Origin: Clostridia bacterium
Lineage (GTDB): Bacteria > Bacillota > Clostridia > Oscillospirales > CAG-272
Reading direction: 5' to 3'
Length of the DNA: 64,000 bases
Assembly (NCBI GenBank): GCA_017465885.1
Contig: JAFTVG010000021.1
Span: 46,500-110,499 of the forward strand
The translations under genes and the position numbers were made by a program. Positions 1-64,000 of this stretch are shown piece by piece (the first letter of the stretch is position 1; every line of letters begins with the position of its first letter). Below the pieces are notes generated by a model. That model saw only the letters and a list, made by a program, of their open reading frames with translations, did not search any database and was not told the DNA's origin.

Positions 1-34
1 CTTTGATCGGCTGATGCCGATGCGCTTTATGGGA

Positions 35-334
35 TTATTCCTCGATCTCGATCACAGTGGTGTCGCAGAAGTCCTCGTCACCAAGAAGCTCTTCTTCGGC
101 GGCATCCTCCTCAAGGGAGATCTCCAGCTTCTTTTTCTTAGGGGTGGGGATGATCTCAAGGATCATACCGAGTCCGGAAAGGAAGCCCAGGAATGAGGTC
201 ACGAAGAGGATGATGGAGCCGGTCTTCTTCTTATCGAGAAGCGACCAGATGAAGGCGCCGACCATACCCAGTGCAGAGCCGAGGGTGATGATATGCTGTA
301 ATTCCAGTTTTGCGTGCTTGAACTTGTTTTTCAT
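35..334 (-). CDS. Small hypothetical membrane protein (2 TM helices, acidic C-terminus)
   Basis: 99-aa ORF with AAGGAG RBS just downstream of prfB; two hydrophobic stretches. Confidence 0.7.
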   Translation of the reverse strand: MKNKFKHAKLELQHIITLGSALGMVGAFIWSLLDKKKTGSIILFVTSFLGFLSGLGMILEIIPTPKKKKLEISLEEDAAEEELLGDEDFCDTTVIEIEE

Positions 335-351
335 AACCGTTCTCCTTTAAA

Positions 352-1455
352 TTAAGCGTTCATTTTAAGATATGCGTTGATGAAGCCGTCGATGTTTCCG
401 TCCATCACCGAGGAGATATTCACCTCTTCGTAGCCCGTACGGGTGTCCTTGGCAAGGGTGTAGGGCATAAAGACGTAGGAGCGGATCTGAGAGCCCCATT
501 CGATGTTGGCTTTTGTGCCCTGGATGTCCTCAATGCGCTCCAGCTGCTCTCTCATTTTGATCTCCATCAATTTGCTCTTTAACATCTTGATGGCGGTCTC
601 CTTGTTTTGCAGCTGGCTTCGCTCGGTCTGACAGCCCACCACGATGCCCGTGGGGATATGCAGCACTCTGACTGCCGATTCGGTCTTGTTGATGTGCTGA
701 CCGCCCGCACCCGAGGACTTGTGGGTGGTGATCTCCAGATCCTCTTCCGCGATCTCGATGGTGCCGTCGTCGTTAAATTCAGGCATCACCTCCACAGAAG
801 CAAAGGAGGTGTGGCGTCTGCCCGAGGAGTCGAAGGGCGAAACGCGCACCAGACGGTGCACTCCGTTTTCACTCTTCAAAAATCCGTAGGCGTTCATGCC
901 CTCGATCATTATGGTGGCGGATTTCAGTCCTGCCTCTTCGCCGTCCAGCCAGTCGATGAGCTTGACGTTGAATCCGTTCTTCTCGCCCCATCTGGTGTAC
1001 ATACGGTAGAGCATCAGCGCCCAGTCCTGCGCCTCGGTGCCGCCTGCACCGGGGTGGAAGGAGAGGATGGCGTTGTTTGCGTCGTATTCGCCCGAAAGCA
1101 GGACCTCAATGCGCATCTTTTCTTCCTTTGCCTTGATGTCCTCCACCGCCTGCAGGATCTCCTCAAGGAAGGATTCGTCCTCCTCCTCGATTGCCAGCTC
1201 GGTTAACTCCACGGTGTCGGCGTGCTTTGCCATCAGCTCGTCGTATTCGGCGATCTTGTCCTTTAACTGCTTTACTTCTCTTAAGATCTTGCCCGAGTTT
1301 GCCTGATCGTTCCAGAAGTCGGGCATCATGGTCTGCTCGTCAAGCTCCTCGGCTCTGACTCTCAGTTTTTCGATTTTCAGCGCATCGCCCAGTTCGATCA
1401 GCTCGGGCTCCAGCTCCTTTAAGGTGCGCTTTGCTTCGTCAAGTTGGATGATCAA
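352..1455 (-). CDS. prfB: Peptide chain release factor 2
   Basis: SPF anticodon-mimic (RVSPFD) and GAGGQHIN motifs, WGSQIRSY; continuous ORF from TTG with AGAGGA RBS. Confidence 0.97.
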   Translation of the reverse strand: MIIQLDEAKRTLKELEPELIELGDALKIEKLRVRAEELDEQTMMPDFWNDQANSGKILREVKQLKDKIAEYDELMAKHADTVELTELAIEEEDESFLEEILQAVEDIKAKEEKMRIEVLLSGEYDANNAILSFHPGAGGTEAQDWALMLYRMYTRWGEKNGFNVKLIDWLDGEEAGLKSATIMIEGMNAYGFLKSENGVHRLVRVSPFDSSGRRHTSFASVEVMPEFNDDGTIEIAEEDLEITTHKSSGAGGQHINKTESAVRVLHIPTGIVVGCQTERSQLQNKETAIKMLKSKLMEIKMREQLERIEDIQGTKANIEWGSQIRSYVFMPYTLAKDTRTGYEEVNISSVMDGNIDGFINAYLKMNA

Positions 1456-1598
1456 TGATGTGTCCTCTCTTTATATAAAATGCCGTTTGGCTCGTTGAAA
1501 TACGGTATTCCTCTATTCACTTCAGTATACTATATTTTTTGCCGTTTGTAAATAGTTTTTTTGCAGAGGCTTTGTAAAATCGACGGGATATCCGCCCT

Positions 1599-2366
1599 TT
1601 ACAGTCTTGATATAGCGATCTGATCGTATATCTCCACCCGCGCTTCGGGCAAAAGCGCCTCCACTGCCGCCTTTAAGGTGTGGCAGACCGGTCTTTCGGT
1701 ATAGTCGTGACCTGCGGCAAAGAGGCAGAGGGCGTTTTCCCCTGCGTCAAGCAGATGGTGGTGGCTTGCCTCGCCCGTCAGGTATCCGTCAGCCCCTGCC
1801 AAAAGAGCGACCTTCCATTCTCCGCCCCCCGAGCCGCCAAGCAGGGCAAGGCGCTCGATCCTTTTTTGGGGCAGGCTTAACGCAAGCTGAGGACAGCCCA
1901 GCTTTTCCTTGATCTGCTCTGCCAGCTCCTCTCCTGTTTTTGCTTCGGGCAGTCTGCCGATCCGTCCCATGGGAAGCCCCTCCACCTCAAAGGAGGTGAC
2001 CTCCGAAAGCCCAAGAAGGGTCGCCAGCCTATCGTTGACCCCGCCCTCGGCGCAGTCGAGCCTGGTGTGGAAGGAAAAGACCGAAATGCCCTTTTCGTAG
2101 AGCATCAGCGCCCTTGCCGAAAGGGGATCCTTGGGGTAGAGGGCGTCAAGGGGGCGAAAGAGCAGGGGGTGGTGGGTCAAGATCAGATCAAAGCCGCCAA
2201 GCAGGGCTTTTTTGGCGCAGTCTGCCGTCAGATCCAGGGCAACAAGCACTCTGCAAACCGGTTGCTCGCCGTCCTTCATCACCATAATGCCGTCGTGATC
2301 CCATTCTGCCGAGAGGGCAGGGGGGTAGGCTTCGCTTAGTTTTTGGTAAAGCTCGATGTGTTTCAA
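1599..2366 (-). CDS. Nif3/YbgI-like dinuclear metal center protein
   Basis: AEWDHDG, LTHHPLLF, HTRLD, GHDYTE motifs; usual position next to trmK. Confidence 0.92.
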   Translation of the reverse strand: MKHIELYQKLSEAYPPALSAEWDHDGIMVMKDGEQPVCRVLVALDLTADCAKKALLGGFDLILTHHPLLFRPLDALYPKDPLSARALMLYEKGISVFSFHTRLDCAEGGVNDRLATLLGLSEVTSFEVEGLPMGRIGRLPEAKTGEELAEQIKEKLGCPQLALSLPQKRIERLALLGGSGGGEWKVALLAGADGYLTGEASHHHLLDAGENALCLFAAGHDYTERPVCHTLKAAVEALLPEARVEIYDQIAISRL

Positions 2367-2387
2367 AGGTGTGTCCTCCCTTTCGGC

Positions 2388-3071
2388 TTATTGCTTTTGC
2401 AGCTCTTTCTCGATGAGACGAAGCAGGCTGTCCTCATCCTCTGCATCCACGCCGTTTTTTCTTTTGGCTTGGGTGACCTGAAGAAGCTGCTCCTTCTTTT
2501 TTTCAAGCAGGGCGAAATACAGCTCGTCCCGCTCCTCCCCTTCGACTCTGCCGAACAGCAATTCAAGGGGGGAAAGAACGTAGGGCGTGCCTTCGTAGTG
2601 GGCGCAGAGCAGGGTGTAGATCCGATGCTCCTCTCTGATCCTGCATTCTTTTTCGATGACAAAGCCCGCTCCCGCAAGAAATTCCCTTAAAAGCTCGCCC
2701 TTGGTCATGGGCTGCAGGATGAGGCGGACAGAGGGATTCTTCACGAAGGGGGCGGCATCAACGATCTGTGCAATGGTCTGCCCGCCCATCCCCGCAATGA
2801 CGATATCGGTGGGGGCGTATTCTTCAACGCCCTGCAGACCCGGGGTGAGCAGGGTGGTGACCTTGCTCTTTAAACCGTATTTTTTCACCGTTTCCTCGGC
2901 TCTTTGAAGGGGACCCTTCACGATGTCGGAGGCGATGGCGCTTTTGATCCTGCCCTCCTTTAAAAGATAGGCGGGCAAAAGGGCGTGGTCTGTGCCCACG
3001 TCGGATAAAACGGCGCCTTGTCTTACCAGCTTTGCCGCGGCAAGCAGGCGGGGGGATAGGATGGGTTCCAT
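2388..3071 (-). CDS. trmK: tRNA (adenine22-N1)-methyltransferase
   Basis: DVGTDHALLP, IAGMGG, LILQPM motifs. Confidence 0.93.
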   Translation of the reverse strand: MEPILSPRLLAAAKLVRQGAVLSDVGTDHALLPAYLLKEGRIKSAIASDIVKGPLQRAEETVKKYGLKSKVTTLLTPGLQGVEEYAPTDIVIAGMGGQTIAQIVDAAPFVKNPSVRLILQPMTKGELLREFLAGAGFVIEKECRIREEHRIYTLLCAHYEGTPYVLSPLELLFGRVEGEERDELYFALLEKKKEQLLQVTQAKRKNGVDAEDEDSLLRLIEKELQKQ

Positions 3072-3211
3072 AAGTCTCTCGTTTCGCTTACTTTATCGTT
3101 TGTGCGGCGTTGCCGCGATTTTTTTTGCGCGCCCTTTGGGGGCGGCTTGGTCAAAATGAAAAAACGCCGAAAAAAGGGGCTCTTCGGCTCCTTTCTTCGG
3201 TCGCTTTTTTG

Positions 3212-3415
3212 TTACTTCTTCTCTGCCAGGAAGGCGTTGAGCTTCTTTACCAGAGCGTCTGCATCGGTGCCGTGTACGGCGCAAGCCATTTCCACAGACT
3301 CGCCTCTTGCGGAGGGGCAGCCCAGGCAGTGCATACCGATCTCAAGGAAGAAGGGAGCGCACTCGGGAGCGTTATCTAAGATATCGCCGATGATGGTTTC
3401 TTTGGTGATGACCAT
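3212..3415 (-). CDS. DUF1858 domain protein
   Basis: ITKETIIGDIL...GMHCLGCPSARGESVEMACAVHG signature. Confidence 0.88.
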   Translation of the reverse strand: MVITKETIIGDILDNAPECAPFFLEIGMHCLGCPSARGESVEMACAVHGTDADALVKKLNAFLAEKK

Positions 3416-3575
3416 AGTTTATATTCCTTTCTTAAAAACGTACTTCTCTTTTATTATACCCGAAAGCGAAAAAAAGTCAACGGGCAGAGGGAATTTTTCT
3501 TGCACTTTTCTTTTTTTTGTGATACACTGTAGGCAGAGCGGAGGCGATATCTCCGCCCCGAAAGGAGAATGCAAT

Positions 3576-3914
3576 ATGGATTGCTTGTTTTGTAAGATCG
3601 TGGCGGGAGAGATCCCCTCAAAGAAGGTATACGAGGACGATCAGGTTCTTGCCTTTTACGACATCGCCCCCCAAGCCCCCGTGCACGTGCTGGTCATTCC
3701 CAAGGCGCATATCGGCGGAGTGGACTGCATTGACGGTGAAAACCTGGGGGAGGTTGCCTGCGTAATGGAGAAGATCCCCCAGATCGCCCGCTCTCTCGGA
3801 CTTGAAAAGGGCTACAGAGTCATTTCAAACGTGGGCGAGCACGGCTGTCAGAGCGTCAGACATCTGCATTTCCACGTTCTTGGCGGAGAACAGCTTTCCG
3901 ATAAGATGGCTTGA
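3576..3914 (+). CDS. HIT-family (histidine triad) nucleotide-binding protein
   Basis: MDCLFCKI start, HLHFHVLGG triad; AAAGGAG RBS. Confidence 0.95.
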   Translation: MDCLFCKIVAGEIPSKKVYEDDQVLAFYDIAPQAPVHVLVIPKAHIGGVDCIDGENLGEVACVMEKIPQIARSLGLEKGYRVISNVGEHGCQSVRHLHFHVLGGEQLSDKMA

Positions 3915-4051
3915 GTTCAAAACCTGGCGGTTTTGAACTCCGGCGGAGTTAGGAGTGCGGAGTTTCGGAAGTTTTTCGCCTGTGGGCAAAAACGAATAAA
4001 TTAAAAACCGAAACACACAAAAACTTTTGAACGTGTATTCCCCCAAATCTT

Positions 4052-4126
4052 CCAAAGTTTTTGGGGATTCCTAAGCCCCTTTTTACAAAAAGGGGCTTAG
4101 GCGGATTTTCAAGGCGGAGCCTTGAA
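4052..4126 (+). repeat. REP-like palindromic repeat family 1, copy 1
   Basis: CCAAAGTTTTTGGGG, stem around TTTTTACAAAAA, second hairpin TTCAAGGC-GGA-GCCTTGAA. Confidence 0.8.
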
Positions 4127-4151
4127 TATAATGCAAATAAAGGAGAAAAAT

Positions 4152-5114
4152 ATGAAGCTTGGTGTCATGTCGCCCGTGCTTGGCGGGCTGAGTCTTGAGG
4201 AAATGATCAAATATCTGTCGTCCTTGGGCGTGCAGAGTCTGGAGCTTGGATGCGGCGGCTATCCCGGGAAGGCGCACTGCGACGGTGCGGACTTCCTTGC
4301 CCATCCCGAGAAGATCGAGAATTTGAAGAAGGTGCTTGCCGAAAACAATATGGAGCTGTCGGCGCTTGCCTGCCACGGCAATCCCCTCCATCCCGATAAA
4401 GAGATCGCCGAGCGCTTTGAAAAGGATTTTGACGCGGCGGTTCTGCTTGCCGAGCAGCTTGGTGTGAAGACGGTGGTTGCCTTCTCGGGCTGCCCCGGCG
4501 ACTGCCCTGAATCCAAATACCCCAACTGGGTCACCTGCACCTGGCCCAACGATTTCAAAAAGATCCTTGCCTGGCAGTGGGAGGAGGTACTGATCCCCTA
4601 CTGGAAGAAGAAGGCGGAGTATATGAAGGCGCACGGCGTCAGAGTTGCCTTTGAGATGCACCCCGGATTTATGGTCTACAATCCTCCCACCCTCCTTCGT
4701 TTAAGAGAGGCTGTGGGCGATACCGTGGGTGCCAACCTTGACCCCTCCCATCTTTTCTGGCAGGGCATCGACCCCATCGCCGCCATCCGTGCGCTGAAGG
4801 GCGCCATCTACCATTTCCACGCCAAGGACACCAAGATCGACGCCATCAACACCTCGGTCACCGGCGTGCTGGATACGGGGGCTTACGGCGACATCCTCAC
4901 TCGCTCCTGGGAGTTTCGCACGGTGGGCTACGGTCACGGCACCGAAACGTGGAACGACATCATTTCCACCCTGCGCGCGGTGGGCTATGACGGTGTGATT
5001 TCCATCGAGCACGAGGATCCCCTGATGTCTCCCAAGGAGGGACTTGAAAAGGCGGTGGCATTCTTAAAGGACGCCATCATCTTTGAAAGCCCTGCCGAAA
5101 TGTGGTGGCAATAA
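4152..5114 (+). CDS. Sugar phosphate isomerase/epimerase (xylose-isomerase-like TIM barrel)
   Basis: AFEMHP, NLDPSH, HFHAKD, ISIEHED metal-binding motifs. Confidence 0.9.
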   Translation: MKLGVMSPVLGGLSLEEMIKYLSSLGVQSLELGCGGYPGKAHCDGADFLAHPEKIENLKKVLAENNMELSALACHGNPLHPDKEIAERFEKDFDAAVLLAEQLGVKTVVAFSGCPGDCPESKYPNWVTCTWPNDFKKILAWQWEEVLIPYWKKKAEYMKAHGVRVAFEMHPGFMVYNPPTLLRLREAVGDTVGANLDPSHLFWQGIDPIAAIRALKGAIYHFHAKDTKIDAINTSVTGVLDTGAYGDILTRSWEFRTVGYGHGTETWNDIISTLRAVGYDGVISIEHEDPLMSPKEGLEKAVAFLKDAIIFESPAEMWWQ

Positions 5115-5616
5115 GGCTTTAAAACGAAAAGGGGTGCGGAAATGAAGTGCAAGGTCTGCGGCGGCTTTTTGAATGGACAGGAGGTGACCTGCCCCCATTG
5201 CGGTGCAGAGCTTGCGGCGCCCCCTACTGCCCCTCCTTCCAAGGAGCCGACCTTTAAGGAAAAGATTTTAAAGCGTGCAAAGCTCTTTAGAGCGCTCTCC
5301 GTGCTTTTTGGGTGCGGTGCTCTTCTTTGGATGCTGGGCGGTCTTGGCGCGTTGATCTTAAATATCCCCACGATCACGATGATCTACTTTTTTTGCGGAA
5401 TGAATCCAAGTATTTTGCTCTCGCTTGCAGGGTTGATTTTGGGGTTTATTTGCAGAAAAGATGCTGATGACAAGAAAAGCGTGGTGGCGACGGTTGGCGT
5501 TGTTCTGTCATTCGTTACACTGGGCGGTTACCTGCTGTATCGCGTGGTAACGCTTGTCGTGGTGCTTGCGGCATAGATCGGGGATCTGTGAGTCTGCCGA
5601 AATGTGGTGGCAATAA
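5092..5616 (+). repeat. 23-bp direct repeat CTGCCGAAATGTGGTGGCAATAA at 5092-5114 and 5594-5616
   Basis: Exact copy of the isomerase 3' end after the next gene. Confidence 0.9.
5142..5576 (+). CDS. Zinc-ribbon membrane protein
   Basis: CKVC...CPHC N-terminus, Pro-rich linker, ~3 TM helices. Confidence 0.75.
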   Translation: MKCKVCGGFLNGQEVTCPHCGAELAAPPTAPPSKEPTFKEKILKRAKLFRALSVLFGCGALLWMLGGLGALILNIPTITMIYFFCGMNPSILLSLAGLILGFICRKDADDKKSVVATVGVVLSFVTLGGYLLYRVVTLVVVLAA

Positions 5617-5702
5617 TTCGGAGATACTATTGCAAAAAGGTTTTGCATATGGTATAATGCTTGAAAAGCGTATAAAATGATTTCAGATATGGGAGGTTCA
5701 TT

Positions 5703-6233
5703 ATGATTTGTAAATCTTGCGGTGCGGAAAACGCAGAGGGCTCTGCATTCTGCGCAACCTGCGGCGCTTCTTTGGCGGAAAAGAATGAGGCGGTGGCGGC
5801 ACAGCAGCCTGCAGCCGAAGTGCCTGTAGCCGAAGCCCCTGCAGCCGAAGCTCCTGCAGCCGAAGTGCCTGTAGCCGAAGTGCCTGCAGCCGAAGTGCCT
5901 GTAAGCGAGGTACCCGCGAAGCCCTCCAAGGTGATGGGCATCGTTTCCACCGTTCTTGGCGCACTTTCTCTGCTGGGTAATGCGAGCTGCACTTGTATGT
6001 GCGGATGCCTGGGAGGTTTTCCTGCCATCGTGATGGGCATCGTCGGTCTGGTGCTCAGCATTATGGCAATGGTGAAGGCAAAGAACGCAGGCACCAAGGA
6101 CACCCTTGCCATCGTGGGCTTGGTGCTGTCCATCCTGTCCTTGCTGCTCTGTCTGCTGGTGTGCATCGTGAACGCCGTTATCGGCGGTGCGGGCGCGCTG
6201 ATGGAAAGTATGCAGGGCGGAAAGAGATATTAA
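5703..6233 (+). CDS. Zinc-ribbon membrane protein with P(A/V)AE(V/A) repeat linker
   Basis: CKSC...CATC N-terminus, GGAGG RBS, TTGCAA/TATAAT promoter upstream, ~3 TM helices. Confidence 0.82.
   Translation: MICKSCGAENAEGSAFCATCGASLAEKNEAVAAQQPAAEVPVAEAPAAEAPAAEVPVAEVPAAEVPVSEVPAKPSKVMGIVSTVLGALSLLGNASCTCMCGCLGGFPAIVMGIVGLVLSIMAMVKAKNAGTKDTLAIVGLVLSILSLLLCLLVCIVNAVIGGAGALMESMQGGKRY
5808..5910 (+). repeat. 15-bp coding tandem repeat (~7 copies, CCTGYAGCCGAAGYN)
   Basis: Direct inspection; encodes PAAEV/PVAEA repeats. Confidence 0.85.
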
Positions 6234-6396
6234 AAGCATAGTAAACAGCAAAAAGAGGTCTGCCGATGTCTTTGCATTTGGCAGATCTTTTTTTATCTTT
6301 TTTTGCGTAGCTTCAAGATTTTACAACTTGATTATGGCTTTTTCTCCTTTTTCGTGCTATACTTCGGACCGAAGACCACCGAAAGGAATAAAAACA

Positions 6397-6933
6397 ATGA
6401 AAAAACTGTCCCTTACCGCTTTCCTGCTTGCCCTCCTTCTTGCCTTTTCCTCCTGCATGACCCTTACCGACGTCCTTGATCCCAAGGAAAAGCTCTTCAC
6501 CCTTGAAGACTACCCCGTAAGCTTCACGGCGACCACCGCCTTTAAGGAGGTGTCCGACCGCGGGGAGTGGGATATCCAGATCACTGACGGCAGGGTCTAT
6601 TTCGGGGTGATGGCGTACGACCCCATCGATTTATCGGAGGGGCAGACCCCCGAGGAGATCTACAAGCTTCAAAACGACGATCTGTTTGGCAGAAGAGAAA
6701 ACGTGCAGGTGATGGTGGAGGAAAGCACCTCCACTCTTTCAGGCAAGAGCATCACCCACACCCGCTACTCCGCCGAAAGGGAGGGGAGCAAGAACTATTA
6801 CGAGTCCTATCTGGTCACCTTCGGGGAGGATCAGACCTTCTGCTGGGTGCTGATCACCGGCTTGCCCTCTTATATTGAAAAAGAGGGAGGGCATCTGCGC
6901 ACCGTCGTGGAGAGCCTTTCGCTGACCGAGTGA
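6397..6933 (+). CDS. Hypothetical lipoprotein
   Basis: MKKLSLTAFLLALLLAFSS-C lipobox; AAGGA RBS. Confidence 0.78.
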   Translation: MKKLSLTAFLLALLLAFSSCMTLTDVLDPKEKLFTLEDYPVSFTATTAFKEVSDRGEWDIQITDGRVYFGVMAYDPIDLSEGQTPEEIYKLQNDDLFGRRENVQVMVEESTSTLSGKSITHTRYSAEREGSKNYYESYLVTFGEDQTFCWVLITGLPSYIEKEGGHLRTVVESLSLTE

Positions 6934-7004
6934 GCCGCGGAAAGGATTCCGCTTCTTTTGAAAATATAACGAAAGAGCAACGTTCTCCTTGAGAACGTTG
7001 CTCT

Positions 7005-7158
7005 GAGCGTGTCGATAAACCTCTTTTTTAAATTTAAAGAAAACCGGGTTTTAACAACCTGTTCTTCCAAAGTTTTTGAGGGTTTTTAGGGGACTTTTTA
7101 CAAAAAGTCCCCTAAATAGGGTTTGGGGCAAAGCCCCAAAGGGCTTTTTGACAGACTG
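7005..7158. mobile_element. MITE with IS1182-like ends inserted in a terminator; 31-bp target duplication at 6974-7004 and 7159-7189
   Basis: Exact direct repeat AGAGCAACGTTCTCCTTGAGAACGTTGCTCT on both sides; imperfect terminal inverted repeats GAGCGTGTCGATAAAC / GCTTTTTGACAGACTG; no transposase. Confidence 0.7.
7067..7140 (+). repeat. REP-like family 1, copy 2 (inside the MITE)
   Basis: CCAAAGTTTTTGAGGG, TTTAGGGGAC-TTTTTACAAAAA-GTCCCCTAAA, TTGGGGC-AAA-GCCCCAA. Confidence 0.8.
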
Positions 7159-7212
7159 AGAGCAACGTTCTCCTTGAGAACGTTGCTCTTTCGTTTCTTT
7201 CTGCGGATGCGT

Positions 7213-7419
7213 TCATTCCTCGCTCTTGAAAAGCTCGTCGATGGACACGCCGAAGAGCGAGGCGATGGCAGGCAGCAGGGTCAGGTCGGGGTAGGAGCGC
7301 TCCTGCTCCCATTTTGACACCGCCTGCACGCTGACCTGCAAAAGGGAGGCAAGGGCTCGTTGGGTTAAGCCTGCCCTTTGGCGCAGCTTTTTGATGTTTT
7401 TGCAAATGGGCAGATCCAT
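7213..7419 (-). CDS. XRE-family helix-turn-helix regulator
   Basis: IKKLRQRAGLTQRALA...VSVQAVSKWEQERSYPD. Confidence 0.9.
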   Translation of the reverse strand: MDLPICKNIKKLRQRAGLTQRALASLLQVSVQAVSKWEQERSYPDLTLLPAIASLFGVSIDELFKSEE

Positions 7420-7598
7420 AGTTTCGGGAAGGTCCTCCAAAGCCTGAACGTATTTTGCTTGTTGCTTTGGAAAGTGCCGCCGTGGTAAAGGGCCGGGGCT
7501 TGAAGCCGCCCCCGCCTTCTTGCTTCTTGCGTGACAAGAACGGGGCGCGCTTTCACGTGCCCCGTCTTGCTATTGCGCGCCTTGGGCGTCAAAGGGGA

Positions 7599-7661
7599 TC
7601 AAAGACGTCCGTGATGGGCGAGCAATACGACACTCTCGCGGGGAAGTGCCAAAATAGTCAT
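7599..7661 (-). CDS. Candidate 20-aa small ORF MTILALPRESVVLLAHHGRL
   Basis: Strong GAAAGGAGG RBS before the ATG, downstream of a consensus promoter; below the ORF-track cutoff. Confidence 0.45.
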   Translation of the reverse strand: MTILALPRESVVLLAHHGRL

Positions 7662-7753
7662 ATCGATCGCCTCCTTTCGTAGTTATTTTACAGTTGACCG
7701 CCCCTTCTGCAGTCGGGGGAGGTCTGCCGCGGGGCGTCCCCTGAGGCGCTTTT

Positions 7754-7782
7754 ATTGTAGCACGGCGTAAGGGGGCTGTCAA
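7754..7782 (-). promoter_or_regulatory. Sigma-A promoter
   Basis: TTGACA-17 bp-TACAAT with extended TG. Confidence 0.7.
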
Positions 7783-7877
7783 GGGGGCTTTTGTCTACCG
7801 TTGGTTGATGCCGCCGCCCCCTGCCCGTGACGGCAACACAAAAGCGGCACTGCAAAGCAAGCAGTGCCGCGATCGTT

Positions 7878-8357
7878 TTATTCAACGGTGATGGTCTTGA
7901 TCTTCTGTACTCTTCTGGGTCTGTCGGAAAAGTCGGTGGGAACCGACGCGATCTCGTCTACCACCTCGATGCCCGAAACCACCTTGCCAAAGGCGGCGTA
8001 CTGGCCGTCAAGGAAGTGACCGTCCTCGTGCATGATGAAGAACTGGGAGGAGGCGGAGTTGAAGCTCTGGCTTCTTGCCATGGAGATCACGCCTCTGTCG
8101 TGGGACAGGGTGTTGTTGAAGCCGTTTGCGGCAAATTCACCCTCTAACTTTTCCTTTGCGCCGCCCATACCGGTGCCGGTGGGGTCGCCGCCCTGGATCA
8201 TAAAGCCTGCGATGACTCTGTGGAAGATCAGTCCGTCGTAAAAGCCTTCCTTTGCCAGCTTTTCAAAGTTTGCAACCGTCTTGGGTGCGATCTCGGGATA
8301 GAGCTCCAGGGTGATCACGCCGCCGTTTTCCATTTCAATTCTGACCATATTTTTCAT
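7878..8357 (-). CDS. ppiB: Cyclophilin-type peptidyl-prolyl cis-trans isomerase
   Basis: FYDGLIFHRVIAGFMIQGGDP, SASSQFFI, LDGQYAAFG. Confidence 0.93.
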   Translation of the reverse strand: MKNMVRIEMENGGVITLELYPEIAPKTVANFEKLAKEGFYDGLIFHRVIAGFMIQGGDPTGTGMGGAKEKLEGEFAANGFNNTLSHDRGVISMARSQSFNSASSQFFIMHEDGHFLDGQYAAFGKVVSGIEVVDEIASVPTDFSDRPRRVQKIKTITVE

Positions 8358-8506
8358 TCCTTTCGGTTTTTAAAGTTCAAATTTCAGTTATACTATTATA
8401 ACAGATGAAAAAAGTCTTGTCAAGACGGCTTTTTTTTGCAAATTATCATTGCAAGAAGCGAAAAAATGTGATAGAATATAGGGAAGAAGGGACGCCCGAA
8501 GGGAGA

Positions 8507-9976
8507 ATGATCGTGGATAGATACAAAAAACTGATAAAAAACACGGGACTGATCACCCTGGGTACCTTCGGCTCAAAGCTTCTTCCCTTCATTCTGATCA
8601 GACTCTATACCTACGTTTTGCAGGACGGCGAATACAACACCGCCGACCTGATCACCCAAACGGCAAAGCTGATCATCCCCTTTGCCGCCCTGGGGCTTAC
8701 CGAAGGGCTCTTCCGCCTTGCCATGGAGGGTGAGGAGGAGCGGAGAAAAAAGGTCTTTTCGGCGGGCTTCGTGCTGTTTGGCGGCGGCTTTGCCCTGCTT
8801 TTGCCCCTCTTTCTGATTGCGCAGATCTTGCTTGGCGCGGCAGGCTCGGAGTTTTCAAATTACGTCTGGCTTATCGCTTTGTACGTCCTTTGCTCCTGTC
8901 TTCATTCGCTGGTCACCCAGTATATCCGCACCAAGGATCATTTCGCCTTCTTTTCTCTGCAGGGCGTAATCAACACTGCCCTTGTTGCGGCGCTGAATAT
9001 CGTCTTTCTCTATTTTAACGACTTCGGCGTCACCGGCTACGTGCTTTCGGTGGTGCTTGCCGACTTCATCGTCTTTTTGCTGATCTTCGTCAAGGAACGG
9101 CTGTGGCGCGATCTGGTGCCCGTGAGGAGCATCGAAAAGAGCATCTATAAAGAGATGGTGGGCTACAGCGTCCCCCTCATTCCCATGTCGGTTTCCTGGT
9201 GGGTCACCTCGGTTTCCGACCGCTATATGGTCAGATGGTTCGTGGACGATCCGAATATTGCCGACTTTTATTCGGCGGCGTACAAGATCCCAACGCTGGT
9301 CACCCTGCTTTGCACCGTCTTTTCTCAGGCGTGGAGCTATTCCTCGGTGGCGGAAAAGGACGAAAAGGAGCGCTCCTCCTTCTTTTCGGGAGTGTTTTCC
9401 TTCTATTCGGGGCTGCTTTTCGTTACCGCCGCAGGTATTATGGCATTCTGCAAGATCTTAACGAAGATCATGATGGACCCCTCCTACTATACCGCCTGGG
9501 AATATATTCCCGTGCTGGCGGGCGCAACGGTCTTTTCTGCCCTGGTCACCTTCGTTGGAAGCGTGTATACCGTGCGGATGAAGAGCACCTTCTCTATGTG
9601 GACTGCCATGATGGGGGCGGGGGTAAATATCCTTTTGAACCTGGTGCTTATCCCAAGGGAGCTGTTCGGCATTTCCCTTCCGGGGTTGGGGGCGATGGGT
9701 GCGGCGATTGCCACGCTCATCAGCTACGCCGCGGTCTTTGCAGTCAGAGCCCTGACGGCGGGACGGTACGTGAAATTCAAGATCGACCTGCCCCTGCTTT
9801 TTGCAAATATCGCCCTGCTTACAGGGCAGATCGTCTTCACTACCCTGTCGGGCGGGATGGGACTTGCTCTTCAGATCGGGGTGCAGGCGGCATTCCTTGC
9901 TCTGTCCCTTGCTTTAAACGGCAGAGTGCTGGCAAAAAAGATGGTGCCGATCCTCAAACGAAGGCTGAAGCGGTAA
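8507..9976 (+). CDS. Wzx-like polysaccharide flippase (MOP superfamily)
   Basis: Multi-TM protein; KNTGLITLGTFGSK, SDRYMV, YSAAYKIP motifs. Confidence 0.85.
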   Translation: MIVDRYKKLIKNTGLITLGTFGSKLLPFILIRLYTYVLQDGEYNTADLITQTAKLIIPFAALGLTEGLFRLAMEGEEERRKKVFSAGFVLFGGGFALLLPLFLIAQILLGAAGSEFSNYVWLIALYVLCSCLHSLVTQYIRTKDHFAFFSLQGVINTALVAALNIVFLYFNDFGVTGYVLSVVLADFIVFLLIFVKERLWRDLVPVRSIEKSIYKEMVGYSVPLIPMSVSWWVTSVSDRYMVRWFVDDPNIADFYSAAYKIPTLVTLLCTVFSQAWSYSSVAEKDEKERSSFFSGVFSFYSGLLFVTAAGIMAFCKILTKIMMDPSYYTAWEYIPVLAGATVFSALVTFVGSVYTVRMKSTFSMWTAMMGAGVNILLNLVLIPRELFGISLPGLGAMGAAIATLISYAAVFAVRALTAGRYVKFKIDLPLLFANIALLTGQIVFTTLSGGMGLALQIGVQAAFLALSLALNGRVLAKKMVPILKRRLKR

Positions 9977-10043
9977 ATATCCAAGGCAAATTAAATGCAA
10001 ACCCGTTTTGAAAGGCGAGGCGGGGAAAAATAAACCCAAAGCT

Positions 10044-10109
10044 CCAAAAGTTTTTGGGGTCGATCCCTTTTTACAAAAAGGGATCGCGGGGGATGGGGCA
10101 GAGCCCCAT
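10044..10109 (+). repeat. REP-like family 1, copy 3
   Basis: CCAAAAGTTTTTGGGG, CGATCCC-TTTTTACAAAAA-GGGATCG, ATGGGGC-AGA-GCCCCAT. Confidence 0.8.
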
Positions 10110-10153
10110 TATATAATAAAATAATCAACAAAATCGAAAGGTAGGGAAATAGT

Positions 10154-11218
10154 ATGGCACAACAGATCAGAAGAATCGGCGTGCTCACCTCGGGAGGCGA
10201 CGCGCCCGGTATGAACGCGGCAGTTCGTGCGGTGGTCAGACAGGCAAAGGAACACGACGTGGAGGTGGTTGCCGTATACGAGGGCTACAAGGGTCTGATC
10301 GAGGGCAACACCAAGCTCTTTGGTATGCGTGACGTATCCAACATCATCAACAAGGGCGGTACCATCCTTTATTCGGCAAGAAGCAAGGAATTCAAGACCG
10401 AAGAGGGAATGATCAAGGCGGTGGAGACTTGTCTTCGCAACGGCATCGAGGGTATGGTTTGCATCGGAGGTGACGGTACCTTCCGCGGTGCCACCGACCT
10501 GACCCGCAGAGGCATCCCCTGCATCGGTATTCCCGCGACCATCGACAACGACATCGCATCCACCGAATACACCATCGGCTACGACACCGCAATGAACACG
10601 GCGCTCCAGATGGTGGACAACCTGCGTGACACCTGCGAATCCCACTTCCGTTGCAACGTGGTGGAGATCATGGGCAGACACTCGGGCTACATCGCCGTAA
10701 ACGTGGGTCTTGCCACCGGTGCGGCACAGATCGTGGTGGGCGAGTTGCCCTTCGACGAGGAGAGAATGTACGAGGAGATCCTCATCGGTAAGAGCAGAAA
10801 GAAGAGACACTACATCATTATGGTTGCCGAGGGCGTGAAGGGCTACGCCGAGGAGCTGACCCAGAAGATCGAGGAGAGAACGGGCATCGAGACCCGCTTC
10901 ACCCGTCTTGGCCACGTGGTCAGAGGCGGCTCGCCCACTCTGCGCGACCGTGTTGCCGCGTCCAGAATGGGTATCGCGGCGGTGGACTATCTGCTGGAGG
11001 GCAAATCCAATATGGTGGTCTGCATGCACGGTGAAAACATCTCGTCTATGGACATCGAATACGCGCTGATGCTGGACAAGATGTACAAGAACAAGCTCAA
11101 GGATGGCGATCTGAAGAAGTATAACGAGGAAGAGGTTGCCAAAATGAGAGCCTACTGCGACAAGAAGGCAGAGGCGTTCAAGAAGCTGTACAACCAGGCT
11201 CTGGATATTTCTCAGTAA
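10154..11218 (+). CDS. pfkA: ATP-dependent 6-phosphofructokinase
   Basis: TSGGDAPGMNAA, GGDGT, TIDND, EIMGR motifs. Confidence 0.96.
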   Translation: MAQQIRRIGVLTSGGDAPGMNAAVRAVVRQAKEHDVEVVAVYEGYKGLIEGNTKLFGMRDVSNIINKGGTILYSARSKEFKTEEGMIKAVETCLRNGIEGMVCIGGDGTFRGATDLTRRGIPCIGIPATIDNDIASTEYTIGYDTAMNTALQMVDNLRDTCESHFRCNVVEIMGRHSGYIAVNVGLATGAAQIVVGELPFDEERMYEEILIGKSRKKRHYIIMVAEGVKGYAEELTQKIEERTGIETRFTRLGHVVRGGSPTLRDRVAASRMGIAAVDYLLEGKSNMVVCMHGENISSMDIEYALMLDKMYKNKLKDGDLKKYNEEEVAKMRAYCDKKAEAFKKLYNQALDISQ

Positions 11219-11318
11219 TCCCTTTCCATTTTACAAAAGACAGCAGGAACAAGCGGCGGGGCGGCAGAAGCGATCGCCCCGCTTTTGTTTCAAGAAGGAC
11301 GATGAAGGCGGTGTGGCG

Positions 11319-12866
11319 ATGATATCGACGGTATATACGGCGGGCGTAGAGGGCGTTACCGGCTTTTCGGTGAGCGTGGAATGTGCGCTAAACGAGGTGC
11401 TTGACGAAAAAAGCGGCGGCTTTGACGTGGTGGGACTGCCCGACAACGCGGTGAAGGAAGCCAAGGAACGGGTGAAGAACGCCATCCTTTCGGCAGGCTG
11501 TATCTTTCCCGTCTGCGCCAGGATCACGGTGAATATGGCACCTGCCGACAAGAAAAAGGCGGGCTCGGGCTACGATCTTGCCCTGCTGATGGCGGTGCTT
11601 GCGGCGGACGGACAGGTCAAGGAGGACGTTTCCGACTGCTGTTTTATCGGCGAGCTTTCCCTTTCGGGCAAGCTAAGACCCGTCAGCGGCGTGCTTTCCA
11701 TGGTCCTTTCTTCAAGGCAGGCGGGCATCAAGAGAGTGTTCGTGGCAAAGGAAAACGCCCCCGAGGCATCGGTGGTGGAGGGCGTTTCGGTCTACGGCGT
11801 GAAGGACGTTTCGGCGCTTCTTTCCCACATTTCGGGCAAGGAGCTGATCGAAAAGAGCGTTTTCGATCGCCGCACCTATCTTTCGGAAAGAGGCAGAGCA
11901 AGGGTGGACCTTGCCGACGTGAAGGGTCAGCAGAGCGCCAAGAGGGCGCTGGAGATCGCCGCGGCAGGCGGTCACAATCTGCTCTTCATCGGCCCTCCCG
12001 GCACGGGAAAAAGTATGCTGGCAGGGTGTCTTCCCGGCATTTTGCCCTCCCTTTCCTTCGAGGAGGCTTTAGAGAGCACCACCATCCATTCCTGCGCGGG
12101 GGTATTGCCGCCCGAGCAGGCGCTCCTTTCTTCAAGACCCTTCCGCTCACCCCACCACACCATGTCCTCGGTGGCATTGGCAGGCGGAGGAGCGGTGCCG
12201 CGACCGGGAGAGGTGTCGCTGGCACACAACGGCGTGCTCTTCCTTGACGAGCTGCCCGAGTTTCCAAAGCAAGTGACCGAGATCCTGCGCCAGCCCTTGG
12301 AGGATGGCAGGATCACCATCACCCGTGCCATGGGAAGATGCACCTTTCCCACCCGCTTTATGCTGGTTTGCGCTATGAATCCCTGCAAATGCGGCTATTA
12401 CGGTCATCCCACCAAGAAATGCACCTGCCGCAAGGATGAGATCGGCAAGTATATGGCGAAGATCTCAGGCCCCCTGCTTGACCGCATCGACATCCAGGTG
12501 GAGGTGTCGTCGCTGACCTACGAGGAGCTGTCAAGTGCCGCGCCGGGAGAAGCCTCGGCTGTGGTGAAGGACAGGGTGGAGACGGCAAGAAATTTTGCAA
12601 GAGCACGCTACGAAAAGGCGGGCAGTACCTTTGGAAGCAACGCCGCTTTAACGCCCGCAGGGGTGCGCACCTTCTGCGCCCTTGACGAGGAGGGCGACGC
12701 CATCCTGCGCTCGGCTTACGAGAGCCTGGGGCTTTCGGCAAGAGGACACGACCGCATTTTAAGGGTGGCAAGGACCATCGCGGATCTGGAGGGCAGCGAG
12801 CGCATCGGAGCGATGCACGTGGCAGAGGCCATCCAGCTGCGCTCTCTGGACCGCAAATATTTCTGA
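11319..12866 (+). CDS. comM: YifB/ComM Mg-chelatase-like AAA+ ATPase
   Basis: VGLPDNAVKEAKERV, GPPGTGKS, LFLDELPEF, SGPLLDRID. Confidence 0.92.
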   Translation: MISTVYTAGVEGVTGFSVSVECALNEVLDEKSGGFDVVGLPDNAVKEAKERVKNAILSAGCIFPVCARITVNMAPADKKKAGSGYDLALLMAVLAADGQVKEDVSDCCFIGELSLSGKLRPVSGVLSMVLSSRQAGIKRVFVAKENAPEASVVEGVSVYGVKDVSALLSHISGKELIEKSVFDRRTYLSERGRARVDLADVKGQQSAKRALEIAAAGGHNLLFIGPPGTGKSMLAGCLPGILPSLSFEEALESTTIHSCAGVLPPEQALLSSRPFRSPHHTMSSVALAGGGAVPRPGEVSLAHNGVLFLDELPEFPKQVTEILRQPLEDGRITITRAMGRCTFPTRFMLVCAMNPCKCGYYGHPTKKCTCRKDEIGKYMAKISGPLLDRIDIQVEVSSLTYEELSSAAPGEASAVVKDRVETARNFARARYEKAGSTFGSNAALTPAGVRTFCALDEEGDAILRSAYESLGLSARGHDRILRVARTIADLEGSERIGAMHVAEAIQLRSLDRKYF

Positions 12867-12991
12867 GCTCCCGCAAAAGAAAAGAGCAGGGCAAAGAGAA
12901 AGATCTCCCTTTTTTCTCTTTATTCCGTGCGTTTTTTACCCTTTAAAAGGGCAAGTGGGAACGAATCACCCGTTTACATTCTCGTTACATG

Positions 12992-13151
12992 TTATTCACG
13001 GAAAATACACGAACTTGAGGGTCACCTGTGGATAACTCTGTGAAGATTGTTGATAACTTTAAGAAAAGTGCCAAAAATCCTCTTTTTTCGGGCTTTTCTG
13101 CCTGTGGATAACTTTTTTGTCCCGCTGTGGAAAACTGCATTTTTGCCCACA
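12992..13151. promoter_or_regulatory. Cluster of DnaA boxes
   Basis: Perfect TGTGGATAA at 13027 and 13103; one-mismatch copies at 13048 and 13126; weaker at 12992 and 13143. Confidence 0.7.
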
Positions 13152-13175
13152 GCGGGCAGATATGAAAGGATCGAT

Positions 13176-14285
13176 ATGATGAAAAGAATTTTACTGCTTG
13201 TGCTTGCCCTGCTGACGGTGCTGAGCGCCACCTCCTGCGGCAGGGTCACTCAGCTTGTTGGGGGTACGCAGGAGAGCACGCCCGCATCCGAAGAGTCTGT
13301 TTCTCCCGCACCCCAAGAGAGCAAGGAGCAATCCGATAGCGATGCGGCGGTGAGCGCACCCTCAATTCTGGATATTCCCGAGGATGCCCGCTACACTGCC
13401 ACCGTGCTGACGGTGGGGGACGTGAAGATCAGCTACGGACTTTACCGCTACTATTACCGCAACATTGCCGACAGCATGGCGGGGGAGGACGGCGACTACT
13501 TCAAGAACAACCCCGATAAGCTTGCCGAGCTTGAAGAGCGGGCGATCGAGCAGTGCAAGGTGGTGGCGTCCTACTATCTGATGGCGCAGAAGGCGGGCTA
13601 CACTCTGCCTGATGAAAAGGAACTGGAGGAGGCTTTCGTTGAATACGTCAAGACCTACGAGCCCATGTATCCCTTGTACTACGGAGTGAGCCTGGCGGAC
13701 TATCTGAAGCAGAGCTATATGACTCTGTCCACCTACAAGACCATGTTCGTGGTCAACGAATATCTCGGTGAGCCGATCTATAACTATCTTTCCGACGAGA
13801 AAAACGGGATGCTGGATCTTTCACAGCAGGCGCTGGAAAAGGCGCTGGAGGAATACCGCTGTGTCAAGCACATTTTGGTGGGCTACAGCGACGGTCTGAA
13901 GGACGAGGAGGCACTTACCCTTGCCCGCGATCTTGCAAAGCAGCTCAGAGAAGGCGGGGACATTGATGCCCTGATGAAGGAATACAGCAACGACTATCAG
14001 CAGGACGGACAAAACGCCTATACCTTCACCTACGGCGAGATGGTAAAGGAGTTTGAGGACACCGCCTTCAGTATGGAGGTGGGTCAGGTCAGCGATCCGG
14101 TCAAGTCCACCTACGGCTACCACGTGATCGTCCGTCTGGAGATCGACAAGGAAGCCTTTGAAAAGGCACAGTTCAAGGAGATCGCGGTAAGCAATGCCTT
14201 CACTGCCTTCGTGGAGGGGCAAAACGGCACCCTGCTTGAGGCGTTTGAAGAGCAGTGCACCTATGAAAAGCTGATGGCAGACTAA
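13176..14285 (+). CDS. Parvulin-type PPIase lipoprotein (PrsA-like)
   Basis: Lipobox ATS-C; KHILV, MVKEFEDTAF, PVKSTYGYHVI. Confidence 0.88.
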   Translation: MMKRILLLVLALLTVLSATSCGRVTQLVGGTQESTPASEESVSPAPQESKEQSDSDAAVSAPSILDIPEDARYTATVLTVGDVKISYGLYRYYYRNIADSMAGEDGDYFKNNPDKLAELEERAIEQCKVVASYYLMAQKAGYTLPDEKELEEAFVEYVKTYEPMYPLYYGVSLADYLKQSYMTLSTYKTMFVVNEYLGEPIYNYLSDEKNGMLDLSQQALEKALEEYRCVKHILVGYSDGLKDEEALTLARDLAKQLREGGDIDALMKEYSNDYQQDGQNAYTFTYGEMVKEFEDTAFSMEVGQVSDPVKSTYGYHVIVRLEIDKEAFEKAQFKEIAVSNAFTAFVEGQNGTLLEAFEEQCTYEKLMAD

Positions 14286-14402
14286 AAAAGACAGCACCCT
14301 TTGGCGTGATGCTCCAAGCGGAGCACACGCCAAAGGGCGCAGACTTATTTTGCGGGAATGCTCTTGATTTTTTTCTTTCGAGGCGGTATAATGAAGGGCG
14401 GA

Positions 14403-15356
14403 TCAGCCCTTTTTTCTTTTCTTGAAGACCAGCTGGGCGATGACGATGCCGCAAAAGGCAAGGCTGCAGCCGAAGATCTGGTTGAAGGACAGGGCAAAGG
14501 GAGCGCCGAAAATGCCCGTGAGCGCGCAAAGCCATTCGGACAGCAGAGCGATGACCGATTCGGTGCTCATCAGCACCGAGGCAAGGGCGGGCGGGGTGCG
14601 CTTTTGTGCGGCGATCTGCAGGGTGTAGGCGATGGCAGAGGAGCAAACGCCTGCATAGACGATGGGAAACCAGGCGCGTGCGATCAGACTCGGGGAGGGC
14701 TGCTCAAAGAGCAGTGCCGCCGCAAGGGAAAGTACGCCCCCGACGGTGAACTGGATGAAGGAAAGGACGATGGGATCGGCACGGTCGAAGCGGTCGATGA
14801 CCATAATATGCACCGCATAGCAGAAGGCACAGCAGAGGATGAGCAGCTGACCCATGCCAAAGCCCCCCTCCTCCTGCCCTCTGATGCAGAGGAAATACAG
14901 ACCCACGGCGGTGATCACAGCGCCGAGCAGGACGTTGGGCGCCACCCGCCTTTTGTAGAGCACCAGACCGAGCAGCGGGACGATGAACATATAAACGGCG
15001 GTCAGAAAGCCGGCGTCGCCCGCGCTTGCCCCCAGATGGATGCCGTATTGCTGAAAGGCTGAGGCGACAGCCAGAGCTATGCCGCATAAAAGCCCGCCTG
15101 TCAGCGTTTTTTTGTCAAAAAGCGGGGCGATCTCTCCCCGAAAGGAGCTTTTTTTCCTTTTTGCGCCGATGAGTGCGCGCACAAGGATCACTGCAAGCAG
15201 GGCGAGAGCGCCCACGAAGGAGCGGGCGGCAAGATAGGAAAAGGGCGAGAGCTGCTCCGCCGCACTGCTTTGCGCAACAAAGGTGGATCCCCAGAAAAAG
15301 GAGGCAAGCAGCAGCATCAGGCTTCCGGTGAGCGTTCTTTTAAGCGATCGATCCAT
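14403..15356 (-). CDS. DMT/EamA family transporter
   Basis: FFWGSTFVAQ, AGFLTAVY, AYTLQIAAQK; ~10 TM helices. Confidence 0.9.
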   Translation of the reverse strand: MDRSLKRTLTGSLMLLLASFFWGSTFVAQSSAAEQLSPFSYLAARSFVGALALLAVILVRALIGAKRKKSSFRGEIAPLFDKKTLTGGLLCGIALAVASAFQQYGIHLGASAGDAGFLTAVYMFIVPLLGLVLYKRRVAPNVLLGAVITAVGLYFLCIRGQEEGGFGMGQLLILCCAFCYAVHIMVIDRFDRADPIVLSFIQFTVGGVLSLAAALLFEQPSPSLIARAWFPIVYAGVCSSAIAYTLQIAAQKRTPPALASVLMSTESVIALLSEWLCALTGIFGAPFALSFNQIFGCSLAFCGIVIAQLVFKKRKKG

Positions 15357-15544
15357 AAGAGTTTTCCAAAAACAGTCCTTGATTTTCTGAAGTGAGGGTA
15401 CGCAGGCGCGATCCCGAGTTATTATACAAAAGAAGTCCCCTTTTGTCAAGAGAAGGGGAAGAGGTCGTCCCAAAAATCCTTTTTAAAAGAAAGGGCGGAC
15501 TGTAACGAAGAAAGATCATTATATAAAATAAAGAGGTAAAGAAT

Positions 15545-16363
15545 ATGGCAGAATATTTATCTTGCGTGCACACCCACACCGAATTTTGCGACGGAAAGAG
15601 CAGTATGGAGGAAATGGTGCTTGCCGCACTGGAAATGAACTACAAAAGCCTTGGCTTCTCGCCCCACTCCCCCCTGCCTTACGAAAACGACTGGGCGATG
15701 AAGAAAGAGGATCTGCCCGCCTATTTTGCCGAGCATGCCCGTCTGAAGCGCCTTTACGGTGACCGCATCGACCTGCTGTGCGGTATAGAGTGGGATGAAG
15801 AGTCGACCGACCTGCCCGACGGGCTTGACTACGTGATCGGATCGGTGCACTCCTTTTCAAAGAGAGGGATCCATTTTTCGGTGGACTACTCCAAGGACCT
15901 GCTTGCCCGCGTGGTGAAAGAGGGGTACGACGGCGATTTTCTTGCCCTTTGCGCCGATTATTACGAGCTTTTGTGCACTCAGGGAGCGAAAAAGCAGGTG
16001 GACATCCTGGGGCATTTCGATCTGTTCTTCAAATACAATAAGGATGGATGCTTTATAGACGAAAACGATCCCCGCTATCTTGCCCTTGCCTTCAAGGCGG
16101 CAGACGAGCTGGTCCTGGCGCGCCCCGATCTGTATTTTGAGATCAACGTGGGGGGAATGGCGCGGGCAGGCAGACCCTACCCCTATCCCGCACCTGCGGT
16201 GCTTTGCCGCCTGAAGGAGAGAGGAGCGCGCTTCGTGCTCACGGGGGACTGTCACAGCGTGGAGCAGCTGAAGAGAGGATACGGGGCGGTGGACGTCTCC
16301 TTCCTTGACCGTCTTTCGGGCTCGCTATATCTGCTTGACGGCAGAGGATTCGTGCTTTTTTGA
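15545..16363 (+). CDS. PHP-family phosphatase (HisJ/HisK histidinol-phosphatase-like)
   Basis: HTHTEFCDG, IGSVH, GHFD, GDCH. Confidence 0.87.
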   Translation: MAEYLSCVHTHTEFCDGKSSMEEMVLAALEMNYKSLGFSPHSPLPYENDWAMKKEDLPAYFAEHARLKRLYGDRIDLLCGIEWDEESTDLPDGLDYVIGSVHSFSKRGIHFSVDYSKDLLARVVKEGYDGDFLALCADYYELLCTQGAKKQVDILGHFDLFFKYNKDGCFIDENDPRYLALAFKAADELVLARPDLYFEINVGGMARAGRPYPYPAPAVLCRLKERGARFVLTGDCHSVEQLKRGYGAVDVSFLDRLSGSLYLLDGRGFVLF

Positions 16364-16482
16364 AAAAGACATTTTTTGGGCGTTTCCCATTTAAAGGATA
16401 AAGAGGCATTCTGTTCATGGGTTTGTCATAAAAAATGTACGACTTGTACACATTATCCCTGAAAATTCGAGGAAAAGAAGTA

Positions 16483-16511
16483 TTGACAATCGGAGAAAAA
16501 TAGAGTATAAT
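16483..16511 (+). promoter_or_regulatory. Consensus sigma-A promoter
   Basis: TTGACA-17 bp-TATAAT. Confidence 0.8.
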
Positions 16512-16549
16512 AATCATGCAGTAATAAATTTTAAATGGAGGTTTTTCAC

Positions 16550-18145
16550 ATGAAAACATTCTGCAGAATCATTGCGGCTCTGTTGGTTGCACTCATGATG
16601 ATCACCGCTTTTGCTGCTTGCGACAAGCCCAAGAAGACCGAGCCTGCCGACAAGCCCACGCAGGGTGATGACACTTCTGAGAGCACTTCCGAGCCCGAAA
16701 TCAACCATCCCGATATCAACGAGAAGTTCAACGGCGAAGTTATCAAGTTCGCTATCAACGGCGAAGGCCTGAACTCCCGTTCCATCGACCTGGGTGAAGA
16801 GGACGACCCCAACTACGAGGTTAACGTTCAGGTTTCCAAGAGAAACGCACAGGTTGAGGAAGAGCTGGGTGTAGACATTGAGCTGGCATACGTTGGCGCA
16901 ATGCAGGAGTTCTTCGGCGTGCTGCAGCCCATTCTGGCTTCCGAGCTGTACGTTTATGACGTTCTGGGTCTGTATCAGTACTTCGATCTGGGTCTGGCAC
17001 TGGGCGACACCGTAGGTTCCTTCTACAACCTGCTGGATATGCCCGAGGGCGTGAACAACTACCTGAATCTGGACGCTTCTTACTGGAGCCGCACCCTTCT
17101 GGACGCTCTGTCCTACAAGGACGTTGCGTTCTTCGTAACCGGCGACCTGAACCAGTCCTACACTTCCACCATGTTCGTATCCTACGTTAACGCTGTTATG
17201 TGGCAGGAATACGCCGACAAGATCGCTGCATGCGAGAACTCCGGCGGCTACAAGGACATCTATGACATCGTAAACAACGGTTACTGGACTCTGGACCTGT
17301 GGATGGAGCTGGCTCAGATGGCATATCTGGACGACGGTGACAACATCCCCAACTACACCGACCAGGCAGGCTTCATGACCTATGACCAGCAGCTGAACAA
17401 CATCATGGTCGATATGCTGGTTGCAGGTAGTAACATCCGTTACTCCAAGCTGACCGGTGAAGGCACTCCCAAGGTTGACATCAACAACTCCAAGAACAAC
17501 GAGTTCTACAACAAGCTCTACCAGCTGCTGTGCGAGTCCAAGACCGTTACCATTCCGTGGCTGGGCAGCGAGGATGAGGATTCCGATCTGTACATCCTGG
17601 ACGTTTTCGCAGAAGGTAAGGTTCTGCTGAACGTAAACACTCTGGCAGGCGCTGAGCAGTACCTCTCCAACATGGAAAAGGACTTCTACGTAATGCCTCT
17701 GCCCATGTTCAACCATGAGCAGTTCAACCCCAACAGCCCCTCCAAGGGCTACACCACTCAGCTGGGTGACTCCGTTTCTCAGTACGCTATCTGCACCGCT
17801 ATCGGCGACGAAAAGCTTCCTGCAGTTACCGCTACTCTGGAACTGATGGCATTCTACTCTGAGCTGTGGGTAACTCCCGCTTACTACGAGACCGCTCTGA
17901 AGGAGCGTTACACTCGTGACCCCAGAAACCCTGAGATGATCGATATGATCAAGGAAGGTATCTACACTGACTTCGTGCTGATCTGGTCCAGCAGACTTGA
18001 CAACATCACTTGGCAGTGGAGACAGCACTTCACCGAGAAGGGTAAGATCGACAACAACCTGAGAAGCTGGGACAGAAACGTTACCGGTAAGCTCAACGGT
18101 TCTCTGCTTGAAGAGATCGAGACTGCATTCTGGGTACAGAAGTAA
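16550..18145 (+). CDS. Extracellular solute-binding lipoprotein (ABC carbohydrate-binding type)
   Basis: Lipobox FAA-C; RNAQVEEELGV, G.WTLD, TPAYYE.ALK pattern; strongly biased codons. Confidence 0.82.
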   Translation: MKTFCRIIAALLVALMMITAFAACDKPKKTEPADKPTQGDDTSESTSEPEINHPDINEKFNGEVIKFAINGEGLNSRSIDLGEEDDPNYEVNVQVSKRNAQVEEELGVDIELAYVGAMQEFFGVLQPILASELYVYDVLGLYQYFDLGLALGDTVGSFYNLLDMPEGVNNYLNLDASYWSRTLLDALSYKDVAFFVTGDLNQSYTSTMFVSYVNAVMWQEYADKIAACENSGGYKDIYDIVNNGYWTLDLWMELAQMAYLDDGDNIPNYTDQAGFMTYDQQLNNIMVDMLVAGSNIRYSKLTGEGTPKVDINNSKNNEFYNKLYQLLCESKTVTIPWLGSEDEDSDLYILDVFAEGKVLLNVNTLAGAEQYLSNMEKDFYVMPLPMFNHEQFNPNSPSKGYTTQLGDSVSQYAICTAIGDEKLPAVTATLELMAFYSELWVTPAYYETALKERYTRDPRNPEMIDMIKEGIYTDFVLIWSSRLDNITWQWRQHFTEKGKIDNNLRSWDRNVTGKLNGSLLEEIETAFWVQK

Positions 18146-18177
18146 TTCTTCTGCGAACTGAATATTAGTTCATAAGG

Positions 18178-18212
18178 AACTGCCGTTGCGCGAAAGCGCA
18201 ACGGCAGTTTTT
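18178..18212 (+). terminator. Rho-independent terminator
   Basis: AACTGCCGTTGCGC-GAAA-GCGCAACGGCAGTT then T-run. Confidence 0.85.
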
Positions 18213-18224
18213 GTTTCTATAATA

Positions 18225-18620
18225 TTTTTGGGTCGCGCGGCGGTGCGCTTTCACATAGACCAACCAAAAAAGCACCCCTCAAGGGGTGAAAATCTCGAGG
18301 ATTCGAACCATTCGCCCGGGATCGGTATTGCTTGTTCGTTCCCTTCTTTCTCGCTTGCCGATCCCGCAGAAAAAGCGCAAGCGCTTTTTGGGTCGCGCGG
18401 CGGTGCACTTTCACATAGACCAACCAAAAAAGCACCCCTTAAGGGGTGAAAATCTCGAGGATTCGAACCATTCGCCCGGGATCGGCAAGCCTTTGTTGGG
18501 AACGAAGCTCTGCAAAACCGATCCCACAGAAAAAGCGCAAGCGCTTTTTGGGTCGCGCGGCAGTGCGCTTTCACATAGACCAACCAAAAAAGCACCCCTT
18601 AAGGGGTGCTTTTTTGGTTG
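18225..18620 (-). repeat. 160-bp tandem repeat (about 2.5 copies) downstream of tRNA-Arg(CCG)
   Basis: TTTTTGGGTCGCGCGG recurs at 18225, 18385 and 18545; units near-identical except a 32-nt segment. Confidence 0.93.
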
Positions 18621-18695
18621 GCCTACCCGAAAGGATTCGAACCTTCGACCTTCAGAGTCGGAGTCTGACGCGCTATCCAGCTGTGCCACGGGTAG
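18619..18695 (-). tRNA. tRNA-Arg (CCG)
   Basis: Cloverleaf CTACCCG/CGGGTAG, anticodon arm TCAGA-CTCCGAC-TCTGA, GGTTCGAATCC, encoded CCA. Confidence 0.96.
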
Positions 18696-18893
18696 ATTTG
18701 AGGTCTTTATTGTATCACAAAAAAGTCTTCTTGTAAAGAGTCTTTTTTAAAAACCTTTTGTAAATAAGAGAAAAGAGCCTCTTTGCATATTTATTTTGAA
18801 AGAAAAGTCAAAACCCCCCTTTTCAAAATGAGAATTATGTGCTATAATAGACTGAATAGTATGGATAACTGCGCAATGAACGAGGAGACCGAC

Positions 18894-19331
18894 GTGAGCA
18901 AAAAGGTCATTTTGGAACAACAGAGCGATAGCGAGGGATGCACCGAGGAGATCGGTGCCGACTTTGCAAGACGGATCGAGGGGCAAAAGGACGCCTTTTT
19001 GTGGCTGAAGGGCGACCTTGGTGCGGGTAAGACGGCGTTCGTGCGGGGAATGGCAAGCGTGCTTTGCCCCGGTGCACGGGTGTGCAGTCCCACCTACACG
19101 GTGATGCGCCCGTATCGGGGAAAAAACACCACCCTCTATCACTTTGATATGTACCGCATCACCTCAGAGGAGGATCTAGAGTCGGTGGGCTTTTACGATT
19201 GCGCGGGCATCATCGCTGCAGAATGGTGCGAAAACACCCCTTACGCCCTGCCCGACAGATACTATCTGGTGGAGATCGAAAAAAAGGGCGAGCAGACCCG
19301 ATGCATCCGCATCAGCGAGCAAGAGGGATAA
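18894..19331 (+). CDS. tsaE: t6A biosynthesis ATPase
   Basis: GDLGAGKT, SPTY, HFDMYR, AEW; GTG start after GAGGAG. Confidence 0.93.
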   Translation: MSKKVILEQQSDSEGCTEEIGADFARRIEGQKDAFLWLKGDLGAGKTAFVRGMASVLCPGARVCSPTYTVMRPYRGKNTTLYHFDMYRITSEEDLESVGFYDCAGIIAAEWCENTPYALPDRYYLVEIEKKGEQTRCIRISEQEG

Positions 19332-19366
19332 AAAGGCGCGCTTACGGGCGCAAATGAGGATAAGCT

Positions 19367-20071
19367 ATGAAGATCTTGGCAATAGAGAGCAGTGCCGGCG
19401 TGGCAAGCGTGGCGCTGTGCGAGGATTTGGAGTGCCGGCATCTGGTGCAGGTGCAGTCGGCAAACACCCACTCCACCATCCTTCTGCCTCTGGTGGCAGA
19501 CGCCCTTGGAAAGCAGGGGCTGACGGCAGGCGATATCGATCTGTTTGCCGTGGCGGTGGGTCCGGGCTCTTACACGGGGGTGCGCATCGGCGTGGCAACG
19601 GTGAAGGGTCTTGCGGCGGCAAGCGGTACGCCCTGCGCGGCGGTATCGACGTTAGAGGGCATCGCCCGCAACGCCGACTATTTAGAAGGGGTCATCTGTC
19701 CCGTGATCGACGCCCGCAGAGGGAGGGTCTATACCGCCCTGTTTGAAAGCAGAAACGGCGTCTTTTCCCGTCTGACGGAGGACGGCGTGCTCACCTTTGA
19801 GGAGTTAGACAGGCTTTTGAAAAAGAGAGCCCGCGTGGCGTATCTGGTGGGAAGCGGCTACGACAAGGCAAGGGCGGGCCTGAAATACGAAAAGATCAAG
19901 GAAACGCCCCCCCAGCTTCGGATGGAAAACGCTTACGGCGTGGCAAAATGCGGCTACCTTTCCTACATGAAGGACCCCAAAAGCTGTCTTACCGAGGAAA
20001 AGCTGCTGCCTGTGTACGCTTTGAAGACTCAGGCGGAACGAGAGCGGGAGGAACGGCTGAAAAAGAGCTGA
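19367..20071 (+). CDS. tsaB: t6A biosynthesis protein
   Basis: ILAIESS, GPGSYTGVRIG, DARRGRVY. Confidence 0.94.
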   Translation: MKILAIESSAGVASVALCEDLECRHLVQVQSANTHSTILLPLVADALGKQGLTAGDIDLFAVAVGPGSYTGVRIGVATVKGLAAASGTPCAAVSTLEGIARNADYLEGVICPVIDARRGRVYTALFESRNGVFSRLTEDGVLTFEELDRLLKKRARVAYLVGSGYDKARAGLKYEKIKETPPQLRMENAYGVAKCGYLSYMKDPKSCLTEEKLLPVYALKTQAEREREERLKKS

Positions 20072-20206
20072 GTATCCTCCGGATCAAAAAAGAGAACAAT
20101 CAACGGCTCCCGAGGGCCCTTGTGGGCGGCGCGTTCTTTGCAGGCGTGTCCGCGCGGTCGGACGGAGCGACAAGGTAAAAAAGAACGAAAGAAAGAGGAA
20201 GAAAAC

Positions 20207-20653
20207 ATGACCAACAAGCCTATTGCACTTGCTTGCGATCACGCAGGCTTTCCCCTGAAGGAAGAACTGAAGAAGCATTTTGACGAAACGGGTGTGGCGT
20301 ACGTCGATTACGGTACCGACTCTCTTGCATCGGTAAACTATCCCGACTATGCGCACAAGCTTTGCCGCGCCATCAAGGGCGGTGACCACGATCTGGGCAT
20401 TCTTGTTTGCGGAACGGGCATTGGGATGTCTATGGCGGCAAACAAGCATCCGGGCATCCGCGCGGCGGTGCTTTCCGACACCTTCTCTGCCAGAATGACC
20501 AGAATGCACAACGATGCAAACGTTCTTTGCCTGGGTGCGCGGGTGGTGGGCGCAGGCCTTGCCGCTGACATTGCAGATCTGTTCATCCGCACCGAATATG
20601 AGGGCGGACGCCACGCCAAGAGAGTGGCGATGATCGAGGAGATCGGCGAATAA
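20207..20653 (+). CDS. rpiB: Ribose 5-phosphate isomerase B
   Basis: DHAG, CGTGIGMS, HNDANVL, GGRH. Confidence 0.95.
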   Translation: MTNKPIALACDHAGFPLKEELKKHFDETGVAYVDYGTDSLASVNYPDYAHKLCRAIKGGDHDLGILVCGTGIGMSMAANKHPGIRAAVLSDTFSARMTRMHNDANVLCLGARVVGAGLAADIADLFIRTEYEGGRHAKRVAMIEEIGE

Positions 20654-20756
20654 ACCGATTTATCATTTGTTAAACAAGGCATTTCTCTAAGACCTCCCAT
20701 AGCGGAGGACCCGAATCTATCGGAAAGGACGCCCCGAAAGGGGTGAAAAGAAGGAA

Positions 20757-21917
20757 ATGAACAAAGAACTGCGGGTGGTGGCGGTGGTTCCGTCGCTGAA
20801 TCCCGACGAAAAGCTGAAAAGCGTGGTGGAGGGGCTGCTGGAGCAGGGCTTCTTCAAGGTGCTTTTGGTGGACGACGGCAGCGCCGAGGATCACAAGCAC
20901 CGCTTTGCCGAGTGCGTGGCGCTGGACGAAAAGGTAGAGCTGCTGGTGCACGAGGTCAACCGAGGAAAGGGTGCCGCTATGAAAACGGCGTTTGCCCATA
21001 TCCTTAAAAAATATCCCAAGTGCGAGGGCGCGGTCACGGTGGATGGCGATGCCCAGCATCATCCCGAGGATTGCAGAAACTGCGCCGAAAAGATGGTGGA
21101 AAAGGACTGCGTGATCCTTGGTGTGAGAGATTTTTCCGGTCCCGACGTGCCTAAAAAGAGCAGGATGGGTAACCGCATTACCTCCCTTGTCTTCAAGCTC
21201 TTTTGCGGTATGAAGCTGAGCGACACCCAGACGGGTCTGCGCGCCTTCCCTATGGACGTGCTTCCTCAGATGCTCAAGACCAGGGGCGAGCGCTATGAAT
21301 ACGAGACCCAGATGCTCCTTGATTTCAAATCGCTGAAGATCCCCTATGCCGAGGAAAAGATCCGCACGGTCTACATTGAGGAGAATCAGACCTCCCACTT
21401 CAGGGTGGTGAAGGATTCCTTCCGCATTTATAAGATGATCTTCGCCCATTTTTTCAAATACATCATCACCTCCTTTGCCTCCTATCTGCTGGAGCTTTCG
21501 GTGGTTTCGGGTGTGACGGTGCTGATGCATACCACGGGCGATCACAATCCTCTGACGGTCACTGCGGTGGCTTACGTGGTGGCAAGAGCCATTTCCTCGC
21601 TGTTTAACTTCTTTATGAACCAGAAGTTCGTCTTCAAGGCAAAGTGCTCTATGAAGAAGTCGCTGTGGAAGTATTACGCGCTGTGCATCCCCCTTGCGGT
21701 GGTGGGGCTCGTCTTCAACATGGCGGGCGTTGGCGGTGCTGTTTGGCTTGACTTCCTGCCCCCTGCGGTGGAGGAATACGTCAACCTGATCATCCATCCT
21801 CTGGTGCAGATCGTGATGTTCCTCTTCACCTTTGCGGTGCAGAGAGAATGGGTCTACAAGACCGACAGCAAGCACCGTTTTAAGAGAAAAAAGAAGAATC
21901 ACAAGAATAGAGGCTGA
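20757..21917 (+). CDS. GT2 glycosyltransferase fused to a GtrA domain
   Basis: VDDGS, NRGKG, DGDAQH, DTQTGLR followed by a 4-TM GtrA-like C-terminus. Confidence 0.9.
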   Translation: MNKELRVVAVVPSLNPDEKLKSVVEGLLEQGFFKVLLVDDGSAEDHKHRFAECVALDEKVELLVHEVNRGKGAAMKTAFAHILKKYPKCEGAVTVDGDAQHHPEDCRNCAEKMVEKDCVILGVRDFSGPDVPKKSRMGNRITSLVFKLFCGMKLSDTQTGLRAFPMDVLPQMLKTRGERYEYETQMLLDFKSLKIPYAEEKIRTVYIEENQTSHFRVVKDSFRIYKMIFAHFFKYIITSFASYLLELSVVSGVTVLMHTTGDHNPLTVTAVAYVVARAISSLFNFFMNQKFVFKAKCSMKKSLWKYYALCIPLAVVGLVFNMAGVGGAVWLDFLPPAVEEYVNLIIHPLVQIVMFLFTFAVQREWVYKTDSKHRFKRKKKNHKNRG

Positions 21918-21957
21918 GCAAAACAGCTACCGACGGGACGAAAAGGAGGTAAACGAT

Positions 21958-22671
21958 ATGGCAGCATACAAAAGAATACTCTTGAAGCTCTCGGGCGAAG
22001 CGCTTAAGGGCGAGGAAAAGGGACTTTATCACTACGAAACGCTGGATGCCATCTGCGCCGCTATTGGCAAGTGCAGAGAAAAAGGCGTGCAGGTTGCCGT
22101 TGTGGTGGGTGCAGGCAACATCTGGAGAGGGGGCAGGGCTGACCGCAAGATGGACAGAAGCCTTGCCGACCATATGGGGATGCTTGGCACCACCATCAAC
22201 GCCCTCTGCTTAAAGGACAATCTGCGGAATATGGGCATTCCCGCCGAGGTGATGACCGCGGTGGAGATGCGCACCTTCGCTCTGCCTTATGTGAAGGACG
22301 ACGCGGTAAAGCTGCTGGAGGAGGGCAAGGTGGTCATCTTCGGATGCGGAACCGGATCGCCCTATTTCTCCACCGACACAGCGGCGGTGCTCCGCGGTAA
22401 GGAGATCGGTGCGGACGCACTGCTCTTTGCAAAGAACATCGACGGCGTATACACCGCCGATCCCGCAAAGGACAAGACGGCAAAGAAGCTTTCCCATATC
22501 ACCTTCAAGGAGATCCTTGAAAAGCAGCTCAAGGCCATTGACCTGACCGCCGCCGCTTTTTGCCTTGAAAACGATATGAAGGTGCTGGTCTTCGGACTGG
22601 ACGACCCCGAAAACATCGTGAGAGTGGCAGAGGGCGAGGCGCCCGGCACTCTGCTTGACAATATGGAATAA
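21958..22671 (+). CDS. pyrH: UMP kinase
   Basis: LLKLSGEAL, DHMGML, FSTDTAA; AAGGAGG RBS. Confidence 0.96.
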   Translation: MAAYKRILLKLSGEALKGEEKGLYHYETLDAICAAIGKCREKGVQVAVVVGAGNIWRGGRADRKMDRSLADHMGMLGTTINALCLKDNLRNMGIPAEVMTAVEMRTFALPYVKDDAVKLLEEGKVVIFGCGTGSPYFSTDTAAVLRGKEIGADALLFAKNIDGVYTADPAKDKTAKKLSHITFKEILEKQLKAIDLTAAAFCLENDMKVLVFGLDDPENIVRVAEGEAPGTLLDNME

Positions 22672-22720
22672 AGAAACAAAAATATAAATAAAAACGTGAA
22701 ATAAGAAAGGAACTACCATT

Positions 22721-23275
22721 ATGAAACTGGAACTGAGCGTATACGAAAGCAAAATGAAGAAGAGCATTTCGGTATTTGAATCCGAGCTGTCGGTGATCAG
22801 CGCAGGCAGAGCAAATCCTGCCGTTTTAAACGGCGTGACCGTGGACTACTACGGTGCACCCACCGCCATCAACGCCGTGGCTGAGGTCAAGGTGACCGAT
22901 GCCCGCACCATCACCATCACTCCTTGGGACGGCTCTCTGCTCAAGGGCATTGAAAAGGCCATCCTTGTTGCAGACATCGGCGTGGTTCCTCAGAACGACG
23001 GCAGACTGATCCGTCTGGTATTCCCTCAGGCAACCGAGGAGAGAAGAAAGGCGCTGTGCAAGGACGTGGCAAAGATGGGCGAGGAGTGCAAGGTCAATCT
23101 GCGCAACATCCGCCGCGACGCTAACGACAAGTGCAAGGATATGAAGAAAAAGAGCGAGATGACCGAGGACGAGCAGAAGTCCTCCGAAAAGTCGGTGCAG
23201 GAGCTGACCGATAAGTATATCAAGCAGGTAGACGGGATCGTGGACAAGAAGTCCAAGGAGATCATGTCCATCTGA
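22721..23275 (+). CDS. frr: Ribosome recycling factor
   Basis: GRANP, VDYYG, TEERRK, RNIRRDA. Confidence 0.96.
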   Translation: MKLELSVYESKMKKSISVFESELSVISAGRANPAVLNGVTVDYYGAPTAINAVAEVKVTDARTITITPWDGSLLKGIEKAILVADIGVVPQNDGRLIRLVFPQATEERRKALCKDVAKMGEECKVNLRNIRRDANDKCKDMKKKSEMTEDEQKSSEKSVQELTDKYIKQVDGIVDKKSKEIMSI

Positions 23276-23362
23276 TCGCTTAAGGTGTTTTGAAGATCGG
23301 CGGGCGGGTGTTATAGATGACCCGCCCTTGCCATAACGGACGAACGTGGGAGGAGCTTTGCT

Positions 23363-24079
23363 ATGTCGATGGAAGAAAGCAAGAAACTGATTGCCGAGAA
23401 GGGACTGAGGCACATTGCCTTTATTATGGACGGCAACGGAAGATGGGCAAAAAAGAGAGGACTGCCTCGGGAATTCGGGCACAAAACGGGGGCGGCGACC
23501 TTTAAAAAGGTCATCAGCTACTGCTATGAATGCGGGATCGAGTGTGTCACCGTTTACGCCTTTTCCACCGAAAACTGGAAGAGATCGGAAAGAGAGGTCA
23601 CGGCTCTGATGACCCTGTTTTCCTCCTATCTTGACGAGGCGTACGGAGATCTTTCCAAAAACAACATCCGCATCATCTTTTTGGGTGACAAATCAAGACT
23701 GTCTTCTTCTTTGGTAAAGAAGATCGACACCCTTGAAAAAAAGACCGAGCAGGGCGACAAGATCCTGAATATTGCTCTCAATTACGGCTCAAGAGACGAG
23801 ATCCTCCACGCCGTCAACAGCCTTTTGAAGGAGGGCGTTGCCGAGGTAAGCGAGGAGGAGTTTTCAAGGCGTCTTTATACTGCCGCATCCCCCGACCCCG
23901 ACCTGGTGGTGCGCACGGCGGGAGAGCAACGTCTTTCCAACTTCCTTTTGTGGCAGGCGGCGTACAGCGAGTTTTACTACACCGACACTCTTTGGCCCGA
24001 TATGAACGACGAGGAGTTAGACCGTGCCTTTGCGGCATTCGGCGGCAGAGTCAGACGGTACGGCGCAGTGGTGGAATGA
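23363..24079 (+). CDS. uppS: Undecaprenyl diphosphate synthase
   Basis: HIAFIMDGNGRWA, YAFSTENW, RLSNFLLWQ. Confidence 0.96.
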   Translation: MSMEESKKLIAEKGLRHIAFIMDGNGRWAKKRGLPREFGHKTGAATFKKVISYCYECGIECVTVYAFSTENWKRSEREVTALMTLFSSYLDEAYGDLSKNNIRIIFLGDKSRLSSSLVKKIDTLEKKTEQGDKILNIALNYGSRDEILHAVNSLLKEGVAEVSEEEFSRRLYTAASPDPDLVVRTAGEQRLSNFLLWQAAYSEFYYTDTLWPDMNDEELDRAFAAFGGRVRRYGAVVE

Positions 24080-24144
24080 CCCCTTTTACGACTTTGGAAT
24101 GATGATTTGATGAGCCGACCTTTCGGCATACAAGGAGAACGGTT

Positions 24145-24978
24145 ATGAAAACGAGAGTGATCACGGCGCTTGTGGGACTTTGCGTCTTTTTGCCCCTGCT
24201 GATCTTTTCCCATACCTACGCAGGCTGTTTTTTGGCACAGCTTCTCTGCCTTTTTGCGGTATACGAGATCACCGGTGCCACAGGACTGCGCAAAAAATGG
24301 CATCTGTCCCTGCCCTTATATCTACCGGCGGTCGGACTGCCTCTGTTGATCTTTTTTGAAGCGACCAGAGATCATTTCTTTGAGTACAGCGCCCTTGTTT
24401 TTGCGCTGATCGCCTTTTACATCATGACCTGTGCCGTCTTTTCAAGGGGCAAGATCAAGCCCACCGACGCATCGGTCCTCTTTACCATGCTGTTTTACAG
24501 CTTTATCGGCTTTAACGCCATCTATTTCCTGCGGCATCAGCCAAACGGCGGGTATTTGATGGTCCTGCTGTTCTTGACCCCCTGGGCGACCGATATTTTT
24601 GCCTATTTTTCGGGCAGACTTTTCGGAAAGCACAAGCTTATTCCCGATGTCAGCCCCAAAAAGACGGTGGAGGGGGCGGTCGGCGGCTTTGTGATGGCAA
24701 CGGTGATCACCGTGCTTTACGGGCTGTTTATCGGACTTTTTACCTCTGCCACCCCCAATTATCCTCTGCTGATCTTGGCAGGCGTGCTGATGTCCCTCTT
24801 TTCCATGGTGGGCGACCTTGTTGCCTCTCTTGTGAAAAGACATTACGGCATCAAGGACTACAGCCGCCTTCTGCCCGGTCACGGAGGCGTGCTTGACCGC
24901 TTTGACAGCAATCTGGCGGCGGCGTACATCCTGATCATTCTTTATGAGCTGCCCTTTGGGTTCAGCCTGTTTAACTGA
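24145..24978 (+). CDS. cdsA: Phosphatidate cytidylyltransferase
   Basis: SPKKTVEG, KD..LLPGHGGVLDRFD. Confidence 0.95.
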   Translation: MKTRVITALVGLCVFLPLLIFSHTYAGCFLAQLLCLFAVYEITGATGLRKKWHLSLPLYLPAVGLPLLIFFEATRDHFFEYSALVFALIAFYIMTCAVFSRGKIKPTDASVLFTMLFYSFIGFNAIYFLRHQPNGGYLMVLLFLTPWATDIFAYFSGRLFGKHKLIPDVSPKKTVEGAVGGFVMATVITVLYGLFIGLFTSATPNYPLLILAGVLMSLFSMVGDLVASLVKRHYGIKDYSRLLPGHGGVLDRFDSNLAAAYILIILYELPFGFSLFN

Positions 24979-25079
24979 GCAAAAGAAGGGCGGGTGCAGG
25001 CGTCCTGCACCCGCCCGATTTAAAAGAGCCTTTTTTCTGCAGCCTTTGCGGGGAAAGGGCGAAATTTTGGAGAGAAGAT

Positions 25080-26222
25080 ATGAAGACCATTGCAATTTTG
25101 GGATCGACCGGTTCCATTGGTACCCAGTCGCTGGACGTGGCGGCAAGAAAGGGCTACAAGGTGGACGCCCTTGCCGCGGGACGAAACGTGAAGCTGGCGG
25201 AGGAGCAGCTGCGCCGCTTTGCTCCCCGCTATTTTGCCATGGGCGATGAAAAGGCGGCAAAGGAGCTGAAGATCGCCGCGGCGGACACCGACACCAAGAT
25301 CCTGTCGGGCGAAGAGGGAATTTGTGCGCTGGCAGGAATGACGGAGGCAGATACCGTCATAAACTCTATCGTGGGCAGAGCGGGCCTTTCGCCCACCGTA
25401 TCCATTCTGGAAGCGAACAAAAAGCTGGCTCTTGCCAACAAGGAAAGCCTGGTGTGCGCCGGTGACATCGTGATGAAAATGGCAAAGGACAGAGGACTTT
25501 TGCCCATTTTGCCGGTGGACAGCGAGCATTCCGCCATCTTCCAGTGCCTGCAGGCAGGCAAAAAGGAGGAGGTCTCCCGCCTCCTGCTCACCGCATCGGG
25601 CGGACCGTTCTTCGGCAAGAAGAGGGAAGAGCTTGAGCATATGACCGCAAAGGAAGCCCTTGCCCATCCCACCTGGTCGATGGGGGCAAAGATCACCGTG
25701 GACTCCTCCACCCTGATGAACAAGGGCTTTGAGGTGATGGAGGCGGTGCATCTCTTCGGGATTCCCGCAAGCCGCGTGGAGGTGGTGGTGCATAGAGAAA
25801 GCATCGTCCACTCTATGGTGGAATACGTGGATCACAGCGTGATCGCTCAGCTTGCCACCCCCGATATGAGGGACTGCATCCAGTATGCCATCACCTATCC
25901 CGATAGGGACCCCTCGCCCGTCAAGCCCCTTGACCTTGCCGCCATCGGCAAGCTGACCTTTGCCTCCCCCGACAGAGAGACCTTCCCTCTGCTGAACAAA
26001 GCCACCGAGTGCCTTGTGAAGGGCGGCGTGGCAGGTGCGGTTTTAAACGGTGCAAACGAGGGGGCAGTTGCCCTCTTCCTTGCGGGCAAGATCACCTTCA
26101 ACCGTCTGTCGGAGTACGTCATCAAGGTGGTGGACGAGTTTGAAGAGATCAAGGAGCCTACCCTTGAGGATATTTACGCCTGCGGTAAGGAAGCGGAAAG
26201 ACGGGTCCTTGCCATGGCGTAA
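25080..26222 (+). CDS. dxr: 1-deoxy-D-xylulose 5-phosphate reductoisomerase
   Basis: GSTGSIG, LANKESLV, PVDSEHSA, HPTWSMG. Confidence 0.97.
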   Translation: MKTIAILGSTGSIGTQSLDVAARKGYKVDALAAGRNVKLAEEQLRRFAPRYFAMGDEKAAKELKIAAADTDTKILSGEEGICALAGMTEADTVINSIVGRAGLSPTVSILEANKKLALANKESLVCAGDIVMKMAKDRGLLPILPVDSEHSAIFQCLQAGKKEEVSRLLLTASGGPFFGKKREELEHMTAKEALAHPTWSMGAKITVDSSTLMNKGFEVMEAVHLFGIPASRVEVVVHRESIVHSMVEYVDHSVIAQLATPDMRDCIQYAITYPDRDPSPVKPLDLAAIGKLTFASPDRETFPLLNKATECLVKGGVAGAVLNGANEGAVALFLAGKITFNRLSEYVIKVVDEFEEIKEPTLEDIYACGKEAERRVLAMA

Positions 26223-26283
26223 GGGGAAACTGCGCCGATTTTAAGGCGATCCTTTCCCATTTTTTCAATTACAGGAGCAATAC

Positions 26284-27396
26284 ATGGTATTTTCGGCAAA
26301 CAATTTTTTGGCAGGCGCGATGAATAATCAGGCGGTGTTTTTTCTCATCACCGCCCTTGCCACCGTCCTGCTTTTCGGCTTTCTTATCTTTATTCACGAG
26401 TTTGGGCACTACCTGACCGCGCGTCTTTTTGGGGTGACGGTGAAGGAGTTTGCCATCGGAATGGGCCCTAAGCTCTTTGGCTGGGTGTCCAAAAAGACGG
26501 GCATCGCTTACAGAGTCCGCGCCCTGCCCATCGGGGGCTTCGTGAGCATGGAGGGAGAGGACGAGGAGTCGGGCGACCCCAACGCCTTTTATAAAAAGGC
26601 GGTTTGGAAGAGGATGATCGTTACCGCCGCAGGGGCGGCAATGAACCTGCTCTTCGGCAGTCTGCTTGCCTTCATCTATATCCTGACCTCCACGGGACTT
26701 GCCGCTCCGGTGGTGTATAAGTTTCAGGAGGATGCCGCTTCAAGTCAGTGGCTGAAGGAAAACGACGTGATCTTGAAGGTGGACGGCACCACGGTCTTTA
26801 CCGGGCAGGACGCCTACTACGAGATCTTGAGAAAGGGCGTTGAGCCCATCGATATTTTGGTAAAGCGGGACGGGGAAAAGGTGCTTTTGAAGGACGTGAC
26901 CTTCGGCAAGCAGACCGAGCAGGGCGTGCAGTTCGGCGCCCAGGACTTCTATTTTCCAAGGGAAGAAAAGAACCCGCTGACCGTGATGAAGCATACCGCC
27001 AGCCAGATGCGGCTGTCGGTGAAGATGGTCTACGAATCGCTTTTCGACCTGATCACGGGCAGATACGGCCTTGAGGCGGTATCGGGTCCGGTTGGCGTGG
27101 CGGGCGAGGTCGGCGGGGCGCTGAAGGACGATCTGCAGGCAGACCCCGAAAAGGGGCAGAGCAGCAACAATCTGCTCTATCTTGCCATGATCATCACCGT
27201 GAATTTGGGGGTGATGAACCTTCTGCCCATTCCCGCCCTTGACGGAGGCAGACTGTTCTTCCAGTTCGTGGAGCTGATCTTCCGCAAGCCCATTCCCCAC
27301 AAATACGAGGGCTATATCCACGGTGCGGGCATCGTGATCTTAATGGCGCTTATGGCGCTGGTGGCGTTGAAGGATACCATCGGGCTGTTTGGCTAA
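26284..27396 (+). CDS. rseP: Site-2 (M50) membrane metalloprotease
   Basis: HEFGH, PDZ-like region, NLLPIPALDGG. Confidence 0.92.
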   Translation: MVFSANNFLAGAMNNQAVFFLITALATVLLFGFLIFIHEFGHYLTARLFGVTVKEFAIGMGPKLFGWVSKKTGIAYRVRALPIGGFVSMEGEDEESGDPNAFYKKAVWKRMIVTAAGAAMNLLFGSLLAFIYILTSTGLAAPVVYKFQEDAASSQWLKENDVILKVDGTTVFTGQDAYYEILRKGVEPIDILVKRDGEKVLLKDVTFGKQTEQGVQFGAQDFYFPREEKNPLTVMKHTASQMRLSVKMVYESLFDLITGRYGLEAVSGPVGVAGEVGGALKDDLQADPEKGQSSNNLLYLAMIITVNLGVMNLLPIPALDGGRLFFQFVELIFRKPIPHKYEGYIHGAGIVILMALMALVALKDTIGLFG

Positions 27397-27430
27397 GACA
27401 AATACGTTGTAGTTTTTAAAGAGGCTTAAA

Positions 27431-28504
27431 ATGAACGAATACAATCAGATCAGAAGAAAAACCAAAAAAATCAAGGTAGGGAAGCTGTATATCGGCGGAG
27501 ATGCACCTGTTTCGGTGCAGTCTATGACCTGCACCAGAGGATACGACGCCATCTACGGACAGATGAAGGCGCTTCAGGATGCGGGCTGTGACATCGTTCG
27601 TATGACGGTGCCCGATATGGAAAACGTGAAGATCCTTTCCCGTATCAAGGAAAGCGACATTACCATGCCCATCGTGGCGGACATCCATTTTGACTACAAA
27701 ATGGCGATCGAAGCCGCCTATGCAGGGGCAGACAAGGTGCGCATCAACCCGGGTAACATCGGCTCGGAGGATCGGGTGAAGGCGGTGGTGGATGCCTGCA
27801 AGGCAAAGGACATTGCCATTCGCGTGGGTGTGAACAGCGGCTCGCTTGACAAGAAGAAGCTTGACAAATACGGCGCGGTGACCCCTGAGGGACTGTGCGA
27901 AAGTGCCCTTGAGAACGTCCGTCTGCTGGAAAAGTATGATTTTGAGAACATCGTGGTGGCGGTAAAGTCCTCTTCGCCCTATAAAATGGCGATGGCAAAC
28001 AGACTCATCGCCGAAAAGTGCGACTATCCCATCCACCTTGGTGTGACCGAGGCGGGCACGGCGCGTCTGGGCGAAGCAAAGGGTGCGGCGGGCATCGGCG
28101 GAATGCTCCTGGCGGGCATCGGCGATACTCTGCGCTTCTCGCTGACGGCAGACCCCGTGGAGGAGGTATACTGCGGCAGAAGACTTCTGGAAGCCCTGGG
28201 GTTTGACGACAAGAGCCTTCTTGAGCTGGTGTCCTGCCCCACCTGCGGCAGAACGATGATCGACATCGTGGGTATCGCGGAGGAGTTTGAAAGACAGGCG
28301 CTGACCTTGAAGCTGACGAGAAAGACCAAGGTCGCCATTATGGGTTGCGTGGTCAACGGCCCCGGTGAGGCGGCAGATGCCGACGTGGGCATCGCAGGAG
28401 GCAAGGGCGAGGCGGTCCTCTTCAAGAAGGGACAGATCGTGTGCAAGCTCCCCGAGGATCAGCTGGTTTCCAGACTGATCGAAGAGATCAAGGCAATGCA
28501 GTGA
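27431..28504 (+). CDS. ispG: HMBPP synthase
   Basis: VQSMT, ADIHFD, RINPGNIG, SCPTCGR, MGCVVNGPGE. Confidence 0.97.
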   Translation: MNEYNQIRRKTKKIKVGKLYIGGDAPVSVQSMTCTRGYDAIYGQMKALQDAGCDIVRMTVPDMENVKILSRIKESDITMPIVADIHFDYKMAIEAAYAGADKVRINPGNIGSEDRVKAVVDACKAKDIAIRVGVNSGSLDKKKLDKYGAVTPEGLCESALENVRLLEKYDFENIVVAVKSSSPYKMAMANRLIAEKCDYPIHLGVTEAGTARLGEAKGAAGIGGMLLAGIGDTLRFSLTADPVEEVYCGRRLLEALGFDDKSLLELVSCPTCGRTMIDIVGIAEEFERQALTLKLTRKTKVAIMGCVVNGPGEAADADVGIAGGKGEAVLFKKGQIVCKLPEDQLVSRLIEEIKAMQ

Positions 28505-28510
28505 TGGATC

Positions 28511-28605
28511 GTCGGGGCTCTGCCCCGACACCCCGTCCAAGGCGCTGCCTTGGAAAACCGCCAATCCCTTTTTGTAAAAAGGGATTGGATCCCCAAAAAC
28601 TTTTG
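28511..28605 (-). repeat. REP-like family 1, copy 4 (two terminal hairpins)
   Basis: Minus strand: CAAAAGTTTTTGGGG, CCAATCCC-TTTTTACAAAAA-GGGATTGG, TCCAAGGC-AGC-GCCTTGGA, GTCGGGGC-AGA-GCCCCGAC. Confidence 0.8.
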
Positions 28606-28722
28606 ATGGGTTTTCTATGGGAATTTGAAAAAAATTGCGATACGGGATCTGAAAATTTGTTACGGCATACCCAAGTCCTTCCCAAAGTTTCTTGGCGCGG
28701 CTACAAAATACACCAACTCCGT

Positions 28723-28792
28723 CCGAAGTTTTTGAAGTTCCAAGAAACTTTTTGGGGAAAGTTTCTTGGCGGGGCTTGGGGCAGCGCCCCAA
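28723..28792 (+). repeat. REP-like family 1, copy 5
   Basis: CCGAAGTTTTTGAAG, CCAAGAAAC-TTTTTGGGGAAA-GTTTCTTGG, TTGGGGC-AGC-GCCCCAA. Confidence 0.72.
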
Positions 28793-28862
28793 TATAAATA
28801 TAATTATTAAAATTTAGGTTTTATATACCGAGAACGCACCTGAAGTGCAAAGGAAGAGAAAA

Positions 28863-31800
28863 ATGAATAACGAAGTGAATTTTTTCACGCTGTTTAAGCG
28901 TTTTGAGCCGACAGAGGAGCAAAGGGCTCTTTTGTTGCAGGCAACCGATATCCATCGACAGATCGACAAGGTAAACCGTCGGGTAAAGGTACGCTTTTTT
29001 CTGCCGCAGACGGCAGAAAAGGAGCTTCTTTACGGGATCGAGCAGGGGATTGCGGCTGCATACGAGCTAAACGGCGTTTTTTTGATGCCCCACTATCCCG
29101 CAGAATGCTTCAAGGAAGAGTATTTTCGCCAGATCGTGAAGGAATCGGAGCGGGTGGGCAGCGTTTCAAGAGGATTTTTTGACGAATACACCTACGATTT
29201 TGACGTCGCCAAGCGGGAGATCCTTTTGCACCTTCCTTGGGGGACGGGCGGAGTCAGCCTGCTTCAAAGAGCCAAGATCTGCGAAACGCTGGAGCAGATC
29301 ATCGAAAGCGAGTTTGGGTTGCGCTACGAGGTGCGCATCAAGCAGGGAAAGAGTGCCGAAAAGGAATACGAGGACTACTCGGCAGACCAAAAAAGCCGTC
29401 TGAAGGAAATGATGAAGGGGGGCTTTGCCGCACCCATTCAGGTGGACGCCCCTCCGCCATCGGGCGGATTCGGGGGAGGGTACGGCGGCGGATACGGCGG
29501 CAAAAAAGAGGAAGCTCCTGCCGCAGAGCCCCGCTTTGCCACCGTGATCAAGGGGGAGGCAAGCGATCCCGAGGAGCTATCGGCAGGCGTTTACAGAGTG
29601 GGACACCTGACCCTTGACGTAAACGAAGCCGAGTCGCTTTACGGGCAGGACGAGCCCCCCTTCAAGATCACCCCCACCGCTCTTTGCAGACTGACCGAGC
29701 AGATGCGGAACGTGACGGTGTTGGGGCAGATCGACAGCTACGAATCAAAGCTGACCAAGGGCGAGGCGCGCATCATCATGACCATCGGACTGACCGACTA
29801 CGTCAGCTCGGTGACCGTCAAGCTGGTGGTGGACAACGACGAGGAGGGCAAAGCCCTTGACAAGACCTTTTCAAAGGCGGGCAAGACCATTCGCAGAGGC
29901 GTGCAGACTATGGTCACCGTCTATAATCTCTGTCTTGCGGTGACGGGCAACTACAAGGCTGACCGCTTTGACAAGAGCGGCGAGGTGGTGCTGGACGCCA
30001 CCCGCATTTTAAAGATCAAAAAGGTGAAAAAGACCGACGACGCTCCCGAAAAGCGAGTGGAGCTGCACTTACATACCAATCTTTCCACCATGGACGCCCT
30101 GATCATCCCCGAGTTTCTTGTGGAAACGGTGAAGGATTGGGGGTGGGACACCATCGCGGTCACCGACCACGGAAACGTCCAGTCCTATCCGCTGATGCTG
30201 GACAACACCGTGAAGACCGACATCAAGGTGCTTTACGGAATGGAAGCCTATTTTGTGGACGATACGGCGCGCGCCGCCTACGGAAACGCCGTGGGCTCCT
30301 TTGAGGACAGCGAATTCGTGGTCTTCGACATTGAGACCACCGGTCTTTCCGCCGCAAGCTGTGCCATCACCGAGATCGGCGGGGTGCTGATCAAAAACGG
30401 GCAGGTGCTTGACCGCTTTTCCACCTTCGTAGACCCCAAAACGCCCATTCCCGAGCATATCGTCAAGTTAACGGGCATCACCGACGAAATGGTGCAGGGG
30501 GCGCCCGGGGAAGAGGAGGCGGTGAGAGCCTTCCTTGAATTCGCGGGCGATCGAATGCTCATTGCCCACAACGCCAATTTTGATACCGGCTTTATCCGCA
30601 GAGTGTGCGAGGAGCATCATATCCCCTTTGAAAATGCCTATCTTGATACCGTTCCCCTGTCAAAGTACGTCAATCCTGACCTGAAAAAGCACAAGCTTGA
30701 CGTTCTTGCCGAGCATTACGGGCTGGGGGACTTTGACCATCACCGCGCCTTCGAGGATGCTGAGATGCTGTCGATGATCTTCTTTAAAATGTGCGAGCAG
30801 TTAAAGAGTGAGGGCATCTATACCTTGGAGCAGATGGCGCTGGGAATGAGCGACAAGGCAGACCCCAAAAAGCTGCCCACCTACCATATGATCATTTTTG
30901 CAAAGGATCTGGTGGGGCTCAAGAACCTTTATAAGATCGTTTCAAAAAGCTATCTTGACTACTTCCATAGAGTCCCCCGCGTGCCAAAGACGGTGCTTGA
31001 CAGCTACCGCGAGGGGCTGATCATCGGCTCTGCCTGCGAGGCGGGGCAGGTGTATAAGGCGATCCTTGAAAAAATGCCCTACGAGCACTTAAAGGAGATC
31101 GCCTCTTACTACGATTATCTGGAGATCCAGCCGCTGATCAACAACCGCTTTATGATCGCCAACGGCACGGTGTCCTCTGACGAAGAATTGATGGACATCA
31201 ACCGCCGCATTTGCGCACTGGGCGAGGAGATCGGCAAGCCCGTGGTTGCCACCTGCGACGTCCACTTTTTGAAGAAAGAGGACGATATCTACCGTCAGAT
31301 CCTGCAGGCGGGTATGAAGTACAGCGACTACGACCGCGATTCGGGTCTGTATCTGCGAACCACCAAGGAGATGCTGGAGGAATTTGCCTATCTGGGCGAA
31401 GAAAAGGCGTACGAGGTGGTGGTGACCAACACCAGAGCCATTGCCGACAGCATCGAGAAGATCCGTCCCATTCCCGACGGTACCTTCACCCCCAAGATGG
31501 AGGGTGCGGAGGAGGATCTGCAAAGTATGTGCTGGGAGCGGGCGAAAAAGATGTACGAGCACGAGGGGGTCATCCCGCCTCAGGTGTCGGTGCGTCTGGA
31601 AAGGGAGCTGCAGTCCATCATCAAGCACGGCTTTGCGGTGCTTTATATGATCGCCCAAAAGCTGGTGTGGTATTCGGAAAAGGAGGGGTATCTGGTGGGC
31701 TCCCGCGGCTCGGTGGGCTCGTCCTTTGTTGCCACCATGGCGGGCATTTCGGAGGTAAATCCTCTGCCCCCCCACTATTACTGCCCCGATTGCCGCTATT

Positions 31801-33368
31801 CTCAGTTCATTGAGGACGGGTCGGTCGGCTCGGGCTTCGATCTGCCTACCGCCTACTGCCCCAAGTGCGGAGCAAAGCTTTGTCAGGACGGTCAGGACAT
31901 CCCCTTTGAGACCTTCCTTGGCTTCCACGGCGACAAATCTCCCGATATCGACCTCAATTTCTCGGGCGAGGTGCAGGGCAGGGTGCATAAGTACACCGAG
32001 GAGCTGTTCGGCAAGGAAAACGTCTTCCGCGCGGGTACCCTTGGTACCCTTGCTTCAAAGACCGCATACGGCTACGTGATGAAATATCTGGAGGAGAAGG
32101 GGATCAAGGCAAACAAAGCCGAGATCAACCGTCTGGTAAACGGCTGTGTGGGCGTGAAGCGCACTACCGGTCAGCACCCCGGCGGTATCGTGGTCATCCC
32201 CAGAGAATACGACGTTTACGATTTCACCCCCGTTCAGCATCCCGCAGACGACCCCAATTCGGATATCGTCACAACCCACTTCGCCTTCGCCTTCCTGCAC
32301 GATACCATCTTGAAGCTTGACGAGCTGGGGCACGATATTCCCACCAAATATAAGTGGCTTGAGCGCTATACGGGGCTGAGCGTTATGGACGTGCCCATGA
32401 ACGCCCCCGAGGTCTACGAGCTGTTTACCTCGGTTGCTCCGCTGGGCTTGAAGAAGGGCGACATCGACACCGACATCGGCACTTACGCCCTGCCTGAGTT
32501 TGGCACCCGCTTTTCTCAAAAGATGCTGGAGGAGGCACAGCCCAAGTGCTTTGCAGACCTTCTTCAGATCTCGGGTCTTTCCCACGGCACCGACGTGTGG
32601 ACGGGCAACGCCCAGGATCTGATCAAGGACGGTACCTGCACCATTTCGCAGGTCATCGGATGTCGGGACAATATTATGATCGACCTGATCCGCTACGGTC
32701 TTGACAACGCCGAGTCCTTCAAAATTATGGAAAGCGTGCGCAAGGGCAAGGGGCTCACTTCCGAGTGGGAGGAGCATATGCGGGAGCATAACGTGCCCGA
32801 TTGGTACATTGCCTCCTGCAAAAAGATCAAATATATGTTCCCCAAAGCCCACGCCGCGGCGTACGTGATGTCGGCAATCCGCCTTGGCTGGTTCAAGATC
32901 CATAAGCCTCTTGAATTTTACGCCGCCTTCTTCTCGGTCGCACCCGGTGGATTTGACGGCGAGGTGGTGTCGGGAGGTAAGGAGCGGGTGCAGGCGCTGA
33001 TGCGGGAGATCGACGAAAAGATCCGCAAGAAGGAGGACAACCAGAAGGACAAGGAAACCATGTCCACCATGCAGCTCGTTCTTGAAAGCATGGCAAGGGG
33101 CATCAAATATCTGCCCGTCCACCTTTACAAATCGGACGCCACCAGATTTTTGCCCGAGGATGGCAAGATCCGTATGCCCTTCAACTGTCTGCCGGGCTTA
33201 GGGGACTCTGCGGCGGAAAAGCTGGTGCAGGCAAGGGAGGAGGGCGAGTTCTTCTCAAAGCAGGAGCTTCAGGAGCGGTCAAAAGCCACCAAGGCGGTCA
33301 TGGAGCTGCTGGAGCGCAACCACGCCCTGGACGGTCTTTCCGAAACCAACCAGATCACCCTCTTTTAA
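28863..33368 (+). CDS. polC: DNA polymerase III PolC-type
   Basis: PHP motif ELHLHT, exonuclease VVFDIETTG, GSRGSVGSS, PDIDLNF, YMFPKAHA. Confidence 0.97.
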   Translation: MNNEVNFFTLFKRFEPTEEQRALLLQATDIHRQIDKVNRRVKVRFFLPQTAEKELLYGIEQGIAAAYELNGVFLMPHYPAECFKEEYFRQIVKESERVGSVSRGFFDEYTYDFDVAKREILLHLPWGTGGVSLLQRAKICETLEQIIESEFGLRYEVRIKQGKSAEKEYEDYSADQKSRLKEMMKGGFAAPIQVDAPPPSGGFGGGYGGGYGGKKEEAPAAEPRFATVIKGEASDPEELSAGVYRVGHLTLDVNEAESLYGQDEPPFKITPTALCRLTEQMRNVTVLGQIDSYESKLTKGEARIIMTIGLTDYVSSVTVKLVVDNDEEGKALDKTFSKAGKTIRRGVQTMVTVYNLCLAVTGNYKADRFDKSGEVVLDATRILKIKKVKKTDDAPEKRVELHLHTNLSTMDALIIPEFLVETVKDWGWDTIAVTDHGNVQSYPLMLDNTVKTDIKVLYGMEAYFVDDTARAAYGNAVGSFEDSEFVVFDIETTGLSAASCAITEIGGVLIKNGQVLDRFSTFVDPKTPIPEHIVKLTGITDEMVQGAPGEEEAVRAFLEFAGDRMLIAHNANFDTGFIRRVCEEHHIPFENAYLDTVPLSKYVNPDLKKHKLDVLAEHYGLGDFDHHRAFEDAEMLSMIFFKMCEQLKSEGIYTLEQMALGMSDKADPKKLPTYHMIIFAKDLVGLKNLYKIVSKSYLDYFHRVPRVPKTVLDSYREGLIIGSACEAGQVYKAILEKMPYEHLKEIASYYDYLEIQPLINNRFMIANGTVSSDEELMDINRRICALGEEIGKPVVATCDVHFLKKEDDIYRQILQAGMKYSDYDRDSGLYLRTTKEMLEEFAYLGEEKAYEVVVTNTRAIADSIEKIRPIPDGTFTPKMEGAEEDLQSMCWERAKKMYEHEGVIPPQVSVRLERELQSIIKHGFAVLYMIAQKLVWYSEKEGYLVGSRGSVGSSFVATMAGISEVNPLPPHYYCPDCRYSQFIEDGSVGSGFDLPTAYCPKCGAKLCQDGQDIPFETFLGFHGDKSPDIDLNFSGEVQGRVHKYTEELFGKENVFRAGTLGTLASKTAYGYVMKYLEEKGIKANKAEINRLVNGCVGVKRTTGQHPGGIVVIPREYDVYDFTPVQHPADDPNSDIVTTHFAFAFLHDTILKLDELGHDIPTKYKWLERYTGLSVMDVPMNAPEVYELFTSVAPLGLKKGDIDTDIGTYALPEFGTRFSQKMLEEAQPKCFADLLQISGLSHGTDVWTGNAQDLIKDGTCTISQVIGCRDNIMIDLIRYGLDNAESFKIMESVRKGKGLTSEWEEHMREHNVPDWYIASCKKIKYMFPKAHAAAYVMSAIRLGWFKIHKPLEFYAAFFSVAPGGFDGEVVSGGKERVQALMREIDEKIRKKEDNQKDKETMSTMQLVLESMARGIKYLPVHLYKSDATRFLPEDGKIRMPFNCLPGLGDSAAEKLVQAREEGEFFSKQELQERSKATKAVMELLERNHALDGLSETNQITLF

Positions 33369-33370
33369 GA

Positions 33371-33410
33371 CAAAAAGCAGTGACCGAGCAAGGCTCGTCA
33401 CTGCTTTTTT
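33371..33410. terminator. Bidirectional terminator between polC and the ROK gene
   Basis: AAAAAGCAGTGAC...GTCACTGCTTTTTT. Confidence 0.75.
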
Positions 33411-33421
33411 GTTGTTTGGAT

Positions 33422-34378
33422 TCAGCGCATCCCCAGCGCCGCCGCGCCAACGATGCCCGCATTGTTGCCGAGGGTAGCAATGACCAGCTTGGTCTTCTTT
33501 GCGCTGGTCTTGGCGTACTGCTCAGCCATCACCTGCTTGTTCACGGGCAGGAGCAGATTGTCGCCCTGACCGCAAACGCCGCCGCCGATGCACAGTACCT
33601 CCGGCTGGAAGATGTTCACCATATTGGCAAGACCGCAGGCAAGGTAGTCCTGATATTTGGCGACCACTCTCTTTGCCGCCTCGTCTCCTGCCTTTGCCGC
33701 CTCGTAGGGGGTCAGTCCGTTGACCTCGTCGAGGGTGGGCGCAAGCTTCCACATTGCCGAATCGGGACACTTTTCCATTTCTTCCTTTGCCATACGGATC
33801 AGTCCCGTTGCCGAGGAATACTTTTCCCAGCAGCCCCTTCTTCCGCAGCCGCAGGGCACGCCGTCCTTTTCGATCACCGTGTGACCAAGCTCTGCCGCGG
33901 CAAAGTTGAAGCCGTCGTAGATCTTACCGTCGATCACGATGCCCCCGCCCACACCGGTGCCGAGGGTGATCATCAGGGCGTTTTTTGCCCCTCTTGCCGC
34001 ACCTGCCAGCACCTCTCCAAGGGCTGCCGCGTTGGCGTCGTTTTCCATATAGATGGGCTGATAGCCCCCCAGCTTTTCAGAGAGGATGGCTGCCATGGGA
34101 TAGTGGTTCATATTCATTCCGCAGTAGTATTCCACAACGCCGGTCTTGGAGTTGACCACGCCGGGGGAGGCGATGCCGATGGCGTCTACCTGAGAAAGAC
34201 CGATGCCCACCTTGTCCACCATCTTCAGACATAGGGTTGCCATATCGGCGACTATTTCGTCCACCGACCGCTCGTCCTTCTTCGTGGGCAGGGAGGATTT
34301 GTAAAGCACCTCTAAATGCTCGTTGACGATGCCGACGGCGATGTTGGTGCCGCCAAAATCAATACCGATTCTGTACAT
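33422..34378 (-). CDS. ROK-family sugar kinase (glucokinase-like)
   Basis: GIDFGGT, ENDANAAALGE, GTGVGGG, ELGH, CGCGRRGCWE. Confidence 0.93.
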   Translation of the reverse strand: MYRIGIDFGGTNIAVGIVNEHLEVLYKSSLPTKKDERSVDEIVADMATLCLKMVDKVGIGLSQVDAIGIASPGVVNSKTGVVEYYCGMNMNHYPMAAILSEKLGGYQPIYMENDANAAALGEVLAGAARGAKNALMITLGTGVGGGIVIDGKIYDGFNFAAAELGHTVIEKDGVPCGCGRRGCWEKYSSATGLIRMAKEEMEKCPDSAMWKLAPTLDEVNGLTPYEAAKAGDEAAKRVVAKYQDYLACGLANMVNIFQPEVLCIGGGVCGQGDNLLLPVNKQVMAEQYAKTSAKKTKLVIATLGNNAGIVGAAALGMR

Positions 34379-34418
34379 ATGTTCCTCTTTCCGTCCCGTT
34401 GCGGGGCATTTTATTGAT

Positions 34419-34859
34419 TTATTCGCCCTCTTCGGGGCGGATTTCTTCTTGTTTTTCTGCATTTTGGATGCTTTGGGGATGACCCTCGGGGAAGGCGAGG
34501 GCAAACAGCTCCTCTGCGCGGGCGGTCTTCCCTTCAAGCCAAAGGTATCCGAACAGCGCTTCAAAGCCGGTGGCGCGGCGGTATTCTCCCGTCCCCGCGC
34601 TCTTGGGCGCGCTGATGCCGTGGGCGTTGCGTCCTCTTTTGTAGACTGCCTCCTCCTCTTCATCAAGGTGGGGCAGGATCCTGTCCACCGCCTTGCTTTG
34701 CTCGGTGGCTTTCACGAAGGAGAGGGCAAGCTTGTTCATTTTTCCGCTCTGCGTCTGACCGCCTTCCACAAGCCGCCGTCTGACCAGCACCTCCAATACG
34801 GCGTCGCCCACGTAGGCAAGGGTGGCACCGGGAAGCATTTTGGGGTCGGGTGAGGACAT
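34419..34859 (-). CDS. mrnC: Mini-ribonuclease III
   Basis: LAYVGDAV, KRGRN, YRRATGFEALFGYL. Confidence 0.92.
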   Translation of the reverse strand: MSSPDPKMLPGATLAYVGDAVLEVLVRRRLVEGGQTQSGKMNKLALSFVKATEQSKAVDRILPHLDEEEEAVYKRGRNAHGISAPKSAGTGEYRRATGFEALFGYLWLEGKTARAEELFALAFPEGHPQSIQNAEKQEEIRPEEGE

Positions 34860-35139
34860 CTTTTTTCTCCTTCTCTTTCGGTAACTCTCCTTATATTATA
34901 GCAACGCCCGCCCCTTTTGTCAAGAAAAGGAAGGAAAATTCGGCGGTAATTCGAAAAAAAAGAAAAAAAGCGGGCGCACGCCCTCTCCTTTGTGAACTGG
35001 GATTTGATTTTTTTGCGAAAAAATGCAAATTTCCATAGAAAACTTCAAAAAAAGTGTTGTAATTGGAGGGATTTTGTGGTATCATATGGGGTGGAAGACT
35101 TAGTATCTATTCTAATTTTTATATACGAGGTGAATGAAC

Positions 35140-36450
35140 ATGTCCATGTACAACAAGAAAAGCATTCAGGACGTTGACGTAAAGGGCAAGAAGTGCCTGG
35201 TTCGTTGCGACTTCAACGTACCCATGAAGGACGGCGTGATCACCAGCGACAAGAGAATCGTTGGCGCTCTGCCCACCATCAAGTACCTGCTTGATAACGG
35301 CGCGGCTGTGATCCTTTGCTCTCATATGGGCAAGCCCCACAACGTGCTCAACGACAAGGTAAAGTTAAACAAGAAGGAAAAGGCAAAGGTGGAGGCTCTG
35401 CCCGAGGAGGAGCAGGCAGCCGCTACTGCAGAGCTTCTTGAAAAGGCAAAGAAGGATCTGACCAAGTTAAGCTTGAAGCCCGTTGCTGCAAGAATTTCCG
35501 AGCTGCTGGGCAAGGAAGTGAAGATGGCAAGCGACGTTGTAGGCGCTGACGCCAAGGCAAAGGCTGAGGCTCTTGCCTGCGGCGAGGTTCTGCTGCTGGA
35601 AAACGTTCGTTTCCACGCTGAGGAGACCAAGAACGACGCAGAGTTTGCCAAGGAGTTGGCTTCCATGGCTGAGCTTTACGTAAACGACGCATTCGGTACC
35701 GCACACCGTGCACACGCTTCCACCGCAGGCGTGGCAGATTACCTGCCCGCAGTTTGCGGCTACCTGATCGAGAAGGAGATCGGCGTGATGGGTAAGGCTC
35801 TGGAGAACCCCCAGAGACCCTTCGTTGCAATTCTGGGCGGCGCAAAGGTTTCCGACAAGCTCAAGGTCATCAACAACCTGCTGACCAAGGTAGACACCCT
35901 GATCATCGGCGGCGGTATGGCGTACACCTTCCTTGCTGCTAAGGGCTACGGCATCGGTACCTCTCTCTTTGAGGGCGAGCAGCTTGACTACTGCAAGGAA
36001 ATGCTCGCGAAGGCTGAGGAGAAGGGCGTAAAGCTTCTTCTGCCCGTTGACACCGTGGTTGCCTCCGCATTCCCCAACCCCATCGATGCTGAAATCGAGA
36101 CCGAGACCGTATCCTCCGATGCAATTCCCGCAGACAAGATGGGTCTGGACATCGGCGCAAAGACCAAGGAGCTGTTTGCCGCTGAGATTGCAAACGCCAA
36201 GACCGTTGTATGGAACGGCCCCATGGGCGTGTTCGAGAACCCCGTTCTTGCACAGGGCACCATCGCTTTAGCACAGGCACTGGCTGACTCCGACTGCGTT
36301 TCCATCGTAGGCGGCGGTGACTCGGCAGCAGCTTGCGAGCAGTTCGGCTTTGCAGACAGAATCACCCACATCTCCACCGGCGGCGGCGCGTCCCTTGAGT
36401 TCCTCGAGGGTCTGGATCTGCCCGGTATCGCGGCGCTCAACGACAAATAA
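35140..36450 (+). CDS. pgk: Phosphoglycerate kinase
   Basis: [35 protein letters not shown]. Confidence 0.97.
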
Positions 36451-36590
36451 TCGTTAAATAGCCCCGAAATTCCCCGAAAAAGAGCCAAAAAGGGCTCAAA
36501 CAAGATATTTTCATTCGCCTTCGGGTGCAACTGTACCCGAAGGCAGAATGTTGCATAATGCATTTTTCATAAACGAAAGGAATTCTAAAT

Positions 36591-37358
36591 ATGAGCAGCA
36601 GAAGAAGAAGAAAGGTTATTGCAGGCAACTGGAAGATGAATATGACTCCCGGTGCCGCAAAGGAACTGATCACCGACATTTACTCCAAGGTGAAGGGCAA
36701 GAAGGGCTGTGACGTTGTGGTTTGCGTACCCTACGTTGACATCCCCACCGTGGCACAGGTCGTGAAGGGCACCATCATCAAGGTTGGCGCACAGAACGTC
36801 CACTTTGCCGACAAGGGCGCTTACACCGGCGAGATCTCCGCAAGCATGCTGAAGGAATGCGGCGTGCAGTACGTCATCATCGGTCACTCCGAGAGAAGAC
36901 AGTACTTCGGCGAGACCGACGAGACTGTAAACCTGAGAACCAAGGCAGCCCTGGATGCAGGTCTGACCGCGATCGTTTGCGTGGGCGAGCTCCTCTCCGA
37001 GAGAGAGAGCGGCATCACCGCTGAGGTCGTTTCCCGCCAGACCAAGCTTGCACTGCAGAACGTTCCCGCAGAGCAGATGGCAAACGTGATCATCGCTTAC
37101 GAGCCCGTATGGGCGATCGGTACCGGCAAGACCGCTACCAACGAAGAGGCTGACGAGGTTTGCGGCATCATCCGTTCGGTCGTTTCCCAGAAGTACGGCA
37201 AGCAGGTTGGCAAGCAGCTGATCGTGCAGTACGGCGGCTCTATGAACGCAAAGAACGCAGCCGGTCTGCTGGCTATGGAGAACATCGACGGCGGTCTGAT
37301 CGGCGGCGCTTCTCTGAAGGCAGAGGACTTCAACGTGATCGTTGAGGCTGCTCAGTAA
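36591..37358 (+). CDS. tpiA: Triosephosphate isomerase
   Basis: AGNWKM, GHSERR, AYEPVWAIGTG, GGASL. Confidence 0.98.
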   Translation: MSSRRRRKVIAGNWKMNMTPGAAKELITDIYSKVKGKKGCDVVVCVPYVDIPTVAQVVKGTIIKVGAQNVHFADKGAYTGEISASMLKECGVQYVIIGHSERRQYFGETDETVNLRTKAALDAGLTAIVCVGELLSERESGITAEVVSRQTKLALQNVPAEQMANVIIAYEPVWAIGTGKTATNEEADEVCGIIRSVVSQKYGKQVGKQLIVQYGGSMNAKNAAGLLAMENIDGGLIGGASLKAEDFNVIVEAAQ

Positions 37359-37372
37359 TTTCGATACTCATA

Positions 37373-37408
37373 AAAAAAGATGCCGTCCCGCGGGACGGCA
37401 TCTTTTTT
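37373..37408. terminator. Bidirectional terminator tpiA/spoVT
   Basis: AAAAAAGATGCCGTCCC-GC-GGGACGGCATCTTTTTT. Confidence 0.85.
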
Positions 37409-37416
37409 GTTTTCAT

Positions 37417-37968
37417 TCAGCTTTCAAGCTGCTTTCCAAGGAAGGTGGCGGCGGTGCGGATGAGAGACTGCTCCACCTCAGCAGAAACGGGAGAGGGGTC
37501 TGCGCCCTCGTTTTTTAAAGAGACCACCGCGCCGATCACGTCACCCTCGCAGAGGATGGGAGCGAAGACCGATACCTTGAAGGATGAGTGCCCTTCGGCG
37601 GTAAGCTCGAAGCGATCTTCGGGGGTGCAGGTAAGGAGGGTGCGTCCTTCCATTGCCTCCTCCCCTCGCTCGGACACTCTTTTTTCGGCAAATTCCTTCT
37701 TGGGAAGTCCTGCGGTGGCAACCACGGCGTCCTTGTCGCATATGGCGACCGACAGTCCTGCGGTTTTGAAGAGGGTGTCGGCGTACTGTCCCGCGAATTC
37801 ATTGAGCTCGCCCATCAGCGAATACTTCTTGAAGATGACCTCACCCTCCCGATCGGTGTAGATCTCCAGCGGGTCACCTTCTCTGATTCTCATTGTTCTT
37901 CTGATCTCCTTGGGGATGACCACTCTTCCAAGGTCGTCGATCCTTCTGACGATTCCTGTTGCTTTCAT
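37417..37968 (-). CDS. spoVT: Stage V sporulation protein T
   Basis: MKATGIVRRIDDLGRVVIPKEIRRTMRIREGDPLEI AbrB domain plus GAF-like C-terminus. Confidence 0.95.
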   Translation of the reverse strand: MKATGIVRRIDDLGRVVIPKEIRRTMRIREGDPLEIYTDREGEVIFKKYSLMGELNEFAGQYADTLFKTAGLSVAICDKDAVVATAGLPKKEFAEKRVSERGEEAMEGRTLLTCTPEDRFELTAEGHSSFKVSVFAPILCEGDVIGAVVSLKNEGADPSPVSAEVEQSLIRTAATFLGKQLES

Positions 37969-38147
37969 CTATATAAATCTCCTTTAAAACACAATAAACA
38001 CAGCGTTTGACAGACAAACGATAGCGGCAATTTTACTTGCAAGACTATTATCTGCAAATATGGCTGTTTTATCCTGTCGAAGGATAGGAAGATTTTTCAA
38101 AAAGGGAAGCGCCCCCTAAGAGAAAAGTCCGCAAGCGCAAAAACGGC

Positions 38148-38855
38148 TCACTTTAAGGAATATTCCTTTTCGTTGATCACAAGACACTGCTCGTTTTTCC
38201 AATAAAGCTCCATTGTCTCAAATTCCCACCATGCGCCCTTGTAGACAATCTGCGGATTCTTGGAGATTTTGAATAAAAAGAGGTCAAAGTCGCCTTTTTG
38301 ACTTTTTATCCGCACCAGCGTGTCTCCGCCCAAAGCGCCCTGTGAGGATTCGACGATCTGTGCCTGATAACTGCCGTCGGGTGAGTCCACCGACCGCACC
38401 ACCGAGTTTTCTCCAAGATTACCCAGTGTGAGTATAAACAGAAGAAAGAGGCACACGGGAACGGGAGTCAGCACGCCGAAGGCGAGGGACAGACCCTTGA
38501 GAACAAGGCTTTTTGTCCGCATTACTGTAGCGTAGCAGGCGCACCCGAAGGAAAGGAGCATACAGACCGCCACAGCCATATTACAGCACCGTGTCAGATA
38601 AAACAGCGGATTTACCGCAGAAAAAAGGAGGACCAATATACGCAAAGCATACTCTGCCCACGAGGAGCGCGCATTTTTGAAAACGGTTGCCAAAACAGCG
38701 TCGGCAAGGGCGGCAAGTGCTGTCGCTATGGCGAAGGCTGTGTAGTTACAAAGTTTGAAGGAGCAATCAAAAAGGGCACAGAGGAGCGCACCGCAGGGCA
38801 AGAGCAGGGTGAGGATTAGGCAAAACGATGGCAGAATCAAGAGGGTCTTTTTCAC
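38148..38855 (-). CDS. Hypothetical membrane protein with small extracellular beta domain
   Basis: ~5 TM helices followed by SPDGSYQA..SQGALGG motif; GTG start after AAGGAG. Confidence 0.72.
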   Translation of the reverse strand: MKKTLLILPSFCLILTLLLPCGALLCALFDCSFKLCNYTAFAIATALAALADAVLATVFKNARSSWAEYALRILVLLFSAVNPLFYLTRCCNMAVAVCMLLSFGCACYATVMRTKSLVLKGLSLAFGVLTPVPVCLFLLFILTLGNLGENSVVRSVDSPDGSYQAQIVESSQGALGGDTLVRIKSQKGDFDLFLFKISKNPQIVYKGAWWEFETMELYWKNEQCLVINEKEYSLK

Positions 38856-38860
38856 GTCGG

Positions 38861-39499
38861 TTACTCCTTCCCAATCATTTTGGCATAGAGATTGGAAAGA
38901 ACCGCCGACAGGGTGCAAAGCAGGGCGGACAGCAAAATTCCTTTTTCGCAATATAGAACGATGAAGCCGTATAGTCTTTCAAGGACATCGGAAAGAGTGC
39001 CGTTGAAGGAAAAAAAGATGTGATAGTCGTAATGAAAGATCACCCACAGATAAGCACAAAGGGTGGTGGTGATGGTTAATAGCAAAGAAGAGATCCAAAA
39101 GGCTCTTCTGCTTTTATAAAGCCTTACAAAGTACCAATTGCAAAGAGAGAGCATAAAGCCGGTGGCGGGGGCGACCAGCCACAGCGCCCAGATGCCGTTT
39201 GAAAAGCCAAAGGGGCTCTGTGCCTCCAGCGACACACCCAGAGTGATCAGAGTAAAGGAAAGCAGCAGCAGTATCGACTGTAAAAGGGCGGCTTGCCACA
39301 GCCTCAAGGGCAACAGCCTTTTGGCGGGAGGTGCAGGAGTATCTGACAGAGGAAGCGGAGCATTGTCTGAGAGTTTTTCGTAAAGCTCCTTGCAATGAGG
39401 GCAGAGCGCAAGATGCTCCTTTACCAGCTGTGCGCTTTCCGCAGAACAGCAGTCGTCCACGTAAAGTGGCAACAGATCCTTGATGATATTGCAATTCAT
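38861..39499 (-). CDS. zf-HC2 (ZAS) anti-sigma factor, membrane anchored
   Basis: CNIIKDLLPLYVD...HLALCPHC; TM helices; follows an ECF sigma. Confidence 0.88.
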   Translation of the reverse strand: MNCNIIKDLLPLYVDDCCSAESAQLVKEHLALCPHCKELYEKLSDNAPLPLSDTPAPPAKRLLPLRLWQAALLQSILLLLSFTLITLGVSLEAQSPFGFSNGIWALWLVAPATGFMLSLCNWYFVRLYKSRRAFWISSLLLTITTTLCAYLWVIFHYDYHIFFSFNGTLSDVLERLYGFIVLYCEKGILLSALLCTLSAVLSNLYAKMIGKE

Positions 39500-39528
39500 A
39501 TGGACAGATCCTTTCTTGTTTTTATATT

Positions 39529-40020
39529 TTATCGGTCTTCTTGTCTGCTTTGCAGCTGTTCTTTCAGCTTTTGGCGAGCTCTGTGGAGGGTAACTCTTGC
39601 CCAGCTCTCGCTTTTGCTGTATGAGGAGCTGATCTCCTTTAAGGTCAATTTGCCGAAAACGGACAGAATGAAGACGTTTCGATAGGGTTGCTCTAATCGA
39701 TCAAGGCAAAGTGCGGCATCCCTTGAAAGCTCGCACTCAAGGAAACGGTCCTCGAAGCTCTCCGCCTGCGGAATCGCGCTTTGCTCCAGGGGGAGAATGC
39801 GCTTTTGCTCATTATACCAGGCAAAATATCTGTTTTTGGCAATGGAACAAAGCCAAGTGGGCGCTTTTTCGGTGTGGCGGAGGCTGCTTAAATTCATATA
39901 TGCGCGAAAGAAGGTGTCTTGCGTCAGCTCCTCTGCAAGATCGGGGCTTTTGGTTAGCTTCAAAAGGTACTTAAAAACCAGATCTTGATTTTCCTCATAG
40001 ATCCTTTCAAAATCCTGCAC
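39529..40020 (-). CDS. ECF RNA polymerase sigma factor
   Basis: AEELTQDTF, TWLCSIAKN, LKEIS...WARVTLHRAR. Confidence 0.92.
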   Translation of the reverse strand: MQDFERIYEENQDLVFKYLLKLTKSPDLAEELTQDTFFRAYMNLSSLRHTEKAPTWLCSIAKNRYFAWYNEQKRILPLEQSAIPQAESFEDRFLECELSRDAALCLDRLEQPYRNVFILSVFGKLTLKEISSSYSKSESWARVTLHRARQKLKEQLQSRQEDR

Positions 40021-40226
40021 GCACTCACCGCCTTTCAATTATTAGATAAAGTTTTCCTTGAAACGTTACAAAAAGTATAGCATATTTTTTAAAAAAAGGA
40101 AAGCCCCCTAAGAGAAAAGTCCGCAAGCGCAAAAACGGTCGTCCGACGAAAGTCGGACGACCGTCCTTTTTTATATGTGCTCCCTAAGGGGAGGCGTGCT
40201 CAGCTGCCGCGTTTGCGGCTGTCGGA

Positions 40227-43205
40227 TCAGATCTTCACACCCGAGAAGAAACGGTCTCTGATCTCGCTGACCACTTCCTTCAGGCTTCTGCTGTCCTCAT
40301 CACCGTCAACGGGTGTAGGCTCAAGGGAGAAGGTCTTGCCCGAGATGGCAAGCTGTCTGCCCATGTTGTAGTAGGTCACCACAGCGTTGACGCCGTTTTG
40401 TCCGTTGGTCACCTTATTGGGACCCGACTTGACCTTGGGGGTGATGATCTTGTTGAGGAAGTAATCCCACATCACGTAGTAGTAGTCGGAAAGCAGACCG
40501 CTGATCTCTCTGTTGGCGTAGTTGCCAAGGTCGATGGTGGACCAGTTGGTGATCAGCATATAAGCGTCTAACTTCATCAGGTCTACGTCAAAGTCGCTGT
40601 AGGTAGCGGTGCGCTCGTCGTTGACCCAAACATCCACTCTGCCGACCCACTTGCCAAGACGTGCCTTCTCGGTGAAGTCGGAAAGCTCATCCATGATCAG
40701 AATGAGGTCAAGGAATCTGGTCTTGTACTTTTCAAATTCCTCGTAGTTGCCTGCCTTGGCGGTGGAGAACATCTTGTCGATGTACTCGGTGGAAACATTG
40801 GACAGATAGGTTCTGCAGATGTCTACCAAGTCGTAAACGTAGGTCTCCTGATCCTTGAGTGCGTCATAATCGGAGAGCAGGCTCTTGATGGCGCCCTCTA
40901 CAGCCTTGTTCTGGTAAGCGGGATAGAAGTAACCGACTTCCTTGATGTGAAGCTGAGGATAGTTCACTACGCTGTAGTTGATGGTGGTGCCGTCAACGGT
41001 GTTCACGAAGTAAATGCACTTGAGCAGTCTTTCCCAAGCCTTTACGGTCTCCTCGCCGCCTCTGTAACGGCGCTCTGCATACTGGGTGATCCATTCTTCA
41101 ACGTCGATCTCCTTGTCCTCCCAGATCATTTCCCAGAAGAGGTCGAAGACCACGGGGTTTCTTTCGGTGGACTCACTGGTCAGACCGATACCCTTCATAT
41201 GCTTTGCCTGCTTGGAGGTGTTGAAGTAGTTGGTGGCAACCTTCTGCAGGCTCATATGCATACCCGATCTGCCGCCGTAGCTTTCCAGAATGCAGTAGCA
41301 CCAGCTGGAGCCGCCGAATTCCTTGCCGCCGTACTTGTTGGGGTCGGTGTTGGACCAACGGGGGCTATGTACTGCCGCCAGGTCAAGCAGCAGCATATGA
41401 TCCTCTCTGTCCTCGCCCCAGCCCTTGACCACGTCGGGCAGGGGGTTTTCCCACCAGGACTGGATGATCCATACGCCCTCGTCGTTTTCAGCCAGCAGCA
41501 GGTCCAGAACGGTACGGCTCATACTTGCCTTGTCGAAGGATGCGGGCAGATTGAAGCCGCCGGAGATCTCGTGGAGCAGGTCGCCTGCGTAGTAGTCGTT
41601 GACTCTGCCGTAGATGTAGTTCTGGGTTTCGTAGAAGGTCTCAGCCAGCTCTGTGAAGCCGGGGAAGGTGGTGTTGAGCGCGTAGGGACGGGTAAATCCG
41701 CACCAACCGCCGGTTGCGGTCATATAGTCGCCCACGTTGGGATAGCCCATATCAGCCAGAGCCTTTTCAGCCTTGGTGCCGAAGTCGGTGGGCATGGTGC
41801 CAACGAAGGTCTGCAGGCAGAGATCTGCGCCCATTACGGTCAGATATCTCTGGTTTACTCTTGCCATTTCAACGGTGTCCACGATCCAGTTGTCCGAAAC
41901 GGGGCCGCCGGTGCTTTCAAGGTTGCCCATCAGCCACCAAGCCTTCCAGGTGTAGCCGCAAACGAATTCGATGGCTTCCTGGCAGGTGTAGCCGTAGTTC
42001 TGCAGGTAGAGCACCCACAGAGCCTCGGTGGCGGTGGTGTCAAGCACCACGTTGATGCCCGAGAGCATCAGATAGTCCAATTCTCTCTGCCACTCGTCGT
42101 AGCCGTAGTAGGGCATGGTGTAAGACAGGGTGCAGTAGTTGTAGGTGTAACGAACCACCTGCTTGGTGTCTCTCTTGATGGCCTTATTTACCTTTACGAT
42201 GGAGTCGGGCATATCTACCTGCTTGGTCTCCTGAGAAACGTTGACCTTGCAGTAATACTTCAGATAGTAGTTCAAGCCTGTGGCGATGTTCACGCCGTTG
42301 TCACCCTTGATGAGGACCTTGCCGTCCTTCATGGAGATCTCGTAGTAATCCTTATCGGGATCGCCGTCGTCCTCCACGTCGAAGGTGAACCAGGAAACGT
42401 ACTTTTCGCCCAGCACTCTGGTGACAAGACCTTCAAGGGCCTTGATGGTGTCAGCCTCGGTGTAGGTGTCCTCGATGTCGTATTTGCCGTTTTGATCCTT
42501 GATGGTGGAAACGTCGAAGCCGTGGTTGGTCTTCAGCCATTCCTCATAGGAGGGGAACTTGATCTCGGTACGGGTGGGAGTCACTTCGGTGTCGTTCTCG
42601 ATACCGTGCACCTCGATCTCCGAAACGGTGGAGGTGGCGCTGGAGCCCTTACCCGAGTAGGTGGTCATCACGCGGATGACTCTGTAGTTGCGGGGGGTCT
42701 TGAAATAGAATTCCTCGCCCTTGGTGGCGGGAAGGATGGGCTGGGTGATGGCGCCCAGACGGTCGAAGTTGACGCCGTCAAGGCTTCCGTACACGTTGAA
42801 AGCGACCTGACCTGCACCCTTGGGGATCTTTACGACCACCTTTTTGATGGTGTGGTTCTTCTGCAGGTCCACTTCCACATACTTGGGGATCTCGCGGGAG
42901 GTCCAGTAGGTGCCGGCGCTGCCGTCGGTAACGTTTGCGGCGGTGTCCTTTCCGCCGTTTGCATAGGCGGGCTTTCCAAGCGCCACGTTGGTGGTGGGTC
43001 CGATGTCCACGTCAACCTCTTCCTTGCTTTCGGAGGGGGGCTGGGTGGAGGGCGTTTCGGGATCTTCAACAGAGCCCGAGGGGATGGGAGATGCGTTCTC
43101 GGAGGGCTCGTCGGTGGTGGGGGCGGTCTTCGTACAAGCGGCGAAGATACCCGCACACATCAACAGCGCCAGCAGCAGCGAGAGCGCACGCGTGAAGTGT
43201 TTCAT
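40227..43205 (-). CDS. Alpha-N-acetylglucosaminidase (GH89) lipoprotein with F5/8-type (CBM32-like) domain
   Basis: Lipobox FAA-C; NVALGKPA domain; RYTYNYCTLSYT, W.RELD, WWLMGNL, ERNPVVFDL, YANRE.SGL. Confidence 0.9.
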   Translation of the reverse strand: MKHFTRALSLLLALLMCAGIFAACTKTAPTTDEPSENASPIPSGSVEDPETPSTQPPSESKEEVDVDIGPTTNVALGKPAYANGGKDTAANVTDGSAGTYWTSREIPKYVEVDLQKNHTIKKVVVKIPKGAGQVAFNVYGSLDGVNFDRLGAITQPILPATKGEEFYFKTPRNYRVIRVMTTYSGKGSSATSTVSEIEVHGIENDTEVTPTRTEIKFPSYEEWLKTNHGFDVSTIKDQNGKYDIEDTYTEADTIKALEGLVTRVLGEKYVSWFTFDVEDDGDPDKDYYEISMKDGKVLIKGDNGVNIATGLNYYLKYYCKVNVSQETKQVDMPDSIVKVNKAIKRDTKQVVRYTYNYCTLSYTMPYYGYDEWQRELDYLMLSGINVVLDTTATEALWVLYLQNYGYTCQEAIEFVCGYTWKAWWLMGNLESTGGPVSDNWIVDTVEMARVNQRYLTVMGADLCLQTFVGTMPTDFGTKAEKALADMGYPNVGDYMTATGGWCGFTRPYALNTTFPGFTELAETFYETQNYIYGRVNDYYAGDLLHEISGGFNLPASFDKASMSRTVLDLLLAENDEGVWIIQSWWENPLPDVVKGWGEDREDHMLLLDLAAVHSPRWSNTDPNKYGGKEFGGSSWCYCILESYGGRSGMHMSLQKVATNYFNTSKQAKHMKGIGLTSESTERNPVVFDLFWEMIWEDKEIDVEEWITQYAERRYRGGEETVKAWERLLKCIYFVNTVDGTTINYSVVNYPQLHIKEVGYFYPAYQNKAVEGAIKSLLSDYDALKDQETYVYDLVDICRTYLSNVSTEYIDKMFSTAKAGNYEEFEKYKTRFLDLILIMDELSDFTEKARLGKWVGRVDVWVNDERTATYSDFDVDLMKLDAYMLITNWSTIDLGNYANREISGLLSDYYYVMWDYFLNKIITPKVKSGPNKVTNGQNGVNAVVTYYNMGRQLAISGKTFSLEPTPVDGDEDSRSLKEVVSEIRDRFFSGVKI

Positions 43206-43505
43206 GGTAACCTCCATTTTTAGGGGTAAGTGCATCCTTACCCAATTTACTCCTTCATTATATCACATATCTCACTTTTGCGCAATCGTCTTTTTGTACA
43301 AAAAGTGTGAACAATTTTTGTATAAGATGTGCAAAACTCTACGGAGCGGAGGATATATCCGAAAAAGTGTGCTCGTAAAAAGGAAAAAGAGCCGTTTTGT
43401 TTATGACTCGTTAAAAGGCGCGGGTATAATGAAGACAGGATTAAGACGAAAGGACTTGAAAAAAAGCGAAAAGCGTGCTATAATCGAGCTATCGGAAGAA
43501 AGGCG

Positions 43506-43742
43506 GTGGCGTTTATGGGACTCTTTAAAAGCAAGGGCGAAAAGGAGCTGGAGCACATCCTTTTCGAGATGAAGTGCAATCTTGAAAACAACTATAAGGA
43601 CAGCGCCCACAATGCGCGAAAACGCCTTATGGAGCGGGCAGACGCCCTTTATGCCGAAGGAAAGATCAAAGAAAAGGTCTACCACAAGTACCGACTGATC
43701 TACGAGGAGTATACCGAACGGTTGAAGGACTACCGACATTAA
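43506..43742 (+). CDS. Small conserved hypothetical protein
   Basis: 78-aa ORF behind a TTGAAA-17-TATAAT promoter; NLENNYKD.A motif. Confidence 0.7.
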   Translation: MAFMGLFKSKGEKELEHILFEMKCNLENNYKDSAHNARKRLMERADALYAEGKIKEKVYHKYRLIYEEYTERLKDYRH

Positions 43743-43760
43743 GAGAAAGGATGCACGAGA

Positions 43761-44408
43761 ATGGGACACGTTCCAAAGGGCGATACCCTTTGCTTGGAGA
43801 TCCCCTCCTTCAAGGAGGCGCTGAAGGAGGCGCTTCTGCCAAAGGAGGAATATGAGGTTGAAAAATGGCTGTACGTCCCCTGCAAGTATGAGGAATACCG
43901 TTATATTCTGGCAACGAGAGGGGAAAATCCGCTGATCTGCATCGGCATCAATCCCAGCACCGCAAGACCGGGGGCGCTGGACAACACCTTGAAGTCGGTG
44001 GAGCGTATCGCCTTACATAACGGTTACGACAGCTTCGTGATGTTCAATCTCTACGCTCAGCGGGCAACCGACCCGGACAGTATGGAAAGAGAGCAAAATC
44101 TCTATCTGCACAGACAGAATATGGAGGCATTTCGCTATATTTTAGGGCAGTACCGTCAGCCCCACGTGTGGGCGGCGTGGGGCGCCATCATTGAAAAGAG
44201 AGGCTATCTTGCGGGTTGCGCCGCCGAAATGTACGAGATCGGCGGTGAATACGGGGCAAAGTGGTTCACCTGCGGTGCCCGCTCGGTGAAAAAGGGGCAT
44301 CCCCACCATCCTCTTTATTTGAAAAAGGACAGCACCCTTGACCCCTTTGCGCCCGAGGAGTATTTTGATCTGCTGCTGAAAGATGCGGAAAAGAAATCAG
44401 GAAAATAG
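43761..44408 (+). CDS. DUF1643 domain protein
   Basis: YRYIL, IGINPSTA, NLY, AAWG, PHHPLY. Confidence 0.87.
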   Translation: MGHVPKGDTLCLEIPSFKEALKEALLPKEEYEVEKWLYVPCKYEEYRYILATRGENPLICIGINPSTARPGALDNTLKSVERIALHNGYDSFVMFNLYAQRATDPDSMEREQNLYLHRQNMEAFRYILGQYRQPHVWAAWGAIIEKRGYLAGCAAEMYEIGGEYGAKWFTCGARSVKKGHPHHPLYLKKDSTLDPFAPEEYFDLLLKDAEKKSGK

Positions 44409-44409
44409 A

Positions 44410-44518
44410 ATATCCGTGAGGGAGTAATTTGCCCTTGGTACGCCAAGGGTAAGACAGGTCAACAACCGACCTTTTTGGGGTCTGGTCTGTCTTCAAAAAA
44501 GAAATGAGACTCATATAT
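44410..44518 (+). ncRNA. yybP-ykoY manganese riboswitch
   Basis: TGAG-GGAGTA, P2 CCCTTGG/CCAAGGG, P3 AAGACAG/CTGTCTT with GTCAACA and TGG, then GAGACTCA; overlaps a terminator and precedes a P-type ATPase. Confidence 0.87.
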
Positions 44519-44551
44519 CGTAAGGCTTGCGATATATGAGTCTTGTTTTTT
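44506..44551 (+). terminator. Riboswitch expression-platform terminator
   Basis: GAGACTCATATATCG...CGATATATGAGTCTT then GTTTTTT; shares the 3' strand of P1. Confidence 0.82.
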
Positions 44552-44598
44552 ACATATACTACACTATATTGCCAAAGGCAAAAGAAAGGAAAAAAGCG

Positions 44599-47301
44599 GT
44601 GAAAGAGTATCTGTTAAGTGAACAAGAGGTGTGTACGGAGCAAAAAACCCATCCCGAAAGGGGGCTATCCTCAAAGGAGGCGGCGTGGCGGCTTGAGAAA
44701 AACGGCAGGAATAAGCTGGAGGAGGGCAAAAAGACCTCGCTTTTCGTGCGCTTTCTCCTCCAACTGAAGGACCCGATGATCCTCATTTTGCTGATCGCCG
44801 CGGCGGTGTCCGCCGTGACCGAATATTTTGAGGCGGTGGCGGCGGGGGCGGGCTTCGTGCCTGCCGATGCGCTGATCATTCTGGCGGTGGTGCTTCTCAA
44901 CGCCGTATTGGGCGTGGTGCAGGAAAGCAAGGCGGAGGCGGCGATTGAGGCGCTACAGAAGATGTCCGCTTCAAAAAGCAAGGTCATCAGAGACGGTAAG
45001 CTGATATTCATCGACAGCCAAGAGCTGGTGGTGGGCGATATTCTGGTGCTGGAGGCAGGAGATGCTTTGCCTGCCGACGGCAGACTTTTGGAATGCGCCT
45101 CCCTGCAGGTGGAGGAGGCGGCGTTAACGGGCGAGTCGGTGCCCGTGAATAAGGCTTTGGGGGTGCTTGGACTGTCAAGGGAGCTTGAAAACGTGCCTCT
45201 GGGGGACCGAACGAATATGGTCTACAGCGGCAGTACGGTGGTTTACGGCAGAGGCAAGGCGGTGGTGACCGCCTGCGGTATGGACACCGAAATGGGCAAG
45301 ATCGCAGGGGCGATCTCTGCCGCCGCCGACGATCAGACCCCTCTTCAAAAAAAGCTGGGGCAGTTGAGCAAGACCCTCTCCTTCCTGGTGCTGGGCATTT
45401 CGCTGTTCATCTTCATCTACAAGCTTGCCGCCTTCTTCCTCCTCGGTGCTTCGGCAGAGGGGCAGATCCTTACCCATATCCTTGAAGCCTTTATGGTGGC
45501 AGTCTCCCTTGCCGTTGCCGCCATTCCCGAAGGGCTGGTGGCGGTGGTCACGGTGGTGCTGTCCATCGGCGTGACCAATATGTCAAAGAAAAACGCCATC
45601 ATCCGCAAGATGACGGCGGTGGAGACGTTGGGCTGTGCCCAGATCATCTGCTCGGACAAAACGGGCACTCTGACCCAGAACAAAATGACGGTGGTGGACG
45701 CCTGCAACGGCGAAAACGGGCTGCTTGCCCGCGCTATGGCACTCTGCTCGGACGCCGAGTGGGAGGGGACCGAGGCGGTGGGCGAGCCCACCGAATGTGC
45801 GCTGGTAGCCTACGCGGCAGGGCTGGGGCTGCCAAAGGACGATCTGAAAAAAGACTATCCCCGCGTGGGTGAGGCACCCTTTGATTCGGACAGAAAGAGA
45901 ATGTCCACCCTGCATCAAAGGGAGGGCAAGGTGGTGCAGTACACCAAGGGCGCGCCCGACGAACTGTTAAAGAGATGCGATCGGATGGTGGAAGGAGGAG
46001 TGGTGCGCCCCTTGACAGAGGAGGATAAAGCCGCCATTCTTTCTCAGAACAAGGCCTACGCCGACAGAGCCCTGCGGGTGCTGGGTGCGGCGTATACGGA
46101 ATACGAAGCCCTTCCCGAGGATTGCTCTCCCGAGGCTCTGGAGCGGGATCTGATCTTTATCGGGCTCGTGGGGATGATCGATCCCGTTCGCCCCGAGGTG
46201 AAGATCGCCATAGAGGAATGCAAGGCGGCGGGCATCCGCGCCGTGATGATCACGGGTGACCACAAGGATACCGCCGTTGCCATCGGCAAGGAGCTGGGGA
46301 TCCTCTCCTCTGCCCGGGGTGCTATTACGGGTGCAGAGCTGGACGCCATTTCCGAGGAGGACTTTGAAAGGGAAGTGGAGAACTATTCGGTCTACGCCCG
46401 CGTTGGACCCGAGCACAAGGTGCGCATCGTTTCGGCGTGGAAAAAGAAGGGCAAGATCACCGCTATGACCGGCGACGGCGTCAACGACGCCCCCTCCATC
46501 AAAAAGGCGGACATCGGCGTAGGTATGGGCATCACGGGCACCGACGTGACCAAAAACGTGGCGGATATGGTGCTTGCAGACGACAACTTTGCCACCATCG
46601 TTTCGGCGGTAAACGAGGGGCGCAGGATCTACGATAACATCAAAAAATCGGTGCAGTTTCTGCTGTCCTCCAATATTTCCGAGGTCATTTCGGTCTTCGT
46701 TGCCACCGTTTTGAACTTTACCATTCTGGAAGCGCCCCATCTTTTGTGGATCAATCTGGTCACCGACTCTCTGCCTGCCATCGCCCTTGGTATGGAAAAG
46801 GCGGAAAAGGACGTGATGAAGCGCCCGCCCCGCGACCCCAAGGAAGGTCTTTTTGCGGGCGGAATGGCGTTTGAGGTGGTGCTGCACGGATTGCTCGTTT
46901 CGCTTCTGACCCTTGCCGCCTTCTTTATCGGCGAGCGCATTGAGTTGGGACACTGGCAGTTTATGGGCATCGTCGACGCCCACGATGGAATGACCATGGC
47001 GTTTCTTACCATGTCCATGTGTGAGATCTTCCACGCCTTCAATATGCGCTCAAGACGCGCCTCCTCTGTGGGAATGCTCTTTACGGGCAGACACAATCCC
47101 CTGCTTTACGGTGCGTTGATCGGCTCCTTCCTGCTGACTGCGGCGGTGCTGTATATCCCGATCCTTCGCGATCTGTTCGGCTTTGCCCCCATCAGCCTTT
47201 TGGAGTTTGCCATTGCCTTGGGGCTTGCTTTGCTGATCGTGCCGATGGTGGAGCTGACCAAGTGGATTGGCCGCAGGGCAGAAAAGAAAAAGAAAAAGTA
47301 A
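44599..47301 (+). CDS. P2A-type cation-transporting ATPase (Ca2+/Mn2+, YoaB-like)
   Basis: TGES, IPEGL, DKTGTLT, KGAPD, TGDGVND. Confidence 0.95.
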   Translation: MKEYLLSEQEVCTEQKTHPERGLSSKEAAWRLEKNGRNKLEEGKKTSLFVRFLLQLKDPMILILLIAAAVSAVTEYFEAVAAGAGFVPADALIILAVVLLNAVLGVVQESKAEAAIEALQKMSASKSKVIRDGKLIFIDSQELVVGDILVLEAGDALPADGRLLECASLQVEEAALTGESVPVNKALGVLGLSRELENVPLGDRTNMVYSGSTVVYGRGKAVVTACGMDTEMGKIAGAISAAADDQTPLQKKLGQLSKTLSFLVLGISLFIFIYKLAAFFLLGASAEGQILTHILEAFMVAVSLAVAAIPEGLVAVVTVVLSIGVTNMSKKNAIIRKMTAVETLGCAQIICSDKTGTLTQNKMTVVDACNGENGLLARAMALCSDAEWEGTEAVGEPTECALVAYAAGLGLPKDDLKKDYPRVGEAPFDSDRKRMSTLHQREGKVVQYTKGAPDELLKRCDRMVEGGVVRPLTEEDKAAILSQNKAYADRALRVLGAAYTEYEALPEDCSPEALERDLIFIGLVGMIDPVRPEVKIAIEECKAAGIRAVMITGDHKDTAVAIGKELGILSSARGAITGAELDAISEEDFEREVENYSVYARVGPEHKVRIVSAWKKKGKITAMTGDGVNDAPSIKKADIGVGMGITGTDVTKNVADMVLADDNFATIVSAVNEGRRIYDNIKKSVQFLLSSNISEVISVFVATVLNFTILEAPHLLWINLVTDSLPAIALGMEKAEKDVMKRPPRDPKEGLFAGGMAFEVVLHGLLVSLLTLAAFFIGERIELGHWQFMGIVDAHDGMTMAFLTMSMCEIFHAFNMRSRRASSVGMLFTGRHNPLLYGALIGSFLLTAAVLYIPILRDLFGFAPISLLEFAIALGLALLIVPMVELTKWIGRRAEKKKKK

Positions 47302-47425
47302 GCGGATAAGACCGCGAACCCAACGAAAAGCGAGCCTGCCTGCAAACGTCCTTTCAAAGGAAGAACGGGTTTTCCCCTTTTGCCGAAAAAACACCGCTTT
47401 TTTCGGCAAAAGGGGTGAGTACGCC

Positions 47426-47454
47426 TTGACATACGAGGGCGTTTGTGGTATACT
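47426..47454 (+). promoter_or_regulatory. Sigma-A promoter of pyk
   Basis: TTGACA-17 bp-TATACT with extended TG. Confidence 0.78.
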
Positions 47455-47460
47455 GATCTT

Positions 47461-47593
47461 TGGCGTAAGGGTGGAGTCTGTCATAAAACGGTTTACCGTT
47501 TTATTTACGCCGTCGTAAGGAGAACTTTTCGATGACAGGGCTGACGTTCTGTCTTTTTTCTTGCATAGAGTATGGACTTTGCCGTATGCGCCA
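47461..47593 (+). ncRNA. Candidate structured leader/attenuator upstream of pyk
   Basis: Terminator GACAGGGC/GTTCTGTC-T6 at 47534-47559 with competing pairings. Confidence 0.4.
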
Positions 47594-47641
47594 AGGCAAA
47601 CGCGCGAAAGCGCGGATCGATAAGAAAGCGTAGAGAAGAAA

Positions 47642-49054
47642 ATGAGAAAGACCAAAATTATTTGCACGGTGGGCCCTGCCTGCTCGGATGAAGAAACGCT
47701 GACCGCCATGGCGCTGGCGGGAATGAACGTGGCAAGACTGAACTTTTCCCACGGCAGTCACGAGGAGCATAAGAAGCGCATTGACCTTTTGAAGAAGGTA
47801 CGCGCAAAGCTGAACCTGCCCATTGCCATTATGCTGGACACCAAGGGCCCGGAATACCGCATCGGCGTGTTCAAAAAGGGAAAAGAGACCCTTTTGGAGG
47901 GTCAGGAATTCACCTTCACCGCCGAAAATATTGAGGGCGATGACAAAAGGGTATCGGTCAGCTACAAAATGCTGGCAAAGGAGCTTTTCCCCGGGGACAG
48001 AGTCCTTGTGAACAACGGACTTCTGATCTTTGAGGTCTTGCGCACCGAGGGGGAGGACGTGGTCTGCCGCGTGCTGTCGGGCGGCGTGATCTCCGACAGA
48101 AAAAGCATGAGCTTCCCCGGAAAAGTATTGAAGCAGGACTATTTGTCCGCCCAGGACAAGGAGGATCTGCTCTTCGGTATTGAGCAGGAGGTGGATTTTG
48201 TTGCCTGCTCCTTCGTGTCGATGGCGCAGGATCTGATCGACGTGCGCACCTTCCTTGATGCAAACGGCGGAAAGGAGCTGTCGCTGATCGCCAAGATCGA
48301 GAACCGTCCCGGTGTGGATGCTATTGAGGAGATCACCGAGTGGTGCGACGGCATTATGATCGGCAGAGGCGATATGGGCGTGGAGATTCCCTTTGAGGAG
48401 CTGCCCGCCATTCAGAAAAAGCTGATCTCCAAATGCAGGATGCTTGGAAAGAGAGTCATCACCGCCACCGAGATGTTAGAGTCGATGATCACCAATCCCC
48501 GCCCCACCAGAGCCGAGATCTCCGACGTGGCAAACGCCGTTTACGACGGCACCAGTGCCGTGATGCTCTCGGGCGAGACCGCCGCGGGCAAGCACCCTGT
48601 GCTGACGGTGGAGACCATGGCGCGCATCGTTTATCAGACCGAGCAGAATATCCACTACGCCAAGCGCTTCCACCAAAAGGAATTCCGCATCAAAAACAAT
48701 ATGGACGCCATTTCCCATTCGGTTTGCGGAATGTCCATCGATCTTGATGCCAAAGCCATCGTGGTCTGCTCCCTTTCGGGCAAGACCTCCAGAATGGTCT
48801 CCCGTTTCCGTCCGCCCGTGGACATCATCGGGCTGTGCGTCAACGAAAAGACCTGGCGCAAGCTCGCTCTTTCCTGGGGGGTGATCCCCGTGATGAGCGA
48901 GGTGATGCCCTCCATCGAGGTGCTGTTTTATACGGCAAAGAGAGCGGCTGTGGCGACCCTTGGTCTTGAAGCGGGCGATCGGATCATCATTACCGGCGGC
49001 TCGGTGATCGGGCAGTCGGGCACGACCAATACCATCCGCATCGAAACGGTGTGA
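47642..49054 (+). CDS. pyk: Pyruvate kinase
   Basis: RKTKIICT.GP, RLNFSHG, DTKGPE, RGDMG.E, MLSGETA. Confidence 0.97.
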   Translation: MRKTKIICTVGPACSDEETLTAMALAGMNVARLNFSHGSHEEHKKRIDLLKKVRAKLNLPIAIMLDTKGPEYRIGVFKKGKETLLEGQEFTFTAENIEGDDKRVSVSYKMLAKELFPGDRVLVNNGLLIFEVLRTEGEDVVCRVLSGGVISDRKSMSFPGKVLKQDYLSAQDKEDLLFGIEQEVDFVACSFVSMAQDLIDVRTFLDANGGKELSLIAKIENRPGVDAIEEITEWCDGIMIGRGDMGVEIPFEELPAIQKKLISKCRMLGKRVITATEMLESMITNPRPTRAEISDVANAVYDGTSAVMLSGETAAGKHPVLTVETMARIVYQTEQNIHYAKRFHQKEFRIKNNMDAISHSVCGMSIDLDAKAIVVCSLSGKTSRMVSRFRPPVDIIGLCVNEKTWRKLALSWGVIPVMSEVMPSIEVLFYTAKRAAVATLGLEAGDRIIITGGSVIGQSGTTNTIRIETV

Positions 49055-49205
49055 GACGGTAAAAGCGGATCCCCCTCTCGTAACGGGCAGGGAGAGTACA
49101 TACAAGCGGGATCTGCAGAGCGTTGCGGATCCCTTTCTTTTGCTGTGCAAAAAAGAGGAAATAAAGGGATTTTTTGAAAAATACAAAAGAAAAAGAGGTG
49201 AGGCT

Positions 49206-50864
49206 GTGACCTGGTTTTTACTGCTTTGTACGTTGGTGATCTTTGCGGGGGTGCTTTTATATAAGGTGTCCGACCGCTTCGGCTTTCCCGTGCTGCTGGC
49301 GTTCATATTCCTTGGAATGCTGTTCGGCAGCGACGGGCTTTTGCGTATTCCCTTTGAGGATTACGGCTTTGCCGAGCAGATCTGCTCGGTGGCGCTGATC
49401 TTTATTATGTTTTACGGCGGCTTTGGCACCAACTTCAAGCGCGCCAAGCCGGTTCTCGGCAGGTCGGTTCTGCTGTCCACTCTGGGCGTTGCCCTGACTG
49501 CCGTTTTCACCGGACTGTTTTGTCATCTGGCACTTGGTATGGACTGGGCGGAGAGCTTCCTTTTGGGCTCGGTGATGAGCTCCACCGACGCCGCCTCGGT
49601 CTTCTCGGTGCTTCGAGCCAAAAAGCTGAATTTGAAATACAATACCGCCTCTCTTTTAGAGGTGGAGAGCGGCAGTAACGACCCCTGCTCCTATATGCTC
49701 ACCGTCTTTTTCATTTCGGTGGTCAACGGAAACGCCGCTCCGGGGCAGATGCTCTACACCATCTTTGCCCAGATCGCCTACGGCGCCATCGGCGGCTTTC
49801 TCATCGGTCTTGTGGCTTCGCTCCTGCTTCGGAAGATCAAATTCCCTGCTCCCGGCTTTGATTCAGTCTTCGTCATCGGTATTGCCCTTCTTTCCTATGC
49901 CGCTCCCGCTGTCCTTGGGGGCAACGGCTATCTGTCGGCGTACATCGTGGGTATTTTTCTCGGAAACGGTGAGATGCCCAATAAAAAGAGTCTGGTCTAC
50001 TTCTTCGACGGGGCAACGAGCCTGGTGCAGATGGCAGTCTTCTTCCTGCTGGGTCTGCTTTCCTCTCCCTCGAAGCTGCCCGCTATTGCTCTGCCCGCCA
50101 TCCTTATTGCCCTCTTTTTGACGCTGATCGCCCGACCTGCGGTGATCGCCCTTCTGCTGTCGCCCTTCAAGTGTAAGATAAACCAGCAGGCGCTGGTCGC
50201 CTTTGCGGGGCTAAGGGGTGCATCCTCCATCGTCTTTGCCATTATGGCGGTGATGAGTGTGGAGGCAAAAAACGATCTGTTCCACATTGTTTTCTTTGTG
50301 GTCCTCTTTTCCATTGCCATTCAGGGAACCCTTCTGCCCTTCGTTTCAAAGAAGCTGCGGATGATCGATGAATCGGGCGACGTGATGAAGACCTTTAACG
50401 ACTACAGCGAGGAGGTGGACGTGCGCTTCGTGCAGTTCGTTCTGCCCGAGGGGCACAAGTGGTGCGGAAGGCGTCTTTGCGACGTGACCTTTCCGCCCGG
50501 TACTCTTGCCGTTCTGATCCTGCGGGAGGGGGCGCAGATCGTCCCCAGAGGCACCACCGTCCTGCAGGAAGGGGACAAGGTGATCCTCAGCGGCGACGCC
50601 GCAAAGCAGGGGGAGGAGCTGAACTTTGCCGAGGTGACCATTGAAAGCGAGGAGGAGGGGGTCGGAAAGCCCTTAAAGGACTGCCCGCTGACCAGCAAGG
50701 CGCTGGTGATGATGGTCAAAAGAAAGGATCTGGTGATCATTCCCAAGGGACATCTGATCCTGCGCCGCGGCGACGTGCTGGTCATCCACAAAAGAGAGCC
50801 TGCGGCAAAGCAAGCTCTGCCCGAGGGTGCTCTTTCTGCCCTGAATCAAGACGCGGGCGTCTGA
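49206..50864 (+). CDS. K+/H+ antiporter (CPA1, CvrA/NhaP2-like) with RCK_C domains
   Basis: SSTDAASVF, EVESGSNDP, GLRGASSI; two TrkA-C-like repeats (IVPRG, IIPKG). Confidence 0.92.
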   Translation: MTWFLLLCTLVIFAGVLLYKVSDRFGFPVLLAFIFLGMLFGSDGLLRIPFEDYGFAEQICSVALIFIMFYGGFGTNFKRAKPVLGRSVLLSTLGVALTAVFTGLFCHLALGMDWAESFLLGSVMSSTDAASVFSVLRAKKLNLKYNTASLLEVESGSNDPCSYMLTVFFISVVNGNAAPGQMLYTIFAQIAYGAIGGFLIGLVASLLLRKIKFPAPGFDSVFVIGIALLSYAAPAVLGGNGYLSAYIVGIFLGNGEMPNKKSLVYFFDGATSLVQMAVFFLLGLLSSPSKLPAIALPAILIALFLTLIARPAVIALLLSPFKCKINQQALVAFAGLRGASSIVFAIMAVMSVEAKNDLFHIVFFVVLFSIAIQGTLLPFVSKKLRMIDESGDVMKTFNDYSEEVDVRFVQFVLPEGHKWCGRRLCDVTFPPGTLAVLILREGAQIVPRGTTVLQEGDKVILSGDAAKQGEELNFAEVTIESEEEGVGKPLKDCPLTSKALVMMVKRKDLVIIPKGHLILRRGDVLVIHKREPAAKQALPEGALSALNQDAGV

Positions 50865-51182
50865 CCTACAAACAGCCCCTTTTTGCAAGCTCTTTTACGA
50901 TCTATAACCGAAGGCTTCCGACGGATACCCGTCGGGAGCTTTCGCATTTTTTGAGGGAGACGCTTGATAAAGGTGCGCAAAAAACGGTACAGCGTTTATA
51001 TTGGGGCAAAAAAGAGGGTTTAAAATGGTAAAAAAGGAAAAAGGGCACGGGGAGGCTCTTTTTCCGCCGCTTTTTCGTGAACTTTTCAAAAAAACTTGCA
51101 TTTTCCGTTGCCCTGTGTTATAATAAAGAAGATTATAAGGAAAAGTACGCCCGTATACGGGCTTTGATACAGGAGAAAGGCT

Positions 51183-52376
51183 ATGTGGCTGTTTGGAAAG
51201 AGATTGAACATCAAAAAAGCGGCAAGAGGTGAGGAGGAAAGCAGCTGCCCCGAGGACCTGCCCGTCTTTGCCCCCGAGATCGAAACGGGTATTTCGGAAT
51301 ACACCGAGCCCGAGGTGCAGTCGGAGATCGCCGATGAGCTTCCCACCTTTGACGAGGACGAGGAAAGACCCTTCACCATGCCCGCCAGCGACTCTTTTTT
51401 GGAGGAGACCGAGGACGAGGAGGCAGAGGAAGGGGCAGACGAAGGGGAGGACTCCGCAAGGGAGGAGCAAGCTTTGATCGTGCCCGAGGAGCAAGCAGAG
51501 GAGCTGTCAGAGGAGCAAGTCGAGGAGCAGCCCGAGGACGTGGAGGAGGAAGAGGCGGAAGAGCCCCGCATCTACGAGGAGGGCGAAAGCCCCGCCGAGA
51601 TCTACGAGGAATTACGGGATCTGCCCTATGCCTCAAGAACCTACGGTCTTCTTGAGGACAGAATGCTTCTGGTCCATCCCGACGGTTTGGGCGGACTCTT
51701 CCTGTTTGAGGAATATGGCGATTATCAGGTGGCTTCTCCCGATAAATGCAAGCTGTTCGTCCGCCTGAAGGGACTGAAGGGCCGCTTTAAGGGGAAGAAC
51801 TACGCCACTGCCGATTTTGAATACGTGATCAAGAACCGTGCCTGGCCGCTGATGGTGCTGGCGACCAACAAAAATCAGTATCGCTCTGCCATCGACCAGG
51901 GCTACAAGCCCTATAAGACGGCACCCGACGGCAAAGGAATGCTTCTTTGCAAGGATATTTCCCTTTACCGCATCAAGGATCTGACCCTGCGGGTGGAGCT
52001 GACTCTGCCCACTCCCGTGCTGACCACGGCGGAGTATCTGGTCAATCTTCAGCGCACCGACCTTGAAGAGGTGGACTGCGAGAAGCAGTTCAAAAAGCTG
52101 TGCCGCAGAGTGGGCGAGTATCTGCACGAGCAGAGCGGTGAGGCGCTCTTTACCGCACAGGTGCTGAAGGTGGCAAAGAACCTGGTGGTCTGCTTCCCGC
52201 TGGAGGGCGTTGCCCAAAAGGGCGACCGCTTTGGCGGAGACGTGATCACCGCCGTTGCACCCGCATCGGACGGCACGCTGATCCTGCAGATCGGAAGCGA
52301 GCAGAACGTTCGCCTGCCTTTAGAGGCGGGGGGTGCGTACAAGGGACAGCACCTCCTTGCTCTGCCCACCGAATAA
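51183..52376 (+). CDS. Hypothetical protein with long acidic N-terminal region
   Basis: 397-aa ORF with RBS and TTGCAT/TATAAT-like promoter; Glu-rich low-complexity first ~130 aa. Confidence 0.75.
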   Translation: MWLFGKRLNIKKAARGEEESSCPEDLPVFAPEIETGISEYTEPEVQSEIADELPTFDEDEERPFTMPASDSFLEETEDEEAEEGADEGEDSAREEQALIVPEEQAEELSEEQVEEQPEDVEEEEAEEPRIYEEGESPAEIYEELRDLPYASRTYGLLEDRMLLVHPDGLGGLFLFEEYGDYQVASPDKCKLFVRLKGLKGRFKGKNYATADFEYVIKNRAWPLMVLATNKNQYRSAIDQGYKPYKTAPDGKGMLLCKDISLYRIKDLTLRVELTLPTPVLTTAEYLVNLQRTDLEEVDCEKQFKKLCRRVGEYLHEQSGEALFTAQVLKVAKNLVVCFPLEGVAQKGDRFGGDVITAVAPASDGTLILQIGSEQNVRLPLEAGGAYKGQHLLALPTE

Positions 52377-52446
52377 GGGAAGAATAGGGGATGAGATCCC
52401 CTCATAGAATGGAATAGATCGTGATAAGCGGGAAAGGAGAGTAAGG

Positions 52447-53970
52447 ATGAACGCTGAAAAAAGTCCGAAGGTGTCGATGCGCCTTTATCGGGCGGCGGGC
52501 GTTTTGGCTCTGCTTTCCTGCTTTTTGCTGCCGCTCACCTTTTTGGCGCAGCTGTTGTTTGTCGCCGACCTGACGGTGGGCGAGCATCTTTGGGAGCAGG
52601 GTGTTCTGGCAGTTCTTTCTGCGCTGTTTGAACAAATCAGGGAGGGGCAGATGTCGTTGGTCTACGACGTGACCCACCTGCTTGGAATGCTGGTGCTTCC
52701 CCTGTTTATGCTTCCCTTTGCCCTGATCTGCTTCACGGCGCGGGAGCGCAGCGGTGGAAAGACCCGGGCGTGCCTTTTGTCGGGGCTGGGGTTTGAGGCG
52801 TATAGCCTTCTTTCCTTTGCCTGCCACATCCTTCTTGCCGTGGCGCTTTACCGCAGGCAGTGGCAGGAGGGCGTGTCCCACAGCGCCATACTGCGCATTT
52901 TGTTCACCGCCCTGGGAAGCGGCTTTGCCGAGCTTGCTGTCATCAGCCTTTTTGCCCTTTCTCTGCTTTACGTAGGTAGGACGGGCAAAAACCGCACTCT
53001 TGCGGTGGTAACGGGCGCGATGTGTATCTATCGGCTGCTTGAAGACAGCCTTTGGCTGGTGACCGGACTTTTTGACGGCACCCACGCTGCCTCCGATCCC
53101 TATCAGATCGCACACGGCGTACTCTTTCTTCTTGCAATGCTCTTTGCCTTTTCTGCCGCCGTGACGGTGGCGATGTCCTCCCCCAAGCCCTATGACGACG
53201 AGGGGCAGGCGTCCCTTAAAGATGCTCTGAGCGGCGCAAAAAGAGTGCTTGAAGCAAAGGCGAGAGGCGGGCAGGGGATGAGGCTGAAAAAGGGCTCGTA
53301 TCTCTACATCATCGGGGTCTGGCTTCTCTTTTTATCCTCGGTATCCTCGCTGATCTCTCTGGTGATCGGCGTTGTCTATAGAGGCGCACGGGCGGGAAGC
53401 GATCCCCTTCTTGATCCGTTCGGAAGCGATTATGCAGGCAGTATCTCCTCCTTGGTAATGTCGGGCGCCTTCATTCTGGTGTCGCTCGGTCTTGCTGTCA
53501 CGGTCATGCGTTACGGTCTGCGCACCAATTCGCTCACCGTTCCCCTGCGCATCGTGGGCATCACCATTCTTCCTCTGACCCTGGCGGTGATGATCGTCAT
53601 TTGGGCGCTTTTCGAGCAGGGCGGGACCTTTACTACCCTGTCTGTTCGTCTTTGGCGGGCGATCCCTCCCCTTGCCTTTGGAGTGAATCTGATCCGCGTG
53701 GCGCAGAATCAGAAGAATTCCCGAATGCTCACCCTCTTTTTTGGGGCGATGAGCGGATATTCCGCCTTTGCGGGCTTTGGCTTTGAGCGGCTGTTTTACG
53801 CCCATCTTTACGAGCTGACTGCCGAAAATCTGCGGGGCTACCTGACCGTCTTTTTCTTCTCGCTGGCGCTCTGCCTCTTTTTTGCGGGCATTTGTCTGTG
53901 TGTGTGCGGATGCGAGCGCAGGACGGGCACAAGAAGGCTGAGCAAGGACACCGAGCAGAGGAAGGAATAA
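52447..53970 (+). CDS. Hypothetical polytopic membrane protein
   Basis: 507-aa ORF with AAGGAG RBS; ~12 hydrophobic segments. Confidence 0.7.
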   Translation: MNAEKSPKVSMRLYRAAGVLALLSCFLLPLTFLAQLLFVADLTVGEHLWEQGVLAVLSALFEQIREGQMSLVYDVTHLLGMLVLPLFMLPFALICFTARERSGGKTRACLLSGLGFEAYSLLSFACHILLAVALYRRQWQEGVSHSAILRILFTALGSGFAELAVISLFALSLLYVGRTGKNRTLAVVTGAMCIYRLLEDSLWLVTGLFDGTHAASDPYQIAHGVLFLLAMLFAFSAAVTVAMSSPKPYDDEGQASLKDALSGAKRVLEAKARGGQGMRLKKGSYLYIIGVWLLFLSSVSSLISLVIGVVYRGARAGSDPLLDPFGSDYAGSISSLVMSGAFILVSLGLAVTVMRYGLRTNSLTVPLRIVGITILPLTLAVMIVIWALFEQGGTFTTLSVRLWRAIPPLAFGVNLIRVAQNQKNSRMLTLFFGAMSGYSAFAGFGFERLFYAHLYELTAENLRGYLTVFFFSLALCLFFAGICLCVCGCERRTGTRRLSKDTEQRKE

Positions 53971-54063
53971 ACAATACGAAAAAGCCGAAAGAATCCTAAA
54001 AAGCAAAACACCTCGATCTTCCTTGGGGAAGACAGAGGTGTTTTGCTTTTTGATGGGGATGCC

Positions 54064-54285
54064 TTACCACTCAAAGGCGGGCAGAGATCCCTTGCCGCCC
54101 ACGCTCAGCTGACCTTGCTCGGAGGGGGGGACGGGGGAGGGAGCGGGGCTGCTGCTTTCGGATGCCGAGGGGGTGGCGTCTGCGGGGGTGTCGGTGGTCT
54201 TGCCGCCCTTGGTGCAGGCAGAAAAAAGGGTCAGGGTCAGCAGTAACGCACAAAGAAGCGCGGTGATCTTCAGAAGAGTTTTCAT
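54064..54285 (-). CDS. Very short lipoprotein (signal peptide plus Pro/Ser linker)
   Basis: GAAAGGA RBS, TTGACA/CATAGT-type promoter, lipobox FSA-C. Confidence 0.65.
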   Translation of the reverse strand: MKTLLKITALLCALLLTLTLFSACTKGGKTTDTPADATPSASESSSPAPSPVPPSEQGQLSVGGKGSLPAFEW

Positions 54286-54515
54286 ATCGTTCCTTTCGTG
54301 GAGCAAGGAGCCTTGCTTTTTGATGTGCTCATTATACTATGAAAGATCGGTTTTGTCAAGAGCGGCAAAAATCCGCCCTGCCGCGAAAGGGTGATGCACT
54401 TAGCGGAGAAATTTTATAAGGGGTATGGGCATAGCCCTAACTTGCAATAAAAACAGAAGAGAGAGTAACGCGGTTACAAAATTCCGTGAAGCTCTCTCTC
54501 TTTTTCTGCTTTTTT

Positions 54516-54721
54516 AGTGATATTCTTTGCTCTTACAAAGAGTGATATTATTGCTACCGCAATAGTGATATTGAAGCCTTGCGGCTTCAGTGATATTCTA
54601 TTCGCCCTTCAAACTCGCGAAGCGAATACCACTCGGCGCGAGCCGAATATCACTGCGTAGCAATATCACTCGCCACAGGCGAATAGAACTGGCGTGATAC
54701 TCCGATAAGAGTATCACGCCA
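54516..54721. repeat. Symmetric multi-hairpin element C (core AGTGATATT) with adjacent hairpin
   Basis: Cores at 54516, 54541, 54564, 54589; inverted cores at 54625, 54646, 54662, 54682; small hairpins between cores. Confidence 0.88.
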
Positions 54722-54772
54722 AAGCGGCAGGGCGTTTTTGTTCGTCGGGAGAACTCTCGGCTTGCGGTAAGG

Positions 54773-55192
54773 TCAAGCCAGCGCGATGGTGCGGGTGGCG
54801 GGCTCTTCCTTCTTTTTCTTAGGTAGGGTCAGAGTGAGCACACCGTTTTCAAGACGTCCCTCGATTCCTTCCTCGTCGATTGCAGAAAGGTCGAAGTGTC
54901 TTTCCATCTTGCCGTAGTGTCTTTCTCTGAAGAGATAGCCGCCCTCCTTCTGCTCCTCCTTTTCTTCCTTCTTTTCAGCGCTGACGGTGAGCACGCCGTC
55001 CTTCACGCTGACGCTTACCTCCTCCTTCTTGTAGCCGGGAAGATCTGCCTCGATGAGGAACCTGTCCCCCTCGTCCTTCACATCGGTACGAAATGCCGTG
55101 GGAAGGGAAGCGGACTTGACGGGTGCAAAGAAGGGATCGTCAAACAGGGAAAAAGGGGTGAAAGGGGTGTAGGGGCGCATAGAATTCAACAT
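54773..55192 (-). CDS. Hsp20 small heat-shock protein
   Basis: FRTDV, EADLPG, RERHYG.MER.F, NGVLTLTLPK; GGAGG RBS. Confidence 0.94.
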   Translation of the reverse strand: MLNSMRPYTPFTPFSLFDDPFFAPVKSASLPTAFRTDVKDEGDRFLIEADLPGYKKEEVSVSVKDGVLTVSAEKKEEKEEQKEGGYLFRERHYGKMERHFDLSAIDEEGIEGRLENGVLTLTLPKKKKEEPATRTIALA

Positions 55193-55388
55193 AATCAATA
55201 CCTCCGTGATTCGTTTTGCGTTGTGCGATCCGCTTGGGAACGGGTCGCTTTTTGGATTGGCTTTGTTTTTTTGTTTTTGTTTCGCATCGACGTTTTTCGA
55301 TCGGACTTTTTCTTTCGTTCCGATCTTGTCTACAGTATACACCTGCTTTGTGAAATAGGAATGCTTTTTTTATGTCCTTTTTGTAAAT

Positions 55389-55415
55389 TTAGCACTCCTG
55401 TGAGCGGAGTGCTAA
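55389..55415. promoter_or_regulatory. CIRCE element (HrcA operator) upstream of hsp20
   Basis: Perfect TTAGCACTC-N9-GAGTGCTAA. Confidence 0.95.
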
Positions 55416-55554
55416 ACAAACTTTGGGCAATGAAAGAAAAACGGGGGCGTAAAAGGTGATATTTACCCTTAAATTTGCAAACGAATGTTTAGAATGCTAA
55501 AACTGCTGCAAAAAAGAGCCGCCCCGCGGGGCGGCTCTTTGAAGGATCTTTTGA

Positions 55555-57288
<1,734 letters not shown>

Positions 57289-57296
57289 CTAAATAC

Positions 57297-57370
<74 letters not shown>

Positions 57371-57374
57371 ATAC

Positions 57375-57451
57375 GTGCCCTTAGCTCAGCCGGATAGAGC
57401 AACTGCCTTCTAAGCAGTAGGTCGGAGGTTCGAATCCCCCAGGGCACGCCA
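57375..57451 (+). tRNA. tRNA-Arg (TCT)
   Basis: GTGCCCT/AGGGCAC, ACTGC-CTTCTAA-GCAGT, CCA. Confidence 0.95.
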
Positions 57452-57483
57452 ACGGAAAGCCTGTATAGGCTTTCCGCATATAT

Positions 57484-57561
57484 GGTGGAATTGGCGCAGT
57501 TGGCTAGCGCGTCAGATTGTGGCTCTGAAGGCCGTGGGTTCGAATCCCATATTCCACCCCA
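57484..57561 (+). tRNA. tRNA-His (GTG)
   Basis: G-1 plus GTGGAAT/ATTCCAC, TCAGA-TTGTGGC-TCTGA, C73, CCA. Confidence 0.95.
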
Positions 57562-57597
57562 GAAAACGACAAGTTTCGACAGAAACTTGTCGTTTTC
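57562..57597 (+). terminator. Hairpin/terminator after tRNA-His
   Basis: GAAAACGACAAGTTTC-GACA-GAAACTTGTCGTTTTC. Confidence 0.75.
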
Positions 57598-57770
57598 AAC
57601 TAAATCCACCCTTGCGGGTGGGTGAAATCATCTTCGACGATGAAATCCAACTTCGTTGGATGAAATTCGCCTCGACGGCGAGTGGGTGGATTTAATTTCA
57701 TCTGAGGCAGAGCCGAAGATTTCATCAGCGTTAGCTGATTTCATCCTTGCATCAGCAAGGATTTCATTTT
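57597..57770. repeat. Symmetric multi-hairpin element A (core GATGAAATC)
   Basis: TGAAAT at 57623, 57641, 57661 (degenerate at 57601); ATTTCA at 57695, 57719, 57738, 57761; hairpins between cores. Confidence 0.88.
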
Positions 57771-57869
57771 TTGCAAGAGTTCGAAGTCATACGCGAAAAC
57801 GGCAACAATATCTTTTTCGTAGCCCATAGACAACAAAAAGCGCACCTTTGTCGGTAGACAAAGGTGACT

Positions 57870-58050
57870 TTTTTCAATGATATCCGTTCCTTGCGGAACG
57901 GGTGATATATCTTCGATATGATATCGCTCTACGAGCGATGATATATGCCTTCGGCATATAAAGGAACGGATATTATATCATGCTTGCGAAGCAAGCATAT
58001 CATACGGCTCGCCGTATATCATATCGCGTTAGCGATATATCATTGAAAAA
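57870..58050. repeat. Symmetric multi-hairpin element B (core TGATAT) with 14-bp terminal inverted repeat
   Basis: TGATAT at 57878, 57903, 57919, 57939; ATATCA at 57975, 57997, 58016, 58037; ends TTTTTCAATGATAT / ATATCATTGAAAAA. Confidence 0.9.
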
Positions 58051-58093
58051 CATAACGTTTTATGATATAATACTGATGAAAGAAGGTGTGTTT

Positions 58094-58447
58094 ATGTCCG
58101 AAAACAAATTACTTGACTTGTCTTTTGAATTCGCAGTTGCAATTGTTAATCTTGTTGACGGTGTAACTGCACCCAAAAGTTCCTATATGACCGATCAGCT
58201 TGCAAGATCCGGCACTTCTGTTGGCGCGAATATCCACGAAGCGCAATACGCACAAAGCAAAAAAGATTTTGTTGCAAAGTTGGAAATTGCTTTGAAAGAA
58301 TCCAACGAAACAAGCTATTGGCTAAAACTTATGTTTGAAACCAAACGGATAGATAATGCAACATATCAACACGCAGAGAAACTTTGTGGCAATATCCGCA
58401 GGCTTTTGATCGCATCTTGTAAAACCGCAAAGGAGAATGTAAAATGA
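58094..58447 (+). CDS. Four-helix-bundle protein (23S rRNA IVS protein / Avd-like family)
   Basis: SFEFAV.IV, QLARSGTSVGANIHEA, S.KDF..KLEIALKE..ET.YWL signature. Confidence 0.92.
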   Translation: MSENKLLDLSFEFAVAIVNLVDGVTAPKSSYMTDQLARSGTSVGANIHEAQYAQSKKDFVAKLEIALKESNETSYWLKLMFETKRIDNATYQHAEKLCGNIRRLLIASCKTAKENVK

Positions 58448-58820
58448 ACTTCTTTACAAAATTGTTTAAGAAGAAATTAAAGGAAGAAACACCGCCAATG
58501 CCCTCTTGGGAAACTGTCGTTGAAATGATGTACACAAACATCTGGATGCATTTTCCGATGAAATTGCAAAAGTGATTTATTCAAAAGATCGCTCGATGAG
58601 GTATGTTGTACTGAAGGACGAAAATGGTTTTTTCACTTATCAGCTGGAAGCAATCTATCAGTATGATGAAGACGAATGGAAATATATTTGTTCACACGAC
58701 AATGTGCTACCTGCTATTTGGGAGCCATTTAGAGGAATTGTCGGGAAATCCGTTTTTGAAAATATAGACGAATTGCTTAATGAATTAAAAGCAGAACCGG
58801 AGTATAAGCAATATTTTTGA
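58444..58820 (+). pseudogene. Frameshifted hypothetical gene coupled to the four-helix-bundle gene
   Basis: ATG overlaps the upstream TGA; one base added near 58534 would join MNFFTKLF...EMMY to the 58572-58820 ORF. Confidence 0.6.
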
Positions 58821-58882
58821 TTGCTACACTACTTTTGCTTACTTTTACCTTAATTATGCTCCGTTTGGTTACTCTTTCGCAG

Positions 58883-58972
58883 AAAAAAGCACACATTTGT
58901 CTACCAAGACAATGTGTGCTTTTTTGAATGAAATGCGCCTGCGGCGCTTCGCTAATGAAGCAGCCTTCGGCA
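58883..58972. repeat. Hairpin plus truncated multi-hairpin element D
   Basis: AAAAAAGCACACATT..TGTC-TACC..GACAATGTGTGCTTTTTT then GAATGAAAT-GCGCC/GGCGC, GCTTCGC, AATGAAG, GCC-TTC-GGC. Confidence 0.55.
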
Positions 58973-59105
58973 AAGGAGGTGCAAAGGATGTGAGCTTACG
59001 CCCAATGAGATTGCACTCCCCCAAAGCGGTGCATTGACTTCCTTCTCATTTTGTGGTATACTACCGATATACGGTGTGTAAATGATCGACGAAAGGATGA
59101 AACCT

Positions 59106-60143
59106 ATGAAAAATAAAAAGACCTGCAGGCTTTTGAGCCTTGCGTTGGTGCTTCTGACTCTGTTTTCCCTTCTTTGCGCCTGCGGCGGCACGGCGGGAGT
59201 GAGCTACGCCTGCACCGGCTACAGCGCGGCGTATGCCGGACAAAAGGAGACGCTATCCTTTAAAAACAACGAAAGCCTGCTTTTGCCCCCCGAGATCGTG
59301 CGCGGCGTGACCCTTTTTGCCGCGATGGAGCTTGGATTTGAGGACCAGGAAACCGCCGCCCGCATCGTTTACGATTTTTCGGGCGATATGGGCAAGGCGT
59401 ATATGAAGAAGGTGGTGGAAGCCGCAGGCGGTGTGGAGGCACTTCTTGAAAAGATGAACGCCCTTGCCGACAAGTGGGGGCTTTACCATACCTCCTTTGG
59501 CAGTCTAACGGGGGCTGTGAGCAAGGAAAAGGAGCTGTACGCCCTGATGGAGCTGGGAGAGCCCGCTTTTGAAAGCAGTCTTTCCACCACCTCCGACCTG
59601 CTGATCCTCGGACAGAAGCTTTATGAGAATCAAACGCTGTGCACCCTCTATTCGGCAAGAGCCTACCGCTTTGAGGGCGACAAGGGGGACAGCCTTCGCA
59701 GAGCGCCTCTGTTTGATGAAAAGGATGACCGCTATCTTGAAAACGCCCGCTTTTATCTTGGCGGCACGGTGGTGGACGACCGCGGCAGAAGGACGGGCGC
59801 GGGCATCGCGGCAGTGGAGGAGGGCGGCAGGCTTTCCTTTGCGGCGGTCTGCTCCTATAGCGGCAACGAGGATCCGACCTTGTATCTGTCTGCAGATCTT
59901 GGAAACCTGTGCGGAAAGATCCACGGCAAAAGCTACGGTCTTTCGGTCTCTCCCAAGGGCAGTCAGGTGGTGGAGGAGGACGAGGGTACCGTCTTTCTCG
60001 GCACCAATCTGTTTTACGTGATCATGTTCTTCTTCCTTGTGATCGTGGGTGTCCTTGCCCTGCTGGGTATTGCAATCAGTATCTATAACGTGATCAAACG
60101 AAACCGCGAGGGCAGAAAGAAGTATGCTCCGCCGAAGGAATAA
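59106..60143 (+). CDS. D-Ala-D-Ala carboxypeptidase (S11)-like protein, apparently lacking catalytic motifs
   Basis: LLEKMNALADKWGLYHTSF and STTSDLLILG resemble S11 helices; lipobox-like LCA-C; C-terminal TM helix. Confidence 0.6.
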   Translation: MKNKKTCRLLSLALVLLTLFSLLCACGGTAGVSYACTGYSAAYAGQKETLSFKNNESLLLPPEIVRGVTLFAAMELGFEDQETAARIVYDFSGDMGKAYMKKVVEAAGGVEALLEKMNALADKWGLYHTSFGSLTGAVSKEKELYALMELGEPAFESSLSTTSDLLILGQKLYENQTLCTLYSARAYRFEGDKGDSLRRAPLFDEKDDRYLENARFYLGGTVVDDRGRRTGAGIAAVEEGGRLSFAAVCSYSGNEDPTLYLSADLGNLCGKIHGKSYGLSVSPKGSQVVEEDEGTVFLGTNLFYVIMFFFLVIVGVLALLGIAISIYNVIKRNREGRKKYAPPKE

Positions 60144-60198
60144 GAGAATAACCCAAACAAAAGGCTGTGAAAGCTTTGCTTTCACAGCCTTTCATTTT

Positions 60199-60657
60199 TT
60201 ATTTCACGTCCACCTCGAAGCGATGTGCGCAACGAATGCATTTGACGGTGTGGTGCCCTTTTTTTCTGGGCAGTCGGAGGACCGACTTGCAGTGGGGGCA
60301 CTTTTTGAAAACGTGGGTCTTTCTGTCCCGCCACATAGCGCGGCGCAGACTGAAAAAGCCCCGAAGTCTTCGATAGGGCTTTTTGAAAAAGGAGGCGACC
60401 CTTCCGTAAATCCTTAAAAACTTGGCATTTTCTGCGGCACGGACGTACACCTTTCTTGAAAAGGTGCGGTAAAAGACCGAGACGATCAGAGCCGTTTCGG
60501 CAAGGGAGCATATAATGGAAGGGATGGGCAGACCTGCAAGGGTGAAAACGAAGCCGAACGCCATCAAAACAAGGGCGCTGACCAGCAAAAAGCGATTCAG
60601 CTTGTCACTTCCGTACCGCCCCATCATAAATTTTTGAAGCTTTTCTATAAATTTCAT
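60199..60657 (-). CDS. Conserved membrane protein with C-terminal zinc finger
   Basis: FMMGRYG.D.L, R.FSR..Y.R..EN, CPHC...CIRC. Confidence 0.82.
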   Translation of the reverse strand: MKFIEKLQKFMMGRYGSDKLNRFLLVSALVLMAFGFVFTLAGLPIPSIICSLAETALIVSVFYRTFSRKVYVRAAENAKFLRIYGRVASFFKKPYRRLRGFFSLRRAMWRDRKTHVFKKCPHCKSVLRLPRKKGHHTVKCIRCAHRFEVDVK

Positions 60658-60898
60658 ACCGTACACCTGACCTTCCTGGCATCAAGGATCCGAGAGCAAA
60701 AGACGAAACGGGCAGTAATTGGCCGTTTATGGAGGAAACGTGATCGTGGGCGCGTTTCGTCTTTTCTCGGAGGCGGAGAGCTTTCCGCTTTTCCTACTGT
60801 ATCATTCCCATATGAATTCTTTGTGAATAATCGCCGCCTTCCAAAAAAAATATGTGCCCCTTCTTAAAAACGGAAAATTTTTCTCCCTGCTCGTGGTT

Positions 60899-60929
60899 GT
60901 ATAAGCGGTATCGGGCAGGGTGAATACTT
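60899..60929 (+). promoter_or_regulatory. Possible forespore (sigma-F/G-type) promoter of sigG
   Basis: GTATA-N15/16-GGTGAATACTT loosely matches the sigma-F consensus. Confidence 0.3.
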
Positions 60930-61052
60930 CCATTGCCGGCGCTTTAGAGCGGCAAGCAGAGAGCAGACCCCGTGATTTTTCCAATAAACGCTTAAAAAAG
61001 GCTCGGCTTTTTGGAAAACAGGAAAGGAACGCCCTCGGGCGGTGGGAAAAGA

Positions 61053-61853
61053 ATGTATTTTTCGCGGGTGGAGCTGTGCGGTGTGAACACCTCCAAATTG
61101 AAGGTCTTGAAGACAGAGGAGATGGACGATCTCTTGAAAAAGGCAAGGGCGGGGGATGAGACGGCACGAAACAGTCTGATCGACGGCAATTTGCGGCTGG
61201 TTTTATCCATCATCCAGCGCTTTGCAGGCAGGGGAGAGAATATGGACGATCTATTTCAGGTGGGATGTATCGGGCTGATCAAGGCGGTGGACAATTTCAA
61301 CACCGATCTGGACGTCCGCTTTTCCACCTACGCCGTGCCCATGATCATCGGCGAGGTCAGGCGGTATTTAAGGGACAATAACGCCATCCGCGTTTCCCGC
61401 TCCATGCGCGATCTTGCCTACAGAGCCCTGCAGGCAAGGGATCGGCTTTCCGCAAAGCTTGAAAGAGAGGTGCGTATTGAGGAGATCGCCGCCGAATTAA
61501 ACCGCGAGCGGCCCGAGGAGGTTCACACTGCTGAGGAAATTTCAGCCGCCCTTGACGCCATCGCCCAGCCCCTCTCCCTTTTTGATCCCGTCTATTCCGA
61601 CGCCTCCTCGGGCGACTCTGTCTTTTTGATGGACCAGCTAAGCGACCCACAGAGCTGTGACGACTCCTGGCTTGAGTCCATTGCCTTAAAGGAGGCCCTC
61701 AGCCATCTGTCGGACAGAGAGCGCAAGATCGTTTCGCTGCGCTTTTTTGCGGGCAGGACCCAGATGGAGATCGCGGGGGAGATCGGCATTTCTCAAGCGC
61801 AGGTTTCAAGGCTTGAAAAGAACGCGCTTGAAAAGATCAGAAGGTTTTTTTGA
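61053..61853 (+). CDS. sigG: Sporulation sigma factor SigG
   Basis: VELCGVNTSKL N-terminus, DDLFQVGCIGL, TQMEIA.EIGISQAQVSRLEK. Confidence 0.92.
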   Translation: MYFSRVELCGVNTSKLKVLKTEEMDDLLKKARAGDETARNSLIDGNLRLVLSIIQRFAGRGENMDDLFQVGCIGLIKAVDNFNTDLDVRFSTYAVPMIIGEVRRYLRDNNAIRVSRSMRDLAYRALQARDRLSAKLEREVRIEEIAAELNRERPEEVHTAEEISAALDAIAQPLSLFDPVYSDASSGDSVFLMDQLSDPQSCDDSWLESIALKEALSHLSDRERKIVSLRFFAGRTQMEIAGEIGISQAQVSRLEKNALEKIRRFF

Positions 61854-62074
61854 AGGGGAAGAAGCGGATCTTTTTGCCGTCAGCCTCTTTTTTGCAACAC
61901 AAAAAGTGCACAAGAGCCAAAATAGGGCTCGTTTTGTGCACTTTTTGCCCCGATTTCGACGGTTTTTCACAAAAAAACATATTTTTTTGTAAATGCACTT
62001 GAAATTCCTTCGATTATGTGGTATACTATGAAACCGTAAGAGAACGTTTTGAAAAATGAATCCCGGAGGTACTT

Positions 62075-62308
62075 ATGTACGAACAGATCGTTGCCGTTCT
62101 GGCAAAGCAGTTGCAGATTGACCCTTCCAGCATTTCGATGGATACTGATATCGTAGAGGATCTGGGAGCGGACTCTCTGGACGTGGTGGAGATCTTGATG
62201 GAAATGGAGCAGACCTTCTCGCTGTCCATTCCCGATGAGGAGATCGTTAAGTTCAGAACCCCTAAGGATATCCTTGAATACGTCAAGGAGCAGACCGAGC
62301 AGGCGTAA
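62075..62308 (+). CDS. acpP: Acyl carrier protein
   Basis: DLGADSLD; GGAGG RBS. Confidence 0.95.
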   Translation: MYEQIVAVLAKQLQIDPSSISMDTDIVEDLGADSLDVVEILMEMEQTFSLSIPDEEIVKFRTPKDILEYVKEQTEQA

Positions 62309-62404
62309 ATCTGCAGGATGCAAAAACAAGATACGGAGTGTCCCCGGCACCCACCGATGGGTATCGCGGTGCACTCCTTGTTTTTTTAAAAAAAGGAGCT
62401 TTTT

Positions 62405-63001
62405 ATGGTAGATTTGCTGGAATTACATAAATATTTTCTCTCCTCCCACTTAAAGCAGGGAGGCGTTGCCGCCGATTTCACTATGGGCAACGGAAACGAC
62501 ACCCTGTGGCTCTCCCGTCAGGTGGGCAAGGAGGGACAGGTCTATGCCTTCGACGTGCAGGCAGGCGCGTTAAAGAACACCTACAAGCGGTTAAAGGAGG
62601 AAGGGGCGCCCTCCAAATGCACCCTGATCTTAGATTCCCACAGCAATTTAAAGAGCTATATCAAGACCCCCATCTGTGCGGGCATGTTCAATCTGGGGTA
62701 TCTGCCCGGAAGCAACAAGGTGCGCACCACCATGCGCAAGACCACCGCCAAGGCGGTCACCGACGCTATTGAGATGCTTGCCCCCGGAGGAGGACTGCTC
62801 ATCGCCGTTTATCCCGGTCACGAGGAGGGCTTTCTTGAGGGTGAGATGCTCAGAGAGATGCTTTCGGGCTACAGCCGCTACGTCTATACCGTGTCCGAGT
62901 TCCACATCATCAATTCGCCCTCCTCTCCCTTCTTTTTCCTTGTGGAGAAGACCGAGCGCACCGACTTTGGCAAATACGAGAAAAAGGCGGCAAAGAAATG
63001 A
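62405..63001 (+). CDS. YtqB/MnmM-like SAM-dependent methyltransferase
   Basis: DFTMGNGNDT, AFDVQ, FNLGYLPG, YPGH.EG. Confidence 0.88.
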   Translation: MVDLLELHKYFLSSHLKQGGVAADFTMGNGNDTLWLSRQVGKEGQVYAFDVQAGALKNTYKRLKEEGAPSKCTLILDSHSNLKSYIKTPICAGMFNLGYLPGSNKVRTTMRKTTAKAVTDAIEMLAPGGGLLIAVYPGHEEGFLEGEMLREMLSGYSRYVYTVSEFHIINSPSSPFFFLVEKTERTDFGKYEKKAAKK

Positions 63002-63960
63002 AGATCCTTTTGCTTGACGCAGAAACCCTGGGCGATGGGGTGGATCTTTCGCCCTTTGAAGAGCTGGGGCAGGTCTTTTACGGCGGCACGGTGAAGGACG
63101 AGCAGACCATGCTTGCCCTTGCCGACCATCCGCAGGCAGGCGGGGCGCAGGCGATCGTCTGCAATAAGGCTCCCGTCACCAAGGCGGTAATGGACGCCTT
63201 CAAGGATCTTCAATACGTGGGCGTTTTTGCCACCGGCTACAACAACGTGGACGTAGAGGCGGCAAGGGAGCGGGGCATTGCCCTTTGTAACGTGCCCGGC
63301 TATTCGGGAGGAGCGGTGGCTCAGCTGGTCTTCACCTTCATTCTGATGAGTGCGGGCAAGACCCACCTTTATATGGAGGAAACGGGACGCGGCGAGTGGA
63401 TCGGGTATCCCTCCTTTTCCATGCTCACCCACGAAACGGTGGAGCTTGAAGGAAAGACGCTGGGTATCCTTGGCTACGGCGACATCGGCAAAAGGGTCGC
63501 CGCTTTGGGGCATGCCTTTGGGATGAGGGTGATCGTCCACACGAGAACGGTGAAAAACGATCCCGCCGTTCTGTTCGTTTCAAGGGAAGAGCTGCTGCAG
63601 CAGAGCGATTTTCTTTCGCTCAACGCTCCGCTGACTACTGAGACTGCCGATTTTATAAATGAAGAAAGCCTTGGACTGATGAAGAAGAGCGCCGTGCTCA
63701 TCAACACCGCCAGAGGTGGTCTTGTAAACGAACGTGCCCTTGCCGCGGCGTTAAGGGAGGGCGCGATCGACAGCGCCTGCCTTGACGTGCTCCAAAGTGA
63801 GCCGATGGCGAAGGACTGCCCTCTTTTCGGACTGAAAAACTGCTTCATCACCCCCCATATAGCTTGGGCGCCCGCAGAAACCAGAGCGCGCTTGGCTTGC
63901 ATTGCGGCAGAAAATCTGTCCGCCTTTTTGCGGGGGGAAGAAAAAAACCGCGTGGTTTAA
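62998..63960 (+). CDS. D-2-hydroxyacid dehydrogenase
   Basis: ATGYNNVD, GYGDIG, INTARG, LDVL..EP, TPHIAWA. Confidence 0.93.
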   Translation: MKILLLDAETLGDGVDLSPFEELGQVFYGGTVKDEQTMLALADHPQAGGAQAIVCNKAPVTKAVMDAFKDLQYVGVFATGYNNVDVEAARERGIALCNVPGYSGGAVAQLVFTFILMSAGKTHLYMEETGRGEWIGYPSFSMLTHETVELEGKTLGILGYGDIGKRVAALGHAFGMRVIVHTRTVKNDPAVLFVSREELLQQSDFLSLNAPLTTETADFINEESLGLMKKSAVLINTARGGLVNERALAAALREGAIDSACLDVLQSEPMAKDCPLFGLKNCFITPHIAWAPAETRARLACIAAENLSAFLRGEEKNRVV

Positions 63961-64000
63961 GGCGAAAGGAAGGAATATGACCGAATCAAACAATAAAAAG

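Follow-up and report, generated by a model that had tools for sequence, protein, structure and literature searches.

Repeat arrays in the window

The window, a 64,000-nt stretch of DNA from a clostridial genome (G000; 1.9 Mb, 81% complete, with labels such as C12 after it designating contigs), contains three hairpin-rich repeat arrays. Array C is found downstream of an hsp20 gene, array A behind a tRNA-His gene and array B directly upstream of a gene of the IVP four-helix-bundle family (Table 1).

Table 1. Features around arrays A, B and C (positions are those of the window)
Feature	Position	Strand	Basis or remark
Split terminator hairpin, first arm	54375..54384	+	downstream of hsp20; hairpin intact in congener G004
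2-bp direct repeat, right-end copy	54386..54387	+	AA (TT on the other strand); predicted recombination core
Gene-less unit with array C	54388..54720 (333 bp)	- (left-to-right orientation)	register from 29 complete units and empty site
Right 21-bp end arm, predicted att arm	54388..54408	+	matches recombinase-distal end of L369, L082, L331
Remnant of module preceding cargo gene in longer units	54420..54437	+	inverted, internally shortened
Long AG/CT-rich hairpin	54455..54507	.	common to short C-type units
Gut-1 half, four exact cores and three hairpins	54515..54601	+	RF01706, 39.9 bits, E 1.5e-5
Array C cores	54516, 54541, 54564, 54589	+	AGTGATATT x4, exact
Gut-1 half best fitted by Rfam	54621..54691	-	49.1 bits, E 7.4e-8; first arm also pairs with centre
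Array C inverted cores	54625, 54646, 54662, 54682	-	exact at 54646 and 54662; degenerate at 54625 (1 mismatch) and 54682 (2 mismatches)
Left 21-bp end arm, predicted att arm	54700..54720	-	with its mirror image forms hairpin 54690-54721; consensus nearly identical to end behind recombinase gene
2-bp direct repeat, left-end copy	54721..54722	+	same basis as right-end copy
Split terminator hairpin, second arm	54724..54733	+	as first arm
hsp20, terminator hit by unit	54773..55189	-	PF00011, E 1.9e-21
tRNA-His	57485..57561		followed directly by a hairpin, then array A
Array A, Gut-1 pair	57597..57769	+	73.6 and 40.4 bits; without recombinase-type ends
Array B, Gut-1 pair	57875..58045	+	62.9 and 44.2 bits; directly upstream of IVP gene; without recombinase-type ends
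IVP four-helix-bundle gene, candidate array partner	58094..58447	+	PF05635, TIGR02436; PDB 2RLD, E 1.7e-26

Judged from their Rfam matches, arrays A, B and C are 173, 171 and 177 bp long. In array C, short hairpins sit between the cores on both strands, and the layout of about four direct and four inverted cores proposed by an earlier, sequence-only reading is borne out, two of the inverted cores being degenerate. That reading had also given each array a different core sequence, which was not confirmed: the cores of A, B and C all hold TGA(A/T)AT, which is the UGAAAU linker of the Rfam model, and they are variants of one conserved word, with turnover lying in the stems. GATGAAATC itself has only 1 + 2 occurrences in array A. 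The arrays are not explained by chance, because a word-agnostic detector found 20 such arrays in the 1.9-Mb genome against 0, 0 and 0 in three block-shuffled copies, and the folding z-scores of A, B and C range from -6 to -10.

The arrays are convergent pairs of the Gut-1 motif

A, B and C each consist of two convergent copies of the Rfam motif Gut-1 (RF01706), a membership that is directly observed, with C just short of the family's cut-off. In a search with the Rfam model, a plus-strand half is followed by a minus-strand half in all three. All six halves are seen at a relaxed threshold, with scores of 73.6/40.4 bits in A, 62.9/44.2 in B and 49.1/39.9 in C; relative to the gathering cut-off of 50 bits, the best halves of A and B lie above and the best half of C lies 0.9 bit below. 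Both halves of C align to model positions 1-77, including the three hairpins and the UGAAAU-type linkers. The best half is the plus-strand, left one in A and B and the minus-strand, right one in C, so that C is indeed inverted relative to the two others, as had been proposed. The source genome has 46 Gut-1 matches, 13 of them above the cut-off, and none of 14 control genomes reaches it. The family is thus already catalogued, and A, B and C can be aligned to one covariance model. The original description (Weinberg et al. 2010, PMC2864571), in the part available to us, lists Gut-1 among putative non-coding RNAs from gut metagenomes.

Several observations concern the surroundings of A and B. A conserved spacer module with a tRNA T-loop-like start follows A (57770-57833) and also follows arrays on C13, C31, C36 and C37; it is possibly an old attachment-site remnant. 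Two genes past B, at 58882-58975, a third hairpin with a TTTGTC..GACAA centre precedes a truncated array remnant. This type of hairpin also precedes B and many tRNA-linked arrays, and its recurrence suggests stacked units behind tRNA-His. Joints 57592-57870 in five sequencing runs were set aside; their sides measure only 22-26 nt and may derive from other copies.

Loop composition and arm/centre pairing

We collected 244 distinct spacers between TGA(A/T)AT cores, of which 218 form hairpins. Read on the strand opposite to Rfam's, 62 of 109 triloops are GNA and 50 of 83 tetraloops are GNNA; only 18 are GNRA, and GNYA outnumbers GNRA. The commonest loops have a C-G closing pair. Among the 218 hairpins, UNCG occurs on neither strand, and GNA does not occur on Rfam's strand. 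The 221 terminator-like hairpins of the same genome have another composition, with GNA in 1 of 46 triloops and, among 128 tetraloops, 19 UNCG, 29 GNRA and 7 GNYA. Triloops of the GNA type closed by C-G are described as unusually stable in DNA, and cGNNAg as a selected stable DNA tetraloop, in the portion of the source that we could consult (PMC3201870). The GNA and GNNA loops on the strand opposite to Rfam's, together with the lack of UNCG, suggest that the array is selected as single-stranded DNA. Its mirror layout would place one GNA/GNNA-capped half on each strand. We consider it likely that the array folds as DNA, each strand contributing one half in which GNA/GNNA-capped hairpins are separated by a constant word of 6-9 nt. 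We argue that Rfam places the 'sRNA' Gut-1 on the incorrect strand and probably also assigns it to the wrong kind of nucleic acid.

The pairing between one terminal hairpin arm and the centre of each array, described by the sequence-only reading, was located in all three at the expected places; in C it amounts to 11 bp (54596-54606 with 54678-54688). An exact arm/centre duplex of at least 8 bases is present in 61 of 83 distinct arrays from the source genome and all collected loci, a set whose related copies are not independent, and it is made of 39 different sequences. In controls the figure was 1.8% when the centres were shuffled and 9% when they were exchanged between core families. The duplex is therefore conserved and covaries. 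Together with the alignment to a single covariance model, this upholds the earlier notion of a conserved shape with turnover in the stems; turnover is not wholesale, since the cores are one word.

That reading had further proposed that selection acts on a fold with two conformations, a long rod and a branched form. According to partition functions, which are rough for multi-branch folds, the arm/centre fold of C is 6-10 kcal/mol less favourable than the minimum, with a probability of about 0 both as DNA and as RNA, and they do not support a two-state switch for C. The same fold is dominant for A as RNA (probability 0.92-0.93), and favoured there as RNA only; for B it is nearly equal to its alternative (0.32-0.82; 0.65 for plus-strand RNA).

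These folds bear on whether the arrays might act as RNA, either as a structured non-coding RNA or as an RNA element at a 3' end that switches or stabilises and has a rod and a branched form, with transcription coming from the gene or tRNA operon upstream. Rfam does list Gut-1 as an sRNA gene with covarying stems, the arrays lie directly behind tRNA 3' ends and stop codons, and the covarying arm/centre duplex is part of the favoured RNA fold of A and of the plus strand of B. However, the lack of UNCG on both strands, the many 3-nt loops and the excess of GNYA over GNRA on the opposite strand set the arrays apart from the terminators of the genome; the motif is on both strands as a mirror pair, the alternative fold of C has hardly any weight, and the copies are scattered, polymorphic insertions. 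We therefore regard a role as RNA as improbable and favour folding as single-stranded DNA.

A 333-bp unit in the terminator loop of hsp20

Array C belongs to a gene-less unit that separates the two arms of the hsp20 terminator hairpin. The sequence-only reading had missed this mobile unit as well as the catalogued family and the DNA signature of the loops. It had taken the 13-bp hairpin at 54690-54721 for the counterpart of the long hairpins before A and B. The hairpin exists, but it is the left end of the unit with its mirror image; the second long hairpin of C, on the other side (54455-54507), had been overlooked.

Presence and absence of the unit can be observed directly. The congener G004 matches both flanks of C without the array; the unit is absent from the orthologous site, where the hsp20 terminator hairpin is intact with a 4-nt loop, and about 130 bp beside the hairpin also differ. 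The reconstructed loop before insertion is GAAA. Contigs from two independent studies skip 54366-54758, the letters between the joint ends not being seen in them. For the copy on C12, G004 has a clean empty site whose flank is 99% identical and whose loop departs from the prediction by one base. Five further sites were probed; an orthologue was found at three, and the unit is absent from all three. The region downstream of the C37 site is different in both congeners, at the C18 site the hairpin has diverged, and the searches for the C29 copy and for L016 yielded no orthologue; only the C12 and hsp20 sites thus inform the register. As an observation apart, a perfect 11-bp inverted repeat with a 7-nt spacer is present upstream of hsp20 (55388-55416) and resembles a CIRCE/HrcA operator.

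The ends of the unit occur many times in G000, and the end pattern is found in 23 of 301 genomes of the order and at no fewer than 118 places in the genome collection. Of 80 of these places that were fetched, 34 had a partner end and pairing flanks, and dropping 5 without a recognisable left end gave 29 complete units. In 28 of them the same dinucleotide lies outside both ends (TT in 24, TA in 2, AA and AT in 1 each), and TT is found at 69 of the 80 right ends. This register sets the C unit at 54388-54720, with 21-bp arms. As the 29 units were picked partly by flank pairing, their hairpin context is partly circular and not independent evidence; the empty sites and the recombinase flanks described below are independent of this selection. 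Viral contigs searched for the end pattern gave 0 matches.

Longer small units are organised as end, array, promoter, one slot, module, cargo, terminator and end. The slot holds an IVP gene (L087/L132, L148), a RAYT gene (L044, L200) or a DUF559 gene (L129, L136, L144), each with its own type of repeat. The cargo of longer members includes GNAT, NUDIX, HAD, DUF559 and RAYT genes, with restriction-modification genes in multi-kb forms. Many units have no Gut-1 array. Since A and B follow a tRNA and have none of these ends, and since other arrays and RAYT or DUF559 genes also occur between such ends, the arrays are passengers of more than one vehicle.

Other occurrences of the ends were noted. 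On C6 of G000, the lone right end of a long element (15149; L335) is followed by Fic and type I restriction-modification genes; neither a partner end nor a recombinase was found for this remnant. Solo end-derived hairpins lie inside terminators at C6:60803 and in L323. A second end family with a TAAGGAAG centre is present in L323 and on C11, C34 and C37 (62286) of G000. DUF559 nuclease genes are found inside units in L129, L136, L144, L147 and L156, some with CCCTCC-type hairpin repeats upstream; none was found in G000.

A DUF4368 recombinase as the likely mover

The 333-bp unit has no large serine recombinase gene, and its long relatives encode one. In longer versions, the same right end leads through to a TnpX-like gene (L082, L331). 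The 557-residue protein of L344 has four domains (Resolvase, Recombinase, Zn-ribbon and DUF4368), and about 55 nt past its stop codon comes the end motif in inverted orientation. In genomes, the end motif follows 10 of 11 recombinases with at least 62% identity and none of 14 with 25-47% identity. In metagenomes, 80 relatives were found and 70 examined, 66 with enough flank; at 56 of these 66 loci the motif is no more than 260 nt beyond the matched recombinase, namely 22/25 at 80-100% identity, 12/13 at 70-79% and 22/28 at 59-69%. The consensus of the left ends of small units differs at about 2 of 22 positions from that of 45 recombinase-side ends, 31 of which are followed by AA, as in the small units. 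A T-run at terminator distance is present in 32 of 43 distinct flanks behind the recombinase, against a background of 10%.

Both ends, with AA/AA and a split hairpin, are present in L369 (8.4 kb) and L416 (10.3 kb); a relaxase is encoded in L416 and none was recognised in L369. A search for both ends at 31 recombinase loci gave 2 convincing cases, 5 that appear spurious and 24 without a partner within the flank available. Right and recombinase ends lie on separate contigs with complementary outer flanks in L332/L429 (G211) and L082/L441 (G214), each pair probably being one element split by assembly. As a side observation, a TIR/SEFIR-domain gene and a methylase gene, likely a defence cassette, are cargo of the complete recombinase element L369 (2467-3615).

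Because the same end follows the genes of this recombinase clade and not those of the distant ones, the C unit is most likely a recombinase-less satellite rather than an IME. A DUF4368 recombinase of the TnpX/TndX type would insert and excise it in trans. The enzyme would join both ends across the 2-bp core into a circle, the junction being a 44-bp site with TT as its centre of symmetry. This circle would then integrate at TT/AA in terminator loops. We are fairly confident of this scheme of joining and integration. DUF4368 marks a multi-targeting TndX-like clade that includes an example with a TT core, as far as the accessible part of the source goes (Durrant et al., PMC10083194). When up to 3 candidates were scored per genome, only 10 of 401 genomes showed a member of the clade; of the 23 end-pattern genomes, 3 did. 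No cognate recombinase was found in G000, which is 81% complete; the best matches there are 40-43% identical and have no end motif. The 95 recombinase loci searched yielded neither a Gut-1 array nor the module nor an IVP gene.

Alternatively, the unit might be an ordinary MITE that a DDE transposase mobilises, duplicating 2 bp of the target; its likeness to recombinase ends would then be inherited and not used. It is short, non-coding and multi-copy, with terminal inverted repeats, as MITEs are; the 2-bp repeat depends on the site in 4 of 29 units, which fits transposase duplication as well as a recombinase core, and G000 yielded no cognate recombinase. However, a scan of 33 proteins, including 29 from complete units, found no DDE transposase, and the ends have stayed almost the same as the ones that follow the serine recombinase gene, with the orientation and the type of target also agreeing. 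Movement as a DDE-type MITE is thus unlikely, and we retain the serine recombinase as the likely mover.

As for the arrays themselves, their loops fit single-stranded DNA and their inverted doublets of word and hairpin resemble REPINs (PMC6006769, consulted in part), so that they might be REPIN- or BIME-like repeats spread by a RAYT (HUH) transposase, the whole unit being a mobile REPtron. The same ends do enclose RAYT genes at four loci (L044, L200, L101, L130), and in L096 and L100 a RAYT gene precedes the module. These RAYTs, however, have their own GTAG-type REPs and not Gut-1; the counts of Gut-1 and RAYT are not correlated (rho -0.08 over 39 genomes), RAYT is found in 2 of 20 Gut-1-rich genomes by a first query and in 5 of 20 by NF047646, and RAYT, DUF559 and IVP interchange in one slot. 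With none found in G000 either, RAYT was rejected as the mover of Gut-1, and the REPtron reading is very unlikely. The GT(A/G)G tetranucleotide at the foot of REP hairpins is absent from Gut-1 arrays, whose cores are TGA(A/T)AT. The IS200-like TnpA genes of G000 were also rejected as a source; the hairpin ends that these genes possess bear no relation to the arrays. Separately, the RAYT genes in the unit slot of L044 (2056-2601), L096, L100 and L200 contain GTAG-type REPs within their own coding sequence, and several RAYT matches, some broken, are present per genome in G247 and G290.

IVP proteins as candidate partners of the arrays

The IVP gene downstream of array B matches PF05635 with 85.8 bits (cut-off 33.8) and TIGR02436 with 95 bits (cut-off 24), and the solved relative of its product (PDB 2RLD) has 5 chains. 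The IVP family (PF05635/TIGR02436) is a distant relative of Avd of diversity-generating retroelements (DGRs), the match of the window's protein to Avd being weak (E 0.06). Avd is a pentamer that binds nucleic acid. Neither an rRNA intervening sequence nor a reverse transcriptase was found in the flanking ORFs scanned.

Co-occurrence of IVP genes and arrays is observed directly. All 7 IVP genes of G000 follow a repeat array, which is of the Gut-1 type for three of them; most arrays have no adjoining IVP gene, and 3 Gut-1 arrays of G000 have one. A six-mer that occurs at least 5 times and in both orientations lies upstream of 28 of 37 IVP genes against 37 of 1134 control genes. The counts of Gut-1 and IVP are correlated (rho 0.83) over 39 genomes that are neither random nor independent, 21 having been chosen for the end pattern and 18 being relatives from the first set, with Gut-1 counts bounded by 90 scored candidates. 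IVP is present in 20 of 20 Gut-1-rich genomes versus 7 of 19 others. In a tree of 38 IVP rows, TGAAAT, TGATAT, TGATG and TGAAG arrays fall mostly in separate clades that cross host families, with two TGATAT-type rows, including the window's own, outside their clade.

The arrays are probably a binding site for the IVP protein; this is put forward as a prediction because physical linkage alone could give the concordance between arrays and IVP. The chances seem evenly balanced that IVP oligomers read the words of the arrays, one word per clade, and that C is a deletion derivative of a longer unit with the order end, array, promoter, IVP, module, cargo, terminator and end.

Some IVP loci have particular layouts. 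The array is repeated on both sides of the IVP gene in L245 and L267; in L255 a tRNA 3' end is apparently duplicated behind the gene; and in L241, L243, L262, L263, L265 and at C36:44555 of G000, plain inverted 7-8-nt tandem repeats take the place of hairpin arrays.

The remaining possibility, that the recombinase moves a unit in which IVP is only a linked passenger and the array a neutral load whose symmetry is maintained through template switching at hairpins, would account for the many units and the recombinase elements without a Gut-1 array, and linkage can explain the pattern of the IVP tree, but it is hardly probable given that constant words, DNA-stable loops and the arm/centre duplex persist over 25 core six-mers and 39 duplex sequences and that an array is retained at nearly all IVP genes.

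Overall interpretation

Taken as a whole, we hold it rather likely that array C is a convergent Gut-1 pair within a 333-bp satellite, inserted in the hsp20 terminator loop and moved in trans by a recombinase, the array acting as folded single-stranded DNA and probably being the predicted site of an IVP protein. Tiny recombinase satellites that land in terminator loops in gut Clostridia would spare coding sequences, and genome engineers would be interested in a multi-target serine recombinase that prefers terminators as, if the interpretation is correct, a natural tool for insertion between genes. Testable candidate partners are also proposed for two orphans, the Gut-1 motif of 2010 and the IVP four-helix-bundle family.

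It is tempting to speculate, though only tentatively, that IVP/Avd-like bundles are sequence-specific readers of folded single-stranded DNA arrays, with a core word of their own in each clade. Such bundles and arrays would form a widespread, two-part and enzyme-free module that hitchhikes on tRNA islets and on satellites of a recombinase choosing terminator loops by symmetry, not sequence, and Gut-1 would be a mis-filed DNA element. The motif and the class of recombinase are known, we did not find their arrangement described, and the link between IVP and the arrays is correlational. Our literature search, which covered few subscription journals, found no paper linking Gut-1, terminator-inserting MITEs in Clostridia, IVP with repeats, DUF559/RAYT, or serine recombinases with terminators or satellites in these ways.

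Comparison with known systems

The sources cited in this section were available in part, and the comparisons apply to those parts. The arrays share with Gut-1 (RF01706; PMC2864571) the three hairpins, the UGAAAU-type linker and the occurrence in gut bacteria. In contrast with the Rfam model, which corresponds to one half, they are always a convergent pair, multi-copy and polymorphic, and they have DNA-type loops on the opposite strand and a tie to IVP genes. Like REP/REPIN/BIME repeats and their RAYTs (PMC6006769), they are dispersed inverted doublets of word and hairpin with one small partner gene per repeat type and a single-stranded DNA logic; unlike them, they have no GTAG foot, each arm contains several hairpins, and in place of an HUH nuclease they are paired with a four-helix bundle without known catalytic activity.

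As for the unit, IME_Rho_tet (PMC12904643) also has 21-bp inverted terminal motifs in gut Clostridia, with a 3' boundary 81-90 bp past the recombinase stop codon, compared with about 70-150 bp here. This likeness is one of layout, and IME_Rho_tet differs in carrying tet genes and inserting into MAFF2 ORFs. CIMEs (PMC5704250) have similarly lost integration and transfer genes while keeping attL and attR. However, they are described as decayed single copies moved in tandem, whereas the units described here are multi-copy at unrelated sites, which points to mobilisation in trans. Finally, the long relatives have the same four domains as the DUF4368 TndX-like recombinases (PMC10083194) and the IMEs of the Tn4451/TnpX type (PMC5704250), and they share with both systems many unrelated targets, a TT core and very short flanking repeats. 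The word 'terminator' is absent from the main text of both publications. What distinguishes the family described here from these systems is that its targets are terminator hairpin loops, and that most of its members are satellites of 0.3-1.5 kb without a recombinase.

Follow-up and report, generated by a model that had tools for sequence, protein, structure and literature searches.

What is the AT-rich DNA that follows the tRNA-His gene of this Clostridia bacterium, and why does it repeat one structured module three times? The window, which is the whole stretch of 64,000 nt analysed here, contains a run of three tRNA genes whose last member, tRNA-His, ends at 57561. Between 57562 and 58972, the initial annotation had described three modules, each composed of a long hairpin and a multi-hairpin element, and the coordinates and the pairing of the hairpin arms confirm this arrangement. 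The AT-richness noted behind tRNA-His is also borne out, with a GC content of 0.37–0.44 over 57600–59099 versus 0.52–0.62 in the coding flanks. The interval is probably made up of three small mobile cassettes stacked by successive landings at the 3´ end of tRNA-His, a reading to which we give a probability of about 0.6, and the cassette idea of the initial annotation is partly supported.

Layout of the stack

The features that compose the stack are as follows.

57485–57561, + strand: tRNA-His gene, CCA-ended, anchor of the stack (ARAGORN; Rfam tRNA, 66.9 bits)
57562–57597, + strand: hairpin H1, terminator-type with A-run and T-run, starting right at the CCA end (16-nt arms, 100% complementary)
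57598–57772, + strand: head A, two-armed Gut-1 element, word TGAAAT then ATTTCA (Gut-1 match, fold)
57773–57834, + strand: trailer type 2, recurrent module of ~62 nt, taken to close the gene-less cassette 1 (recurrence)
57835–57874, + strand: hairpin H2, opening part of the conserved B unit (18-nt arms, 83% complementary)
57875–58045, + strand: head B, two-armed Gut-1 element, TGATAT x4 then ATATCA x4, seven hairpins (Gut-1 match, alignment)
58043–58071, + strand: promoter-like site, TTGAAA, 17 nt, TATAAT (read from the sequence)
58094–58447, + strand: leader gene, PF05635/TIGR02436 four-helix-bundle (4HB) protein, Avd-like, 117 aa (family profiles, PDB 2rld)
58430–58447, + strand: coupling junction, AAGGAG ribosome-binding site and ATG overlapping the TGA stop codon (sequence, locus comparison)
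58444–58820, + strand: cargo ORF2, no family found, frame broken near 58533 (comparison with genome G004)
58821–58881, + strand: trailer type 1, module of ~60 nt ending ..CTTTCGCA, just 5´ of the next hairpin (end motif)
58883–58925, + strand: hairpin H3 (15-nt arms, 100% complementary)
58926–58971, + strand: stump D, what is left of a decayed head, its first two units of word plus hairpin (read from the sequence)

In the proposed model, a full cassette would comprise, in this order, a terminator-type hairpin, a head of ~170 nt, a consensus-like promoter, the 4HB leader gene, a coupled cargo gene and a short trailer. The cargo would be translationally coupled through a ribosome-binding site and an ATG that overlaps the leader stop codon, and the succession of hairpin, head, promoter and leader may both insulate the cargo and secure its expression. 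Cassette 1 of the window would consist of H1, head A and trailer type 2, with no gene; cassette 2, formed by H2, head B, the 4HB gene, ORF2 and trailer type 1, would be complete but for its frameshifted cargo; and cassette 3, comprising H3 and D, would be a stump.

The two-gene unit read earlier from the letters, a 4HB gene and a frameshifted ORF, is real. The ORF at 58094–58447 matches PF05635 (E 2.9e-24) and TIGR02436 (E 2.9e-27), and its product matches PDB 2rld (E 1.7e-26). Compared with an intact copy in the same-genus genome G004, ORF2 has lost 1 nt, which splits its frame; in RNA-library contigs from other organisms, an additional G follows 58533. Of 301 genomes of the order, 9 contain homologues of ORF2, which follow the same 4HB gene, a different one or none at all. 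The ~65-nt spacer, previously taken for the 3´ remnant of a gene, is instead the recurrent trailer type 2, which matches at contigs C13, C31 and C36, was seen by eye at C37, and directly follows the cargo stop codon in locus L108.

The hairpins recur as well. Hairpins like H1 follow other tRNA genes of the genome, where they precede two different element types, and a hairpin nearly identical to H2 lies after different tRNA genes in other species. H2 and H3 are 77% identical, and both H3 and stump D are present in G004. Copies of A at C37 and C36 are 86–88% identical. On a contig of another organism, the CCA end of tRNA-His is joined directly to a hairpin and B, as would be expected if A had inserted later beside the tRNA.

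Folded heads and the leader gene behind them

Each head carries about four copies of a 6–7 nt word followed by about four reverse-complement copies, with hairpins of free sequence between them; besides TGAAAT and TGATAT, the words include TGAAGT, TGATGT and more. The first halves of A and B belong to the Rfam family Gut-1 (RF01706), with full-length + strand matches (model positions 1–77) of 73.6 bits (57597–57671) and 62.9 bits (57875–57949), above the gathering score of 50 bits. The second halves match on the - strand with 40.4 bits (A, 57690–57769) and 44.2 bits (B), both below that score. Because Rfam lists half of each head as Gut-1, an orphan RNA motif, the heads are partly catalogued and not wholly undescribed; what stands of the earlier term "undescribed" is the two-armed structure and the cassette setting, which are new here. 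The excerpted text of Weinberg et al. (2010; PMC2864571) presents Gut-1 as a probable stand-alone non-coding RNA found in gut metagenomes only. As far as that excerpt describes it, Gut-1 resembles the first half of A and B in its three hairpins joined by a GUGAAAU-like word and in its origin from gut Clostridia, and differs in that the motif is here half of a two-armed element with a changeable word, which is dispersed and heads gene cassettes.

Relative to shuffled sequences, A folds as RNA with a z score of -6.3, and B folds as DNA with z scores of -7.6 (+ strand) and -8.1 (- strand); in each of these three runs, 0 of 200 shuffles folded as well as the native sequence. In the minimum-energy fold of B, the outer words pair across the two halves. 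An alignment of 45 head B sequences, a single family in which the words are invariant, has 34 pairs that are 97.3% paired versus 87.8% in shuffles (0 of 500 as high); 19 of the 34 alter on both sides in compensatory fashion, and slid controls pair at 24–45%. A reverse-complement partner was found for 95 of 758 word chains, compared with 9 when the plain reverse was sought and 2 when the complement was. Wobble pairs number 46 on the + strand versus 5 on the - strand in half 2, and 10 versus 9 in half 1. The loop motif is mirrored, with TTCG exceeding CGAA by 167 to 9 in half 1 and the two standing at 8 to 44 in half 2. The head may fold back on one strand so that the words pair with their complements and the hairpins stick out.

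The heads form a dispersed repeat that occupies ~37 places in the 1.9 Mb genome, which contains 46 Gut-1 matches, many of them at contig ends. Chance origin of the arrays is excluded, because a motif-free scan found 29 of them in the genome and 0 in three shuffled genomes. Among 61 relatives, the Gut-1 counts range from 0 to 51 per genome and are uneven within the genus, all genomes used being draft MAGs that are broken at these repeats.

Element B heads a conserved unit of hairpin, head, promoter and PF05635 4HB gene, and a B head lies 5´ of the 4HB gene in 65 of the 74 loci with room for it. The promoter-like -35 box overlaps the last word of head B, and its TTGAAA is nearly invariant in the head B alignment; judged from its sequence, the TTGAAA-17-TATAAT site probably acts as the cassette promoter. 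The 4HB gene ends in a ribosome-binding site and ATGA in 53 of 76 intact copies, and homology between loci stops at its stop codon. Across 61 genomes, the related ones among which are not independent samples, Gut-1 and PF05635 are both present in 33, Gut-1 only in 5, 4HB only in 4 and neither in 19 (Spearman correlation 0.83), and all 15 element-rich genomes have a 4HB gene. Of the three families compared across genomes (4HB, Y1 transposase and reverse transcriptase), only 4HB tracks the elements. The nearest neighbour of a 4HB protein carries the same head word in 22 of 31 cases (mean 3.2 and maximum 12 with shuffled labels), and 4HB identity is 77% within a word type versus 52% between types. 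This tie between protein and word can be plain linkage, because the 4HB gene and the head adjoin and travel together. In the cassette model, the fold-back would be a cis site that is read by the cassette's own 4HB protein, with cutting and joining presumably performed by an enzyme encoded elsewhere.

The heads might alternatively be structured RNA (Gut-1) genes or 3´-trailer modules made by read-through from upstream, acting as a protector, a processing site or a sponge, with the neighbouring genes incidental. The Gut-1 matches above the curated cut-off, the stem covariation, the G·U-type wobbles on the sense strand of half 2 and the C(UUCG)G-type loops (CTTCGG 41 versus 5 for its reverse complement) agree with such an RNA. 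Orientation agrees with it too: all 53 of 53 heads are co-oriented with the upstream tRNA, and an open frame of at least 126 aa in the same direction precedes 10 of the 11 copies of a sister subfamily, whose heads lack a preceding T-run and are followed by a terminator. Element sequence also occurs in RNA-library contigs, which as contigs are no proof of transcription. In four RNA runs from two studies (Logan contigs), the summed depth is 25–820 and 0–70 over 57540–58103 and ~0–21 over the 4HB and ORF2 coding parts, values that derive from contigs and multi-copy sequence and may include DNA carry-over. However, each head of the window is separated from the tRNA by a strong terminator hairpin, and the putative cassette promoter lies 3´ of the head. 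Word arrays in reverse complement, together with the mirrored bias of the loops, suit a fold-back or a DNA site with symmetry more readily than an RNA of a single direction, the ~37 copies and the spread of 0 to 51 matches among close relatives characterize a mobile repeat rather than a housekeeping RNA, and the word tracks the adjoining protein subfamily. With these points set against it, the RNA account is unlikely. Two - strand candidates in the spacer were set aside on inspection by eye: a promoter for an antisense head RNA, with a conserved -35 and a -10 that is poor in 3 of 5 copies, and a short ORF (MGYKKDIF..) that has no ribosome-binding site and a broken frame in one copy.

Modules recombine at fixed joints and whole units recur behind many tRNA kinds

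The cassette kind sits behind tRNA genes in many gut Clostridia. The window's leader subfamily is represented by 556 confirmed stretches in other species, among the best 80 of which the leader copies are 84–97% identical. A co-oriented CCA-ended tRNA lies just 5´ of the unit in 53 of the 68 loci with enough upstream sequence, and 15 isotypes are used. With the same leader, a NUDIX cargo occurs behind tRNA-Gly, Leu and Arg, and a nucleotidyltransferase cargo behind tRNA-His, Met and Tyr. The sister subfamily recurs within terminator-hairpin loops: 9 of its 11 copies split a host terminator hairpin, its terminal inverted repeats of ~20 nt are flanked by TT..(A)TTT, and gene-less forms of 269–388 nt lie inside terminator loops. 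What appears as targeting of CCA may really be targeting of terminators, because an element-free tRNA in genome G006 has a hairpin directly after its CCA as the native layout. Duplication of a whole hairpin on insertion was considered and rejected, as upstream and downstream hairpins have a likeness of 0.56 within a locus versus 0.59 between loci (14 loci).

The cargos behind the 4HB gene differ between loci, and a conserved trailer often follows them. The Pfam cut-off was passed by 12 of 20 scanned cargos, comprising two GNAT proteins, two methyltransferases and one each of histidine phosphatase, NUDIX, nucleotidyltransferase, MazG, MatE, LMW phosphatase, ASCH and DUF2691. The trailer end motif occurs in 22 of 40 cargo-bearing loci versus 13 of 200 control windows, and both trailer motifs in order occur in 13 of 40 versus 0 of 200. 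Only about one cassette in two has a trailer that can be recognised; used as a BLAST probe, the window trailer found 6 of 40 loci and a strict pattern found 5, and loose motifs recovered more. The modules recombine at four fixed joints, namely CCA/hairpin, T-run/head, ATGA/cargo and trailer/hairpin.

The initial annotation had looked to relatives for variable gene content and for elements at the breakpoints of gain and loss, and both were found. Many different genes lie behind the same leader, and within the genus the tRNA-Cys and tRNA-His loci are not alike; one element site is filled in genome G000 and empty in G005, and sister copies split terminators as given above. Neither a circular junction nor polymorphism within a strain was seen. 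At the tRNA-Cys locus, G000 and G005 have a common hairpin and different heads, and homologous exchange between modules could therefore explain part of the mosaic.

A second alternative is that the heads are MITE- or REP-like selfish repeats that insert themselves at terminators, and that no cassette unit exists, the genes being common accessory genes at a hot spot linked to the tRNA. Gene-less copies outnumber 4HB genes (~37 places versus 7), a head lies inside the trailer T-run in locus L077, and in another organism a contig is without precisely the 172-nt core of A, its shorter side being only 23 nt. The inverted repeats and gene-less terminator-loop forms of the sister subfamily, and the different heads behind one hairpin in G000 and G005, also fit such repeats. 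On the other side, the unit of hairpin, head, promoter, 4HB gene and cargo recurs with sharp ends behind different tRNAs in different species, head and 4HB gene stand together in 65 of 74 loci, and no matching transposase was found. Among the draft genomes, the Y1 transposase (PF01797) and Gut-1 are both present in 15, Gut-1 only in 23, Y1 only in 4 and neither in 19, and Y1 occurs in only 6 of 15 element-rich genomes. Reverse transcriptase and Gut-1 are both present in 10 genomes and Gut-1 only in 28, and G000 has no match to the reverse transcriptase profile PF00078. The co-occurrence with RAYT-like Y1 transposases or reverse transcriptases that the initial annotation had envisaged was not seen, and mobilisation by RAYT/IS200-type enzymes or reverse transcriptases is not supported within the limits of draft genomes. 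As for the ends of a known IS or MITE family, no terminal inverted repeats were seen by eye on the tRNA-type unit; when its left end was compared by eye with the reversed trailer, only ~8 of 20 bases were common. Simple selfish repeats are a quite unlikely explanation of the stack.

The cassettes were also sought on mobile replicons. The plasmid collection gave no match for the interval and the phage collection one weak match inside the 4HB gene, with 3 viral contigs, and carriage on plasmids or phages was rejected. The interval contains no recombinase, in keeping with the lack of an integrase or transposase noted from the sequence, and the genome has its genes for tyrosine and serine recombinases elsewhere; PF00589 matches lie on contigs C7, C1, C33 and C20, with none on the window's contig C6. 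That no dedicated mechanism acts, and that the pattern reflects homologous recombination after transfer among conserved dispersed modules or a decayed classical integrase island, is very unlikely: all junctions do lie at edges of conserved modules, no recombinase is linked and ORF2 also occurs behind a 4HB gene whose identity to that of the window is only 53%, yet exchange cannot shift a unit between tRNA kinds, of which 15 isotypes are used, no copy of the tRNA-His 3´ end was seen by eye at the window's module borders, no integrase gene lies nearby, and the sister subfamily shows clean insertions into unrelated terminators.

Relation to known elements and meaning

No description of such tRNA-downstream 4HB/Gut-1 cassettes was found in the published literature. 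Integrons have IntI, attI and Pc at the array, and attC sites at the 3´ end of promoterless cassettes. The cassettes proposed here resemble integron cassettes in that they are small, mostly single-gene, varied in accessory cargo and stacked at one entry point, and their structured punctuating sites resemble attC in conserving fold over sequence. In contrast, IntI, attI and Pc are absent (no PF00589 on C6), the entry point is a tRNA end, and the structured site is at the head, upstream of TTGAAA-17-TATAAT and the leader, and a putative promoter and a leader gene come with every cassette. The earlier picture of a cassette system at a tRNA 3´ end is borne out for the variable cargo, the breakpoints and the tRNA ends; the elements lie at the cassette head, 5´ of the promoter, where attC would lie at the tail. 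REP, BIME and REPIN elements are mobilised by RAYT (Y1) transposases. They share with the heads the nature of dispersed extragenic palindromes at the 3´ ends of transcription units, arranged in inverted pairs and assembly-breaking; they differ in that the heads combine free hairpin sequences with a fixed linker word, the opposite of REPs, in that many copies carry genes, and in that Y1 does not track the elements in the draft genomes.

The accessible text on Acinetobacter plasmid dif modules (PMC13141974, PMC12907356) describes units moved by host XerC/D. Within that account, both kinds lack a recombinase of their own, are bounded by short sites and are shuffled between replicons, whereas the present cassettes occupy chromosomal tRNA ends instead of plasmids and have a structured head and a 4HB leader, and no 28-bp dif-like site was noticed by eye. 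PF05635 resembles Avd, the small four-helix-bundle accessory protein of diversity-generating retroelements, in the part of PMC10053308 at hand; measured against the retroelements of that text, the genome has no reverse transcriptase match (no PF00078 in G000), and no pair of template and variable repeats was noticed. A tRNA-targeted integrase island is likewise not what was found, with no integrase on the contig and no repeat of the tRNA-His 3´ end seen by eye.

ORF-bearing intervening sequences of 23S rRNA, for example in Coxiella burnetii, are portrayed in the excerpt of PMC4990558 as small AT-rich selfish insertions with a PF05635 ORF. On the basis of that excerpt, the cassettes share the small size, the AT-richness and the PF05635 ORF inside the element (E 2.9e-24 here), and the insertion in helix 45 is like the sister subfamily in its apical hairpin-loop position and inverted-repeat borders. 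The cassettes differ in targeting a tRNA 3´ end or terminator and in carrying a promoter, a multi-hairpin head and variable cargo, and the window stack is located after a tRNA, not in the loop of an rRNA helix. A bolder proposal, which must be called doubtful, is that head and 4HB gene together make up the heart of a novel class of mobile element. An Avd-like 4HB protein, in place of a classical recombinase, would read a word-coded fold-back and direct the cassette to the ends or loops of hairpins in stable RNA genes, such as the CCA ends of tRNAs, the loops of terminators and, if the idea is extended, helices of 23S rRNA. If so, the long-unexplained rRNA intervening sequences, Gut-1 and 4HB genes would be joined in one system that captures and expresses cargo.

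If the reading as a stack of mobile cassettes is true, the orphan Rfam motif Gut-1 would gain a role as cassette head, and PF05635, among the commonest "hypothetical" small proteins of bacteria, would gain a testable role as cassette leader. Many gut Clostridia would share a cassette platform that docks at tRNA ends without an integron integrase, and that would have a common logic with the 23S rRNA intervening sequences. In practice, the repeats break metagenome assemblies at tRNA genes. Since acetyl-, methyl- and nucleotidyl-transferases as well as a MATE-type transporter are found among the varied cargo, the cassettes would represent a neglected path by which genes flow between gut bacteria.

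Putative cassettes and tRNA-adjacent units in the interval

The interval follows tRNA-Gly, tRNA-Arg and tRNA-His genes, the last of which ends at 57561. From this point to ~58972 the GC content is 0.37-0.44, compared with 0.52-0.62 in the coding flanks. All of the modules listed in the initial annotation (hairpins, multi-hairpin elements, a four-helix-bundle (4HB) gene and a second frame, ORF2) were found here.

Features behind tRNA-His (window positions)
57562-57597, A-run/T-run long hairpin H1
57598-57772, multi-hairpin element A, directly behind H1
57773-57834, trailer type 2
57835-57874, A-run/T-run long hairpin H2
57875-58045, multi-hairpin element B, directly behind H2
58094-58447, 4HB gene (PF05635/TIGR02436)
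58444-58820, ORF2, frame broken by the loss of 1 nt (intact copy in G004, a genome of the same genus)
58821-58881, trailer type 1
58883-58925, A-run/T-run long hairpin H3
58926-58971, stump D, directly behind H3

From their sequence, these features read as three putative cassettes: a gene-less one (H1, A and trailer 2), a gene-bearing one (H2, B, a promoter, the 4HB gene, ORF2 and trailer 1), and a stump (H3 and D). The stretch from the 4HB gene through ORF2 and H3 to D is also present in G004, and in a contig of another organism the tRNA-His CCA is joined straight to a hairpin and B. Both arrangements are compatible with A having arrived last, beside tRNA-His.

The window 4HB protein is related to PDB 2rld, an uncharacterised protein of solved structure. 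In the best 80 of 556 confirmed stretches, its copies are 84-97% identical; the collection searched holds a single genome for each species, and the stretches span several named genera. Among these 80, a head (the two-armed element represented by A and B) of the TGATAT type lies within 260 nt upstream of the 4HB gene at 65 of the 74 loci with room, and a co-oriented tRNA gene ends 215-300 nt upstream at 53 of the 68 with room. The tRNA genes, of 15 isotypes, end in CCA in every case. The hairpin starts 0-3 nt past the CCA, and those nucleotides form part of its outer pairs. Homology to the window begins at the hairpin (57835, 57857 or 57869) and ends at 58447-58448, the 4HB stop codon.

Two minor sequences were also noted. 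An opposite-strand short open frame (57741-57845, -) in the spacer module reads MGYEKDIV.. in the window and MGYKKDIF.. in other copies and enters the last hairpin of head A; it is probably not a gene, as it is without a ribosome-binding site and is frame-broken in one copy. A weak word-scan array at 5863-5994 (G000:C6:52362-52493 of the draft genome) contains three AAGTGC and two reverse complements and may be due to chance.

Architecture and folding of the head

The first halves of A and B match the full Rfam model Gut-1 (RF01706) with 73.6 and 62.9 bits, and the second halves match it on the opposite strand with 40.4 and 44.2 bits (cut-off 50). The 2010 list of Weinberg et al., in the part consulted, gives Gut-1 as a probable non-coding RNA from human gut metagenomes only (PMC2864571). 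The motif is thus catalogued, but its entry covers only half of the two-armed element. In the whole element a word of 6-7 nt, TGAAAT for A and TGATAT for B, is repeated ~4 times and its reverse complement then follows ~4 times, with one short hairpin between neighbouring words. The centre contains a second copy of the 3' arm of the first hairpin, which can pair with the element start.

This layout is not due to chance: a scan blind to Gut-1 detected 29 two-armed arrays in the genome and 0 in three shuffled genomes, and among 758 repeated-word chains a reverse-complement chain adjoined 95, compared with 9 for the plain reverse and 2 for the complement. A and B fold much better than shuffled sequence (z -6.3 to -8.1; 0/200 shuffles as good in each of three runs). 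In an alignment of 45 sequences, made up of B and 44 copies found in other species, the words are invariant, and pairing in the seven hairpins is kept by compensatory changes (97.3% versus 87.8% in shuffles), with both-side changes in 19 of 34 pairs. The observed pairing values were matched by 0/500 shuffles; in slid controls, pairing drops to 24-45%.

A fold-back of one strand, as RNA or single-stranded DNA, with the words paired to their complements, would explain the paired words together with the covarying hairpins, and fits the minimum-energy fold predicted for B. Non-Watson-Crick pairs on the + strand number 46 G.T and 5 A.C in half 2, where two helix-end pairs supply much of the G.T excess, and 10 G.T and 9 A.C in half 1. 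Loop motifs are mirrored, with TTCG to CGAA at 167:9 in half 1 and 8:44 in half 2, a count over 70 oriented elements, most of them from a single family. The heads are covered by RNA-library contigs, which cannot demonstrate transcription.

Cargo, trailers and variable sites

The last bases of the 4HB gene are AAGGAG, a short gap and ATGA, which provide a ribosome-binding site and a start codon overlapping the stop. Of 76 intact copies, 53 end this way, and GTGA or TAATG overlaps occur in several of the rest. Past the 4HB stop, the sequence differs at every locus. Twelve of the 20 cargos scanned scored above the Pfam cut-off: two GNAT acetyltransferases, two SAM methyltransferases, and one each of histidine phosphatase, NUDIX, nucleotidyltransferase, MazG, MatE, LMW phosphatase, ASCH and DUF2691. 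Three of the 20 gave borderline matches only, and five gave none. The same leader-cargo pairs recur behind different tRNAs (NUDIX after tRNA-Gly, Leu and Arg; nucleotidyltransferase after tRNA-His, Met and Tyr). ORF2 was found in just 9 of the 301 genomes searched in the order; it stands behind the same 4HB gene, behind a 53%-identical one, 1 kb past one with 41% identity, or where no 4HB gene is present.

Trailer type 1, often present, extends ~60 nt past the cargo and ends in YTTTYRCA just before the next hairpin. This end motif occurs at 22 of 40 loci versus 13 of 200 control windows, and both trailer motifs occur in order at 13 of 40 versus 0 of 200. The initial annotation had described the 57773-57834 spacer as resembling a gene 3' remnant. 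It is instead a second trailer type, with matches at contigs C13, C31 and C36 and, by eye, C37; at locus L108 it lies directly behind the cargo stop codon.

Gut-1 matches number 46 in the 1.9 Mb draft genome, 13 of them above cut-off. Together with the word scan they mark ~37 places, many at contig ends, with at least seven different words, each accompanied by its reverse complement. Across the order, 38 of 61 genomes have matches (1 to 51 per positive genome); within the genus, two have 0 and four have 5 to 31. The tRNA-Cys locus varies among five members of the genus: a hairpin and TGAAAT head in the window's genome (G000), the same hairpin with a GTGATAT head in G005, a different hairpin with an ATGAAGC head and a 4HB gene in G004, and no head in G006 and G001. 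On the reverse strand of G001 (L154, G001:C119), a partial tRNA-Cys copy (first ~50 nt) precedes the complete gene by ~130 nt of unrelated sequence, a serial partial copy as left by insertions. In G005 (L033, G005:C194, reverse strand), another Gut-1 head stands behind tRNA-His, and a degenerate spacer and a hairpin come next; ~300 nt past the tRNA lies a GC-rich stretch of ~350 nt that looks structured and is possibly a ribozyme, intron or riboswitch remnant, ahead of an opposite-strand gene.

A sister subfamily with the word GTGATAT occupies terminator loops. G000 has 11 copies, of which nine split a host terminator, one arm on each side, with clean borders, and 10 lie behind a co-oriented open frame of at least 126 aa. 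Gene-less inserts measure 269-388 nt and gene-bearing ones 888-970 nt, and the inserts have ~20-nt terminal inverted repeats. At one site, 935 nt separate the arms in G000, versus an 85-nt intergenic region with a plain terminator in G005. The window holds one such copy, its second Gut-1 cassette:

54374-54384 and 54724-54734, terminator arms of the Hsp20-like gene, split by the cassette
54385-54723, -, gene-less GTGATAT-subfamily cassette, 339 nt, ~20-nt terminal inverted repeats
54773-55342, -, Hsp20-like gene

These terminator-loop inserts resemble the ORF-bearing intervening sequences of 23S rRNA, which the consulted part of PMC4990558 defines by insertion into a stable hairpin apex together with a PF05635 gene. 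The terminator-loop cassettes also contain a GC-rich stretch that is conserved and resembles a hairpin (GGGGTATGGGC..GCCCTATGCC), either between promoter and cargo or near the right end (G000:C37:62470-62560, L009 local ~1715-1790; C12:~89040; C18:~53230).

Candidate mobility genes and the proposed 4HB partner

The interval contains no recombinase gene; the tyrosine and serine recombinases of the genome are sited elsewhere. A near-copy of H1-A-spacer on C37 (G000:C37:17554-19050) follows closely on a serine-recombinase open frame. The frame has a premature stop at 18660 and seemingly resumes in another frame, so that it probably represents a large serine recombinase that is broken. The Y1 transposases and reverse transcriptases that the initial annotation named for a co-occurrence test do not track the heads across 61 genomes (Y1: both 15, Gut-1 only 23, Y1 only 4, neither 19; reverse transcriptase: 10, 28, 5 and 18). 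The cassette reading itself has largely stood; that an unseen recombinase acquires the cassettes by acting on folded DNA stays a proposal. The term "undescribed" fails in part, given Gut-1; no published description of the cassette system was found in the literature searched.

PF05635 and Gut-1 occur together in 33 of the 61 genomes (Gut-1 only 5, PF05635 only 4, neither 19; Spearman correlation 0.83), and PF05635 is present in 15 of 15 genomes with at least 15 Gut-1 matches; related genomes are not independent, so these co-occurrence figures overstate the case. To compare 4HB subfamily with the word of the adjacent head, 60 4HB loci were taken from relatives, seven from the genome itself and four from the 80 B-unit loci, and the 31 genes whose upstream head could be scored were retained. 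The nearest 4HB protein neighbour had the same word in 22 of 31, whereas shuffled labels averaged 3.2 and never exceeded 12, and 4HB identity is 77% within word types and 52% between them. Linkage by itself could be enough to produce this match. The one-strand fold-back would be compatible with a word-to-4HB link. Because head and 4HB gene stay together while hairpins, cargo and tRNA sites shuffle freely, we propose that the two form a working pair.
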